Shown here: piece after piece, positions 1-53,225 of the stretch
How the letters are laid out: every line of letters begins with the position of its first letter
Position numbering within the stretch: the stretch's first letter is position 1
Virus record (IMG/VR): IMGVR_UViG_3300047157_000005
Span: 1 to 53,225 of that record
Direction: 5' to 3' (one strand)
DNA length: 53,225 bases
Source of the DNA: a virus
Taxonomy: Duplodnaviria; Caudoviricetes
Program-made: the position numbers and the translations under genes
Notes under the pieces: generated by a model
Database searches by the model: none
The model's input: the letters and a program-made list of their open reading frames with translations, nothing else
Told to the model about the DNA's origin: nothing

Positions 1-798
1 GCCTTCGTCAAATGATGCTTGACCTATTTTTCTAAATCTTTCTCTATCTTCTGGGCTACCATAGCAATTTCATTTGCATTAAGAACATCTTGACCAAGAT
101 TGTTCATTGTTTCTGGTGCGCCAGTGTATGTTCTTGTTTGAAAACCTTGACCACTGTCTTTAAATTCAAATCCATCGCCAGCATAAAACCATATCTACTA
201 ACTTGACCAAGTGCGCCTTTGTCACCATCCATAGATACTGGATCGATACTTAAATCTTTTGGACGAAATCTTGGAGTTTGTGATGATTTGTTAAGTGAAT
301 CAATATATCTTCTACTTATATCGTAATCATCTTGTTGAAGCTGTAATGTTCTAGCATTACCACCTGTATTGTCTTGTTGCATGTAAACAGGAGATGAAGT
401 TTCAAATACTGAAGGAGTAGAAGTTAGCTCACTAGGCTCTGGCCCATCTGATCCCGCATATTCTAAATAAGGACGATCTTTTCCAACAAACTGAATATTG
501 TTTAGAGTATCAGTTACTGAAGGAGTAGAAGCAATAACACTAGGAGGGGGAGATGATGGTAAAGATCCATAATTTACAACAGGGAGTTACGATCTCGTCT
601 ATCTCTCGATGTATTTACTACTGTTGCATTTGGTGGAGTCGTATATACTGGCTTTGGTGCAGAGAAAGTTGCCGCCGCACCTTTTCTATCTGCCCTTGAT
701 CCTCCGCCACTACTCGCCGCGCCTGAACTAGATCCACCTGAACCACCACCACCGAAGCACATAAAAACTGGATTCTTTGGAAATAAATTACTGATCAT
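1..798 (-). CDS. Putative internal virion/head-cargo protein, broken by probable sequencing frameshifts and truncated at the window edge
   Basis: Track ORFs 574..798 (contains MCFGGGG) and 104..382 join with one extra base in the G run at ~581-583, giving ...RDRNSPVVNYGSLPSSPPPS...MQQDN. Low-complexity Gly/Ser/Pro composition. Confidence 0.5.
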
Positions 799-802
799 AA
801 TT

Positions 803-1081
803 CTACGCTCTCATAGGTGGTTGATTTGGTTGCCCCGGCATAGGTGGCTGTTGTGCTTGTGGCATTGCGCTTGCAAATGCGCCTAACGCACCTACATCTC
901 CGCCGCCTGCCATTCGACGCTTTATTTCCATTACTTTATCAACCAGATATTTGTTCATGTCAATTGGTTGCTGACCCCCACCTTGGGAGGGTAGTGGGGG
1001 CGCACCTTGTGGTCTTTCTTGTGGTAAACCTCCAAAAGCCGCAGGATTTATTGGTGGCAAGTTATACTGTGGGGGGTACAT
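803..1081 (-). CDS. Small Pro/Gln-rich protein downstream of portal
   Basis: 92 aa ORF overlapping the portal end; contains FGGLP and VGALGAF. Confidence 0.65.
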   Translation of the reverse strand: MYPPQYNLPPINPAAFGGLPQERPQGAPPLPSQGGGQQPIDMNKYLVDKVMEIKRRMAGGGDVGALGAFASAMPQAQQPPMPGQPNQPPMRA

Positions 1082-3529
1082 TCTTCATTGCCTCCATTTG
1101 AATTTTAGCATTATTTTTTTCTCGTTCTAGCTGTAGGTCTGCCTCCAACTTAGTGATCTTGGCTTGCATGTCAGCTTGCGCCTTCGCCATTTCGATCTCC
1201 ATGTCTTGTCTCGCTTCAGCTTGTTTGATCTCGATGTTTGATTTGGCTTTAGCTTGATCCGCTTGAATTTGTGCTTGCGTTCTAGCTTTGAGTGCTTCGG
1301 TTTCAAGTTTAGCAAGTTCCTGTGCATATTGCAGTGGATTGCCTTGCTGACCTTGTTGTCCGCCCATCATGCCTTTCATTGCCTCGATTTGTTTCATCTG
1401 AGGTGATGCCTTCACAACTTCAGCCGCACGTTGGCTGATTAGACGATCCATCTCTGGATCTACTTCTGCAAACTTAAATTTAGGATCTTTGAAGTCTGGC
1501 AACATCGGCATAGGCATATTGATACTTGCCTCCATGCGTTGACGATAGAGAAGCGCAATGTGTTCTGCGATATGTGCGATTAATACAGGTTGCATAGCTT
1601 TCGCACCAGGATTTCCTGCCAACGACGGATCTTGCAAGAACTGCATGTGAACTGCAATGTGTGCATCGTGATCTTGCTCTGGGAATGCACGAATACCTTT
1701 GCCGTACAATACGCTCATATTCTCGTCAATTGGATCCATTTGCACAGCTTCTTCTGGCTTCTGCAATATTTGATCTATGTTCGGAATCCGAAGTGCCTCG
1801 TACATACGTTTGTATGCCTCGTATAAATCATGGAATTGTGGAGCGGATCGTGACATCTCCAAACAGCTTGTGCTTGTGCAATGCGCTGTGCTGTTGAGAA
1901 TATGTTTGGATCACTAACTGGTATGATATCAATTCGATCATCAAAGTCAGTTCGATAAATGATATCATCCGCACCAGCTTGTGAGAAACTAAACTCGTCA
2001 GGTAAATTTTCAGCGTTTAGATCTGCCAGTAATTTAAACTCTTGACCTTGTGCGTAATGCAATCGCTTGTGTATCGCACTGAATGCCTTCGATCCTTGCT
2101 CGATCAACGCAACAGTTGAACCAACAGGTGCATTCGGATTTACATCTCCGACATTTAAATCTGCCGTACTTGCAAATCTCTGCCCAGCGTCAACCATAAA
2201 GCCTAGCAAATTAAACAGAGATCCACTTGGCTCTTTAAACGGCAATGGCATAATAGCTTTGTTGATATCATCAACTGTACTGTCGATATCATTAAACTCG
2301 CCTGGACTAATCTGCATGTCGCCACCTTGGACGCGACCACGCAATTTAAATCCACCTTGCATGTTGCTGAATGCGGCACTGTCTAGCAATGCACGCAACG
2401 ATCCAGTCGCCGCTTTACCCAAACCACCAATCATGTGGTACAAGCCAAATCCATAGAACCCTAAACCTGGCAAGAACTTGTATGACACAAACCAATCTCG
2501 GCGTTGCTTCATTTCATCGTCTTGTTTCCAGTTGCGTCTAATGCTCACAACATTTTGGTTTTCGTAGTCAATTGTGATCACATACGGCAATGCAACTGCA
2601 TTATCGTCAGATTCGCCATCAACCATTTCTTCGCCATCGAATCCGTCAAACAAATCGTACACATGCATTTCGAGCAGTGTCATTACATCATCGTTGCTAT
2701 CATCGTATTCATCGACGCCTTCAATCTCGCCAATTACATCACCTGATGGATCAATCGTATCTCCGCCAGCATACTTAGTCGGCAAGTAATATCCGTTCTG
2801 CACATAACGATTAAATTCGTTCTTTGGCATACGAATGATATGCGTGTATCGTGGCGATGTGTATAAATCTTTACTTTCTGGTGCTACCACAAAGTCTTCT
2901 GCCTTTACAAAACTACTGCATTGGCGATCCATGTTTACATCCCACCAAACCTTCTTGAAGGTATGACCGATTAACGGAAGGTGAAATAGCATCTGATCTA
3001 AGTCAGGGAAATACTCAGGCATTTCCTGAGTGATTTGGTAATTCATAAACTCACGAACACGACGACCTTGCTCTTCTAGCTCTTCATCTGGGTTGCCTAT
3101 GATTACAGATTTAACTGGCCCACCTGATGGGTAAAGCTCTGCAATTGCCTTCGCATTGAATTGAGTTGCCGCTTCAGCGATTAACGGATGCACTACAACT
3201 GAAAGTCCGCGTGTGCCACGTTCATCTTCGCCTTCGTCAAGTCCGCCATCTGGATCGAGCGTCTTCAATCCTTCTTTGTAGCGTTCTTTCCACTCTGACC
3301 GAGCTTCTTCGTCATTTTCGTAATAACCTACAAGTTCTTGCGCTTTTCGTGCGAGATCTCGTTCTTCCATCTGTTCAGCTAAGTTGGAATCAAATTCTGC
3401 GGCATCTGCCTCGTCCATTGCATCTAACTCTGGGTCACCAATCAGAACATCGCCATCTGCAAGCTCCTCGATCATTAACTCATCACTAGGTGCGCCTTCA
3501 GCAAATGGTATAATATTTGGGTCAGCCAT
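1062..3529 (-). CDS. Portal protein (split by a 1-nt indel near 1862)
   Basis: 1775..3529 carries portal-like motifs (HPLIAEAATQFNA, FLPGLGFYGFGL, ALLDSAAFSNMQGGFK, PVSDPNIFS). 1062..1862 supplies the C-terminal DHDAHI and coiled-coil part. One extra T at the 1861-1863 run restores AQAVLEMSRS. Adjacent to TerL. Confidence 0.9.
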
Positions 3530-5033
3530 AGAGGGTAATCCTTTGTTTTTCTACTGGCTCGTCGTCTTCAGGGTCTTCACTGTGACCAACAAACCATCCT
3601 TTTCGTAAACGCAACCAAGCCTGTGTACAAGTATCAACAACGTCATCGTTGGGGTGTGCAGGAAAGGCCGCGCATATGTCTATTAAATCTTTAGCCCATT
3701 TTCGATCAGAAGGGTAGTAAATTCTTCCGTCTTCTAAAAGTGCGCTCGATGCGTGCGCTCTGGCTTCCTTATCTCGGTCAGGAGAATAAGCTAAAACTGG
3801 TATCCCAGCCATGCGTAAATCTTGCAGTAGAGATTGACCTGACGCCTTCTTCTCGATCAACACAGCGTCTGGCTCCCAATCTTCGTAAGACTCTTGTGCA
3901 ATGCGCCTTAACTCTGGGTAGCTCACCTTATCGTACCAAGCCTCCAATACAATCGCACACATTGCGCCTTTGTGTCTAAATACACCCCAAGTTGTTCTGG
4001 CACTAAAGCTAGAGCTTTCCTTGGCTTCGAATGCAGTATCCCATGACTGAAGAACATATTCTATCTCTGGTAAGTCTGGCTTTTCCCAAGGAACCCACCA
4101 CGATGCTCTCAGGATACCACCACCTTTTGGCGATGGCCTTTGCTGTAACTGACCAGCAGATGCATAAGAACCAAGAGATCGCTCCAGAGTTGATAAAGTT
4201 TTCTCGTCAATTCTTTCAGGCCACAGCAACTCACCTTCCTTTGTTCTTGGATCAGTAAACCCAAGTGACGACTTCATTGGATTCGGCGCACCCACTTCGT
4301 AACGAGCAGGCAACATTAGGTGATCCCATTCATCACCAAGTTGATTTGCCAAGACGTGACCTGTCAGATCCTGTTCGTGTAGCCTCTGCATAATAATTAT
4401 AAATGCACCAGTCTGCGGATCGTTTAGTCGTGTCTGCATAGCCTGATCCCACCAATCTAGTACACCTTCACGAACTTTAGAACTATCTGCCTCCACAGAG
4501 TTGTGTGGATCATCGATGCATATGATGTCGCCACCATCACCAGTTAACGCACCACCGACTGACGTTGCGATTCGATAGCCTGTCTTATCATTCTCAAATC
4601 TCTGCTTTTGGTTTTGATCGCTTGTCAAACTAAATTTGTCATTAAAGTGATCTTTGTACCACGGACTGTCGATTAACCTTCTACACTTCGTGCTATCTCT
4701 GATCGACAAGGAGCTTGCGTAAGATGCATAGAGAAACTTTTTGTGAGGTTGGTGCGTCCAAGTCCAAGCTGGCAGAGCAACAGCCACGCTGATTGACTTC
4801 ATGTGTCGAGGTGGCACGTTTATGATCAGGCGTTTAATGTCGCCTTCGACTACAGCCTGAAGGTGATCACTGATCGCATCGATGTGCCAGTTGTTCTTGA
4901 AGGGAACGCCAGGTTCAATCGTAGGCCAACTAGCCTTCGTAAATTCCCTCAATGATCTGCGATACTTCTCCGCTCTCACCTGTTCCAACGTCAGTCCTGC
5001 TAAATGCGTCCTCAATTGATTTGAGCTGATCAT
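3522..5033 (-). CDS. terL: Terminase large subunit
   Basis: Walker A-like NVPPRHMKS, Walker B IICIDDPH, MQRLHEQDLTG, and RNase H-like nuclease motifs QSWDTA, IEKKASG, NDDVVD. Confidence 0.95.
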   Translation of the reverse strand: MISSNQLRTHLAGLTLEQVRAEKYRRSLREFTKASWPTIEPGVPFKNNWHIDAISDHLQAVVEGDIKRLIINVPPRHMKSISVAVALPAWTWTHQPHKKFLYASYASSLSIRDSTKCRRLIDSPWYKDHFNDKFSLTSDQNQKQRFENDKTGYRIATSVGGALTGDGGDIICIDDPHNSVEADSSKVREGVLDWWDQAMQTRLNDPQTGAFIIIMQRLHEQDLTGHVLANQLGDEWDHLMLPARYEVGAPNPMKSSLGFTDPRTKEGELLWPERIDEKTLSTLERSLGSYASAGQLQQRPSPKGGGILRASWWVPWEKPDLPEIEYVLQSWDTAFEAKESSSFSARTTWGVFRHKGAMCAIVLEAWYDKVSYPELRRIAQESYEDWEPDAVLIEKKASGQSLLQDLRMAGIPVLAYSPDRDKEARAHASSALLEDGRIYYPSDRKWAKDLIDICAAFPAHPNDDVVDTCTQAWLRLRKGWFVGHSEDPEDDEPVEKQRITLYG

Positions 5034-5403
5034 CTGGTATCCTTGTTAAATCTATGACGTGTTTCTGTTCGACAGTGGTTGCAACCTCTTGCTTGTCCAC
5101 CCACCCAGCTCTGTTCTTCAGGAAGAAGATCATCGCTGTATTGTCCCTATCAATCGTGGCCTTTTCAAAGAGAGCGTTAGTCACGGCATCTATGCCACGA
5201 GCCTGACCTCTTTTTATAGCATCCGAAAATTCCGAATTTTCTGACTGATGAAGCATGAAAGTTGACAGTGAAACGCCTAGCATTCCAGACGCCTGTTCTT
5301 TCGTTAATCCCTTGGTCATAAGATTTTCTACGTTAAGCAAAACTTCATCGGTGATCTCGAACTTCGGTCTGCCGACTGGATTTTTAGTTTTGACATCTGA
5401 CAT
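4930..5403 (-). CDS. terS: Terminase small subunit
   Basis: GRPK followed by an HTH (LTKEQASGMLGVSLSTF), EFSDAIKRG and AMIFFLKNRAGW; lies directly upstream of and overlaps TerL. Confidence 0.85.
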   Translation of the reverse strand: MSDVKTKNPVGRPKFEITDEVLLNVENLMTKGLTKEQASGMLGVSLSTFMLHQSENSEFSDAIKRGQARGIDAVTNALFEKATIDRDNTAMIFFLKNRAGWVDKQEVATTVEQKHVIDLTRIPDDQLKSIEDAFSRTDVGTGESGEVSQIIEGIYEG

Positions 5404-5491
5404 AGTGTTGACCTTTCTTTTCAGTGGTTAGCTGTATTTAACAAAATATAGCCTAACTCTTAAAAAAAGAAAAGTATCAGATCAAAAATCT

Positions 5492-5797
5492 ATTTATGTC
5501 ATTTATGGCATATTTATGGCATATACCAAATCTGCCATAATTCATCTACTCTATACTCCTTATTTATATAGTTATTATATATATATATTATTATTATTAT
5601 TATTTATGTCATACTGTCATACCCCCCCCTTCTCCCCCACAGGTATAGGTATGGGGGGGTAAAAAATAGGGGGGATCTATTAGGGGGTATCTGCCATATA
5701 TGCCAAAAATGCCATAAATCACTTTTGCCCTTATTTTATTGATAAAAAGGTCAAAAAATAGTATGCCATAAATACTGCCATAAATACTGCCATAAAT
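5492..5797. repeat. Oppositely oriented arrays of a TGCCATAAAT-like decamer around an AT-rich core; putative replication origin
   Basis: ATTTATG(G/T)CA at 5492, 5501, 5512, 5602. TGCCATAAAT-like copies at 5533, 5692, 5701, 5710, 5764, 5776, 5788 (last three have a 12-bp period). (AT)n/(TAT)n core at ~5560-5605; C-runs and G-runs at 5621-5688. Confidence 0.75.
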
Positions 5798-5820
5798 AAA
5801 AACGTGAGAAAGGAACAGAT

Positions 5821-6177
5821 ATGAGTACAGTTTACGTTGTGACACGACCCAGAGAAAATAAGTTTGGGTGGACTCCAGATTTATCTGACGCCACGAAGTA
5901 TGGTAAGTTACAGGTTATCTTTGAGCCTGACGAGAAACCACAGTTTAATCCGAGCCGAGCTATAAACATTGCGAGAGTTATCCTTCAGTCGTTTAGTGAA
6001 GATGACTATCTACTGTGGGCTGGTGGAGGAGATCCAGTGGCTGTGATGATTGCATGTATGGTAGCCTCTGAAAGCTGTGATATTGTGAACGTCCTGAGAT
6101 GGGAGCGCAACTTCAACGAGGGTGAGCGAGATCGCCGTAAGGGTTGGTACTTACCAGTTAAGATGGATATGTCTTAA
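5821..6177 (+). CDS. Hypothetical phage protein
   Basis: 118 aa ORF with AAAGGA RBS; DDYLLWAGGGDP motif. Confidence 0.75.
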   Translation: MSTVYVVTRPRENKFGWTPDLSDATKYGKLQVIFEPDEKPQFNPSRAINIARVILQSFSEDDYLLWAGGGDPVAVMIACMVASESCDIVNVLRWERNFNEGERDRRKGWYLPVKMDMS

Positions 6178-6206
6178 ACTTTTTTTATTTTTATTCACTT
6201 TGCCTA

Positions 6207-6266
6207 TTGCTATACTATATACAGTATGCTACATAATGTATGTAGAAAGAGAAAAGGAATACAAAA
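6207..6266 (+). promoter_or_regulatory. Sigma70-like promoter with a palindromic operator in the spacer, plus RBS
   Basis: TTGCTA-N17-TACATA; ATACT-N6-AGTAT at 6212-6227; near-copy at 19129-19186. Confidence 0.65.
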
Positions 6267-6482
6267 ATGAAAATCAAAGGCGCAATGACAATTCTTAATA
6301 AACGAGCTAAGTTTTATGGTAAAAGTGTAAATTGGCTCATCAATGAATTGGATAATGAGTTATACAATAATGAAACTACAATGGTTCTTGTAGCTTATGA
6401 AGTCTATAAAAAGGATCAAGGATATCGTTGGAAAGGTACTGAAGGCGATACTTGGGTCAAAGTAATTAAGGAGGCAGTATAA
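6267..6482 (+). CDS. Hypothetical early protein
   Basis: 71 aa; AAAGGA RBS; TAATG coupling to the next gene. Confidence 0.7.
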   Translation: MKIKGAMTILNKRAKFYGKSVNWLINELDNELYNNETTMVLVAYEVYKKDQGYRWKGTEGDTWVKVIKEAV

Positions 6483-6940
6483 TGTCACTTAATATTACAC
6501 AAACTGAAATCAATACACTTTGGGACAAGGGATACCGCCCTTTTGAAATTTACACATCTAACCCAGAGCCTGTAATGTATCACGGCAAAATGGAAGAAAC
6601 TAATGCAGTTGGTGGTTGGGATATCAAACACATCTTTGCCACACGCGATGAAATTGAAAACTACCCAAACTTTGACTGCATCATAATGGTAGACAGTGTT
6701 GCTTACTGTACTGAAGTGTTTCACGGCAAAGATGTAAGTGAAGACAAGCGCGTAGATGCTTTAGTAGTAGAACTAACAAAGCATTACATGGAAATGATAG
6801 AGCTTATTAAAGAAGCCAAGGCAATGCCTGATAGCGATAAGCAAAAAAGCGTCTTAATTATGGTGAGAACTCGCCTTAAAGACAACATCGCAAAAGAATT
6901 GAAAAAATTGGTAGATGAAGAAAAGTCTGAGGTGGTGTAA
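6482..6940 (+). CDS. Hypothetical early protein
   Basis: 152 aa; GGAGG RBS; translationally coupled. Confidence 0.7.
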   Translation: MSLNITQTEINTLWDKGYRPFEIYTSNPEPVMYHGKMEETNAVGGWDIKHIFATRDEIENYPNFDCIIMVDSVAYCTEVFHGKDVSEDKRVDALVVELTKHYMEMIELIKEAKAMPDSDKQKSVLIMVRTRLKDNIAKELKKLVDEEKSEVV

Positions 6941-7293
6941 TGGGAGATTATTTAGCACATTGGCAGAAAAAAGATGGCACTCCTAACTTGCGAACAGCTT
7001 CTGGTCAAAGGATACAACGCCGAATGGATGAAACAATTAGAAAAGAATTGGAAATTGTTCAGAGGGCGCAAGCGAATATTGATCGTCTGGTAAAGGGTGG
7101 TGGCAGATTGCCACCAGTTGCCCCTAAAGAAACATCGGAAACTCTGATTGATGAATTGGAGAAGTGGCGTTTAGCACAAGGCTTCAAGGCAATGTGCGCT
7201 ATGGAATTAATTTATGAGTATGAGCTTACACCAAAGCAATCTACTTGGATCGTAAACTTTATGAAGCGTTGGGATAATCTCGACAAAATTTAG
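6940..7293 (+). CDS. Hypothetical early protein
   Basis: 117 aa; GAGGTG RBS; basic KKDGTPNLR motif. Confidence 0.7.
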   Translation: MGDYLAHWQKKDGTPNLRTASGQRIQRRMDETIRKELEIVQRAQANIDRLVKGGGRLPPVAPKETSETLIDELEKWRLAQGFKAMCAMELIYEYELTPKQSTWIVNFMKRWDNLDKI

Positions 7294-7300
7294 AAAGGAG

Positions 7301-7507
7301 ATGGCTATGGAAACTTTTAAATTTGAAATCACAATTGAGGTTGGACAAGATATGTATGGCGACAGTGAAGGCCAACCCACATTTCACGAAACTAAAGAGT
7401 GGTTAAAAAACATGATCTCATGGAACCACCCACATGATGCCAGAAGGTATTTTAATGACGTTAAAATTGTATCTAAAAGAAAAAAGGAGAATAAAAATGG
7501 GTTATAA
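7301..7507 (+). CDS. Hypothetical early protein
   Basis: 68 aa; AAAGGAG RBS. Confidence 0.65.
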   Translation: MAMETFKFEITIEVGQDMYGDSEGQPTFHETKEWLKNMISWNHPHDARRYFNDVKIVSKRKKENKNGL

Positions 7508-7832
7508 ATATTGGACACAAGCGGAGGACGCAGAGCTTGTATTAATGCGAGAAGCCAAGGTATCTACCAAGGAAATCTCCAGAGCTTTAAATCGTTCGAC
7601 TTCTTCAGTTATGAACCGCATAGCTGTTAAGGAAATACCATACGGCAAGCCAAGTGTTATCGATGAGATTGCATCCGTTGGTGTTGCATTTGGTGAGCCT
7701 GACACAATTCAAACAGAAAGAGAGAAGCAAGCAAGTGAAATGCAATCTCTTAAAAATGCGCTTGAGGAAATGGAAGAAGACATCAAGCCAAGCAATTGGT
7801 TTCCAAGACTGAAGCGTTGGTTAGGATTTTAA
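7497..7832 (+). CDS. HTH DNA-binding protein, GcrA/Myb-like N-terminus
   Basis: Start moved to ATG 7497 (AAGGAG RBS). WTQAEDAELVLMREAKVSTKEISRALNRSTSSVMNRI fits the W-T-x-x-E...S-x-x-x-I-x-x-x-L HTH pattern. Confidence 0.55.
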   Translation: MGYKYWTQAEDAELVLMREAKVSTKEISRALNRSTSSVMNRIAVKEIPYGKPSVIDEIASVGVAFGEPDTIQTEREKQASEMQSLKNALEEMEEDIKPSNWFPRLKRWLGF

Positions 7833-7833
7833 A

Positions 7834-8034
7834 ATGGAACCAATAAAAAAATTGTCATCTAGTTATTGCCCTCACTGTCGTAATGAAAAACTAGCGGCAA
7901 AGGATTCTAGGGCGCATTCTGCCTTTGGATTTTTAACTACAAAACGTCGAAAGGTTTGCCCTAAGTGTGACTATAGGGTAACCACAATCGAACTGCCACT
8001 ACATCTGGCAGAAGAAATATTTCAAGAAGTTTAG
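7834..8034 (+). CDS. Zinc-ribbon protein resembling the NrdR N-terminal domain, without ATP-cone
   Basis: CPHC...DSR...RRKVCPKCDYRVTTIE matches the NrdR-N pattern. Confidence 0.75.
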   Translation: MEPIKKLSSSYCPHCRNEKLAAKDSRAHSAFGFLTTKRRKVCPKCDYRVTTIELPLHLAEEIFQEV

Positions 8035-8040
8035 AAAGGA

Positions 8041-8352
8041 ATGAGTATGATTATTAAGAGATGGAAGTTTAAAGGTTTCAACCACATAACCTTTACCAAT
8101 GACTTCCCTGATTGGATTAAGATGAACTCAGGCAAAAGGTTAGGCCACAAGAGTTTGTGGGTATACACACAGTCAGGTGAAGTTCCCATCGAAAGTGGCA
8201 AGTGGATATCAATTAACTTGCGTGGTCACATTGAAGTCCACGATAAGAAACCAAAGCTACTATTTAATGTTGGACTGACAAAGGAAATCTTTTCTGGATT
8301 TCTGTTAGTTGCCACACTTTTAATTATAGTTGTAGGATTGATGGTTTTGTGA
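8041..8352 (+). CDS. Hypothetical protein with C-terminal membrane anchor
   Basis: C-terminal hydrophobic run IFSGFLLVATLLIIVVGLMVL; AAAGGA RBS. Confidence 0.7.
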   Translation: MSMIIKRWKFKGFNHITFTNDFPDWIKMNSGKRLGHKSLWVYTQSGEVPIESGKWISINLRGHIEVHDKKPKLLFNVGLTKEIFSGFLLVATLLIIVVGLMVL

Positions 8353-8421
8353 TAAGAAGGATTTGACTGCTCGATAAAGGATCTTTTCTTTTCTCTTCCT
8401 GTATCCTTGTCTTACTAAACT

Positions 8422-8467
8422 AGACCCACTTGGCCAGGTTTCGCACTGCAAAGGTGGGTCTTTTTTT
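8422..8467 (+). terminator. Rho-independent terminator with an unusually large loop
   Basis: AGACCCAC(8422-8429)...GTGGGTCT(8454-8461) followed by a T-tract. Confidence 0.7.
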
Positions 8468-8468
8468 A

Positions 8469-8497
8469 TTGCCTTAGACATCATCAAACTTTATAGT
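8469..8497 (+). promoter_or_regulatory. Sigma70-like promoter
   Basis: TTGCCT-N17-TATAGT immediately after the terminator. Confidence 0.6.
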
Positions 8498-8503
8498 TAT
8501 GCG

Positions 8504-8617
8504 GTAAGGTGGTTAAATGAAATCAGTTATTATCGGGCATGTTAATATCAGATCTCACTTCAGGCATATTCGCTACCAAATGCGCTAACATTAATACGAA
8601 TATAACCGCCACCTTAC
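8504..8617 (+). ncRNA. Candidate structured small RNA containing a 23-aa ORF (8517..8588)
   Basis: 5' GTAAGGTGGTTA pairs with 3' TAACCGCC/CCTTAC; inner ATGTTA/TAACAT and GCAT/ATGC stems; ORF MKSVIIGHVNIRSHFRHIRYQMR follows AAGGTGG. Confidence 0.4.
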
Positions 8618-8621
8618 ACGA

Positions 8622-8840
8622 CTATTTTCCTAAATCAATTGGTCTTAGTTTTGGCATGAGAGTGCTAGACGATACCTTATCTGTCTCTATACACTGACCC
8701 ATGCTATCCATATCTTCATATGGTTTGTATGCTTCTGGCAGTGCATTGCCACACTCATACGCAGTTCTATACAAAGTTTTCTTTTGTATCTCTGCCCCAT
8801 CTATTACATATGTCAGGACAAGCATTGTGTAAAATGTCAT
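8622..8840 (-). CDS. Hypothetical protein
   Basis: 72 aa; ATGA-coupled to the upstream gene; two Cys. Confidence 0.65.
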   Translation of the reverse strand: MTFYTMLVLTYVIDGAEIQKKTLYRTAYECGNALPEAYKPYEDMDSMGQCIETDKVSSSTLMPKLRPIDLGK

Positions 8841-9202
8841 AACGCTTCACCATGCTTTTCGAATTTACCATTGGCATCAAGTTTCGGGATTGTAGTTCTT
8901 TTCCGTTTACTTGCAATCTCACCTCCACACGCCATGTAGCCAGCTCCATCCACCCAATTGTCAGGATGTTCTGGATTTGATTTGATTCGTGCAACTTTCA
9001 GGAGGTTCATCATAACGCCTACATCATGTGTCTTTACATCTACACCTAAGTAAGTTGACCAGAAGTCTGCAATCATCTTGAAGTTATCCTCCATGTCGCC
9101 ATGATCAGACGCCCTATCTTTCGTTACATATTTTTTGGCAGTGTCGAGGATGTCACCTCGCGTTGCTTCTTCTATATTTTTGCTCGTAGCCCATTTAGCC
9201 AT
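8837..9202 (-). CDS. DUF6378-like protein
   Basis: DRASDHGDMEDNFKMIADFWS...DVGVMMNLLKVAR...DNWVDGAGY. Confidence 0.8.
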   Translation of the reverse strand: MAKWATSKNIEEATRGDILDTAKKYVTKDRASDHGDMEDNFKMIADFWSTYLGVDVKTHDVGVMMNLLKVARIKSNPEHPDNWVDGAGYMACGGEIASKRKRTTIPKLDANGKFEKHGEAL

Positions 9203-10328
9203 TTTGTTTTTCCTTTCTTAATGGTGTATCAACAGTTAAATCCATAAACATTCCCAAATTTTCATTAAGACGTTTTTCTGCAATATCAACGTAATCTGGA
9301 TTTAATTCACACAGAATAGCATTTCTATTTAGATTACTTGCAACTTGTGCAGTTGTGCCTGACCCACCAAATGGATCTAAAACTGTGCCACCTTCTGGGC
9401 ATCCTGCCAGAATGCATGGAATAATTAAATCATGTGGATAAGTTGCAAAGTGTGCTTCAGAATAAGGTTTTGTTGTAACAGTCCATACTGACCTTTTGTT
9501 TCTTGTTTCACCTCCAACAGCATTCATATTACCATTAGTTTTGTAAGGAACTCTGCTACTTCCTTTTTGATCTTCTATGTTTTGCTTCAAACGATTTTTA
9601 GAAGACTCTGTACTATTTTCTTTAATAGCCTCATTATCAAAGTAATAATTCTTAGACTTGCTGAGTAGAAATATATATTCGTGAGACTTAGTGCATCTAT
9701 CTTTAACACTTTCAGGCATGGGATTAGGTTTATTCCAGATAATATCCTGACGCAAATACCAACCATCTGCTTGCAGTGCGAAAGCTACACGCCAAGGTAT
9801 ACCTATCAAGTCTTTAGATTTAAGACCATCTAGTTTATTGCCTCTAGCAGTTGAAAATTCTGGCAAATCCTGTTTTGTTTTTGATACAGTTTGTTTTGGA
9901 TATTTGCCATCTGATCTGTAGTTGTAATAAGTATCACCAAGGTTTAGCCAGACTGTTCCATCGTCACGCAGAACACGTTTAACTTCACGAAATAACTTTA
10001 CCAAGTTTTCGACAAACTTTTCTGGTGTTTCTTCTAAACCAAGTTGCTCATCTTTTCTAACAGCCCCACAATCTGGACATTCAGACCTATAAATTGAATT
10101 ACCAACGGCATTGTCTTGCCCATACATTTCTTTGTGACCTGTAATACAATTGTTACCTATTTTTGATTTACCTTTATGTGTGCAGTTTGGATCACCACCA
10201 ATCCACTCACCAGTTCCGTAATCCCTTAGACCCCAGTAAGGTGGTGAAGTCACACAAGTATTTACAGACTTTTCTTTCAGAGAAGACAAAGTTTCCAAAC
10301 AATTTCCTTTTAGTATTTTAATGGACAT
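9195..10328 (-). CDS. Orphan beta-class N4/N6 DNA methyltransferase
   Basis: Catalytic VTSPPY precedes SAM-binding VLDPFGGSGTT; RQDIIWNKPNPMPES and HFATYP; Cys-rich insert. Confidence 0.92.
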   Translation of the reverse strand: MSIKILKGNCLETLSSLKEKSVNTCVTSPPYWGLRDYGTGEWIGGDPNCTHKGKSKIGNNCITGHKEMYGQDNAVGNSIYRSECPDCGAVRKDEQLGLEETPEKFVENLVKLFREVKRVLRDDGTVWLNLGDTYYNYRSDGKYPKQTVSKTKQDLPEFSTARGNKLDGLKSKDLIGIPWRVAFALQADGWYLRQDIIWNKPNPMPESVKDRCTKSHEYIFLLSKSKNYYFDNEAIKENSTESSKNRLKQNIEDQKGSSRVPYKTNGNMNAVGGETRNKRSVWTVTTKPYSEAHFATYPHDLIIPCILAGCPEGGTVLDPFGGSGTTAQVASNLNRNAILCELNPDYVDIAEKRLNENLGMFMDLTVDTPLRKEKQNG

Positions 10329-10341
10329 ATTAATTTCTTTC

Positions 10342-12639
10342 TTAATTTATTGGTGGTGAGAAGTAAGCAAACCTTGGCCTACCCTTTGCACCTTCGTTTT
10401 GATTTCTACACTCAATACCTCTGTCAGTTTGCAGTGCATCAAGAATGTCAGCGCGTCTGCGCCTATCCATATTTGCAAAAGAAGATACACTTCTGGCTAA
10501 CTCACGTTCAGTTAAGCCAGTTAACCCAGCCTTTTCTATTCGTGCGTAAACTGCCTTACATGCCGCTTCAAATGGTCCTTCTGACATATTAGACCTGAAC
10601 ATCTCGATAGTTTGGATTGCATAGTGATCTACATAATCGATAGACCATTGCATTGCATCTGAACCTATTTCGTCCTGACCCATTGACCGAGCGATAATCA
10701 AAGACAAACGCATGGCAATCTCACGGCTACGATTGTACATAGCCTCCAGACCTGTACCTGTTTCCTTCTTAATTGCATTAACCAATCTCTGCTCGTACTC
10801 ACGCAGAAGATTTTCAGCTTCTTGAGTAAATGCAACTTCTAGTGGATGTGGTGGCATGTCATGACTGTTGCCAGTATCTAAGTCACCTTCATTTGCATTG
10901 GCATGATCCTTTGCCCAAGTAGCAAGTCGATCAGATATTGTTGACCTACGTTTCTTCTGGGACATCTGCACACCAATTTCAGACTTCACAATTATAAAAC
11001 GATTGAGCAATCCAGATGCAACATCACCTCCACCAATAGCTTGCATAAACTCTGATGGTGTAGACATTCCAACTAATGTGAGAGACGGACGCTTCACAAC
11101 CTTCTCCAACTTCTCTGCGTCTGCCGATTTCATTGTATTGGTTGCGTAACCTTGTTGCCTTAAAGTTCCGTCTTGGCGTCCAAAGCATTCCATGATTGCA
11201 GTTATTGCGTCAGCTTTATGTTGCATACCCTTTGCAGATGCCGCCTTTAACTGTCGCCCAAGTTCGTCAATTACAGATACATGCGTTGGCTTTTTAGTTA
11301 GCGTAGATAAAACACCCGCACTCGAAGTATAGCCAGCAGGCCCTATTAATTCATCTAGCCCAGACTGCTCAAGTAATTCCTCGATGACAGTTTTCGTGTG
11401 TTCCTTACCAGATCCTGTCTCACCAATATTTAAGAAGTATAAGCTAGAGAAGTTTCTCTGATCAGTAACCCACCGACGACCCATTGCAACTGAACCAAAT
11501 GCAATTGCACATTGCACAGCAAATTGAGGTTGGGGTTTGATTGCAGATACAGTGTAGTAATTTACAACATCCTGAAGAACGCCAGGCACACTTAGTAAAT
11601 GTTCAGGTATTTCACCTAGTGGTGTGTCTACTTCTTTTGATTTTGTAGACATAATATTCTTGGCGACTCTTGCGCCATGCTCGATTGCTTCCTTGTCTAA
11701 ATCATACTCTTCGTCTTGCGTCACGTTTAATATTTGAGCGGCTTCTTTGACCGCCTTCTGGACGTTACCCATGTGTTCGAACTGTAGCCACAATTCAAAT
11801 GCATCAAATGTATGTGCATTATCAAATGGATCAGATGCGTGGTGGCTGTAGGCTCTGCCATCATCAAATAATTTTACACCAGCTAATCCTGACGTGCTGT
11901 TGGGAGATAAATATCTACCCTTGGACGTTGGCTTGTATCCATACTGAACCATCAAAGTGTGCATGTCATGTGCATCATTGAATGCATCTATCACTGAAGT
12001 GCTATCACTTTTAGGTCTTGGCTTTCGTGTTGGCTGAAACTCTGCCTTCTTTTTCCAAGGGCATATGTCCTGAAGCTGTGGACGAAACTTATCCCACTCA
12101 CGCCACAATGTTAAAATTTGTGGTGGTAGTTCTGGGATGCCATCGAAGATTGATCTCCCTGCCCATTCATATGGACGACCTGTATCTGGATGGATACTTG
12201 GAGGAAGTACATCCTGAACAGAGCCTGCGCGCAATTCAAATACCACTTCGGTCTTGCGTGGATCTCCCTCGACAGGCCACGATATCTTGTGCGTGATTAA
12301 ATCAGGTGGAGCTTTAAAGATCAACTTACCACGATTTTCACGTCCGATAATCTGTGGTGCAGATTGCATCAACTCAGAAAAATCTATTCCCAGATGTTCA
12401 AAAATTATTTTTGTATGCTCGACATTATCTATGTCGATAGCACAAGTTCCAGATGCACCATGCAGTAATCCTACATTGTGATTTGGGTTCTGCTCATAAT
12501 ATAGTCTAGCCTGATCTGGATCGGACAATGCCTTCTCTGGTTGTTGCCAACCAAATCTCGTTGGCCCTTTGGAGCCAGCGGGGATTGTTACCAGATACCA
12601 ACTCAGCTTTGAACAGTAATCTTCTATCTGAAAGCTCAT
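10342..12639 (-). CDS. Bifunctional primase-polymerase fused to a DUF3987-like ATPase/helicase
   Basis: N-terminal Prim-Pol motifs (KGP..GW, NVGL, AIDID, VLPPSIHPDTGRPYEW); C-terminal Walker A GETGSGKE, Walker B VIDE and SGLLNRF. Confidence 0.88.
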   Translation of the reverse strand: MSFQIEDYCSKLSWYLVTIPAGSKGPTRFGWQQPEKALSDPDQARLYYEQNPNHNVGLLHGASGTCAIDIDNVEHTKIIFEHLGIDFSELMQSAPQIIGRENRGKLIFKAPPDLITHKISWPVEGDPRKTEVVFELRAGSVQDVLPPSIHPDTGRPYEWAGRSIFDGIPELPPQILTLWREWDKFRPQLQDICPWKKKAEFQPTRKPRPKSDSTSVIDAFNDAHDMHTLMVQYGYKPTSKGRYLSPNSTSGLAGVKLFDDGRAYSHHASDPFDNAHTFDAFELWLQFEHMGNVQKAVKEAAQILNVTQDEEYDLDKEAIEHGARVAKNIMSTKSKEVDTPLGEIPEHLLSVPGVLQDVVNYYTVSAIKPQPQFAVQCAIAFGSVAMGRRWVTDQRNFSSLYFLNIGETGSGKEHTKTVIEELLEQSGLDELIGPAGYTSSAGVLSTLTKKPTHVSVIDELGRQLKAASAKGMQHKADAITAIMECFGRQDGTLRQQGYATNTMKSADAEKLEKVVKRPSLTLVGMSTPSEFMQAIGGGDVASGLLNRFIIVKSEIGVQMSQKKRRSTISDRLATWAKDHANANEGDLDTGNSHDMPPHPLEVAFTQEAENLLREYEQRLVNAIKKETGTGLEAMYNRSREIAMRLSLIIARSMGQDEIGSDAMQWSIDYVDHYAIQTIEMFRSNMSEGPFEAACKAVYARIEKAGLTGLTERELARSVSSFANMDRRRRADILDALQTDRGIECRNQNEGAKGRPRFAYFSPPIN

Positions 12640-12821
12640 GCTGATTCGGTCAGATATTGGCTAAGTTTCTTCCAAGTTGTTAAACTGATGTGGTCAACGC
12701 CATCTCCTGATGCGATCCCCTTTACAGTTGGGTGAGATAGCCCACATTTCTCAGCGACAACAGTTAAACGTCTATCTTGCAACGCCTCTCGTATGTCGTC
12801 CAGTGGTAGTAGTGTTTGCAT
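12636..12821 (-). CDS. Small Cro-like HTH regulator
   Basis: Start moved to ATG 12821 (AAAGGA RBS); LTVVAEKCGLSHPTVKGIASG HTH; ATGA-coupled to prim-pol; sits at the divergent control region. Confidence 0.7.
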   Translation of the reverse strand: MQTLLPLDDIREALQDRRLTVVAEKCGLSHPTVKGIASGDGVDHISLTTWKKLSQYLTESA

Positions 12822-12933
12822 TATTTTGATCCTTTTTTGCATTATTTGTAAAAACATCTTTACATAGTGAAAATCTTTCTGTAAACAAGATTCTGTAGAG
12901 AATGAGTGAAAAAAAGAAAGAAAGGAAATTGCC

Positions 12934-13311
12934 ATGAGCAATATCGATGGACTTGCCTCCCAGTGGCTAGAAGTAAAGGCGTTAGAAAAACAGATTATCG
13001 CACAGCGTCATGCGATAGAAGAGCAAATCACAGAGGCACTAGATGCCAAAGATGAAGGCTCAATATCCCACAAATTATCAGAGCATAAAGTTACGTTATC
13101 ACAGCCTGTGTCTCGTAAGGTTGATGCTATTGCGTGGGATAAAGTTAAAGATAAAATCCCAAGTAACCTACACCCAGTAAAGGTAAGCGTATCTGCGGAT
13201 GCCGCTGGTTGTAGATATTTAGCGGAAAAAGAACCGCGCCTATGGTCGAAAATTGCCAAGGCATTCACAACTAAATCTGGAAAAATTGGTGTTAAAGTAG
13301 AGGCTCTGTAA
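12934..13311 (+). CDS. Conserved phage hypothetical protein, first gene of the recombination operon
   Basis: 125 aa; AAAGGA RBS; N-terminal coiled coil. Confidence 0.75.
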   Translation: MSNIDGLASQWLEVKALEKQIIAQRHAIEEQITEALDAKDEGSISHKLSEHKVTLSQPVSRKVDAIAWDKVKDKIPSNLHPVKVSVSADAAGCRYLAEKEPRLWSKIAKAFTTKSGKIGVKVEAL

Positions 13312-13487
13312 TGGAGCTTACTGCCAATGAATTGGTCATGCTATCCGAAGCGTTGAAGTCTGTGACGTTTATGGATGGCCTGACCAAAAGCCCAGAGCAG
13401 ATCAGATTGGAACGTAAACTGTCACGTTGGTCTGATCATGAAAATCTATTTTTTGTAGAAGGAGAAAATAATGGAAGAAATAAATAA
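13311..13487 (+). CDS. Small hypothetical protein (58 aa, absent from the ORF track)
   Basis: TAATG overlap; MELTANELVMLSEALKSVTF...GRNK. Confidence 0.5.
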   Translation: MELTANELVMLSEALKSVTFMDGLTKSPEQIRLERKLSRWSDHENLFFVEGENNGRNK

Positions 13488-13547
13488 AATATTAGACGAG
13501 GTATTTGCCTCTGTCTTTAAAGAGAAATGGGAGGATAGAGAATATAA

Positions 13548-14303
13548 ATGGCTATAAATTTAAAATCACTATCTAAGCCATCAGGTCAGCGACCAATAAT
13601 CGCCACCTTATTTGGTGAAGGCGGAATGGGTAAAACTACTCTAGCCGCTATGTTCCCAAAGCCAGTCTTTATCAGAACTGAAGATGGAACTGCATCACTT
13701 ATGGGTAATAAGGAAGTTAGTCTGTTCCCATTGGCAACATCATCAAATGATGTCTTAGATGCAATTGAAGCTCTAGCCACTGACAAGCATGAGTTTAAGA
13801 CATTGGTTATCGATAGCATTACGCAATTGGCAACAATGATCGAAAGCGAAATTGTAGCGGCTGATCCTAAAGCTAAATCTATAAACCAAGCGGGGGGCGG
13901 ATATGGAGCAGGGTATGGAACTGCATCTGAGAAGCACCGCCAGATCAGAGAGTGGGCAGGATCTCTTGCCTATGAAACTGGAATGAATGTGGTCTTCATT
14001 GGACATGCCGACACTGAGACGTTGGACTTGCCTGATCTAGATCCATACGCAAGGTACTGCGTGAGGATGCATAAGAAGAGCATTCCACATTACACTGATA
14101 ATGTTGACCTAGTTGGATTAATCCGACTGAAGACATTTACTCGCGGAGATGGCGATAAGAAGCGCGCCATTTCTACTGGTGAACGTGAGATACTGTGCTT
14201 TCCACAGGCATCATCAGTCACCAAAAATCGGTTCAACATTACTGAACCACTGCCATTTACATTTGATGGCGGCAATCCATTTTCACAATTTGTAGCAGAG
14301 TAG
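13548..14303 (+). CDS. AAA_24/Sak4-like ATPase (putative recombinase)
   Basis: GEGGMGKTT, TEDG, TLVIDSIT, GGGYGAGY, KNRF. Confidence 0.85.
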   Translation: MAINLKSLSKPSGQRPIIATLFGEGGMGKTTLAAMFPKPVFIRTEDGTASLMGNKEVSLFPLATSSNDVLDAIEALATDKHEFKTLVIDSITQLATMIESEIVAADPKAKSINQAGGGYGAGYGTASEKHRQIREWAGSLAYETGMNVVFIGHADTETLDLPDLDPYARYCVRMHKKSIPHYTDNVDLVGLIRLKTFTRGDGDKKRAISTGEREILCFPQASSVTKNRFNITEPLPFTFDGGNPFSQFVAE

Positions 14304-14313
14304 GAGAACTCAC

Positions 14314-14775
14314 ATGGACTTAAACGGATTTAACGCATTGGAAATTGAGCCAACAACAACTAACGAACCAATCCCAGCAGATTGGTACAAGGCTGTAATT
14401 TCTAACACCGAGCAGAAGGCAACCAAAGCTGGAACTGGCTCATACCTAGAACTCACAATTGACGTGATCGAAGGATCATATCAAGGCAGAAAAATTTGGG
14501 ATCGACTAAACTTACAGAACCCAAACCAAACTGCGGTTGAGATTGCACAACGTAATCTATCGAGCATTTGTCGTGCGATTGGTGTGAACAACCCAAAGGA
14601 TAGTGCTGAGTTATGTGACAAGCCACTGATGGTTAAAGTTGCAGTTAGAGCGGCTGATGGTCAATATGATGCCACTAACGAAGTTAAGGGTTATGACGCG
14701 GCAGGTGGAGCTACGGCTACTGCATCACCTGTAGTTGCAACTGCGAGTGCATCTACACCACCTTGGAAGAAGTAA
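14314..14775 (+). CDS. DUF669-like single-stranded DNA-binding protein
   Basis: PIPADWY...YLEL...GRKIWDRLNL...NEVKGY; C-terminal PPWKK; follows the Sak4-like gene. Confidence 0.8.
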   Translation: MDLNGFNALEIEPTTTNEPIPADWYKAVISNTEQKATKAGTGSYLELTIDVIEGSYQGRKIWDRLNLQNPNQTAVEIAQRNLSSICRAIGVNNPKDSAELCDKPLMVKVAVRAADGQYDATNEVKGYDAAGGATATASPVVATASASTPPWKK

Positions 14776-14788
14776 CGTCTACCTCTGG

Positions 14789-14811
14789 ATCGGCTCCGTG
14801 TGAGCCGATTT
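14789..14811 (+). terminator. Hairpin after the SSB gene (weak terminator or stabiliser)
   Basis: ATCGGCTC-N5-GAGCCGAT followed by a short T run. Confidence 0.4.
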
Positions 14812-14820
14812 ACTAGATAG

Positions 14821-15774
14821 ATGGAGAAGCCAATGAACCTTGAACAATACATGACGCCAGAAACAGTTCGCCTCATTTACGAGAAATATCAACAGAAACG
14901 AAAGAATGAGCATCGACCTCACTTGGGTGGATCTCAAATTGGCAATGAATGTAGTCGCGCACTTTGGTATCAGTTTAGACACGCATGGACGCCAGACTTC
15001 TCTGGGAGAATACTTCGATTGTTTGAAACAGGTGATCGTGAAGAAGATCGTGTTGTATCTAACCTAAGAGATATCGGTGTAGAGATTTGGGAAGTAGACC
15101 CAGAAACTGGCAAGCAAGTTAGATTTACAGAATGTGGTGGTCACTTCGCATTGTCTCTGGATGGCGTAGGTCTTGGTTTTCCTGAAAGCAGTAAGCCACA
15201 CACACTTGAATTTAAAACAATGAACACCAGAAGTTTTAAAGATATCGAGAAGAAGGGATTGCAGAAAAGCAAGCCTATCTATTGGGCGCAATGCCAGATT
15301 GGTATGCACTTAGCTGAATTAGAGAACTGCTACTTCTTTGCAGTTTGTAAGGAGACTGACGCTATTTATGCAGAACGTCTAAAGCTAGATAAGTCTGAGG
15401 CCATGCAACTTATAGAGAAGGCAAATAAAATTATATTTGCAGAGACGCCACCATCCAAATTAAGTGAGGATGCAAGTTTTTGGCAATGCAAGTTCTGTCC
15501 GTATTGGGCAGTATGTCATGGATGCAAAATACCAGAAGTTAGCTGTAGAACGTGTAGCCATGTGACCCCAGAGAAAGATGGGACTTGGAGTTGCGCCAAA
15601 GGAAAGCCCACAGTTACTTGTGATGAACATCTATACATCCCACAAATCATGCCAAAAGATTTGGTGGTGCATGATGCTGGTGATGACTTTGTTGAATACC
15701 AAGATCAAGACACTGGTGAGATCATTAAGAACAAGGAGAACAGCCAAGCTATCTTTGATGGTAGGATGGTGTAA
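14821..15774 (+). CDS. Cas4-like PD-(D/E)XK exonuclease
   Basis: RPHLGGSQIGNECSRALWY, LDG, LEFKT, AQCQIGM, CKFCPYWAVC and CRTC Cys cluster. Confidence 0.85.
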   Translation: MEKPMNLEQYMTPETVRLIYEKYQQKRKNEHRPHLGGSQIGNECSRALWYQFRHAWTPDFSGRILRLFETGDREEDRVVSNLRDIGVEIWEVDPETGKQVRFTECGGHFALSLDGVGLGFPESSKPHTLEFKTMNTRSFKDIEKKGLQKSKPIYWAQCQIGMHLAELENCYFFAVCKETDAIYAERLKLDKSEAMQLIEKANKIIFAETPPSKLSEDASFWQCKFCPYWAVCHGCKIPEVSCRTCSHVTPEKDGTWSCAKGKPTVTCDEHLYIPQIMPKDLVVHDAGDDFVEYQDQDTGEIIKNKENSQAIFDGRMV

Positions 15775-16286
15775 TGGTTTTAAATGTAAGATTGACTAGA
15801 TCAGAAATGTCAGAAGTAAAACAAGCGGCGGCTTTACGTTGGCAATTGGCAAGGGCAAGCGGTGTTGTAAATCAACGCAAAGATATTAGATCAGATGCTG
15901 ATATTGATCTTCTAGGTTTAAAGGCTGAAATGGCAGTCGCAAAAGCCTTACAGCTTCCATATAGGGCATCTGACCTTGGCATAGATAGTGGTGCTGATAT
16001 GTGGTCTGAAGACGTAAGTATTGACGTGAAGGCAACGTATCATAAATCAGGCAAGCTATTATTTAAATCCTTAGATTCGTTTGTCGCTGAATACGCAATA
16101 TTAGTTACCATATCTGATGATGAAGATGTGATGCGTATTGTTGGAGGTATGGGTAGAGATAGATTTAAATTAGAAGCAGTAGAGACAGACTTGGGTAGGG
16201 GTATATGTTGGGTTGCACCTCAAGACATATTAACACCCATAGAAGGCGTTTGGCTTGCATTAACTCAGTGGAGGTTGTGCAGATGA
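15774..16286 (+). CDS. Putative PD-(D/E)XK nuclease-fold protein
   Basis: GLKAEMAVA...DSGAD...IDVKAT. Confidence 0.55.
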   Translation: MVLNVRLTRSEMSEVKQAAALRWQLARASGVVNQRKDIRSDADIDLLGLKAEMAVAKALQLPYRASDLGIDSGADMWSEDVSIDVKATYHKSGKLLFKSLDSFVAEYAILVTISDDEDVMRIVGGMGRDRFKLEAVETDLGRGICWVAPQDILTPIEGVWLALTQWRLCR

Positions 16287-16316
16287 CCTTTAAGTTATCT
16301 TTGATGGCAGAATGAA

Positions 16317-16865
16317 ATGATAGAAGACACGATAGTGAGAGAGGCTGTATTAGAAGATATAAAATATGTTGTCAGCCTCAGTAAAAAAGAAAGTTTGAGT
16401 TTAGGTTTTATTCCAAAGATGGCGTATGAATCTGCGATCACAGGAATCAAAACTGGCAAGAGATGGTCACCTGTTTGTAATGACAAACTATTTGTGTGTA
16501 CTGTTAACGATGACCTTGTTGGTTTTTGCCTAGCTAGTTTTGGCAAAAGAAATGCAATCTACCGCAAGGGAAAGATAGCTCAGATTTGCCTACAAGAAGA
16601 TGCCAGAAAATTTGAGAGGGGCAAACTGCTTTTAAACGTAGTTATCAATTGGGGTAAGTCTATTGGGACTTTATCTTTTGATGCAGGTTGTGCTGACGAT
16701 TTGGAAAGTAATTTCTTTTGGCAAGCTATGGGTTGGGAGATTGCAGGATCTCGTAAGGGTATCGGGCATAAGAACACTTGGGTTCAAACAAGCAAACGCA
16801 AAATCAATATATATAACTACGATCCCAATTGGCTAAGTGGATTAATAATAGGAGACGTTAAATGA
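16317..16865 (+). CDS. GNAT-family acetyltransferase
   Basis: VREAVLEDI, LVGFC, QICLQEDARKFERGKLLL (motif A-like), SNFFWQAMGW (motif B). Confidence 0.8.
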   Translation: MIEDTIVREAVLEDIKYVVSLSKKESLSLGFIPKMAYESAITGIKTGKRWSPVCNDKLFVCTVNDDLVGFCLASFGKRNAIYRKGKIAQICLQEDARKFERGKLLLNVVINWGKSIGTLSFDAGCADDLESNFFWQAMGWEIAGSRKGIGHKNTWVQTSKRKINIYNYDPNWLSGLIIGDVK

Positions 16866-18520
16866 CATTTACCCTTAGAGACTACCAAAAAGAAGCAATA
16901 GATGGGCTGTACAGCTACTGGGCAAGTAAGTCAGGGGATAATCCACTAATCGTTGCGCCTACAGGCTCTGGGAAGACTGCGATCATCGCACAACTGATTT
17001 CAGACGCCATGAGCTACCACGGCACGAGAGTTATGGTTGTAACGCACGTTAGAGAGCTTCTGGAGCAAGGTGCTTCAGGATTGGTCAAACTGTACCCACA
17101 GGCTGATTTTTGCTTCTACAGCGCGTCTGTGGGTGAGAAGCGACTAGACAAACCTATTATATTTGCAGGCATACAAAGTGTATGGGAGAGAGCCTACCAG
17201 ATCGTCCCTGCAATTGATTTGATATTAATCGATGAAGCTCACATGCTACCCAAGAATGAAGGCACTCGATACAACAAATTCATAGCTGACATGAAGAGTT
17301 GCAATCCAGATGTTAAAGTTGTTGGACTGACTGCCACGCCATACCGATTAGACAGTGGATACTTGCACAAAGGCGAGGGAGCTATCTTTGATGGAATTGC
17401 ACATGACATATCTGTTGAGATGCTCATGGAGCAAGGTTACCTATCTCCTGTCATATCCAAGGGCGGAATTAAACAGATCGACCTGACAAATGTCAAGAAA
17501 CGTGGTGGTGAATTTATCGAGAGCCAATTGGCTACTGCCGCATCAGATCCAGAGTTAGTTGCGTCTACAGTCGCAGAGATAGTTGACTTAGGATCAGATA
17601 GGAAAAGTTGGTTGGTGTTTAGCTCTGGTGTGAGCCACGCACAAATGTTGGCAGATGAATTTGAATTTCACAATATATCAGTTGGAGTTGTTACTGGATC
17701 AGATGGAAAGAAAACCAGAGATCAGACAATTGCTGATTTTAAATCAGGCAAACTAAAATGCCTGATCAATGTGAATGTGTTGACCACTGGCTTTGATCAT
17801 CCTTCTGTGGATCTCGTCGCGTTGGTTAGAGCTACAGCATCAACTGGATTGTATGTGCAAATGGTTGGACGTGGCACTAGAATTGCAAATGGCAAGGAAA
17901 ACTGCCTGATATTAGATTATGGTCAAAATGTTGAGCGTCACGGATTTATCGATAAGGTTAAGCCAAAAGATAAAATGAGTGGTGGTGATGGAGAAGCTCC
18001 AGTTAAGACATGCGAGAAATGCCAGACGATGGTTCACGCCGCCGCTCAAGTTTGTCCTGAGTGTGGATTTCAGTTTCCACCGCCTATGCTTAATCACAGT
18101 TCAAGTTCATACCGAGGTGCTATGTTATCGTCTCAAGTAGAATCCGAGTGGGTTGATGTCGATAGTGTGTACTATTCAAGGCATAAGAAAGATGGAAAGC
18201 CAGACAGTGTGAAGGTGACTTACCATTGTGGAATGATGTCAAACTCTGAGTGGCTGTGTCCAGATCATGGTGGATACGCCGCCAGTAGATATAGATCCAG
18301 AAAACCTTTGCTCAACTCAACGGCAGATACAACAAATGAAGCTCTGGACGAATCAAGTTCTTGGATAACGCCTAGTCGCATAAAAGTTAGACCATCATCT
18401 CACAATCCAAAATACAAAGAAATTGTAGAATTTGATTATACACAAGTGGAGAAGAAACATGAGACGCAAACGCAAAACTCGGACTACTACGATTGGACTG
18501 GTGAAGATATCCCCTTCTGA
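16862..18520 (+). CDS. SF2 DEAD/DEAH-box helicase (RadD-like) with Zn finger
   Basis: LRDYQ, APTGSGKT, DEAH, LTATP, LTTGFD, QMVGRGTR, CxxC...CPEC. Confidence 0.93.
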   Translation: MTFTLRDYQKEAIDGLYSYWASKSGDNPLIVAPTGSGKTAIIAQLISDAMSYHGTRVMVVTHVRELLEQGASGLVKLYPQADFCFYSASVGEKRLDKPIIFAGIQSVWERAYQIVPAIDLILIDEAHMLPKNEGTRYNKFIADMKSCNPDVKVVGLTATPYRLDSGYLHKGEGAIFDGIAHDISVEMLMEQGYLSPVISKGGIKQIDLTNVKKRGGEFIESQLATAASDPELVASTVAEIVDLGSDRKSWLVFSSGVSHAQMLADEFEFHNISVGVVTGSDGKKTRDQTIADFKSGKLKCLINVNVLTTGFDHPSVDLVALVRATASTGLYVQMVGRGTRIANGKENCLILDYGQNVERHGFIDKVKPKDKMSGGDGEAPVKTCEKCQTMVHAAAQVCPECGFQFPPPMLNHSSSSYRGAMLSSQVESEWVDVDSVYYSRHKKDGKPDSVKVTYHCGMMSNSEWLCPDHGGYAASRYRSRKPLLNSTADTTNEALDESSSWITPSRIKVRPSSHNPKYKEIVEFDYTQVEKKHETQTQNSDYYDWTGEDIPF

Positions 18521-18851
18521 GCATGACGAGCAAGTTGGATTTATCAATTGGTTTCGAGCTAAATATCCAAGCGTTTTGATTTTTGCAATTCCTAATGGCG
18601 AGAAGAGAGCCATTAGCGTTGCCAAAAGATTAAAAGCTGAAGGTGTAGTTCGAGGCGTCCCAGATTTATATGTTCCTACTTGGAACTTGTGGATTGAAAT
18701 GAAACGAGCTTCAGGTGGAAGACTTTCGCCTGATCAGAAAGAAATGATAAATTATTTAGAAAGTATTGGAAATACAGTTATCATAGGGAAAGGGGCAAGT
18801 GATGCCTCTAAGAAAGTATTGGAGTTTATGGAGAAAGGAAAACTAGAATGA
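18432..18851 (+). CDS. VRR-NUC domain nuclease (start uncertain)
   Basis: SEHDEQ, FAIPNG, GVVRGVPDL, WIEMK, GRLSPDQ. Confidence 0.85.
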   Translation: MIIHKWRRNMRRKRKTRTTTIGLVKISPSEHDEQVGFINWFRAKYPSVLIFAIPNGEKRAISVAKRLKAEGVVRGVPDLYVPTWNLWIEMKRASGGRLSPDQKEMINYLESIGNTVIIGKGASDASKKVLEFMEKGKLE

Positions 18852-19108
18852 CGTGGGAAATAAAAAAAATAATATGTGGAAATCAAGAGCATTATAAAAA
18901 AGCTCAAGATAAATATGGAGAGGCGTGGAGGATACAAGCCAAGAAAGATAAAAATGACAATCCTGCATTAAGGTTAAGCCAGAAGCCATTGAAAAATGGT
19001 ACTTTAAGCAAAGAAGGGGCGTCCAGAGGTGGCAAGAATAGTGCAAAAACACATGCACATATTCAACAGCAACTTAGTTTGTTCCCAAAAAGCCTTCTAA
19101 GTCATTGA
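18848..19108 (+). CDS. Hypothetical basic protein
   Basis: 86 aa; ATGA overlap; GASRGGK motif. Confidence 0.6.
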   Translation: MTWEIKKIICGNQEHYKKAQDKYGEAWRIQAKKDKNDNPALRLSQKPLKNGTLSKEGASRGGKNSAKTHAHIQQQLSLFPKSLLSH

Positions 19109-19128
19109 AAACAAACAAAACTTTCCCC

Positions 19129-19186
19129 TTGATATACTACATTTAGTATGCTATATAATGTATGTAGAGAGAAAAGGAGATTTTCT
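19129..19186 (+). promoter_or_regulatory. Sigma70-like promoter with operator palindrome, plus RBS
   Basis: TTGATA-N17-TATATA; ATACTA-N4-TAGTAT at 19134-19149; near-copy of 6207-6266. Confidence 0.7.
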
Positions 19187-19582
19187 ATGAGTGACTTTTA
19201 CTATAATGATGGCGGACGTGTCGAATCAGGCCGAAGAGGTATAGCTGGTGATTGTGCAGTTCGCGCAATGGCTATAGCTTTAGAGCTAGACTACGATGCT
19301 TGCTATAAAGAAATAGCACAAGCCAATAAAGACAATGGACGCGCTAAGTCTGTTCGTCATGGCGTTATGAAAGACGTGTATGGCGCAGTTTTAAAGCGTC
19401 ATGGATGGGTCTGGCATTCAGCACCAAAATTTAAAGGCGTAAAAGCTCGCGCTGAAGATATGCCTGATGGTGTTGTTATTGCCAGACAAGCAAGGCACTT
19501 CGTTGCTGTTATTGATGGTGCTGTTCACGACATATGGAACTGCTCTCACAAAATGGTCTACGGCTATTGGGCTAAAGTATAA
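19187..19582 (+). CDS. Putative papain-fold (C39-like) cysteine peptidase
   Basis: Start moved to ATG 19187 (AAGGAG RBS); GDCAVRA...HFVAVIDG..HD gives Cys-His-Asp order. Confidence 0.55.
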   Translation: MSDFYYNDGGRVESGRRGIAGDCAVRAMAIALELDYDACYKEIAQANKDNGRAKSVRHGVMKDVYGAVLKRHGWVWHSAPKFKGVKARAEDMPDGVVIARQARHFVAVIDGAVHDIWNCSHKMVYGYWAKV

Positions 19583-19586
19583 TTAA

Positions 19587-19616
19587 TAAGCACTGTGACT
19601 TCGGTTGCAGTGCTTA
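19587..19616. terminator. Hairpin between convergent transcription units
   Basis: TAAGCACTGTGAC-TTCG-GTTGCAGTGCTTA, a cUUCGg tetraloop. Confidence 0.75.
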
Positions 19617-19626
19617 GATAATTAAA

Positions 19627-21894
19627 CTAATTTATCTGGTTTAACAAACTTGGGTCTGTAGTTTTGATAAGACTTTGCAATGCAGGTGATAACGATGCAT
19701 CAACTTCTTCTTCAACTACAGGCTCTCTAACTATTGTTTGACCAGTAACACTTAATAAAGGTTTATTTGATCTACTAATATATTGTTTAATTGCGCTTAA
19801 AGCATCACCAGTTTCTTGGCTTCTTTTTAATCCTTTAGAAATAACTTCAGCACCAACAACTGTGCCAACAACAGGTACTTTAGCCATATAATTAAATATT
19901 CCTGCCATTCTTCCTGCACTTAAAAGTGTGTAAGCTGTTCCAGGAGCATTAAGTTTTAAACTTGGGTCAGCCCACAATGTTGGCATAACATCATCACGAA
20001 ATGATTTTATTTTTGAAATTTCACTAGGACTAAATAACTCATTAATAAGATTTTTATTTTTCATAAAAACTTCATTGTAATTGTTTACAATATTTAACCT
20101 AGTGACATCTGACTTGCCATTACCAGCAAACGCCTTTTCAAGCACTCCATCTTTTATAAGATCAACAACTTCATCATATTTTTCTTGAGGAAGATTAGCT
20201 TTATAATTTTTTAAAATCTTAGTCATTTCTTTTGATGGGTTAAATTTTGCATGACCAAATAAAGCATTAACAAAAGAACTAGGATCGTAGTCTGGATTTG
20301 TTATCATTTTAAGAATGTTATTAGATGCGTTATTATCTTTATTTTTAGCTTTACCAGTTAATCCAATGTATTTTTTGTAAGCCTCTTTAGATTCAAATAA
20401 AGTATCAATTATTTCTTTATTGCCAGTTATAAAGCCTTGCTCAATTCCATTAAATACTGTGTCATCTACCACTGACTTCATTTGACCAAATGCCATTTTT
20501 TCAGTATCTGTAGCGGCGTCTCTCATTAATCTATTTATAGTTTTTTGGTAACCTGAAATAAGTTTAAATGGAGATCCTTTAAATCTAGGGTTTGCACTCA
20601 TTTTTTGAAGTTTTTTAAGATATTTAATTTCTCTTGATAGCTGTGGAAAATCTGCAAGTTCTCTCGTAGAAAGTTGAAGCTCATCAATAGTAGATAGCAT
20701 TCTGTTTACTGTCTCGTTCATACCTTTTGCAGTTAAAATTGGTTGATCTACAGCTTCCTTAACTGCTTCATAACCAGAAGAAGATGTACTTTTTAGTTTA
20801 TCTGCCTCTCCAGTAACAATATTTTGGACACCTGTCGCTGATTCATATGGAACAAGATCAGAATCTAATGACCCTACATTACCAGATCCAAACTCATCTC
20901 TAAGAGCTTTAGCTTCAAGTCTTATTTCTTGTAGTTGCCTATCATCAAAAGCCTTAATTGTTTCTCCACCGCCACCTTCAAGTTTAGAGTTTCTTAAAAT
21001 ATCTTCGGCAGTAATTGCATCAGATGCTTGCGTTTGCGCCGATCCACTTGCTTTTGTGTCATATGGAGCAGATGTCCTTTGACCTTGGGTTAGTGGAAAC
21101 CTAGAAGTGTTCATGATTTCAGGAGTCATTCTAGGGAACAAACTTTTAACAGCAGGTGGAACTGTTGATTTAACTCCACTTATTGCTTTTCTTGTTAGTC
21201 TAGCCGCTGGAGGAAGTAGAAGATCAGCCCCAACACCAATACCAGTTGATAAGGCAATGTCATCTCTAATGCTTTTGGGAGTAACTTCACCAGATTTTGT
21301 TTTTGCTGTTGCAACTTTGGGAGCCAATTGATTTTCTAAAACTTTACTTCCACCTTCAGTTGCTGAATATCCAAAAGCACCTCTACGAAGAACTTCCCAA
21401 ATAGTTTTACCTAAATTAGCAAATTTTGTTGCAGGAATAAATTTAACAATTTCACCAAGAGCAGTCGTTAAATCTGTGGCAGTAGCTCCAGGTTTGTTTA
21501 CATAGTATGGCTTTTTATTCCACATAATCATTGGAAGTCCAAATTTATCTACAAATGCTCCACCCCAACGTGGGTCATCTTTAAAAGATTTTTCCATTAT
21601 TTCTGTTTTAGCAAAGTCATCTCTTGCTGACATCATTTTTAAATTAGGAAGTAAACCTTCCCAAAAATCTGGACCTTCTTCAACACCCATTGTGGATGTC
21701 TCTGGTAAATCTGGAAATTCTATGTCCTGTCCTTCACCAGTTATGGCATCTTTAATTACTTTAGGGGCAGAGGATATTCTTTCAAAAAAAGAACGCTCTG
21801 CATTTTCTACATCTAATCCTACATCTGTCTTTGTTTTAGATGTACTTACTGTTCCAGCGTCATCTGGTAATTGAAAACCCATTATGAACCCCAC
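19627..21894 (-). CDS. Large putative DNA-ejection/internal virion protein
   Basis: 755 aa, helical; PLTQGQRT motif; last of three large genes after the tail genes, the typical podovirus ejection-protein position. Confidence 0.65.
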   Translation of the reverse strand: MGFIMGFQLPDDAGTVSTSKTKTDVGLDVENAERSFFERISSAPKVIKDAITGEGQDIEFPDLPETSTMGVEEGPDFWEGLLPNLKMMSARDDFAKTEIMEKSFKDDPRWGGAFVDKFGLPMIMWNKKPYYVNKPGATATDLTTALGEIVKFIPATKFANLGKTIWEVLRRGAFGYSATEGGSKVLENQLAPKVATAKTKSGEVTPKSIRDDIALSTGIGVGADLLLPPAARLTRKAISGVKSTVPPAVKSLFPRMTPEIMNTSRFPLTQGQRTSAPYDTKASGSAQTQASDAITAEDILRNSKLEGGGGETIKAFDDRQLQEIRLEAKALRDEFGSGNVGSLDSDLVPYESATGVQNIVTGEADKLKSTSSSGYEAVKEAVDQPILTAKGMNETVNRMLSTIDELQLSTRELADFPQLSREIKYLKKLQKMSANPRFKGSPFKLISGYQKTINRLMRDAATDTEKMAFGQMKSVVDDTVFNGIEQGFITGNKEIIDTLFESKEAYKKYIGLTGKAKNKDNNASNNILKMITNPDYDPSSFVNALFGHAKFNPSKEMTKILKNYKANLPQEKYDEVVDLIKDGVLEKAFAGNGKSDVTRLNIVNNYNEVFMKNKNLINELFSPSEISKIKSFRDDVMPTLWADPSLKLNAPGTAYTLLSAGRMAGIFNYMAKVPVVGTVVGAEVISKGLKRSQETGDALSAIKQYISRSNKPLLSVTGQTIVREPVVEEEVDASLSPALQSLIKTTDPSLLNQIN

Positions 21895-23663
21895 CCTTTA
21901 ATTACATATGAATCAGAAACATTAAACAGACCATTATTTATAATTACTGCTCCATCTTCTAAACTGTCATACCATTGTTGAAATTCTGCTTCAGCGTCTG
22001 GTCCTTCAGTAGACCCAGTATATTTTTCAAATATCCCTGAGTCTCCACTTTTTAATTGGTTGTTGATTTGGGTTAAATCTGAATATTGATTAGAAGTTAA
22101 AAGTTCTATTTCTTTTCTATTTAGTTCAATAGCATTTTCTGCCATCTTTTTAAACGCATACAAAGATATATAGTTTGCCTCTGGAGTATTACCTATAAAT
22201 AAAGCGGCTTTTTGGTAAGCTCTAAATTCCATATCTGAAGTAGAACCAGAACCAACAGGACGCATTTTTGGAGCCATAAAGTTTGATGTAGCTTGAAGCG
22301 TCAACATATTGTTTATTTCTGGATCGTTGATTCCAAATGCTTGACTAAAGATTTGTTTGAAAGGTAACATTTTTTCACTTAGCAATCCTGTAGTTACTTC
22401 TCCAGTTTTTAATAAAGCTAGAGCCTCATCTACTCTTGGCAACACCTCTCTTGCCTGAACATTGTATGTATCGGATGACTTAGCAAGAAGAGGTAGGCGT
22501 TTTTGAGTATACGTTGTAAAATATGGAACAATTGAAGAATCTGAACTAGATAATTGAAAGTTTATTAAATTTTCATCTTGGTAAACTGGATATAACTCCA
22601 TAAAAATACCATTTTTAATAATTGGTTTTCCAATTTGATCTTCATTTACTGCCGTTAACTCTTCAACAATTCTGTTAAAATTAGAATTTTCTTCAGAAAG
22701 GCCTTGATCTATAAGAAACGACTTTGCATCTTCCGCAGACATATATTCAACTAGTGTTCCTTTAGAAATAGTTTTGGTTGTAATTTTTCTTTGTGTTGAT
22801 TTTTTAGGAACTAAAAGACCTGCATTATTTACAGTTTCTACTTCTTGACCTGATAAAAGAGCGTTACCATCGTCATCTACATTAACTTTTCTATTAAGAA
22901 GAGTTTCTATTGCTAGAACATTTTCTCCTAATGGTTGGGATTCAGAATCTAAAATTCCAAAAGTAGAAAGTTTATTATCACTTTGATTTGCAATATAAGT
23001 AGCTTTTTTAACTCCTGCATTATATTCCTCTTCAGTTATTACTCCATTTTTAAAATCTTCAGCTAACTTTCCTAAAGGAGATAATGCTCCAGATTCACTA
23101 TCTGAAATATTAGTAGCTTTTGCAAATCCTGCATCAAACTGTTCTTCATTTATTACTCCATTTTTAAGATCTGAAGCTAACTTTCCTAAAGGAGATAATG
23201 CTCCAGATTTACTATCTGAAATATTAGTAGCTTTTGCAAATGCCGCGTCAAATTGTTCTTTAGTTATTCTTCCTGCTTTAAAATCTGCATTTAGTTTAGC
23301 AATAGTAGAAAGTGATGGGTCTTTACCCTTCAGTGCAGTTCCTAAACTTATAGTAGACTGCATTCTAGCTCGATCTGATTCTGCCTTTTCTTTCTTCTTG
23401 GCATTCAGGTAATCTAGTGGAGCTTGCATAGAACCAACGGCAGAACCTAATACAGTTGCACCAGGCTGTGATGCCTGACGACCCATCTCTGCAAAGAATT
23501 GGAATGCCGCTTCCCAAGGATCAGGCTCTGGAAGTTGTGGGTACAATTGATTGGCAATAGACATTGCTTGATTGGCAATATCTTGTGAGAAGAGGCCATT
23601 AAATGCTCCACCACTTAACTGATTTAAATCTGTACCAGATACACCTAGTTTTGTTTCAGCCAT
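21882..23663 (-). CDS. Putative ejection protein with internal repeats
   Basis: 593 aa; GSGSTSDME motif; three 38-aa repeats. Confidence 0.65.
   Translation of the reverse strand: MAETKLGVSGTDLNQLSGGAFNGLFSQDIANQAMSIANQLYPQLPEPDPWEAAFQFFAEMGRQASQPGATVLGSAVGSMQAPLDYLNAKKKEKAESDRARMQSTISLGTALKGKDPSLSTIAKLNADFKAGRITKEQFDAAFAKATNISDSKSGALSPLGKLASDLKNGVINEEQFDAGFAKATNISDSESGALSPLGKLAEDFKNGVITEEEYNAGVKKATYIANQSDNKLSTFGILDSESQPLGENVLAIETLLNRKVNVDDDGNALLSGQEVETVNNAGLLVPKKSTQRKITTKTISKGTLVEYMSAEDAKSFLIDQGLSEENSNFNRIVEELTAVNEDQIGKPIIKNGIFMELYPVYQDENLINFQLSSSDSSIVPYFTTYTQKRLPLLAKSSDTYNVQAREVLPRVDEALALLKTGEVTTGLLSEKMLPFKQIFSQAFGINDPEINNMLTLQATSNFMAPKMRPVGSGSTSDMEFRAYQKAALFIGNTPEANYISLYAFKKMAENAIELNRKEIELLTSNQYSDLTQINNQLKSGDSGIFEKYTGSTEGPDAEAEFQQWYDSLEDGAVIINNGLFNVSDSYVIKGWGS
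22990..23325 (-). repeat. Three tandem 114-bp (38-aa) coding repeats, SHOCT-like
   Basis: Unit SGALSPLGKLASDLKNGVINEEQFDAGFAKATNISDSE; near-identical DNA starting at ~23036 and ~23150. Confidence 0.85.
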
Positions 23664-23677
23664 ATCAATTACCTATT

Positions 23678-24940
23678 CTACGAGTTCATTATTTTATATG
23701 CGCTTGCCAAACCACCCATACCAGCTATTGCTTGTCCGTAAAGAGATGGGTTTGCACTCATCTGAGATCCTGAAGTATAACTACGATTAATTGTATTGTA
23801 TGGCGTTCCAGACAATGCACCTAATGTGAAGTTAAGCATTTCTTGTGGATACATTTTTTGGTCAAGATAATCAGCGTATGCCAAGTCAAGTGCCTGTTGA
23901 TCAAGTTGCCTACGAGCCTCACCTGTTGTAATTAACCCAGCCGCCGCTTGAGTTTGTAAGTCTTGCACTAGCGGAGCCATGTTTTGGTATGCGTTCATTT
24001 GCTGAATGCGTGACGCTTCATTTGTTTCATATGCATTTCTAGCGGCATCATCTGCACCAAAACGTGCCTGACGATCTATATCGTATTGACTACGCAACGC
24101 GGCGTCTGCACCAAATCTTGCTGATCTATCTTGCTCAAACTGACCACGCATTGCATTTTCAGCGTTAAATCTTGCGGCTCTGTCTTGCTCAAATCCAGAT
24201 CTCATTGTGTTTTCTGCGTTAAAGCGTGACGCTCTGTCAGTGTCATATCGACCTGCGGCAAATCCAAGACCTTCTCGTGCGGCTTGCGCTCGTAAGTCTC
24301 CTGCGGCTTGTGCGCCTTCTCCAGCAGTTGTAGCTTCCATAATACCTAAACGTGAACCAAAACCTCCACCACCTGTAGATGCTCTGGCTCTGGCTTCATT
24401 TTGTGCGCGTATTGTCTGTTCTTCTATTTCACGAACAGCAGGGTTCATGGCATCTTGATATATGTCCATGTAAGGCTGTGCAGACTCAAGACTAAATGGA
24501 TCTCCTAGTAATTCTTCTCGTGTCGCTCCTTGGTAGTCGCCCAAAAGATCTTCACGACTTGCACCTGAATAGCTTCCTAAAAGTTCCTCACGGCTTGCAC
24601 CTTTAAATGGGCTACCCAGTAATTCCTCTTGAGACATGGCGTCATAACCACGACCTAAAGTATCTGCTACTCCAGATGCCTTATTCATGAAAGGCATGTA
24701 GCTTTCAGCACCTTTTGTAAGTATATCAGCACCCATACGCTCTTCTTCAGTGCGTCGATCACCACCAAATGTTGCAGTTCTTGCGCCTTCGTATGTTGGG
24801 TAAGGTGAGTTTGCTAATTCTGCGGCACGCTCAAATGCTGTTCGACCTGCGGCGGCGACCCATGATGGTATCTCTGTACCTTCTACTGTCTCACTTGAGG
24901 ATGGTAACTCTGTGTATGATGGTGTGCAAAAACTGCCCAT
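23678..24940 (-). CDS. Putative DNA pilot/ejection protein
   Basis: QPYMDIYQ, GGGFGSR, QQALDLAYADY and a hydrophobic Gly-rich C-terminus; two repeat blocks. Confidence 0.7.
   Translation of the reverse strand: MGSFCTPSYTELPSSSETVEGTEIPSWVAAAGRTAFERAAELANSPYPTYEGARTATFGGDRRTEEERMGADILTKGAESYMPFMNKASGVADTLGRGYDAMSQEELLGSPFKGASREELLGSYSGASREDLLGDYQGATREELLGDPFSLESAQPYMDIYQDAMNPAVREIEEQTIRAQNEARARASTGGGGFGSRLGIMEATTAGEGAQAAGDLRAQAAREGLGFAAGRYDTDRASRFNAENTMRSGFEQDRAARFNAENAMRGQFEQDRSARFGADAALRSQYDIDRQARFGADDAARNAYETNEASRIQQMNAYQNMAPLVQDLQTQAAAGLITTGEARRQLDQQALDLAYADYLDQKMYPQEMLNFTLGALSGTPYNTINRSYTSGSQMSANPSLYGQAIAGMGGLASAYKIMNS
24020..24635 (-). repeat. Coding repeats: four [S/T][R/Q]E[E/D]LLG units and about five 18-aa FEQDRAARF-type units
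   Basis: Directly visible in the translation. Confidence 0.8.
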
Positions 24941-25378
24941 TTAAGCCTCCGTGTAAAGAGAGCCAACTTTAACCAAGCCTAACCTCTCATAAAATTTATC
25001 TTTGCGTTCACCATCTCCCGAATAGACATGGCCTAACTTTACTTTTACATTAGCGTCTTTACCAATTTTCATAAAGCCTTTAATTAATTTTACAGCTATC
25101 TGCGATTTTCTATGCTCCTTATACACAAAAAACCACATATCTGCTAGATATTTTTCAGTAGACCACCAGTCGGATGTATCAGCCCCACCAATTGATCCTG
25201 CAATCTTTCCATCAATCTCTGCGATTAACACTACACCTCTATGAATTGCTCTATTAATAGCAGATGTAAGTATTTCAGGATCAATAGGTGAAACAGTCTC
25301 AACAGTCTCTGAATGCATAACACTTAACATATTATACAAACCAGATATATCGAGAACTGTTGCACTTCTTATTATCAA
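24941..25378 (-). CDS. GNAT-fold protein in the virion module
   Basis: IRSATVLDI, FFVYKEHRKSQIA, KFYERLGL. Confidence 0.8.
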   Translation of the reverse strand: MIIRSATVLDISGLYNMLSVMHSETVETVSPIDPEILTSAINRAIHRGVVLIAEIDGKIAGSIGGADTSDWWSTEKYLADMWFFVYKEHRKSQIAVKLIKGFMKIGKDANVKVKLGHVYSGDGERKDKFYERLGLVKVGSLYTEA

Positions 25379-25797
25379 CCCATGCCACCTAATGCGCCCA
25401 TTTCTGGAGCCATTTGTGGTTCTGGAGCTTCTTGCATTTGCTCTTGAGGTTGGCCTAAGTTACGACCACCTTCTTCACCTTCAACAGCCGCAATAAGTTC
25501 AGCAAGCTCTGGAAGTAGCTTCATGAGGACTTGTGCAACGTCTGGGGTAATAACATCATCCAACATTGCCAACTCTTGATCAGACATAGCTGAGAGACGA
25601 GCTACAAGCATTGCACCAATATCTTCATCAGGCTTTAGCAAATTCTTCTTTGCTTGTGGTGGCAGATTTTGCATTGGCTTATCAGCGTTCATATTTGCGC
25701 CAGACATATCTGGCATAGGCATTGGTTCTCTAGCCATATTAGACCTCTTTCTGTTTATATAGAACTGACCAGTCTGTTTTTTTACAAAAGAAACCAA
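25375..25797 (-). CDS. Acidic hypothetical protein (likely start MAREP, ~25737)
   Basis: GAGG RBS before MAREP; ends EMGALGGMG. Confidence 0.65.
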   Translation of the reverse strand: MVSFVKKQTGQFYINRKRSNMAREPMPMPDMSGANMNADKPMQNLPPQAKKNLLKPDEDIGAMLVARLSAMSDQELAMLDDVITPDVAQVLMKLLPELAELIAAVEGEEGGRNLGQPQEQMQEAPEPQMAPEMGALGGMG

Positions 25798-27076
25798 TCG
25801 ACCAGCAAATCGGTTCTAAAATTTTACGATACACTCTACCAAGATAATCTGGTTTGTCACGATCTCCGTAAATGTAAGCGATTTCGTTTGCACGATGACC
25901 TGCAACATGCGTCCAGAAGTTAACTAAACGTCCTTTTCGCATTTGCTTAACCATCCACACAGCCCAGATATGATATCCGTTAACGTGCGTTGGTGTTAAG
26001 TAATCACGAGTAAAGCGATAATCTAATACAACTTGCTTGCGTGTCATGATACCTTGACGTTGTAATTCATTACAAATTACACGACCACCAAGCATACCAC
26101 CAATAAATCCACCAATAGGACCACCTATTGCTGTACCAACATAAGTACCTACACTTACTTTAGCCCCTGCCTTCGCAGACTCTTTTAGAGATGCGCCACC
26201 AATTAACATAGCCGCAGTTGTACTTAATCCAGCCCCAGCAGACCCATATAGATTTGCTCGACCTGCCGCAGTTGAACTAGAACCAAATGAACTTAACCTA
26301 TCGCCTACTCCAGAGAAGTAACTAGTGCTACCACCTTTTAGCATTGGTGCATTCGCTTTTGATCCACTCTCTACTGCATTTTTAGCACTATCCATAGTGA
26401 CTCTAGGTTTTTCATTTAAATTAGCTTTAAATGCTTCTTTTTGATCAAAAGTAGCTTTTGGGTTATCCTTTTTAAAATTAGCAAATTCTGCATTTTTAGT
26501 ATTAGGACTATATGCAACTTTAGCCGCAGAACGATCAGTCCCTTTTGGAGATCCAAATATATCCTTAAATTCAAATTCTGAACTAAAATCACTAATACCT
26601 TCGCCAAGACTTGCAAGATCAAATGATTCACCATCACCTATATTTGATGCAACTGACCTACCAATTTGACCACCAACCCCAGCCGCAAGTTGTGCGCCCA
26701 TAGCTAGAGCTTCTTGTTTTAGTGCTTCAGCAGGATCAACTCCATATTCTTCTTGGAACTCTTGTTTTAATTTATTAGCTTCTTCTTCGCTAATCATATC
26801 GTCTTTAGGGTCAAATGTTACACTGCCTGTCTCTTGTTGGCTAACCCATTGGAACATTGGCATGTATTTTGTGCCGTATACGTTCTGCATTATATCTAAA
26901 TCAAATGTAGGTGTATTAGATTTAAGCTGATAAGTCTTGGCAGTAAACGTCCCATCTTCGTTTTCGATAGCACCTTCTAGTGCTGGTGAGCTTGGAGATG
27001 TGTAATATTCGTTAGTCGGTAAAGCTCCGTAGCTTCCTGGTATTAAATTTGATTCTAAAACAATTGGACTTCTCAT
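25739..27076 (-). CDS. Putative internal virion protein
   Basis: Glycine zipper AIGGPIGGFIGG followed by a C-terminal RVICNEL...GYHIWA domain. Confidence 0.6.
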   Translation of the reverse strand: MRSPIVLESNLIPGSYGALPTNEYYTSPSSPALEGAIENEDGTFTAKTYQLKSNTPTFDLDIMQNVYGTKYMPMFQWVSQQETGSVTFDPKDDMISEEEANKLKQEFQEEYGVDPAEALKQEALAMGAQLAAGVGGQIGRSVASNIGDGESFDLASLGEGISDFSSEFEFKDIFGSPKGTDRSAAKVAYSPNTKNAEFANFKKDNPKATFDQKEAFKANLNEKPRVTMDSAKNAVESGSKANAPMLKGGSTSYFSGVGDRLSSFGSSSTAAGRANLYGSAGAGLSTTAAMLIGGASLKESAKAGAKVSVGTYVGTAIGGPIGGFIGGMLGGRVICNELQRQGIMTRKQVVLDYRFTRDYLTPTHVNGYHIWAVWMVKQMRKGRLVNFWTHVAGHRANEIAYIYGDRDKPDYLGRVYRKILEPICWSIGFFCKKTDWSVLYKQKEV

Positions 27077-27399
27077 TAATTTATCTCCAGTAAACTTGCC
27101 ACTACATGCAACCTATTGGCAGTCGCCGCCGTAACTTTTATAATTTCATCTTCTGTCAAAACAAGTGGCTGTGTTAAAAGCTCTACAGTACCATTAGCAC
27201 CAATTGCCTTAACTTTGAAGAGGCTAAATACATCAGCATCCGCATTTGTAATTGTGACTGTAATTGTATCTGCACTTCCACTGTCTTCAGAAACTAAAAT
27301 AGATTTTATTGTAGCAGTAGTAGCAGAAGGGCATGTATACAATACTGTCGCGTTAGTTGTCGTTAAATCTACTTTTGCATTTTTATAATTATTTGCCAT
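27076..27399 (-). CDS. Small beta-rich virion structural protein
   Basis: MANNYKN...LYTCP...LHVVASLLEI; position in the tail region. Confidence 0.65.
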   Translation of the reverse strand: MANNYKNAKVDLTTTNATVLYTCPSATTATIKSILVSEDSGSADTITVTITNADADVFSLFKVKAIGANGTVELLTQPLVLTEDEIIKVTAATANRLHVVASLLEIN

Positions 27400-27585
27400 T
27401 TATGATATAAACCACGCTGTTGCTTCGGCTTGATCTACAGCCACTTGAAGTCCAGTAGATGCCGCAAAAAAGGTAGCTTGCTTCTCAAGCTCAAGGGTAT
27501 TGGTCAATCTAGCCATATATCCTTGTTGATAATTTTCTGGTGGGCTTGGCAATCTTAAAACTGCAAGTGGTGATCCTTGTGTCAT
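27400..27585 (-). CDS. Small tail-associated protein
   Basis: LPSPPENYQQ...AWFIS; coupled to the tail stabilisation gene. Confidence 0.6.
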   Translation of the reverse strand: MTQGSPLAVLRLPSPPENYQQGYMARLTNTLELEKQATFFAASTGLQVAVDQAEATAWFIS

Positions 27586-29492
27586 CTCAATCCATCCTGA
27601 CGTGAATTAACTCTAAAATCTCCCAACGTCCAATCGTCTGTCGTGCCTGTGCTTTGGAACTTCAAAGATATCTGACGTCCTTTGGCGCGTGTGCTTACTT
27701 TTCCTGTGGAAGACGTAATCGTAAATGGTCCTTTTACAGTTTCAGGAGAGTTAGGATATTTTCTTGTATTCATATATAAAAATAAGTTTGTGCTAGAACT
27801 CATAGTAACATCTGGAACTACTTTATCCACCATATACAAATCTTCACCATTTTGTGTAATTTCACGCGGTGATCCTTCTATGTAGCTGTTCATTGCCGCG
27901 CCATTTGCGCTAGTGCCTGTCTCTTGGTTGTAAAGATACCCATCAGGGTCAAATGCAAATGGAACAGTTCGTGCGCCAAAGCTATCTGACCATACTGACC
28001 TATCCATAGTTCCAACAGTCCAAGCATTTTCTGCATAATTGTAAGTTACATAACTATCGTTTTCAGGGTTAGTTGTCTCTGTATTTTGATCACTTACATA
28101 GAACCAAGTAATCTCTTTAAATTCTTTGTTGTGTCCAGTGACAACTTTATCAATGTATCGTGTCTGCATACGATCAAATACAAAATGCTGAACAGGACAT
28201 GGTATTTCTTTTACAATACCATCATAAGTAAAGAAATTACGCTTACCCATCCAGAAGACATTTCCGTCAACAGATACCATTGTATTTAACCCAGCCGCTC
28301 CTGCGTTTGTCGCAAGTAACCTAAACGAGAATACAAAAGCACCACCAACAAATGTCATGCCATATATTGCCTCGTCAGTAGATATGATTGTCTCCTCACG
28401 AGCAGATACCATAGTTATAATTTTAGTTCCAACTTGAAGCCTCTGATCACCTGCGGTGTTTGTTGAAGTTGGATTCCAAACGCTAAAGTCTTCTTGTGTT
28501 GACCACCTGACCAACATATTATCTACATTTCCAGTGCCACCACCCACAACATAAGCCTGACATCCACCTGCTATAAAATGCCTATCTGGGAAACTAACAA
28601 CAGTAGTACGAGCCACATTAGGAACGCTATTGGCACTTGATAGTGATGATACAAGTACAGCACGATTAGTAACCCCTGCCGAAGTATCCCAATAATATAT
28701 TGCACCATTTCGAACTGTCGCAAGGACATCTTCACCCCAAAGATCTATACTCCAAGCACTATTATCTAAGCTAACACCAGCAAGCGCATCAGATCGCGGA
28801 GTACCCCACGCCTCTTGACCCCATCCACCAACGCCAAAACCAAGAGCTGGGTCAGAGCTTTGAGATCCAAGTTCAGCACCAATACCAATTAAATATTTTA
28901 CAGTAACAGTACCACCACCAGAAGCTACAGTAGAAGTCGCCGCACTTGGAGCAACAATACTGTAAGAATTTCCATTAATTCTAGTTATTTCATATCCGTA
29001 GTAACTGTTTAAATCATCTGCTGAAACACCACCAGTTGCTGATGCACCACTAATAACAACCCAATCGCCAGTTTCAGCCCCATGTGCATTATCTGTAATG
29101 ACTAAAGTCGTACTTCCATTTGTCGTGGCTATTGGGTTACTCAACCCAGTAGATGTCTTCCGCAAAGGCGTAATATCGTAAAGTGCGCCATTCTCAATAA
29201 TTAACAAGTGATTGTGAGTGCCGACAACAAGCCTATCTTCGCCATCAGTATTAGACCTCCAGTAAACCATGCGTCTGGCAATGCCTTCAATAGTAGTTTC
29301 AGTAGGCGTAATACTTCCAGAAGGATCTAGAGCAAAAATTGTATCTTTCTGCCATCCACCTATCTTTTCAGGATATCCATTTTTAAAACGAACTAAGTCA
29401 CTATCCACCCAGAAAGGCCCATTTTTGCCAGTAGCGTATTCTGTAACGTCTTTTACAATACCTGGGTTGTATTTTAAAAGTTGCAAAGGCAT
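27582..29492 (-). CDS. Tail stabilisation/tubular protein B (P22 gp10-like)
   Basis: VRFKNGYPEKIGGW, VRWSTQED, NTAGDQRL, RAKGRQISLKF, C-terminal DGLR. Confidence 0.75.
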   Translation of the reverse strand: MPLQLLKYNPGIVKDVTEYATGKNGPFWVDSDLVRFKNGYPEKIGGWQKDTIFALDPSGSITPTETTIEGIARRMVYWRSNTDGEDRLVVGTHNHLLIIENGALYDITPLRKTSTGLSNPIATTNGSTTLVITDNAHGAETGDWVVISGASATGGVSADDLNSYYGYEITRINGNSYSIVAPSAATSTVASGGGTVTVKYLIGIGAELGSQSSDPALGFGVGGWGQEAWGTPRSDALAGVSLDNSAWSIDLWGEDVLATVRNGAIYYWDTSAGVTNRAVLVSSLSSANSVPNVARTTVVSFPDRHFIAGGCQAYVVGGGTGNVDNMLVRWSTQEDFSVWNPTSTNTAGDQRLQVGTKIITMVSAREETIISTDEAIYGMTFVGGAFVFSFRLLATNAGAAGLNTMVSVDGNVFWMGKRNFFTYDGIVKEIPCPVQHFVFDRMQTRYIDKVVTGHNKEFKEITWFYVSDQNTETTNPENDSYVTYNYAENAWTVGTMDRSVWSDSFGARTVPFAFDPDGYLYNQETGTSANGAAMNSYIEGSPREITQNGEDLYMVDKVVPDVTMSSSTNLFLYMNTRKYPNSPETVKGPFTITSSTGKVSTRAKGRQISLKFQSTGTTDDWTLGDFRVNSRQDGLR

Positions 29493-30002
29493 TTAGATCA
29501 TCTCCAACGCTTGGTGTAATGTTTCTTTGTTGCGGCGCGTCCAACCTCGTCCAAAGGTTTCAAAAGTTTTTAAACTTTTATAGAAGTCTTGTCGAACGCC
29601 GTAAACATAATTTATGATCTCTTCTGGGTCTTTTTCCATGATAAGACCTAGCGTCTGTGGCCCTATGGCTCCGTCTTGTGTAGCACCTACTGCACGTTGC
29701 ACAGCTTTTGCAGGTCTACCACTGCCCGAATTTACAGCCCAATCGAAGCACGCCCAGTCTAAGCCCGATGGAAGCGAATCGCCTTTAACTCGATCCCAGT
29801 AGTTCTTCTTATATATCGGAGCTACATCTTCTGGAGTTAAGTCACGCATTTCTTGTTCAGTTGATTCACTACCAGTCCACTCATCGTACACTTTTTTGGT
29901 AACTCCCAAATTTGTGATACCTCCAGGATCTTCGGGATGATTTACGAATCCTCCTTCGTGAGAAAGAAGCATCTCTAAGCATTTATCAAAGTTCTCTTTC
30001 AT
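29493..30002 (-). CDS. Endolysin, glycoside hydrolase family 108 with peptidoglycan-binding domain
   Basis: HEGGFVNHPEDPGGITNLGVT, FDWAVNSG, DGAIGPQT, FGRGWTRR. Confidence 0.92.
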   Translation of the reverse strand: MKENFDKCLEMLLSHEGGFVNHPEDPGGITNLGVTKKVYDEWTGSESTEQEMRDLTPEDVAPIYKKNYWDRVKGDSLPSGLDWACFDWAVNSGSGRPAKAVQRAVGATQDGAIGPQTLGLIMEKDPEEIINYVYGVRQDFYKSLKTFETFGRGWTRRNKETLHQALEMI

Positions 30003-30358
30003 TTCTTACCTCCAAAATACTTACTAACACCACGCATACCAATTGATGCACTCACGATACCGCCAAGGCTATATTGATACCAACCTGGCATACTAGATAG
30101 AGCGGCAAAACCATCTTGTACAATAGCATTACCCCAATCCCCACAAAACGCCAAAATAAGGGGAATACTGAACAAAAGTGTTATCCACTCGTCTTTCCAG
30201 CTATTCTCTGTGGCTTTCATGGCGGCTAGATCCCAATCAAGCTCACCAGTGGCTATTTTCATTTTAGTTTGGGCTTCAGCTTGCTTTACGGCAGTCTTGC
30301 CCTCGATCATAGTTCCAGCAAGATCCGCGACCTTACCCAGTAATCCTAGTCCTAACAT
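29999..30358 (-). CDS. Putative holin (GTA-type 3TM holin-like)
   Basis: SWKDEW motif and hydrophobic segments; coupled to the endolysin. Confidence 0.65.
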   Translation of the reverse strand: MLGLGLLGKVADLAGTMIEGKTAVKQAEAQTKMKIATGELDWDLAAMKATENSWKDEWITLLFSIPLILAFCGDWGNAIVQDGFAALSSMPGWYQYSLGGIVSASIGMRGVSKYFGGKK

Positions 30359-30696
30359 TATGAATCACCCTTCTTTTTAATATTTGTAAAGCCAAAAAAC
30401 GCCGTAACTATACCGACCACTGCTATGCAGTAGGTAGGGGCGATAGCAGTTAAATTATCCGCCGCAACTTCTTGGCCTAAGACATTACACACAATAATCA
30501 TAACAGGATATAGTAGTAATCCCGCTAAAGAGAACCACACCATCAGTAGCTGTGAGTCCCTTTTTGAGTTCTCATCTTCAATTTGCATTCTCTTGTCATC
30601 GAGTAATAACTTATCCCATTCAGATTGGTCTACTGATCCATTTCCATCTAAATCGGCTTTCTCAAATTCTGTCATTTTAAATCTCCTAGTCAGCAA
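30358..30696 (-). CDS. EF-hand plus two-TM membrane protein (likely start MTEF, ~30675)
   Basis: DLDGNGSVDQSE is a canonical EF-hand loop; two hydrophobic helices follow. Confidence 0.7.
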   Translation of the reverse strand: MLTRRFKMTEFEKADLDGNGSVDQSEWDKLLLDDKRMQIEDENSKRDSQLLMVWFSLAGLLLYPVMIIVCNVLGQEVAADNLTAIAPTYCIAVVGIVTAFFGFTNIKKKGDS

Positions 30697-31195
30697 GAGG
30701 GTTATCTAAAGCCCTCTGCAATTTGCCCATGAGCTTATCTTCAAGTTCTTTCATTGAGCTATCTTGTGAAACCCTAACACGTTCTCTTTGATTTTCAAAG
30801 CGAACTTCTGCGTTGTCTATCATAGTACGAACCTTTTCTTCAGATTCTCGTACCATGTCCTCTATTCTGTCCACTTGAGACTCAAGCCGCAACAGATCAT
30901 CACGCAATCCATTTTTAATGTCACGACTATATTCTACTGACTCTTCTACCTTTTCAGAAATGCCAGTGACCTTTGCATCCATAACATCCATTTGTAATTG
31001 ATATTCCTCTAAGTCTAGACCTGTAACAGCTTCTATCTTTTGCCACATAAGAAATCCTGCGTACAAAGCACCTACAATTGTAGATAAAAATGCAAGTATA
31101 GCCATAATAGAACCAAACGACAGTTTCATACCACCTGTCTTAAACTCACGATCTGCAAGTCCATCAATGTTATCTGCTATCTTGGTAGTGTCCAT
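30686..31195 (-). CDS. N-anchored membrane protein with long coiled coil
   Basis: TM segment IMAILAFLSTIVGALYAGFLMW followed by heptad repeats to ALDNPLAD. Confidence 0.75.
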   Translation of the reverse strand: MDTTKIADNIDGLADREFKTGGMKLSFGSIMAILAFLSTIVGALYAGFLMWQKIEAVTGLDLEEYQLQMDVMDAKVTGISEKVEESVEYSRDIKNGLRDDLLRLESQVDRIEDMVRESEEKVRTMIDNAEVRFENQRERVRVSQDSSMKELEDKLMGKLQRALDNPLAD

Positions 31196-31593
31196 TAGTT
31201 TTCAAACTCCATCTCACCACTTGAGTTTTGTAAGTTCTTTAGTGCTTCTAGCTCATCTCGTAGCTTTTGTATCTCTAGCCTTCGCTGAGTTAGCTCTATT
31301 TGGTAAAGATCATCACAGTTAATACGAGCCTTGGGTTTATCTAAAGGGATAACTATACGTGCATACACACCTATATCTTTACCACGACTGTTTGTGTTTA
31401 ATCCTGACAGTACACCTGTCACGCCATACTCTAAGTTTACACCACCACCTACAGCGTTACTGCATCTCATATTTCCTGTCGAAAAAGAATCCGATTGGTA
31501 GTTCATTGGTGGGCTTGGCAAGGCAAGCGAAAGAGAACTATTATCTGCAAAAGCAGAACTGGCTAATAAACAAAATGTTAAAGCTATTCTCAT
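31195..31593 (-). CDS. Exported protein: Cys-bracketed amphipathic beta strands plus coiled coil
   Basis: Signal peptide MRIALTFCLLASSAFA; strands VNLEYGVTGV and IGVYARIVIPL; RC...NC pair. Confidence 0.7.
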   Translation of the reverse strand: MRIALTFCLLASSAFADNSSLSLALPSPPMNYQSDSFSTGNMRCSNAVGGGVNLEYGVTGVLSGLNTNSRGKDIGVYARIVIPLDKPKARINCDDLYQIELTQRRLEIQKLRDELEALKNLQNSSGEMEFEN

Positions 31594-31976
31594 GTAGGCT
31601 CACCATCTAACCTTGAGCATATTCTAGACGATATCAAAGTTCTAGATGTATTTGTTCTTTTTACTTTTGAAGTAGTGCAGAGATACACAGCCTCATCCAT
31701 GTCAATTTCTCGTATGTATACATCAAAAGATTTATGCTCTTTGTATTCAACCTTTATAATTCTATACGTTGTAGAGAAAGGTATGTTCATCCAATTTAAA
31801 TCAAACAAATCAATCTGGTAATACTTTATCTCTTCTCTAGAATTAAAAAGAGACATCTCCACTTTGACCACGTTTTTAACGTGAGATGTTTTTACTTCAG
31901 GGTACGCAGGCGTCATTTCGTGCGCGGACGCACCAAAAGTAACTAGCATACCTAATGTGATTAACTTACTTAGCAA
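31590..31976 (-). CDS. Exported Ig-like protein, pilus-chaperone-like
   Basis: Likely TTG start at 31976; signal ...MLVTFGASA|HEMTPAYP; all-beta pattern; YLC...RIC pair. Confidence 0.5.
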   Translation of the reverse strand: MLSKLITLGMLVTFGASAHEMTPAYPEVKTSHVKNVVKVEMSLFNSREEIKYYQIDLFDLNWMNIPFSTTYRIIKVEYKEHKSFDVYIREIDMDEAVYLCTTSKVKRTNTSRTLISSRICSRLDGEPT

Positions 31977-32454
31977 TACAGCTTGCCTGCACCACCGCAG
32001 TGTAGGTCCCACCTGGCAATGGTTTAGCTGAACCATAAGTCGCACTTGATGCAGTGCTGAACCATGTGGAGCCTGCCAATGTTAAGTTAAAGTTTGTAGT
32101 ATTACCAACTACTGTCTTAGCGGCTTCGTAAGCTGACATCCCAGAGACAGACGTTTGTGTGACACTTGTACTACCTGTCCACGCTACTGTATCTGTCAGA
32201 GAAGGAGACGAACTAAAAGCTGTTGGGTGTGTTATACTAGCTATATAAGCATCTGCTATTGAAACGTCATACCTAACAATAGGTAGTATGCCACCATCCG
32301 CAGGGGTTGTGCTTAGTTTGCTTGCAATCGGGTTTCCGTATGCACCTGACTTAGTTGTTTGGATAACACATTTAGCTTCTACGCTACCTGTTATTTCAAC
32401 ATTCGCTAGTGCTGGAAATGCACATAGTGAAAGTATTGCTATAGAATATTTCAT
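31966..32454 (-). CDS. Exported fimbrial/pilin-like subunit
   Basis: Signal MKYSIAILSLCAFPALA; mature start NVEITGSVEAKC; C-terminal PGGTYTAVV strand, both typical of chaperone-usher pilin patterns. Confidence 0.55.
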   Translation of the reverse strand: MKYSIAILSLCAFPALANVEITGSVEAKCVIQTTKSGAYGNPIASKLSTTPADGGILPIVRYDVSIADAYIASITHPTAFSSSPSLTDTVAWTGSTSVTQTSVSGMSAYEAAKTVVGNTTNFNLTLAGSTWFSTASSATYGSAKPLPGGTYTAVVQASCIAK

Positions 32455-32462
32455 TTTAGACC

Positions 32463-33335
32463 TCATTGGTTATACTGCATGTCGATCATCTCTTCGTGCA
32501 GAATTTGTTGTGCCAAATTATTACGCAAGCCTTTCTTGTTATCTGATATCTGTGAATCAGCAAGAGTAGGGGCATCATTATAAGCACCACCATTTATAGA
32601 TGCATTGTAATACATATTGATGTTAGTTTGCTGATTAATAGCCATGATAATTTGATCTTGTCCTTGCGTTTTAAATAAGGTCAACGCATTGGCAGATGCT
32701 GTTAGCCCTAATTCAATTCTAGTTTGCTCTTCTTCTTCCTCTTCAGAAAGAATTAGATTACCATCTTCATCATACTCAAAGTCGTTATCGGCGTCTATAG
32801 CACCCATAGCCTCGTCATCTTCTAGTACATCATACACTTCAACTACAGGTATTACTGGTATTGGCTTAACATAATCTGGGCATGATGGATTTAGTTGTGG
32901 ATCAAAGCATTCATCAATTCTGTAGCTATATACCACCAAAGGATCTGTCACACTTCCCTCGCCTTCAACAGTAATTGATCCATCTCCCCACTTAGAAGAG
33001 GCTACGTTAGCTAAAGGAAAAGACTTGACGATTGTATTGCCTGGCACTCCAGACCAATCATCTGTTGCGGAAAACGTATATCCTTCACCTTCCGCATTTA
33101 AGTTACGGATGTGGACTTTCATATCGTCTTCTGGGTTTTTTACTGTGGTGTATTTGTATAATAATCCATTTACATCTAAGCCAGGTATGTCAGGCAGAAC
33201 AGAACTCATACCCCAACTTAGTGCTGTGGATGCGGCATTTCCAGTTGTTCCGTAGCTATACGGATCACAAGAAGAGTAAGAAGGCCAAAGTGCTAATAAT
33301 AACACTAAGACCTGTTTTTGTTTCAATGTTTTCAT
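32463..33335 (-). CDS. Exported protein with beta-rich N-domain, CFDPQLNPSCP motif and acidic tract
   Basis: Basic then hydrophobic N-terminus; overlaps the upstream gene by 71 nt. Confidence 0.65.
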   Translation of the reverse strand: MKTLKQKQVLVLLLALWPSYSSCDPYSYGTTGNAASTALSWGMSSVLPDIPGLDVNGLLYKYTTVKNPEDDMKVHIRNLNAEGEGYTFSATDDWSGVPGNTIVKSFPLANVASSKWGDGSITVEGEGSVTDPLVVYSYRIDECFDPQLNPSCPDYVKPIPVIPVVEVYDVLEDDEAMGAIDADNDFEYDEDGNLILSEEEEEEQTRIELGLTASANALTLFKTQGQDQIIMAINQQTNINMYYNASINGGAYNDAPTLADSQISDNKKGLRNNLAQQILHEEMIDMQYNQ

Positions 33336-33819
33336 TAAAAATCTTTTTCATTGGATTGTTTTGTTCTCGCTCAATAGTCTGCTTAACTGTCTCCATTTCC
33401 CACGCAACTCTGGCCTTATCCCCCACCAACCCCATGTATGGGCAGGGCGTCCCGGCATTGAGCATTGCGTCAAAAACGCGAGAATCCTGGCAAAGGGCCG
33501 AAATCGCGGCCACCTTCATCCCCATATTATAAAGGGCTTTTGCGTTTTTTAGTTTTTCGCAGTTCATGTCTCGCACAGTTCGACCTGCTGAGATACCAAG
33601 TATCTGCGTCTGCACAGCACCTGCAACACCAACAGTACATAAATCAGAGTTACTCGTACTAATTTGTGGAGATATAGCAGAAGGTGGTGGACTGTTTATG
33701 GTAGTTTCCATAGTGCCAGTAGAAGTCACTGTGCTATCCGATTTGATTGTATCGTTATCATTAGCAAAAGCAAAACTACTACTTAATAGAAGTAATGCTA
33801 TTACAAAAAAACGTATCAT
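33265..33819 (-). CDS. Exported Cys-rich protein with C-terminal TM
   Basis: Signal MIRFFVIALLLLSSSFAFA; SPPPSAISP; four Cys; C-terminal LSVIISTLAFLLFL. Confidence 0.7.
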   Translation of the reverse strand: MIRFFVIALLLLSSSFAFANDNDTIKSDSTVTSTGTMETTINSPPPSAISPQISTSNSDLCTVGVAGAVQTQILGISAGRTVRDMNCEKLKNAKALYNMGMKVAAISALCQDSRVFDAMLNAGTPCPYMGLVGDKARVAWEMETVKQTIEREQNNPMKKIFNENIETKTGLSVIISTLAFLLFL

Positions 33820-34046
33820 TTTCTTTCTACCAATCGATCTAGCTTTTCTTCTATACGATCAAACTTACTCATAATTTGACCAAGGACTTGAGACGAGTCA
33901 GCTTTAGTGACATATTCTTTCGCCAACTCTTCTCTTGTTCTGTTCAACAAAATGGTAACGCGCTTCAGTTCTTCATGGTGGGCTTTAATCCACCATATTA
34001 AAAAACCAAATCCTGCGGTTAAACCAATGTTCCAAATAGATTCCAT
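33816..34046 (-). CDS. Small N-anchored membrane protein with coiled coil
   Basis: WNIGLTAGFGFLIWWI...TREELAKEYVTK...RIEEKLDRL. Confidence 0.7.
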   Translation of the reverse strand: MESIWNIGLTAGFGFLIWWIKAHHEELKRVTILLNRTREELAKEYVTKADSSQVLGQIMSKFDRIEEKLDRLVERK

Positions 34047-34061
34047 GTTATGTTGTGTACC

Positions 34062-34250
34062 CTATTCTGGTTTAGTAGGCCATATTACAGAGTATGGGTA
34101 TTCAGATTGGTCTTCAATATCTGCAATAGATTGGCGATAAGCTAACTGCTCGTCAGTCCCTGACCCTTCCCAACTACTTGTTTCAGATAAAATTTTATCT
34201 CTCTTAGCATGGATTAATTCTATTACTTGATTTTCTGCATCGGTATACAT
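34062..34250 (-). CDS. Tail-fibre assembly chaperone-like protein
   Basis: KRDKILSET...AYRQSIADI...YPYSVIWPTKP. Confidence 0.75.
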   Translation of the reverse strand: MYTDAENQVIELIHAKRDKILSETSSWEGSGTDEQLAYRQSIADIEDQSEYPYSVIWPTKPE

Positions 34251-35350
34251 TAGTTTGTACTCTCCCCATCTCTATATGCTACATCAGTTGATGGGAATGC
34301 TTGTCCACTCCCCAAACCCCAAACAACACGAACACATCCTCTTCTAGTGCCTCTTGTGTCGTAATCTGATGAACCACTTGGGCCTAAATCTGTATAACCA
34401 ACCCAATATCCGCCGCCAAAGCAAACCTTAGTGCCATTACTTTCACTTGTAGATGGGAAGTTTGAGGTATTAGTAGAGCCGTTTAATCCCTTAGTGGCAT
34501 TGAAACTGCTACCAGTTTGAGTATCACCAGAACCACCGGCTCCATTTGAACCTTGACCAAAGGGTGCAGTACCACCACCAGTCATACCACCGCCAAAACC
34601 AGAGCCTTGATTGAGATCGATAATATTACCGCCTCCACCTCCGCCACCATTTGATCCAGTAGCACCATTTTGAGTAGCGTTAGGTGGCGCATAAGCCGAC
34701 CCACCTGCACCGCCCGATCCGCCGTATCCTCCAGCACCACCGCCGCCTGATCCTACATAAAAAGTTACATCATTATTAGAGCCTGCATTGTTAAATCCGC
34801 CGTTTCCGCCGTTTCCGCCGCCATCACCACCTGAGTAAGTTCCGCCACTTCTTAAATTGGCGGCATTACCTCTTACATCACAAACACCAGACCTGTAAAA
34901 TCTTGCATAACTATCATTCAGCGTTACTGTAAATGTCTGACCAGCAACAACATCTATGTCGTTTTTATATGCTAAACCACCACCGCCAAATCCGCCGCCT
35001 GGATTCTGATAATAGTATTTTCTGAAAGTGTTAGGGTTAGTGTCGCCATATCCACCTTGGCCTATGCAAACAACTGATATATTTAATACACCAGTAGGTA
35101 CTGTAAACGTGTAACTACTAGAGCCAAAACTAGATTCACTACTAGTTGATGGGTCTTGAACAAATAGGTGTGCGCCTTCTACTTCGTTTCCAGCAGTCGC
35201 ACCATACCATTCATTCATAGCCATTTGTGTGCCAGCACTTTTATCAATCATATCCCGAACATCTGCATCGTTTAAGGAAATCTGACCTGTAACATCTAGT
35301 TCAGTCCTGAAGTCATTTAAAGATAGTTGCCCACTTGTTGGTAACGCCAT
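34250..35350 (-). CDS. Glycine-rich tail fibre / receptor-binding protein
   Basis: MALPTSGQLSLND N-terminus; FTVPTGVLNISVVCIG..G glycine-rich domain. Confidence 0.75.
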   Translation of the reverse strand: MALPTSGQLSLNDFRTELDVTGQISLNDADVRDMIDKSAGTQMAMNEWYGATAGNEVEGAHLFVQDPSTSSESSFGSSSYTFTVPTGVLNISVVCIGQGGYGDTNPNTFRKYYYQNPGGGFGGGGLAYKNDIDVVAGQTFTVTLNDSYARFYRSGVCDVRGNAANLRSGGTYSGGDGGGNGGNGGFNNAGSNNDVTFYVGSGGGGAGGYGGSGGAGGSAYAPPNATQNGATGSNGGGGGGGNIIDLNQGSGFGGGMTGGGTAPFGQGSNGAGGSGDTQTGSSFNATKGLNGSTNTSNFPSTSESNGTKVCFGGGYWVGYTDLGPSGSSDYDTRGTRRGCVRVVWGLGSGQAFPSTDVAYRDGESTN

Positions 35351-35355
35351 CTAAC

Positions 35356-37035
35356 TTACCTCGCTTTTAGCTCTTCGATTTCAGCTTTAAGTTCTTTGAT
35401 TGCTTCAATCATTAATCCATGAAGTTGGTCATACTGCACTGTCTTGTATTCAGTCTTATCATCTTCACCCATCTTTAAAGGCAACGTGCTTTCAGTAATT
35501 GCACTTGGCATTACCTTCTCGACTTCTTGAGCAATAACGCCAGCAGACTTTTTGCCATCAGCTAAGTATTCAAATGTGTAACCATTTAGCTGTGATACTT
35601 TATCCAAGGCATTGTCTATCTTCACGATGTCTTTCTTTAGACGCTCATCAGAGATTGTTGTAGAGTAAGCAATGACGTTGCCTTCGACGTGTAAATCGCC
35701 ACTGTTATATAGGCGCATGTCGGTAGCTCCATCAAGAGCAAAGTCTATCATCGTGCTTTCAACAGAAATAAAATCACTGGTATCACGTCCAATTTTCTCA
35801 ACCTCACCACGACAGTCGCCGCTGTTGATTTGGCCTGTTACTGTGATACCGCTTGATGTTGTTTCAAATTTCTTGGAGTTGTTATGGTATAGCTCTACCC
35901 CACCATCAGCGATAAATTTACCCATATATTCGGAATCTGTTTTTGTAATGCGAACATCAGTACCATTTGTATCAATTCTTAATTCACCAGTGCCGCTATC
36001 TTGCACATAACTATTAGACCCATCATGGTAAATCCGTAAATCATCACTGTTTCCTAACCTTAACTCGTCATTATCTTGCAAGTACACATGGTCTTGAAAA
36101 GATGCACCTTTGTTAAAGAGAGCTTGTCCAGCATCAGACATATCAAGACGAAGGACTTCTCTTTCTACGCCACCATCATTACCTTTAAAAATAATGTCTT
36201 TGTCTTGGATTATAGATTTAAAAACAGCATCTTCACCATTTCTTCTAATACTTGCAAAGTGTAATCCACCATCCTTAAAAATGATATCAGCACCATCCGC
36301 ATCAAGAATAATCTCCCCTGCGGAATCTAGTGTTAAGTCGCCGTTAGGTGCAGATATAATACCATTTACACCAGAGTTACCTATTGATAAATCTCCGTCA
36401 TTTCCAAATATAGCCGCGCCACTATCATTGACGATTAAATTGTTAGTGCCTCCAACAGTAATATTACCACCAGATGTTATAGCACCTGAAAACGTACCAG
36501 TTGTTCCTGATACCGCACTTGAAAACGTACCAGTTGTACCTGATACTGCACCTGAGAATGTACCAGTTGTACCTGATACTGCACCTGCGGATGCTAAAGC
36601 ACCAACACTCAAAGAATCAAAAGCATCTACCATTTTAGCACCAGAGCCTACGCCATCAGAGTAGATTGCTTTAGTTTTACCACTAGCAATCGTAACTGTT
36701 GCACCAGATCCTTGCTTAATAATAATGTTTTGAGATCCACTTGTGGCATTTTCAATAAACCAAAGTTTACTAACAGTATTTGGGCCTATTGTAATTGTAC
36801 AAGCTGAGTCCAACGTACCTGTATACTTTAAGAACATTGAACGACCTGGATCAGTAGCCCCATCTGCTATTGTTGTTGTATGCGTGTCAGCGTTTGTCGT
36901 TATAGCTTCAGTGCCATAAGAAAAAGCCTCTGCAATTAATTCGAGGTTTGTATTCGTTACTGTACCCCATGAGCCTGACTGATCGCCAGTTGCCATCTCA
37001 TTGAGGCGTAAGTCATTTACATAGGTTGAAGCCAT
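35356..37035 (-). CDS. Tail fibre with C-terminal intramolecular chaperone (peptidase S74)
   Basis: SDERLKKDI, GVIAQEVEKVMP, LMIEAIKEL; three 11-aa AVSGTTGTFS repeats at ~36480-36585; fibre DLRIYHDGSNSY motifs. Confidence 0.88.
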   Translation of the reverse strand: MASTYVNDLRLNEMATGDQSGSWGTVTNTNLELIAEAFSYGTEAITTNADTHTTTIADGATDPGRSMFLKYTGTLDSACTITIGPNTVSKLWFIENATSGSQNIIIKQGSGATVTIASGKTKAIYSDGVGSGAKMVDAFDSLSVGALASAGAVSGTTGTFSGAVSGTTGTFSSAVSGTTGTFSGAITSGGNITVGGTNNLIVNDSGAAIFGNDGDLSIGNSGVNGIISAPNGDLTLDSAGEIILDADGADIIFKDGGLHFASIRRNGEDAVFKSIIQDKDIIFKGNDGGVEREVLRLDMSDAGQALFNKGASFQDHVYLQDNDELRLGNSDDLRIYHDGSNSYVQDSGTGELRIDTNGTDVRITKTDSEYMGKFIADGGVELYHNNSKKFETTSSGITVTGQINSGDCRGEVEKIGRDTSDFISVESTMIDFALDGATDMRLYNSGDLHVEGNVIAYSTTISDERLKKDIVKIDNALDKVSQLNGYTFEYLADGKKSAGVIAQEVEKVMPSAITESTLPLKMGEDDKTEYKTVQYDQLHGLMIEAIKELKAEIEELKAR

Positions 37036-37036
37036 A

Positions 37037-37459
37037 CTAGTCTATCCTTATAATTGCGTTGTTAGCTGTCTGAGCAGGGAAAACAACTCTGAATGTACCT
37101 GAAGAAACTGTGAAGTCTCCACCAAAGTCTAATACAGCGATAGCTCTATCTCCGTCTGTATCATTATATATTAACGCACCACGCGCTGTAAAAGTAGCTG
37201 ATGTCCACTCAGGATTATCAGCGTCAAAACATCCGCTTGTTCCGTTTTCAATTACAGATGCGTTTGCCAGTGTTACTCCACCAGTAGCGTATCCGTTACC
37301 ATTAGCAACTTCATTCGATGTTGTGTAAGTATCAGTAGTAGCATCTAAACTTGCACTACTTGTGTAGAGAGCGATCTTTATTGTATCACTGTCTAAGTCA
37401 TGTAACCCAAGCATTACATCTTTTTTAAATTGGGTACACATTGCTTGTGTAATAGCCAT
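37037..37459 (-). CDS. Virion structural protein
   Basis: KIALYTSSA...NEV..GYATGG...ARGALIYN...VLDFGGD motifs typical of a marine phage structural family. Confidence 0.7.
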   Translation of the reverse strand: MAITQAMCTQFKKDVMLGLHDLDSDTIKIALYTSSASLDATTDTYTTSNEVANGNGYATGGVTLANASVIENGTSGCFDADNPEWTSATFTARGALIYNDTDGDRAIAVLDFGGDFTVSSGTFRVVFPAQTANNAIIRID

Positions 37460-38082
37460 TATAAACCTCCGTTATATTCTGCCGCATAATCGCGTTGCAT
37501 CTCTTGTACAAATAATTGTACCGCTTCGTCAAATTGTGTTTTATAAAGCGCCAATGTCTCTCCAGCTTTAAGAAATGCAGATGCTTCATATAGACACGCC
37601 GATAATAACACATTTTCTGCGTTGTCGCCAACCCATGAGTTAGAATTAGTTGAACTTAGCCCAGTTTCTGGTGCAATGAAGTCCACTTGATAAGTATCAG
37701 CCGCATTTGGTGTTGGTGCTATTGTTATTGTAGTACCAGATGTATTTGCTGATTTTGTGCTATAAAACTTTGGTGTGCCTTGCGTAGTTAAATTAGGCCA
37801 ATAGTCTCGTAAATAAGAGTCAACCCTATGATCTAAATACGATAAGATATTTGAGCTAATTACCGATACTTGCCTAATCATGCGTGCAGATGCCACTACA
37901 TAGTCATTTGTACCTGCAACTAAATTAGCACTCGTTGTGTTTCTAAAGCAAGGTAAGTTAGGCAATCTCTGAAAAATCATATCTTCAGCTTGTGCAATAA
38001 TTTCATCAACTGATGCCTGTAGCTCTGTTGAATCGTCTTCTAAAAAGTTTTCTATATTAGCTTTTAATTGCGTATAATTCAC
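37459..38082 (-). CDS. Head-tail adaptor / tubular protein A-like
   Basis: MNYTQLK...QAED.I...GTPKFY...APTP...LLSACLYEA. Confidence 0.65.
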   Translation of the reverse strand: MNYTQLKANIENFLEDDSTELQASVDEIIAQAEDMIFQRLPNLPCFRNTTSANLVAGTNDYVVASARMIRQVSVISSNILSYLDHRVDSYLRDYWPNLTTQGTPKFYSTKSANTSGTTITIAPTPNAADTYQVDFIAPETGLSSTNSNSWVGDNAENVLLSACLYEASAFLKAGETLALYKTQFDEAVQLFVQEMQRDYAAEYNGGL

Positions 38083-38092
38083 TTATTTATCC

Positions 38093-39220
38093 TCACTGCC
38101 AAGTACCTTCGCCCCATCCATCTATACCCCAAGATGTTTCTATCTGCGTTCCTACTGTTCCAACACCGCCAGTTGAACCTACACCAGTTGGACGTGGAAG
38201 AGTATCAGCTTGCCAAGCACCATCGCCCCATGCGCCAATTCCCCAACCTAATCCGTTAGTACCAGATAGAATACTAACTGTTCCTGTACCTCCAGATCCG
38301 CCAACTCCTGTCTCAATTGCTTCAGATATTGAAACTTCTTCACCAACAGCACCTGTTGAACCTATACCTGAAATACCTGTAACAAGCAATTGAATGTTAC
38401 CATCACCAGAAATTCCGAAGCCTTCTGACTCGCCATCTCCAGAAACACCTGTTTGACCTAATTCTAATTCAGGAACTTCATTACCGATTGCGCCTGTACC
38501 ACCAACCCCATCTTCACCTATTTCTGTTTCAAAGGTTTCATTACCTACTGCACCTGTGCCACCAACGCCTGTCTCAGTTAATTCTAATTCAGGTACTTCA
38601 GAACCAACTGCACCTGTTCCAGCAACTCCAGCTGGGTCTACATCTGTTGTGATAAAGAGAGACTCATTACCTATTGCACCTGTACCTGATGCGCCACTTG
38701 CAATTGCATAATTTTCAATTAATTCAGAACCTATGGCTCCTATACTTGATACGCCACTTGGAACTGCATCATTTTGAATAATTTCAGAACCTATGGCTCC
38801 TGTACCAGATGTTCCGCTAACAGATACATCTTCATTATCAGATACATATGCATCTCCAACATTAGCCGCTCCAGATACCCCAGATACACTAAATATACGA
38901 TCATGGTGTATATCAACATAACCAGCTTCAGCTATAGACGGAACTCCAACAGGTGGCCTTGCCCTTGGATCTATTGTCCAATCTTGTGTAAATCCAATAT
39001 AGACAACAACATTTTCTGGATCGTTGTCTGGCCTACCATTAAATAGGGCAGTTGCGTCCACGATATTTTTAGCAGGAGTAAGTTGTGGGTGTTTTGGTTC
39101 CCAATCTTCAGGTGAAACACGCAAGCCATCCCAAGTCGTCTTCAGTTTGGTATACTTAACCCGAAGACCACTTCTGTCGCTTATCGCGTAGGATTTTTTT
39201 CCTCTTGCGTATTTCCCCAT
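38093..39220 (-). CDS. Structural protein: small conserved N-domain fused to Gly-rich ~20-aa repeats and GWG motifs
   Basis: AISDRSG...WEPKHPQL N-domain; repeats of the GVxGTGA[IV]GxE type; GWGIGAWG and SWGIDGWGEGTW. Confidence 0.65.
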   Translation of the reverse strand: MGKYARGKKSYAISDRSGLRVKYTKLKTTWDGLRVSPEDWEPKHPQLTPAKNIVDATALFNGRPDNDPENVVVYIGFTQDWTIDPRARPPVGVPSIAEAGYVDIHHDRIFSVSGVSGAANVGDAYVSDNEDVSVSGTSGTGAIGSEIIQNDAVPSGVSSIGAIGSELIENYAIASGASGTGAIGNESLFITTDVDPAGVAGTGAVGSEVPELELTETGVGGTGAVGNETFETEIGEDGVGGTGAIGNEVPELELGQTGVSGDGESEGFGISGDGNIQLLVTGISGIGSTGAVGEEVSISEAIETGVGGSGGTGTVSILSGTNGLGWGIGAWGDGAWQADTLPRPTGVGSTGGVGTVGTQIETSWGIDGWGEGTWQ

Positions 39221-39903
39221 TAAGATAAGTTCAGCGCAGTAGGCCGAATCCTTAAACTTACACCATCATTATCTGCCGAAGATGCAATGCTAAATGCGCG
39301 TTCATACATTTCATTTAGAAGTGTAAATTTTTCATTTGCAAATTTTATTGCTAACTTACTTGCCAACCCAGCACATATGCAATCGTTCCAACGATATGGA
39401 ATGTCTGCATCTTGATTAGATGCTGTAATGTCATCAAGCTGATTAACAGCCCAATAGACCATACTATATGTTGTCCTGTCAGGTATTTGCCAAATATAAA
39501 TCTTTGGAGTTATTTGACTATCCAACATATACTGACTTGGCTTACCACTAGATGTTTTGTTTGGAAGTTGATTGTAATCAGCAATAGATACACGATTTAT
39601 TATCTGGTCAGAAGTATCTGTGCCAGAACTGTCTCGTATCACCGCATCCATAATATCAATTGTCCCTGCTGGCAATGTGTATGGCGTAGTTTGACCATTC
39701 ACCAATGTCAGAGTTTTCTGTTCTACAGACCAATAGTTAATACCTCTATTAGCCCATTCAGAAAAAAGAAGGTTAAGACTGCGCCTTGCAGACACAGCCC
39801 TATCACCAGTTTGAGTTTGGGTATCAAGACCACAACGCTCAAATGCTTCAGCAATTATTTCTTCTACATTAGGTTTAAAGGCTACAGTTCCTGATAGTGC
39901 CAT
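39220..39903 (-). CDS. Head-tail connector-like structural protein
   Basis: EAFERCG...ARRSLNLLFSEWANRGINYW...PNKTSSGKPSQY. Confidence 0.7.
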   Translation of the reverse strand: MALSGTVAFKPNVEEIIAEAFERCGLDTQTQTGDRAVSARRSLNLLFSEWANRGINYWSVEQKTLTLVNGQTTPYTLPAGTIDIMDAVIRDSSGTDTSDQIINRVSIADYNQLPNKTSSGKPSQYMLDSQITPKIYIWQIPDRTTYSMVYWAVNQLDDITASNQDADIPYRWNDCICAGLASKLAIKFANEKFTLLNEMYERAFSIASSADNDGVSLRIRPTALNLS

Positions 39904-39912
39904 TTAAGCCTC

Positions 39913-40326
39913 CTAGTATTGCTTAATTGCGCGCATCACTATTTGATACGCATCTCCAACTGCACCTGCACCAGTTGTTGTAAACTTAATGTCACCACTA
40001 CCATTTGCTCCGTAATCGGCAGTGTTTGGTAAACCTCCGAATTTAGAGAAATCTTGATAACCTGATTGATTTTCATCAAGGTGCATAACTATAACGTCAG
40101 CATCAGCGTCTGCTAATACCTCTACAGTCATTGCCTTAATAACCCACCAACATTCTGCAATTCTTAATCCTGTGCAAGTGTCTCCATTTGCACTTTTAGT
40201 AAGAGCAGAAACATCAATTTTACTAACGGCACTTTCGTTGCCACCATCTACATACTGATACTGAAAAGCAAAAACTACTTCCCTAGTGTTTTCTGAAATT
40301 TTTGTTACTGTTTTAATATCCGCCAT
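39913..40326 (-). CDS. Structural hypothetical protein
   Basis: 137 aa, beta-rich; AGGAG RBS. Confidence 0.65.
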   Translation of the reverse strand: MADIKTVTKISENTREVVFAFQYQYVDGGNESAVSKIDVSALTKSANGDTCTGLRIAECWWVIKAMTVEVLADADADVIVMHLDENQSGYQDFSKFGGLPNTADYGANGSGDIKFTTTGAGAVGDAYQIVMRAIKQY

Positions 40327-40374
40327 TTGCTACTCCTATAGTTGTAGGTGGGGTTTCATCCCCACCATAAAGTT

Positions 40375-40845
40375 TTATGGACGAACAGGAGAGTTGTACG
40401 CTTGAGCATATAAAATCGTAATAACTGCAACACCAGCAGTAGTTCCTGCACTGCTTGTCACTGTAAGTTTAAGATCGGCAGTTCCTGTGTCAGCCCACTC
40501 ACCTGTACCACCACCTTGTGTAGTTACAGTTTTAAGACCAGCAGTCGTGCCAGATGCCAATGTATTTAAGATTGTTGTTGCGCCACCAACTGTATCACCA
40601 ACACTCAAGTTTGTTGTTGTGTTAGCCGCAGTAGACATATCAACTTTACAATCAATAATTTTAGATTTTGCTGGAATAACCATGTTGGTTGCACCTGCCG
40701 CAATAGCTCCATTTGATAGATCCATTGTGTGCGTTTGCATCATGACAACATAACCGACATTTGCTATGTCGCTTCCAACTGTTGTGCCTGTTGTGTTTTT
40801 GATAGTACCAGCCCGCACTGGGCCTGAGAATGTAGTTGTACCCAT
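40375..40845 (-). CDS. Capsid-associated/decoration-like protein
   Basis: MGTTTFSGPVR N-terminus; Thr/Gly-rich beta domain; downstream of the capsid gene. Confidence 0.6.
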   Translation of the reverse strand: MGTTTFSGPVRAGTIKNTTGTTVGSDIANVGYVVMMQTHTMDLSNGAIAAGATNMVIPAKSKIIDCKVDMSTAANTTTNLSVGDTVGGATTILNTLASGTTAGLKTVTTQGGGTGEWADTGTADLKLTVTSSAGTTAGVAVITILYAQAYNSPVRP

Positions 40846-40854
40846 AATAATCTC

Positions 40855-40895
40855 CTGTCAGGGTTAAAGTCAGTCACACCATGCGACTGTCAGGG
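40855..40895 (-). promoter_or_regulatory. 5' leader element: two CCCTGACAG direct repeats flanking a hairpin, next to the RBS
   Basis: CTGTCAGGG at 40855-40863 and 40887-40895; stem-loop 40871-40889. Confidence 0.5.
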
Positions 40896-40923
40896 ATAAA
40901 AGTACACTACAACAGCTTTAATT

Positions 40924-40953
40924 AAAAAGAAAGAGGCGATCCGAAGACCGCCT
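40924..40953 (-). terminator. Rho-independent terminator
   Basis: Minus strand AGGCGGTC-TTCG-GATCGCCT-CTTTCTTTTT. Confidence 0.85.
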
Positions 40954-40965
40954 TTGTTTTGTTGA

Positions 40966-41538
40966 TTACCAATCTTTGCCATTGATTTTTACTTTGGTAG
41001 GGCGTTGAATGATAGTCTGCCTTACACCTTCTCGAACACCATGATCTTTGACTTTAGCCATACACTCAACTGCATTGCCTTTGCCCCACTCATTAGAACC
41101 TTTGTATATCACAATATTCTCGTCAGCATCGCGGCAGATGTTGATGTAGCTTGTACCCCAGTTTCCACCATCCAACTCAACAACGTGCTTAACTGTAATA
41201 GTGAAAGCCTGACGCTCTCCCACTGTGCCGACAAACTCACACTTGCCATCTCTAGTAGCCCACTCAGCCTTTTGAGCCGCACGCTTGTCAATCATCTTGA
41301 CCATAGCGTTACGCATATTGTCAGTTGGCTTACCAAACTTATTAATACCTCTTTTAACGGCTGATAAAAAACCTTCACCATTTGAATCTTCAAATTCAAC
41401 AAAATCAATAATTTCTTGAGCGCGATCATCAGACGCGATCCAGTTTTTACGCTTTGTATTAGCGGCATTAGCCATTCTGTAATTGCGAATACTACTGTAA
41501 TAGTTAGCTTCGCCTGGGTGATTATCTATATATGCCAT
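40966..41538 (-). CDS. Moron-like gene with putative OB-fold C-terminus
   Basis: FVGTVGER...KVKDHGVREGVRQTIIQRP; has its own promoter and terminator. Confidence 0.65.
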   Translation of the reverse strand: MAYIDNHPGEANYYSSIRNYRMANAANTKRKNWIASDDRAQEIIDFVEFEDSNGEGFLSAVKRGINKFGKPTDNMRNAMVKMIDKRAAQKAEWATRDGKCEFVGTVGERQAFTITVKHVVELDGGNWGTSYINICRDADENIVIYKGSNEWGKGNAVECMAKVKDHGVREGVRQTIIQRPTKVKINGKDW

Positions 41539-41601
41539 TTTATAATTCCTTTATTTCTCTACCTATACACAATATATAGTACACTAAATAGAGTAATGCA
41601 A
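41539..41601 (-). promoter_or_regulatory. Sigma70-like promoter, third copy of the early promoter motif
   Basis: Minus strand TTGCAT-N17-TATATA...GTAGAGAAATAAAGGA. Confidence 0.6.
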
Positions 41602-41611
41602 GGGGGTAAGT

Positions 41612-41641
41612 AAAAAAAAGAGGCGACCCTAAGACCGCCTC
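41612..41641 (-). terminator. Rho-independent terminator after the capsid gene
   Basis: Minus strand GAGGCGGTC-TTAG-GGTCGCCTC-TTTTTTTT. Confidence 0.85.
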
Positions 41642-41670
41642 GATTAATCAAAATAATTTGATTTATTATA

Positions 41671-42570
41671 TTACGCGCCTTCTGATCCGAAGATACCACG
41701 CCAGTCAGTGAACCCGAAAGAATAACGCTCACGCACTTTGTAGCGCACGTTACCAGTTTCGAAATCACCTTCCATGCCTTTTTTCATAGGCGAGCGTTGG
41801 AACATTTTCAGTCCATCTGGAACATCAGTCTTGATGAAGAATGCATCCGCATCTGTTAGACGACGCATCACATGATAACCTTGTGGTAAGTAACCACCAG
41901 ATTTAATCGCATTGATGTCGTTGTCCGCAGTACCAGTGCGAAGTTGTGATTCCAACAAACGCTCTGCAACAAAAGTGTAAGCTGTTGGGATAACCAACTG
42001 CGTACCTTGAGCGGCAATTCTAAGACCACGATCATCTTTCATATCCGCTATTTGGATAAGAATTGACTCTAGTGATGTCTCAGACAAGTCAGCCGCTGTT
42101 GCTAACGTGTTAGACTGGTTACCATTTTGCGTTGGGTGAGCTGTACTTAAAAGAGTAGTACCATCTCCACCATTTGCAGTAGTTGCGTTATTTAAAACAT
42201 TTGCCGCTTTGATTTCCTTAGTGGAAGCCATTGAGCGTGCAAGTGCTTTTGTATAACGAGAAGCAATTGAGCCATACTGACCATCTTCTTCAGCTTCCTC
42301 AGTAATTGAGAACGCTAAAGCAACTGTTTCATGTTGGTAACGTGCAGTCCATTGTTGACCAGCATCATCATAAGATACTGCTGAACCTTCAGACTTTGTT
42401 GGTGCAGTACCGAAACCAGATAGAAGTACATCTTCTTCAAACGCTTTTTGTGAAGTGTTTGATGAGAAGACTGCTTCATATTCAGCAGGGTAGCTGTCAT
42501 ATTCGAGGCCAAACAAGGTGTTTAGACCTGGCTCAAGCATTTTAGCAAAACTTGCTCTATTCATAGCCAT
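41671..42570 (-). CDS. Major capsid protein
   Basis: LEPGLNTLFGLEY, TKALARSMASTKEIKAANVLN, GTADNDINAI, GDFETGNVRYKVRERYSFG; strong terminator follows. Confidence 0.88.
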   Translation of the reverse strand: MAMNRASFAKMLEPGLNTLFGLEYDSYPAEYEAVFSSNTSQKAFEEDVLLSGFGTAPTKSEGSAVSYDDAGQQWTARYQHETVALAFSITEEAEEDGQYGSIASRYTKALARSMASTKEIKAANVLNNATTANGGDGTTLLSTAHPTQNGNQSNTLATAADLSETSLESILIQIADMKDDRGLRIAAQGTQLVIPTAYTFVAERLLESQLRTGTADNDINAIKSGGYLPQGYHVMRRLTDADAFFIKTDVPDGLKMFQRSPMKKGMEGDFETGNVRYKVRERYSFGFTDWRGIFGSEGA

Positions 42571-42585
42571 GATTTAAATCCTTCC

Positions 42586-43138
42586 TTAAATACCAGCGAC
42601 ATTAGTACCAAGAAGGTGTTCGTTAAAGTAACCTCCATGATCGCGTTCGCACCAAAAGCATTGTCAGGTGCATCGTAAAGCGCAACGATCTTGCAAGAAG
42701 CTATTCCTGCCGCCATTGTGCCACTCAGTTCAAATCCAGATTGACCTGTTAAAGTCGAACCTGCCCCTGCAACAACATCACAGCAATTCATGATATTTGT
42801 TTGTGCAGGAGTTCCAGCAGACTGTGCTTTAAACACTGTGTACGGATCATCATATACATAAGCAATGATGTCAGTAGCAACTGTGCCTGAAGGCCAATAC
42901 TCACTGTAAACATATGATCCATCTGCGGCTGTATATGAACACCATCGAATACACCAATGTTGTTGGTTTCTGTTGCAGAATGAGGAGTAATAGTACCAGC
43001 CGCAACAACAATAACCATATCACCTTTGAAGATGTTTTCTGCAAGTCCACTTGCAATAGTATATTTGTTGGTGCGAGGCGCATTACCGCTCATGTGACGA
43101 ATCGGGACAAACCCGAATGCGGCGTCTACATTTGCCAT
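42586..43138 (-). CDS. Putative minor capsid/decoration protein (probable sequencing frameshifts near 42940 and 42625)
   Basis: MANVDAAFGFVP...IFKGD...GVFDG joins ...DDPYTVFKAQS... and ...NEHLLGTNVAGI. Confidence 0.65.
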
Positions 43139-43162
43139 TTTTTCGCTCCTATAGCGTTAGAG

Positions 43163-43647
43163 TTAATCGCTCATGGCAGAAAGATTTCTACCGCGACTTG
43201 AGGAAGACTTCCGTTCTTGATAGATTGGTTGTCCGTTACGCCGTCCTAAAGCATCTAGATCACTAGCAATTGATTCATTTTGCTCACCATTCTTACTAGA
43301 ATAGTATTCTTTCATTGATCTATGCCGTTCTTCTGGCATTTCACAAAGCAACATTCCTTCAATTCCAATTGAACCTGCCCACTGTCCGTGATTGATAGTC
43401 GGAAACAACTTACTCTTCACAGTCTCAGCTTTGCGTGCTTCCCATCCTTCACGCATACGTTTGTATACGTTGTCTGGCGTATCCTTCCCTTGAATCGAGG
43501 TAGCTACCCACCTTTGGACGAAACCTGGACGAGCTTCGGGTGCATCCAAAAGTGCTGGGGGTTTCCATGCCGTTTCTTGACGAGCTTGCTCATCGCCTCA
43601 CAGAGTTTCGAGTTTCGTTCTGCGCGCACATTTCTATTCTCAGTCAT
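43163..43647 (-). CDS. Conserved head-module protein (5' part frameshifted)
   Basis: DAPEARPGFVQRWV...REGWE...GMLLCEMP; TAATG-coupled ATG at 43647. Confidence 0.65.
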
Positions 43648-44570
43648 TATCTGGCTCCTTTTTGACGCCGTATTTCGGCTTCATATTGTTTAAGACCTTT
43701 TTCATCAGTGATTCCAAGTTCTCTAGCCATTTTGAGTTGTTCTTGCGACATTCTCACTCTATTGCCCTTGTAGTTTGACGAACCGCCTGTAGTTGGGGCG
43801 ACTGGGGGTCTACTTTTTGCTCGTGGTCTACTTGGACTTGATCCCGAAGATAACTCAGGAAAAACTTTTTGTAAACGATTGTTTAGATGATCGTAATATT
43901 CGTCAGAATTTTTGTCGTAACCTTCTAAGTCAAGTTGGACATCAATTGCACGAGCCGCCGCAGTTTCACGTTCAAAGCCAGCGGCATTAAACCAATTGTT
44001 TTGTTGCCACCACGACATAGCTTTTTGTGGAGCTGGGTTTTGCACAGCTTGTTGTGCGCGCCCAACTGTTGGAGATACAGCACGTTGCTGTTGTTGTTGC
44101 TTTTGCATCTCTGCAATTCGCATAGCCGCTCTCATGTCAGCCATTTGCTCTTGGAAGTTTACTTGAGCTTCTGTGTCACCTTCCTCCACAGCCTTGTGTA
44201 AAGCCTGTTTAGTTTGGCTGTAGCGATCATTGAACAGTTGCTCTGCGGATTGCTGAGAGCCTTGCTCTAGTCGCTCTAGTCGTTTCTGAAGCTGTGCATT
44301 TTGCTCTTGTATCTGTCGAGACTGTATCTCAGCGTCTCTACGTTGACTGACAAGTTTTTGAATACGCTTCTGGACTTTCGGCCCATAGTCGTCTTCTTCT
44401 TGTTCTGGCTTTGCTTGTTGCTTTTCTTCTGCAACATCCTTTGCCTCTTCAGCCGCTTCTTGAACTGGATCTTCTACGACTTCGATTTCAAAATCTTCAG
44501 AGCTTCCTTTAGCTCTTTTGATCTCGTCTTCGATTTCTTTCATTACATTGCTTTCTACCATTTGGTTCAC
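43647..44570 (-). CDS. Putative scaffolding protein
   Basis: Acidic coiled coil, VQKRIQKL, WWQQNNWF, C-terminal QLKMARELGI; upstream of the capsid gene. Confidence 0.7.
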   Translation of the reverse strand: MNQMVESNVMKEIEDEIKRAKGSSEDFEIEVVEDPVQEAAEEAKDVAEEKQQAKPEQEEDDYGPKVQKRIQKLVSQRRDAEIQSRQIQEQNAQLQKRLERLEQGSQQSAEQLFNDRYSQTKQALHKAVEEGDTEAQVNFQEQMADMRAAMRIAEMQKQQQQQRAVSPTVGRAQQAVQNPAPQKAMSWWQQNNWFNAAGFERETAAARAIDVQLDLEGYDKNSDEYYDHLNNRLQKVFPELSSGSSPSRPRAKSRPPVAPTTGGSSNYKGNRVRMSQEQLKMARELGITDEKGLKQYEAEIRRQKGAR

Positions 44571-44980
44571 CCCACATACGCGGCGACTTCAACACCTTCT
44601 GGCAAAATCGATGTTATTTCATCATCATTTAGCAGAAGGAACTTAACGCCTTTTACAACAAGTTTCTGACCAGCATATTTTCCATAGGTTATGCGATCTC
44701 CGACCTTTGGACTTACATCGGCACGCCATCGCTTGCCAGTGTCTCTGTCCCGATACGCTAAATCACCCAAGGCGCAAACTGTGCCATGAGCGGTAAGGTA
44801 TTCTTCATTGTCTTGTGATATTGTTGGCAGATGTAAGCCACCTGCTGTTTTAGTTTTAACCTGATTAGGTTGAACCAAGACCTTCCAATTTAAAGGTATC
44901 GGCAGTTGCTTTGAACTGATCTCTGATTCAGTTTCTTCGTCTTTATATATTCTGTCATGTTGATGAGACACGTTATACAT
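44567..44980 (-). CDS. groES: GroES/Cpn10-like co-chaperonin
   Basis: PLNWKVLV...KTAGGLHLP...GTVCALG...KVGDRITYGKYAG...LLNDDEI. Confidence 0.88.
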   Translation of the reverse strand: MYNVSHQHDRIYKDEETESEISSKQLPIPLNWKVLVQPNQVKTKTAGGLHLPTISQDNEEYLTAHGTVCALGDLAYRDRDTGKRWRADVSPKVGDRITYGKYAGQKLVVKGVKFLLLNDDEITSILPEGVEVAAYVG

Positions 44981-45170
44981 CCTCTTCGTTTATATTTTTA
45001 ATCGTTTCGAGGATAATATCTGACGCTTGCATTAAGCCTTCAGATATACCCACGTTTTTTTGATATGAATTGAAATCGGAAATCCGACCTTCAACCATAC
45101 TTTTAGCTATTTCTAGCTTCTCCTTCTCCAGATTTTTTCGGATCTGTTGGAGCAGATCGCTGACTGTCAT
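44973..45170 (-). CDS. Small helical protein upstream of GroES
   Basis: GGAGG RBS before MTVSDLL; DFNSYQKNVGISEGL. Confidence 0.7.
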   Translation of the reverse strand: MTVSDLLQQIRKNLEKEKLEIAKSMVEGRISDFNSYQKNVGISEGLMQASDIILETIKNINEEDV

Positions 45171-45237
45171 TCTTGACACCTCCTGTCATGGAGACACCTG
45201 TAACATGAACAGTTACGTCTTTACTTTCTGAAGCCAT
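45103..45237 (-). CDS. Micro-ORF, 44 aa (not in the track)
   Basis: TAATG-coupled with GGGAG RBS; MASESKDVTVHVTGVSMTGGVKNDSQRSAPTDPKKSGEGEARNS. Confidence 0.4.
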   Translation of the reverse strand: MASESKDVTVHVTGVSMTGGVKNDSQRSAPTDPKKSGEGEARNS

Positions 45238-45365
45238 TAATATCTCCCTTTTGATTTGGCCTTCTTCTTCTTTACTGTTTTTTTCTTTGTTTTAACAGCT
45301 TTCTTTTTTCCGTACTTCATTTTACTTCCTCCAGTCATTAACTTTCCAAAACTTGCGCGGTTCAT
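45237..45365 (-). CDS. Lys-rich micro-protein, 42 aa (not in the track)
   Basis: ATGA-coupled; MNRASFGKLMTGGSKMKYGKKKAVKTKKKTVKKKKAKSKGRY. Confidence 0.65.
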   Translation of the reverse strand: MNRASFGKLMTGGSKMKYGKKKAVKTKKKTVKKKKAKSKGRY

Positions 45366-45916
45366 CTGTACATTGATCCTGACTTAAAACTAAGTTTACT
45401 TTTTAGCTTACTTAAAAATGTAATAGTAGGTGGAGCGGCTTTTGTCAGTGCCTTTGCAAATCCAGCACCTATTACAGCATCATCTATCCCTCCATACAAA
45501 CGACTTCCTGTTTTTTGCAAAAAATTTCCTTCAATGGGTTCAGTTGATCCAGCGCCATGCGCTAACCCAGTTAAAGCTCCAAATTTAATTGGCCCTACTT
45601 TTTGTAAAGTTTTTGCAATTAATCCAGTTAACGCGGCAGGAACTGAGACAGGAGCAGACATAACCATGCCAGCAACCACTGGAGCAAATCCTGCGGCATC
45701 AATTGCTAGTGCTTTATTTGGGTTTTCGTTTTCATATCTATTAGCACTTTCTACAGCACTTCTTCTAGCTTGCTCAAACTCTTCTCCGCTTATTTGACCA
45801 GTTTTAAATAAGGCTTCCAATTCATCTCCAAAACCAAACAAAAAACTTTGTCCAGCATATCGTGCCGCGCCACCAGAATTTTCTGGAATATTATCTATAA
45901 ATTGTTCATCAGCCAT
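45362..45916 (-). CDS. Protein resembling the N-terminus of ejection proteins
   Basis: GQSFLFGFGDELEA motif; Gly/Ala-rich hydrophobic helices. Confidence 0.6.
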   Translation of the reverse strand: MADEQFIDNIPENSGGAARYAGQSFLFGFGDELEALFKTGQISGEEFEQARRSAVESANRYENENPNKALAIDAAGFAPVVAGMVMSAPVSVPAALTGLIAKTLQKVGPIKFGALTGLAHGAGSTEPIEGNFLQKTGSRLYGGIDDAVIGAGFAKALTKAAPPTITFLSKLKSKLSFKSGSMYR

Positions 45917-46107
45917 TACACGCTCCCACCTGACAACTCACGCGCCAGTATCTTTAATGTATCCGCAAAGCCTTTATCTAGCTCTTTAGCGGCTATTGCA
46001 AACTTTCTGGGAGAAATGTCATCAGACTTTAGACCACGGCGTTCTAAGAAGCTCTTTGCCGCTCTGATCTCTGCTTGCGCTACTTTTTTAACTGCCGCTT
46101 TAGCCAT
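45916..46107 (-). CDS. Small basic protein
   Basis: 63 aa; TAATG-coupled on both sides. Confidence 0.7.
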   Translation of the reverse strand: MAKAAVKKVAQAEIRAAKSFLERRGLKSDDISPRKFAIAAKELDKGFADTLKILARELSGGSV

Positions 46108-48121
46108 TACATTTGATCTCCGTTTTCGTTTTCACCCATACTATTTAACGCACCATAACTAATTATAGGCGCAATCGCCGCAGTAGGTACACCCTTTTTA
46201 ATTACTGACTCTCTAAACTCTGGCGTTATCTTAATACCTCTTGAACTAAAAGGTTCACTAGTATTTAGCCTAGACTGTAATTGGCGGTGGGTCTAAAAAT
46301 ACTTGTCCTATCGGGGGATTTACATCAAACTTTTTAAGAAATTTCTTTAATCTGTTTTGAGTATCGCGTTATATAAAATTTTTCTGTACCTGGCTCTAAA
46401 TCTTCAATATTTTTTCCAGTAACTTTAGCAATTGCCCCTATATCGTCAGGAAATGTTAAATAATCAACATTTGGATTGTTTACAGCATCCAGAATAGATT
46501 TGCCTATTATTTGGTCTACCCACTTGTCTTGAGATGACATAAATGGCGCGCCTGCTTTTTTAAATCCTTGCTCACCACTAAAGTTATCAAGCTCTATTTT
46601 TTTCATTTCGTTTCTGGCGTCAAGTATGTCCATTTTAAGTAACATATTATCAGCATTTAAATTGCCGTAATATCTTCTGAAACCTTCATTTAGCCAATCT
46701 ACTGGCTTTGACGCCATATATTCCTGAACAGCTTCAACGCCCAATGGCTCTCTAGTCCAAGCAGTTTGCATTCTGCGAGCAAGTGGCTGATCAACAATTC
46801 TTTTGTCATCTTTGGCAAGTAAATTTACACCTCTAAACTCGTCAAAGTTGTAAAGTTGATAATGCAAAAACTCCAATTCATCTTCAGTCATTAATGCTGT
46901 ATCTAATGGAAGCTCATCTTTAATCTTAAAGGCTTTTGCCATGTCTTTAAATGTTTCATACTGATCTGATGGGACATTTCTTGTTGGGTTTTTAATTAAT
47001 TTATTTATTTGAAAAATAGCCGCTTCACGCCCAAGTCTACCCAACTCTTCTTGGTTTAAGTTATTGGCAAACATCTTTCGATTATTTTCTCTAAGTTTGT
47101 TAGAGTCAGCTATCATTGCCTTTTCATTTAGTTCGTTAAATCTAGCAACTAATAAACTTTCATCGTAATTTCTGGTTTCAAGTCTAGGTAAGTTTCTTTT
47201 CTTTTCATATATTGGTTCTGGATCAGTAAGATCTTTACCTTGCTGAAGTTGTTGAAATGGATCTGATTGCCCTTCGCCAACATACATAGCTTTTTCACCC
47301 GAACGTGTCGGAAAAATACCTGTTCTGCTGTGCATTACTGTACTAATAGCATCGTCTCCAAAATGACTTACTACCAGCAATCTGATTAGAATATTTATTC
47401 TTCTCTGTTGGATCAAAGTATTGAAATAAATTTTCTGTGTAGTCTTCAGCACCTTCTGGGAAATAATCTGAATATTCCGTGTCACCTGCACCAAAAACTC
47501 TAGGTACTTCTATGTTATTTCGTTGATAAAATGAAGGAGGATCTGCATCATAGGAGTCTTTCAGTGATTGACGTAACCGCCTTGTTAAGTAAGTATCTAA
47601 ATCCATAGAGTCTGAATCGTCAGGATTATTTTTAATCTGTTCAAGAATATCTGAATTAGTATCACCAGAGCTTCCATACGCAACATCAGGTTCAAATGGC
47701 ACTAGATCGTCAGGGTTAGACTTCATAGTATCAAGAATATTTAACTTTTCTTCATTGACCATATCTGTATCTTGCATAACTTCTCTTATAGCCAATTGCC
47801 CTTCTTTCATCTCTGGTCAAAAAATCCGTTTCACCAGTTAATCCTCAGTCAACTTTTCTTGTGTTTATTTCAAGTCTGGGATCATTTTCAGTAAGGTATT
47901 GAATAATTTCACTTTTAGTAACCTTTTTACCTTTAAAGAAATCATCTGCGCCAGACCACTCTAGCTCATCTGACTTTGCTCCATTCCTTAACATCATAGC
48001 CTTTAGCTGTTCGTAAGAGCCTTTTTCTTGCAACAATTCTTTAGCCGCCTTTATGGTTGGACTAAAAAATTTAGCTAAAGCACCTAATACATAGTCAGTA
48101 GGTTTTGACTAAGTTAGCCAT
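46107..48121 (-). CDS. Large polyvalent-type putative cargo protein, broken by several indels
   Basis: Fragments 47845..48036, 47343..47810 and 46334..47494 plus a terminal ...GIKITPEFRES...YGALNSMGENENGDQM; motifs GAKSDELEWSG, SHF, EGQSD, APF...W. ATG at 48121, TAA at 46107-46109. Confidence 0.55.
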
Positions 48122-48122
48122 A

Positions 48123-48380
48123 TCACCACGCCTTACATGACCAGTATCTGGCCTTTGTCTTTGGGCCAGGGTTATCACAATTATGACGCGCTCTGAAGCT
48201 CTTTCTGCGACCTGCCTGTGCTTTCTTAATCTTCATATTGGCATCCCCAAAGGTAACTTTCTTAACTTTATCGCCATCAGTCACATATACAACAGACTTC
48301 TTCTTGCCATAAGATGCTTCACCTTTAGCTATTCTGCGTGGCTTGTTTAGAGTTACAGTTCTACCTTGGTATTTTGCCAT
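48123..48380 (-). CDS. Basic small protein
   Basis: VKKVTFGDANM...RRKSFRARHNC...KARYWSCKAW. Confidence 0.75.
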   Translation of the reverse strand: MAKYQGRTVTLNKPRRIAKGEASYGKKKSVVYVTDGDKVKKVTFGDANMKIKKAQAGRRKSFRARHNCDNPGPKTKARYWSCKAW

Positions 48381-49069
48381 TATCGTTTAACTCCTAAATT
48401 AGTTGGGCTTAGTATGCCATCTTCTATATCTTCAGAACCTCTAAGATATTTAAGTTCTACAGGTATAGTTGACCTACCACTTTCTATGCCTTCAATAATC
48501 CTATGGTTGCCTTCAACCACAAATGGCACGCCATCTTCACGCACATGGATAAGAATTGGAGACGCCTCGTAGCCACCCTCTGCAATACTTTCCCTGAGAT
48601 CTTGCATTTTTCTTGCGTCAGGTCTAAAGCTCTCTTCACCCATTGAGCCTCTAACATCTACAAGCATATTTGGATCAATTTCTATTGGCTTGCTAAAGTA
48701 TCCAGTGACACCATCTGAGTTACCTAAGTTTGCCCGATATGTATTTGGAGGTGCATTCTGTTTTGAGCGTTCAGCAAATCTTATTTTGCTTGCAAGCCAA
48801 TCTTCGTTTGGGTTGTCCACTTTCAGTGTAGGTTGTGCATCTTTGGCAATCTGTATTGTAATCGCGTTAGCTTCACGAGGATCGATAACACCTGAACGAG
48901 CGGCAGTTTCCAATGTAGCCTGAATAGCTTCATCAGATGCAGACGCAATGTCATCCGTGTCTATTCCAATTTGCTTTGCAATGTCAGCAAGTTTTTGGTT
49001 GGACTTAACATTAAGACCAAACAACTCACGACCCAGAGACATAGCTAATTTACTTAGGGAGCCAAACAT
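48380..49069 (-). CDS. ParB/Srx-like domain protein
   Basis: LRESIAEGG...PILIHV...VVEGNHRI...IPVEL. Confidence 0.7.
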   Translation of the reverse strand: MFGSLSKLAMSLGRELFGLNVKSNQKLADIAKQIGIDTDDIASASDEAIQATLETAARSGVIDPREANAITIQIAKDAQPTLKVDNPNEDWLASKIRFAERSKQNAPPNTYRANLGNSDGVTGYFSKPIEIDPNMLVDVRGSMGEESFRPDARKMQDLRESIAEGGYEASPILIHVREDGVPFVVEGNHRIIEGIESGRSTIPVELKYLRGSEDIEDGILSPTNLGVKR

Positions 49070-49215
49070 TACTTCTTATGTACTTTCTGAATATCAAATG
49101 ACGCTTTTCTTACAGCACCTTTATGTGGTTTGTATTCGCCCTTCATGAGCTTATAGCCTTTACCAGACTTCATCCAATGGTAACCTTTTGGTGCTTGTAC
49201 TGTCTTCTTAACCAT
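49069..49215 (-). CDS. Lys-rich micro-protein, 48 aa (not in the track)
   Basis: TAATG-coupled on both sides; MVKKTVQAPKGYHWMKSGKGYKLMKGEYKPHKGAVRKASFDIQKVHKK. Confidence 0.65.
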   Translation of the reverse strand: MVKKTVQAPKGYHWMKSGKGYKLMKGEYKPHKGAVRKASFDIQKVHKK

Positions 49216-49445
49216 TACTTCTTGCCTTTCCAGCTTATGCGCTTTTTAGATGTCTTTTTCTTAGTGGCTGTTTTACTCGCCTTGCTTTTGCATTGTGCCA
49301 TAGTTGGTCTACATGCTGGGTAACCTCGTTTAGTCTTTGTGCGTGACTTACGACCACAAGGCTTACCTGTCTTGCAGTCAACCCAACCTTTGCCATTGTT
49401 CTGAGAGAACCAAGTTTTTAAGCTGTTACTACTTTTTTTTGGCAC
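49215..49445 (-). CDS. Basic Cys-containing small protein
   Basis: LKTWF...WVDCKTGKPCGRKS...YPACRP. Confidence 0.7.
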   Translation of the reverse strand: MPKKSSNSLKTWFSQNNGKGWVDCKTGKPCGRKSRTKTKRGYPACRPTMAQCKSKASKTATKKKTSKKRISWKGKK

Positions 49446-49596
49446 TTTTCTTACCCCAATTTTTTGCGCCTACCTTGCGACATTTAACTAAAGCACCTGA
49501 CCCATAAGCAGAAGGCCATGTACCACCATTGCGTGTATATCTGCCTTTTACTTTTCTATAACATGCGTCTCGTTTAGCTTTTTTCTTTGCAGGCAT
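49429..49596 (-). CDS. Basic micro-protein, 55 aa (not in the track)
   Basis: MPAKKKAKRDACYRKVKGRYTRNGGTWPSAYGSGALVKCRKVGAKNWGKKSAKKK; GAGG RBS. Confidence 0.7.
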   Translation of the reverse strand: MPAKKKAKRDACYRKVKGRYTRNGGTWPSAYGSGALVKCRKVGAKNWGKKSAKKK

Positions 49597-49657
49597 TGCC
49601 TCTTTCCTTTTAGTTTAAATTCACTATACTGTATTTCCTATTAGAAAGGAATATAAA

Positions 49658-49852
49658 ATGGACGACCCACATACTATACGCCAAATTGTCTGGGATAGAA
49701 CTTGGAAACTTGCTGAAGATGTTCATCAAAACTCTGACAAAAGTGGAAACTTAACGACTGACCAAGAGAATAAGATAGAGGGTTTAGACAAATACCTTTG
49801 CAGTGCGCTTGGAATAAATAGAAAAGATTTTCCAGATCCAGATGGCGGTTAA
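49658..49852 (+). CDS. Small opposite-strand gene inside the late region
   Basis: AGAAAGGAATATAAA-ATG RBS; TATACT at 49625-49630; fills the gap between minus-strand genes. Confidence 0.55.
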   Translation: MDDPHTIRQIVWDRTWKLAEDVHQNSDKSGNLTTDQENKIEGLDKYLCSALGINRKDFPDPDGG

Positions 49853-51052
49853 CGATTATAGGGATACCCACGATTTTCCATTCTCCTTATTTCCATCATT
49901 ATATCATCTATAGTTTTTGTTGTTAAATCTTGTGATGGAACTGACATAGTAATAGCTCTCGTATCACTAACTTCAGGTTTATTAGCCAATCTTCTTTCTT
50001 TTAGATACTTTGGAAGCAATAAATCTCTAGGTATATCCACAAATGCTCCACCTTTAGTAGATGTTCTATACAATGGAGTATTTGGGACACGAGGTATTGA
50101 TACAGGATATGTGTTATGATCGGTTACTCTTGTTGTAGGTGCATTGTAATCAATTTGACCTATTATGCGACCAGTAGCATCTCCAGTACCCATACCAAAC
50201 ATATCTTGTACAGATGTAGCCGCTCTTGCTGAAGCAACATCTGGAAAACCTTGGCTATTCCATTTTCCAGTTTCCATTGTTTTAACAAAAAGTTTTCGAT
50301 CATTTCCGCCTTCTGGTCTATTTAAAAAATCCCTAAGTTTTTTCATTTTTTCAGGATTGTCTTGAACACCATTTAAACCTGGCCAATTTTCAATACGATC
50401 TTTCATAAGATCATCAAACTCTTTAACTGATTTATTAGTAATTTTAGCATTCGGCATCATGGCAATAATTGTATCAGATACCATTGTAGAGTAGTCGTTA
50501 CTTTCACCACCCATGTTAGTATACACACCAAAAACTGGCTTGCCTTCTTTGGTAATTTCACCAGTTTTTTTATCTATTTTTTGACCTGAAGCACGTTTTG
50601 CGGCGTTCATAACTGTTGTGACAGGACTTTTATTACTTGCACCAAATCTATTTGCATCAAAATTAGATCCTTGTCATTGGATACTGATATCCAGCGTCAA
50701 GAGGCACAGGGAATGCAAGATTTTCATCATTTACCCGTGTGAGTACACCCAGATCACTTCGATCCCACATAGTAGGTATTACAGCAACGTCTTCATCAAA
50801 AAACCTTTCCAATGGAAAAGGCTCAACATCAACAACATCATCAGGTTTTATAATCGTGCGTCCAGTTTCTTCAAGTGGAACATTACCAACATTTACTTTA
50901 ATACGACCTAAATCTGTATTTTGCATTTTTTCGCGTGTTGTTAACTTGCTTCCACGATTCATGTTTTGAATAATATCTATTCAGTAAAGAACCAAGCGCA
51001 CCTTGATCTTTTATTACCTAGTTTTTAATAGGAAATCTTTGTAATTAGGCAT
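49849..51052 (-). CDS. Putative cargo protein, broken by indels
   Basis: Fragments 49849..50610 and 50663..50962; TAATG-coupled ATG at 51052. Confidence 0.5.
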
Positions 51053-51180
51053 TACTTCTTGGCTTTCTTCTTCTTCTTACGTTTTGCAACAGCCCTTAAA
51101 TCAGCACCAGTAATTTTCTTTTTATTACCTGCAACCGCCGCTAACTTTTTTTGCTTTGGGGAATACTTACTGTATGGCAT
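51052..51180 (-). CDS. Lys-rich micro-protein, 42 aa (not in the track)
   Basis: GGAGG RBS; MPYSKYSPKQKKLAAVAGNKKKITGADLRAVAKRKKKKKAKK. Confidence 0.7.
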   Translation of the reverse strand: MPYSKYSPKQKKLAAVAGNKKKITGADLRAVAKRKKKKKAKK

Positions 51181-51181
51181 G

Positions 51182-51511
51182 TTAGCCTCCTAGAAGTTTG
51201 TTCATCATGTCGTGGACGCTACCGCCATCAAGCTTCATAACCTTTACTTTGACATCTCTGCCATCTGGCATTTCCATCATTTCATTGTGGTGGCAATCGC
51301 AATCTTCTTCGCCTTCACAATCGCAGTCATCCTCATACATATCATCTTCATCGTATTCGTCGCCGAGTACATGCTCTTGATGGCACAACAATAAGAAGTT
51401 AACGAGTTGATCATCTGATAGTTCTAATCCATCAGCGTCATGTGGGAAGCCCATTTTCTCTTCAAAAAGAATTGCATTGTCTTCCATATTTCCGATATTT
51501 ACTTCAGCCAT
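51182..51511 (-). CDS. Highly acidic protein with Cys/His tract
   Basis: GGAGG RBS; EDDCDCEGEEDCDCHH. Confidence 0.7.
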   Translation of the reverse strand: MAEVNIGNMEDNAILFEEKMGFPHDADGLELSDDQLVNFLLLCHQEHVLGDEYDEDDMYEDDCDCEGEEDCDCHHNEMMEMPDGRDVKVKVMKLDGGSVHDMMNKLLGG

Positions 51512-51520
51512 TTTAACCTC

Positions 51521-51948
51521 CTAAGTTACTTGGGCGCATTCTAGGCATTGGGGATGTCATTTCAGTCATACCTGCCGCTTCACCAGTAGGTAAATTACCA
51601 GCTTCTATGTCACGTTGCCTTGCATCAAAAGCGGCTTGCTGTTGCTCTTGGAGTTTTCGATTAAACTCTTGCATACGTTTTCTTCCATTTCAGCTTCACA
51701 TCATTAGGCGCATACCCATTCTCATTTCAGCTGAATCAGAATTGCACCAGAATTCCCATATCAGGCATCGCACCCACAACACTACCAAACATCTCACGTT
51801 GGCGATCAGTAAGTGCGCCACCATTTTGGATCATTTTGCCAAGATCCATTAATTCTTTTGCAGATTCTTCATCCATGTCATTCGGATTAATGCTTTGCAG
51901 AAATTGTTTAAGCAGTTGAAAGTCAGGGTTTTCTTCGATGTTTGGCAT
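51521..51948 (-). CDS. Hypothetical protein, 3' part frameshifted
   Basis: GGAGG RBS before MPNIEENP; track fragment 51736..51981; coding-like sequence continues to ~51521. Confidence 0.45.
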
Positions 51949-51970
51949 AACTGCCTCCTTTTGTATGTTT

Positions 51971-53225
51971 TTATTCTGCACTCATTCTTGCGCCAGTTAA
52001 ATATTTTTCTTCAATGTATTTTCCGTCTGGAGTTTTATACATCACTGTACCATCGTCTAATGTTTCTTTAGATAACAATTCATCAATTCTTATTCCAGAT
52101 GCGTATCTACGCAACCAATCTGGTATACCTACGCCTGAACCACCTTTGTAGTATCTACTGAATATATCATTAGCAACGTCACTTCTTGATCTATCGTTCA
52201 GAGTTGTATTGTTATCGTCTGACCCACTCATACGAGCATCTCTTGCTTGAGAGAAAATAGATGTTGGGTTTTGATCAATTCTGTCTTTTGAACTGCTTCT
52301 ATAGCTACTTGGATTATAATCTACAGTGGTTGTACCATCATTATATCCAACATACTCACCTTTTTCGTTGTATATTGGAGTAGCTCCAGCTTGTAACGCC
52401 GCAGTCTGTTCAGCTATAACAGCCTTTCGATCCTTCAATGCCACCTTCCAACATCTTCTCACCTAAGTAGCCACCTATTAACGGAACAGTCATACCTGGC
52501 AAGAATGATGTAAAGTATGCCAAATCACTTGGCGGTATATCTCTTTTCATTATTTGATTTGCTATTGCGGCATCTCGCCTCAATATCATTCATTCCAGTT
52601 GTATCAACTTGTAGGTTGTTGCTGTAGTCATCAGATACGCCGTAAACGTAGTCTCTTTGTCCAGTAACAGGATCTAAGTATAGCCACCACCTTCTAGTGA
52701 TTTACCAGTTATAGTATCGACTAACTGACCATTTACATAAGCGGCATTATCACCAGGTGTAAATAGGTTTGCCATTGTCTCTCTACTTGAATTTAATATC
52801 GGCGCACCACCAAGCCCACTAAAACTTCCAATGTTATTTTTTTGATTATCAAAAGTACCACGAATTACGTTGCCAGTAGATGTCATTCCACCAGGTGCTA
52901 TTAATTCACCTGTAGCATCATCGACAAGCTGACCACGAACATATGAAGCTCCATCATTTGGTGTAAAGAAGTTAGCCATCTCTTCAGCTTGCGTGTTGTA
53001 TACATTCTCAAGGCCAGTGTAATTTGCTGTCGTCGTCGCAAACTGAGGAGCATTTCCTGACGCAACCGACGACAATGCACCCACTTGCTCACCTTCAACT
53101 ACAGGTTCAGACATTTCTTAAACCATATTGATCAACAATGATGGACTTGCACCAAAACTACCTTTTGTTAATAAATTTTCCACAAGTCTCCATCATTTGC
53201 AGATCCTTGTGAAAATGCAAAGTCA
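51971..53225 (-). CDS. Fragmented low-complexity putative internal protein(s)
   Basis: Fragments 51971..52462 and 52674..53114; internal duplication MANFFTPNDGASYVRGQLVD / MANLFTPGDNAAYVNGQLVD. Confidence 0.45.

Follow-up and report, generated by a model that had tools for sequence, protein, structure and literature searches.

What do six coupled genes, A to F, contribute to a phage that carries them between its tail-fibre genes and its lysis genes? The genes lie at 30686-33819 on the minus strand of a viral sequence of 53,225 nucleotides (IMG/VR record IMGVR_UViG_3300047157_000005), the whole of which is referred to as the window. In an initial, sequence-only reading they had been taken for one self-contained envelope machine. 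The ORF list confirmed six overlapping or coupled genes (Table 1). Neighbours overlap or abut, the shared stretch being 71 nt for A/B, 4 nt for D/E and 1 nt for E/F. Their described position, running from the fibre genes to holin and endolysin, was correct in outline, but two small genes precede A and a lone gene, h112, separates F from the putative holin h119. The upstream neighbour tmcc76 is also present in CRP-901 and CRP-902, both cassette-free, and h112 follows F in most relatives, i.e. it travels with the cassette. The N-terminus of h112 matched EF-hand_5 at E 2.9e-4, under the curated cut-off; gp72 of CRP-207 is an h112-type protein. Gp49 of HTVC033P, which adjoins the lysozyme of that phage, shares phrog_2524 with h119.

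Table 1. Genes of the cassette and its flanks in the window.
Gene	Position	Strand	Description
small gene	34062-34250		between fibre genes and A, like tmcc76
tmcc76	33816..34046	-	76 aa; N-terminal hydrophobic segment, helical rest; flanks cassette upstream; phrog_462, 2.3e-8
A	33265..33819	-	184 aa; putative signal peptide, Ser/Thr-rich linker, 4-Cys domain, C-terminal hydrophobic tail
B	32463..33335	-	290 aa; putative signal peptide, beta-rich N-terminal part, acidic stretch, conserved C-terminal end
C	31966..32454	-	162 aa (166 aa from the other ATG at 32466); pilin-like, putatively exported
D	31590..31976	-	128 aa from TTG 31976 (ORF open from 32045); small, all-beta, chaperone-like
E	31195..31593	-	132 aa; putative signal peptide, Pro-rich start, one Cys pair, C-terminal helix
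F	30686..31195	-	169 aa; N-terminal membrane anchor, long charged helical part, predicted periplasmic; i-spanin-like topology
h112	30358..30696	-	EF-hand-like N-terminus and 2 TM; likely start ATG 30675; lysis-block membrane protein
h119	29999..30358	-	putative holin; phrog_2524, 6.7e-31
endolysin	29493..30002	-	GH108 and peptidoglycan-binding domain; PF05838, 5.8e-31; phrog_315 endolysin, 7.2e-50

To call signal-like N-termini, hydropathy was evaluated with one simple in-house rule, and cysteine positions were tabulated. Seven of the 85 gene-like ORFs in the window were positive by this single, crude rule, and six of the seven were the adjacent genes A to F. As the sequence-only reading had stated, five proteins combine a signal-like N-terminus with paired cysteines in the mature part: A (Cys 61, 87, 110 and 126; a hydrophobic C-terminal tail in addition), B (Cys 143 and 152), C (one Cys at either end of the mature part), D (two Cys; signal-like given a start at TTG 31976) and E (Cys 44 and 93). 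Two further cysteines, Cys23 of B and Cys8 of E, fall inside the signal peptides and are not conserved. F has a hydrophobic segment at residues 23-50 and no cysteine. TTG 31976 is the most likely start of D because the mature N-terminus HEMTPAYP that follows from it is invariant in all ten aligned homologues. We infer that the six are late phage genes with products bound for the host envelope, A to E being exported by Sec-type signals and probably stabilised by disulfides.

The alternative that these are virion or ejection proteins whose hydrophobic N-termini do not serve export appears most improbable. The genes do lie inside the structural and late region, with fibre genes on one side and a homologue of a 636-aa 'constituent protein' on the other. 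Against a virion role, five N-termini in series show the n-h-c layout of a cleavable signal (charged start, hydrophobic core, small residues), the signal regions diverge among aligned homologues while the mature starts are invariant, and conserved cysteines occur in even numbers and in mature parts only. Moreover, the relatives by fold are periplasmic, and the modules described below turn up in phages of podo-, sipho- and myovirus type, the virions of which are unrelated.

All six genes are real and under purifying selection, with median dN/dS values from A to F of 0.106, 0.086, 0.048, 0.095, 0.064 and 0.070. Co-occurrence of the genes elsewhere was examined in the 80 closest IMG/VR loci. Counting only loci whose DNA spans the expected place of the gene, A was present at the expected offset in 66/66, B in 70/70, D in 74/74, E in 68/68 and F in 62/62. 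Gene order was unchanged in 73 of 73 more distant non-Vibrio loci and in four MAG contigs; such related loci are kin rather than independent samples. The cassette is nevertheless not the single machine that had been proposed but a composite of two portable modules, each also found alone: A, B and F recur in SAR11 and Roseobacter phages, and C, D and E in T5-like Vibrio phages. CRP-901 and CRP-902 share the common backbone; the cassette is absent from both, and a canonical spanin was likewise not seen.

C had been described as pilin-like from its ends, which contain the strings NVEITGSVEAKC and PGGTYTAVV. Its fold agreed, though weakly: the AF2 model (pLDDT 90.4) retrieved chaperone-usher pilin chains from the PDB as six of the top ten matches (E 7e-3 to 2e-2), and an Atlas lead links C to an SCPU cluster. 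The conserved N-terminal segment lies outside the modelled strands, with I21, G23 and V25 kept in at least 90% of 20 aligned sequences, and the cysteine pair, judged by sequence position, joins the first and last strands. The suggestion that the next gene, D, encodes a small all-beta, chaperone-like protein held as well. For its six-stranded model (pLDDT 78.3), ranks 1-9 were the fimbrial chaperone FaeE, followed by Caf1M, DraB, PapD, FimC, SfaE and CupB2, at E values of 2e-3 to 4e-2 and over the first chaperone domain only. All these matches of C and D were weaker than E 1e-3, and the ten best had TM scores of 0.30-0.52. Membership in pilin or chaperone families was negative in all sequence-profile tests: PF00345 and PF05229 gave no match at E<=10, and D aligned to FimC by hhalign with a probability of 0.09%. 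By resemblance, C would be an Ig-fold subunit of the pilin type whose N-terminal strand is free and conserved, and D would be akin in fold to PapD-type chaperones but limited to one domain.

The predicted complex of C and D scored 0.60, the best of three controls 0.03. In the calibration of the tool, 58 of 80 solved complexes passed, as did two of 110 mismatched pairs; passes at or below 0.60 comprised seven of the 80 solved complexes and both mismatches, so that a pass in this band is likelier wrong than right unless the pairing is already likely. The runs shared at least 93% of contacts with a partner pLDDT of at least 83, and the score may echo likeness to solved chaperone-pilin complexes. 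It weakly suggests that C binds D.

In several respects C and D resemble chaperone-usher pili (Fim, Pap, F4, and archaic Csu with SCPU-type pilins): the pilin-type fold of C with an N-terminal strand followed by a Cys, the adjacency of the two genes, and the best folds of D. Unlike in those systems, there is no usher, D has one domain of about 109 mature residues as opposed to about 190-210 in the matched chaperone chains, C and D lack a Pfam or profile match, and the genes are encoded by lytic phages within a lysis gene block. Absence of an usher had been noted in the sequence-only reading, and profile PF00577 indeed had zero matches in the window and five related records. Among 400 sampled genomes of one class, a C-family HMM matched the centre genome itself, on a phage contig within a MAG, and gave one further, marginal match (E 0.007), but revealed no clear cellular relative; within that class, no host system into which C could plug is therefore evident.

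These observations bear on the idea of a surface fibre or adhesin, in which donor-strand exchange would link C into a polymer that reaches the surface of the infected cell through a host usher or an outer-membrane channel formed by E. The folds of C and D, the N-terminal strand and the complex score speak for it. Yet an outer-membrane route is missing. The usher is absent, and E has only about 115 mature residues; the Gly-rich hairpin segment of E, from which a pore had been envisaged, is a charged loop in Vibrio-phage homologues. Further, C is the most conserved rather than the most variable component (lowest dN/dS of the six; at least 81% identity over 80 loci), and a lytic phage would gain little by decorating a cell that is soon to burst. 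We regard such a mini-pilus as decidedly unlikely.

The remaining proteins were also traced to other phages. The four cysteines of A are invariant in 13/13 aligned homologues, including proteins of pelagiphages, roseophages and a Ralstonia phage; A matched phrog_20531 (2.3e-13) and belongs to a family of at least 7961 protein clusters, with no match in Pfam or NCBIfam. Most pelagiphage homologues lack the C-terminal hydrophobic segment. One homologue of A, not a lysis gene, was located near recA/alaS on the chromosome of a bacterium. B showed only a weak likeness to HTVC115P gp53 (46 C-terminal residues, E 0.032), and its equivalence to the 'B' proteins of pelagiphages is based on position and architecture. 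C, D and E are homologous to gp077 (hhalign probability 96.3%, E 1.8e-9), gp078 (E 4e-6) and gp079 (E 3e-13) of Vibrio phage pVp-1. E, which ends in an invariant M-x-F-E-N, also matched phrog_37374 (3.8e-9) and has homologues in 182 Vibrio phage records and 480 IMG/VR stretches. F is homologous to HTVC115P gp49 (E 2.5e-14) and ends in an invariant NPL; this end and the topology recur in HTVC202P gp26, HTVC033P gp44, HTVC023P gp48, Mosig_200 and Baldr_004. The N-terminal TM segment attributed to F was confirmed, and the long coiled coil is suggested by composition and weak matches to coiled-coil families.

Linkage to lysis genes persists although holin and endolysin families are swapped. An endolysin-like gene was found within 2.5 kb beyond F in 50 of the 52 relatives with at least 2 kb of DNA past F, and some of these relatives carry GTA_holin_3TM in place of h119 (GTA-type holin with GH19, 20; h119 with GH108, 18; h119 with GH19, 7; GTA-type holin with GH108, 5). 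The A module lies at most four genes from a depositor-annotated endolysin in six of 11 phage contexts inspected (window, HTVC033P, HTVC023P, CRP-207, CRP-810 and MW202481). Phages pVp-1 and Bennett have a lipobox ORF after C-D-E, with holin and endolysin about 200 nt further on. Between E and F, distant relatives encode functions for dismantling cells: Lipase_3, SNase, an Endonuclease_NS that is secreted, and a u-spanin-like ORF, the last seen in one relative, L107. Searches of A to F against known lysis families gave no match. Among the functions proposed at the outset, a non-canonical lysis apparatus fits this synteny best, and our tentative reading is that the six genes together form the part of the lysis cassette that acts on the envelope. 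As the gap between fibre and lysis genes is a classic slot for accessory cargo, synteny alone cannot prove such a role.

The same evidence bears on a role outside lysis, in superinfection exclusion or in remodelling of the envelope. Some structure on the host surface would then be masked, removed or jammed by the exported proteins; C might, for instance, be handed by D to a host usher and terminate the chain there, and neither other phages nor the phage's own progeny would then adsorb to infected cells and debris. In phages of the T5 and T1 types, the known exclusion proteins are small, reside in the envelope and have their genes close to those for fibres, and T5 Llp and Cor-type lipoproteins carry Sec signals and act in the periplasm or at the outer membrane of infected cells. 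The export signals, the adjoining fibre genes, the cargo-prone slot and the presence of the FimC complex with the assembly inhibitor FimI (7b0w) among the fold matches of D are in line with this. Exclusion genes, however, are usually early, and the cassette lies in an unbroken same-strand run in which no promoter or terminator signal exceeded chance. It also fails to co-vary with the fibre gene, which falls to 37-50% identity at loci where A to F hold 81-99%; such behaviour speaks against a device tailored to the receptor-binding protein. PADLOC returned coiled-coil noise only, six proteins including an inner-membrane coiled-coil anchor are much for masking, and the link to holin and endolysin is maintained. 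Taken together, exclusion appears unlikely.

A further reading is that the cassette would sense or regulate the timing of lysis from the periplasm, binding the periplasmic part of the holin like an antiholin rather than acting on the outer membrane. Its precedent is the T4 antiholin RI, which carries a Sec signal and acts in the periplasm of the infected cell (PMC8385771 and PMC11413866, in the parts considered here), and the cassette proteins with export signals adjoin two holin-like membrane proteins. The cassette is unchanged, however, across the swap between h119-type and GTA_holin_3TM holins, which is unexpected for a holin-specific binder, and six genes with a pilin-chaperone pair far exceed the needs of an antiholin. 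This explanation is very unlikely in our view. RI, Llp and Cor also differ from the cassette in being single small proteins; no similarity to them was found, and the cassette is independent of holin and fibre types.

Compared with two-component spanins (lambda Rz/Rz1, T5.045/T5.044 of T5 and the pair of pVp-1), F has the i-spanin layout, the cassette genes are coupled, overlapping and beside holin and endolysin, and in T5-like Vibrio phages the E homologue directly precedes the small lipobox ORF, so that C-D-E may only be the companion of a conventional spanin pair there. In the part of PMC6139136 considered here, pVp-1 is listed among phages with a two-component spanin, the genes not being specified there. 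The cassette showed no sequence similarity to the T5 spanins, which are encoded upstream of holin and endolysin, and it differs from spanin pairs by its five extra exported proteins and the missing outer-membrane lipoprotein partner. No lipobox ORF was found on the coding strands of the window or embedded in F; judged by its ORFs, this genome is without a lipoprotein spanin. A resembles unimolecular spanins of the T1 gp11 type in having an export signal at its N-terminus and a membrane segment at its C-terminus, and its chain could therefore sit at the inner membrane with the bulk in the periplasm. Unlike theirs, the predicted cleavage site of A is of the signal peptidase I type without a lipobox, and A would therefore have no outer-membrane lipid anchor. 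Should the u-spanin-like ORF of L107 encode a functional spanin, it would be too simple to see the cassette as a replacement for one.

If the block is an arm of the lysis cassette, A to E would reach the periplasm via cleavable Sec-type signals, A being held additionally by its C-terminal membrane tail, while F would stay in the inner membrane with its long helical arm extending into the periplasm. D would keep C capped, no usher being involved. Once holin and endolysin have acted, the block would contribute to breaking the outer membrane or detaching it. If D let go of C and C then assembled by strand exchange, this could provide an energy source that requires neither ATP nor membrane potential.

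Usher-less pilin-chaperone envelope machinery of this kind appears to be undescribed in phages. The phage that carries the cassette is widespread and marine, and cultured Vibrio phages open the cassette to testing.

CheckV rated the 53,225-bp window record as 100% complete, and its backbone resembles the Roseobacter phages CRP-901 and CRP-902. The six cassette genes, here called A to F, belong to one run of genes on the same strand, and neighbouring members overlap or abut. Five of the encoded proteins have N-termini with a charged start, a hydrophobic core of 10-15 residues and a cleavage motif of small residues, and all five contain an even number of cysteines in the mature part. The sixth protein, F, has a hydrophobic segment of 28 residues (23-50) and no cysteine. 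Signals were called by a heuristic hydropathy rule, not by SignalP; in its crude form this rule matched seven of the 85 gene-like ORFs of the window, six of them being the adjacent genes A to F. In homologues of D the signal region is variable and the mature start HEMTPAYP invariant, and in homologues of E the signal region is likewise variable and the LPSPP region invariant. Such variable signals in front of invariant mature N-termini make TTG at position 31976 the most likely start of D. Cysteines within the signal peptides of B and E are not conserved. The sequence-only reading, which had described six coupled genes, five of them with signal-peptide-like N-termini and paired cysteines in the mature part, was confirmed with small corrections. 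Given these N-termini, it is scarcely credible that the six products are virion proteins; exported proteins might serve exclusion or a remodelling of the envelope, which we regard as unlikely.

Features of the window around the cassette, and positions in related loci (L plus number) mentioned in the text
Feature	Position	Strand	Remark
Two fibre-type genes	35356-37035, 34250-35350	-	first of the genes listed here in transcription order
62-aa gene	34062-34250	-	after the Gly-rich fibre gene
76-aa gene, TM segment plus helical part		-	just upstream of A
A	33265-33819	-	after the 76-aa gene
B	32463-33335	-	
C	31966-32454	-	
D	31590-31976	-	
E	31195-31593	-	
F	30686-31195	-	before h112
h112, EF-hand-like two-TM protein	30358-30696, likely start 30675	-	between F and the putative holin
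h119, putative holin	29999-30358	-	phrog_2524
GH108 endolysin	29493-30002	-	PF05838, 5.8e-31
636-aa homologue of a CRP 'constituent protein'		-	after the endolysin
GTA_holin_3TM of a related locus	L039:8111-8512		the other holin type
Cargo between E and F in related loci	L133:5400-7722; L109:5436-6518; L107:5408-5785		also in L099, L120, L123, L128

Short contigs from RNA libraries covered most of positions 27500-37100 at a minimum of 90% identity, including the six genes, with DNA carry-over possible; these contigs originate from marine libraries (three runs of one study and one run of another) and show neither strand nor level. The sole part of this region uncovered in all four runs was 34241-35203, which corresponds to the Gly-rich fibre gene. 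This gene had a tblastn match in only one of the 80 closest related loci (L083) and is thus hypervariable. The subsequent 62-aa gene ends with WPTKPE, and gp55 of pelagiphage HTVC115P (L084:5513-5854), located at the same position, ends with FPTKPE; ends of this type are seen in tail-fibre assembly proteins. A scan of the window for promoters and terminators was uninformative, as counts were the same as in shuffled sequence.

The cassette genes are real, constrained and co-inherited. Median dN/dS values relative to the window were 0.106 (A), 0.086 (B), 0.048 (C), 0.095 (D), 0.064 (E) and 0.070 (F), rough values as dS is near saturation. Every related locus that reaches the respective place has the gene there, with the offset as expected (A, 66/66; B, 70/70; D, 74/74; E, 68/68; F, 62/62). 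A scan seeded with E yielded 77 new loci for analysis; four were genomes of T5-like Vibrio phages, and all of the remaining 73 kept the order A-B-C-D-E-F at 26-87% identity. Hence, the six genes that had been proposed as a unit do co-occur elsewhere, with offsets kept in the closest loci and gene order kept in all distant non-Vibrio loci. The fibre genes upstream are replaced, being 37-50% identical where A to F are 81-99% identical. Relatives of C confirmed by tblastn numbered 330 in IMG/VR, of which the best 80 are 81-100% identical, and C was represented by 765 clusters, all unnamed, in a set of 5.8 billion proteins. For E, 480 relatives were found in IMG/VR and 182 in records of cultured Vibrio phages. 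The four-cysteine domain of A occurred in at least 7961 unnamed clusters at 90% identity. None of the relatives of A, C and E bears a functional name, and the PHROG families matched by these three proteins are all of 'unknown function'. Searches of A to F with Pfam, NCBIfam and PADLOC gave nothing above noise; ten A or B homologues from cultured phages had no Pfam match, and a search of the Atlas, a protein language model resource, with A returned no usable match.

Two modules, A-B-F and C-D-E, make up the cassette, and they occur apart in cultured phages. The four-cysteine domain of A was found in 12 cultured or deposited phage records. In the pelagiphages HTVC115P, HTVC202P, HTVC033P, HTVC023P, Mosig and Baldr, A is followed by a gene in the position of B and then by one in the position of F; C, D and E are absent from these six phages. 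The protein encoded at the B position is large and exported; its N-terminal part is rich in beta structure, its middle acidic and of low complexity, and its end helical. The small protein at the F position has a TM segment at the N-terminus, then a helical body, and carries the motif NPL at its C-terminus. Homology is clear for A, whose four cysteines are invariant in 13 of 13 aligned sequences. F matched gp49 of HTVC115P (E = 2.5e-14) and shares only topology and the NPL end with the other pelagiphage proteins; for B, the likeness consists only of position, architecture and a C-terminal similarity over 46 residues (E = 0.032). Conversely, the T5-like Vibrio phages pVp-1 and Bennett (Demerecviridae) contain, in the order gp077, gp078 and gp079, homologues of C (hhalign probability 96.3%, E = 1.8e-9), D (E = 4e-6) and E (E = 3e-13), and both lack A, B and F. 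The C homologue of Vibrio phages was reached only via E and then by profile; tblastn with C against cultured phages gave no match at E<=0.01. Since the modules occur apart, C-D-E was inserted between B and F of A-B-F, or the reverse took place. A common origin of A and E was considered on account of a shared Pro-rich, Cys and Gly-rich motif but found no support (hhalign probability 1.3%).

Cellular relatives were rare. A scan with the E pattern over one genome per species of 185,579 prokaryote species detected four loci in three MAGs of three unrelated taxa; they comprise A-F or B-F in cassette order on contigs of 3-36 kb, and we interpret them as phage contigs caught up in binning. With an HMM of the C family, 400 sampled genomes of one class yielded no cellular relatives; the only matches were the genome at the centre of the sample, which is itself a MAG with a phage contig, and one marginal hit (E = 0.007). 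Apart from the centre, an HMM of A matched three genomes in a sample of 400. Among these matches is a chromosomal, non-prophage exported protein near recA and alaS with no phage genes in view (L188:8931-9881), which indicates that A is an envelope domain with cellular, though rare, relatives. Further, five different copies of C were present on five contigs of G002, the Rhodobacteraceae MAG behind loci L096 and L098. Most likely, these are phage contigs binned with the MAG, and the fivefold occurrence may point to the host or be an artefact of binning.

Protein C had been described as pilin-like. Its signal-like N-terminus ends, by the heuristic rule, between ALA and NVE, and an alignment of 20 sequences shows Cys159 throughout and Cys29 in nearly all (at least 90%). 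The model computed from this alignment (AF2; pLDDT 90.4, pTM 0.78) is all-beta, with the first strand starting at Cys29. Mature residues 18-28 (NVEITGSVEAK) lie outside all modelled strands, and I21, G23 and V25 therein are conserved to at least 90% among the 20 aligned sequences, the identity of which to C goes down to 40%. A conserved segment outside the predicted strands may be taken as an indirect hint of donor-strand exchange. When the model was compared with the PDB using Foldseek, the pilin-like fold found backing in that six of the ten best matches were chains or domains of chaperone-usher pilins (9fy9_F, 2wmp_B, 3me0_B, 6fqa_D of CsuA/B, 5iqm_A of FimG and 4y2n_C of CfaB; E = 7e-3 to 2e-2), among them a chain of the FimD tip complex and, twice, the PapG pilin domain, whereas no match at all reached E<=1e-3 (TM normalised by query 0.30-0.42 among the ten best) and profile searches gave no match. 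Caf1, CsuE and FimF ranked lower. The Atlas listed an SCPU cluster for C (cosine 0.95), the family being assigned to 15% of its members. No Pfam family was matched by C at E<=1, nor any NCBIfam model; sequence and profile searches of C against the PDB had zero matches, PF05229 had none in the window at E<=10, and the matches of a fold search in BFVD were all unnamed proteins with E above 1e-3. The C family aligned with four E. coli Fim pilins over the signal peptide, the N-terminal strand and the Cys only (hhalign probability 14.8%, E = 0.0018), and C as a Fim pilin by sequence is therefore unsupported. A pilin-like protein might be displayed as a fibre, an explanation that we hold to be decidedly unlikely.

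The protein encoded next to C, for which a chaperone-like role had been suggested, was modelled as a six-strand sandwich (AF2 pLDDT 78.3). On Foldseek ranks 1-9, FaeE, the F4 fimbrial chaperone, was followed by matches that included Caf1M, DraB, PapD, FimC, SfaE and CupB2 (E = 2.1e-3 to 4e-2, TM normalised by query 0.37-0.51). The chaperone-like fold of D hence found backing in the identity of its top matches but not in their significance, as none had E<=1e-3, nor in sequence: PF00345 remained without a match in the window up to E = 10, and homology of the D family to FimC was not supported (hhalign probability 0.09%). With about 109 mature residues and six strands, D makes up one domain, in contrast to the two Ig-like domains of PapD-type chaperones. 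Matches of a long version of D to SLT_beta (E = 0.037) and HGLS were discarded, being below cut-offs and partly located in an out-of-frame N-terminal extension.

A predicted complex of C and D received weak support: it scored 0.60, the best of three controls 0.03. In the calibration, 58 of 80 solved complexes and 2 of 110 mismatched pairs attained the mark for a complex; at scores of 0.60 or under, only 7 of the 80 solved complexes did so, along with both mismatches that passed. At least 93% of contacts agreed between runs, and partner pLDDT was 83 or higher. The pass may stem from a resemblance to solved chaperone-pilin complexes. Taken together, the resemblance of C to pilins, that of D to chaperones and the predicted binding of the products of adjacent genes are each weak, independent and in agreement, and C and D quite probably constitute a pilin-chaperone pair in the structural sense. 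An usher had been stated to be missing, and indeed PF00577 had no match at E<=10 in the complete window, in pVp-1 and Bennett or in three IMG/VR records. C and D do not qualify as members of the chaperone-usher family by sequence or by operon. In contrast to chaperone-usher systems, the pair comes without an usher and without the second chaperone domain, and it is accompanied by four proteins of no known family. The cassette is accordingly classed as a pilin-chaperone pair stripped of usher and chaperone second domain and situated in a phage lysis block.

The position in a lysis block is a recurrent one. Among 84 related loci, 52 extend at least 2 kb beyond F, and in 50 of these an endolysin-like gene was located within 2.5 kb. 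The holin and endolysin pairings were (i) GTA_holin_3TM (PF11351, 8.3e-24) with GH19 (20 loci); (ii) h119 with GH108 (18 loci); (iii) h119 with GH19 (7 loci); and (iv) a GTA-type holin with GH108 (5 loci). Unrelated holin and endolysin families are thus swapped beside a constant A to F, that is, the cassette stays put. The occurrence of all four combinations is in itself a clear case of modular shuffling in one phage group. According to annotations as deposited, A lies no more than four genes from a lysozyme or M15 peptidase gene in 6 of 11 phage contexts (the window, HTVC033P, HTVC023P, CRP-207, CRP-810 and MW202481). In HTVC202P and Baldr the A module adjoins a terminase gene, and no endolysin was found in the stretch examined around A in HTVC115P, Mosig and RSP15. 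In relatives, and as gp72 in CRP-207, h112 is again found next to holins and endolysins; its EF-hand match is below the Pfam cut-off, and a calcium-binding holin or antiholin is a possible identity. That the cassette itself acts as a sensor for the timing of lysis has little probability.

In Vibrio phages, C-D-E is followed by a small lipobox ORF and, about 200 nt further on, by holin and endolysin genes; the E homologue has an ATG start with a strong ribosome-binding site and a hydrophobic N-terminus. T5 has an Rz-like pair upstream of its holin and endolysin. The spanin survey PMC6139136 lists for pVp-1 an i-spanin singleton and an o-spanin belonging to a family of two, and from position we infer that this pair corresponds to the E homologue and the lipoprotein. 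F has the layout of an i-spanin (hydrophobic segment, charged rest, inferred helicity) and is encoded two genes from the putative holin. No lipobox ORF of 20 aa or more was detected in or after F, and the four lipobox matches in the whole window were all antisense to the coding strand, so that no usual two-component or unimolecular spanin is encoded there. Like a unimolecular spanin, A has a C-terminal segment, but it has no lipobox. Over 71 nt (33265-33335) A and B overlap, with the C-terminal membrane segment of A and the signal peptide of B in different frames, an arrangement reminiscent of overlapped spanin gene pairs. No similarity was found that would make E, F, A or B relatives of the T5 spanins. 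An argument from displacement was also dropped, as CRP-901 and CRP-902 have no canonical spanins in the slot of the cassette.

Seventeen more distant loci carry extra genes between E and F, and nine of them were inspected (L107, L109, L113, L120, L123, L125, L128, L133 and L145). This cargo includes a Lipase_3 protein without signal peptide (7e-22), a signal-bearing Endonuclease_NS (9e-53), SNase, DUF1353 and small TM proteins. These are cell-dismantling functions and support a neighbourhood of lysis and exit. The cargo of L107 contains an ORF of 126 aa that combines a lipobox with a TM segment at the C-terminus, a topology like that of a u-spanin; the cassette therefore need not be a spanin substitute.

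Our preferred reading, to which we would assign a little less than even chances, is that the block forms the envelope-acting arm of a lysis cassette. The genes would be expressed late in the one same-strand run, and the five exported proteins would fold with disulfides in the periplasm. F, together with the tail of A in this lineage, would tether the assembly at the inner membrane, and B, whose head is variable and rich in beta structure and whose spacer is acidic, and the Cys domain of A would extend to the wall or the outer membrane. E, having a conserved C-terminal helix and an invariant end, would couple to F here and to the lipoprotein in Vibrio phages, and D would keep C capped. After holin triggering and wall degradation the complex would aid rupture or detachment of the outer membrane, with the strand-exchange assembly of C as a possible source of energy that needs neither ATP nor a membrane potential. 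A more specific version, which is unlikely, regards the usher-free two-gene pilin-chaperone pair as a periplasmic stored-energy device: C, capped by D until the holin has triggered and the wall is degraded, would polymerise by strand exchange between an inner tether (E-F and A) and the outer layers (B), and the outer membrane would be pulled apart or pierced. The notion that E forms a beta-hairpin pore was abandoned, as the amphipathic hairpin is not conserved in homologues. The remaining probability belongs to explanations that we have not thought of.

The cassette is abundant in ocean viromes, and its modules are present in cultured Vibrio, SAR11 and Roseobacter phages. As C-D-E occurs in cultured T5-like Vibrio phages and A-B-F in pelagiphages and roseophages, the idea is directly testable. 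The literature covered by the search contained no account of this cassette or of phage-encoded proteins of the chaperone-usher type. The spanin survey PMC6139136 reports 91 phage genomes without identifiable spanin. A chaperone-pilin pair that functions without usher in a lytic phage, beside holin and endolysin, would put a well-studied principle of assembly to a new use. If the stored-energy reading is true, it would add a third machinery for disruption of the outer membrane to spanins and membrane-active peptides, and one that is common in ocean phages and T5-like Vibrio phages. The cassette bears on the route by which phages that infect SAR11, Roseobacter and further marine bacteria exit through the outer membrane.
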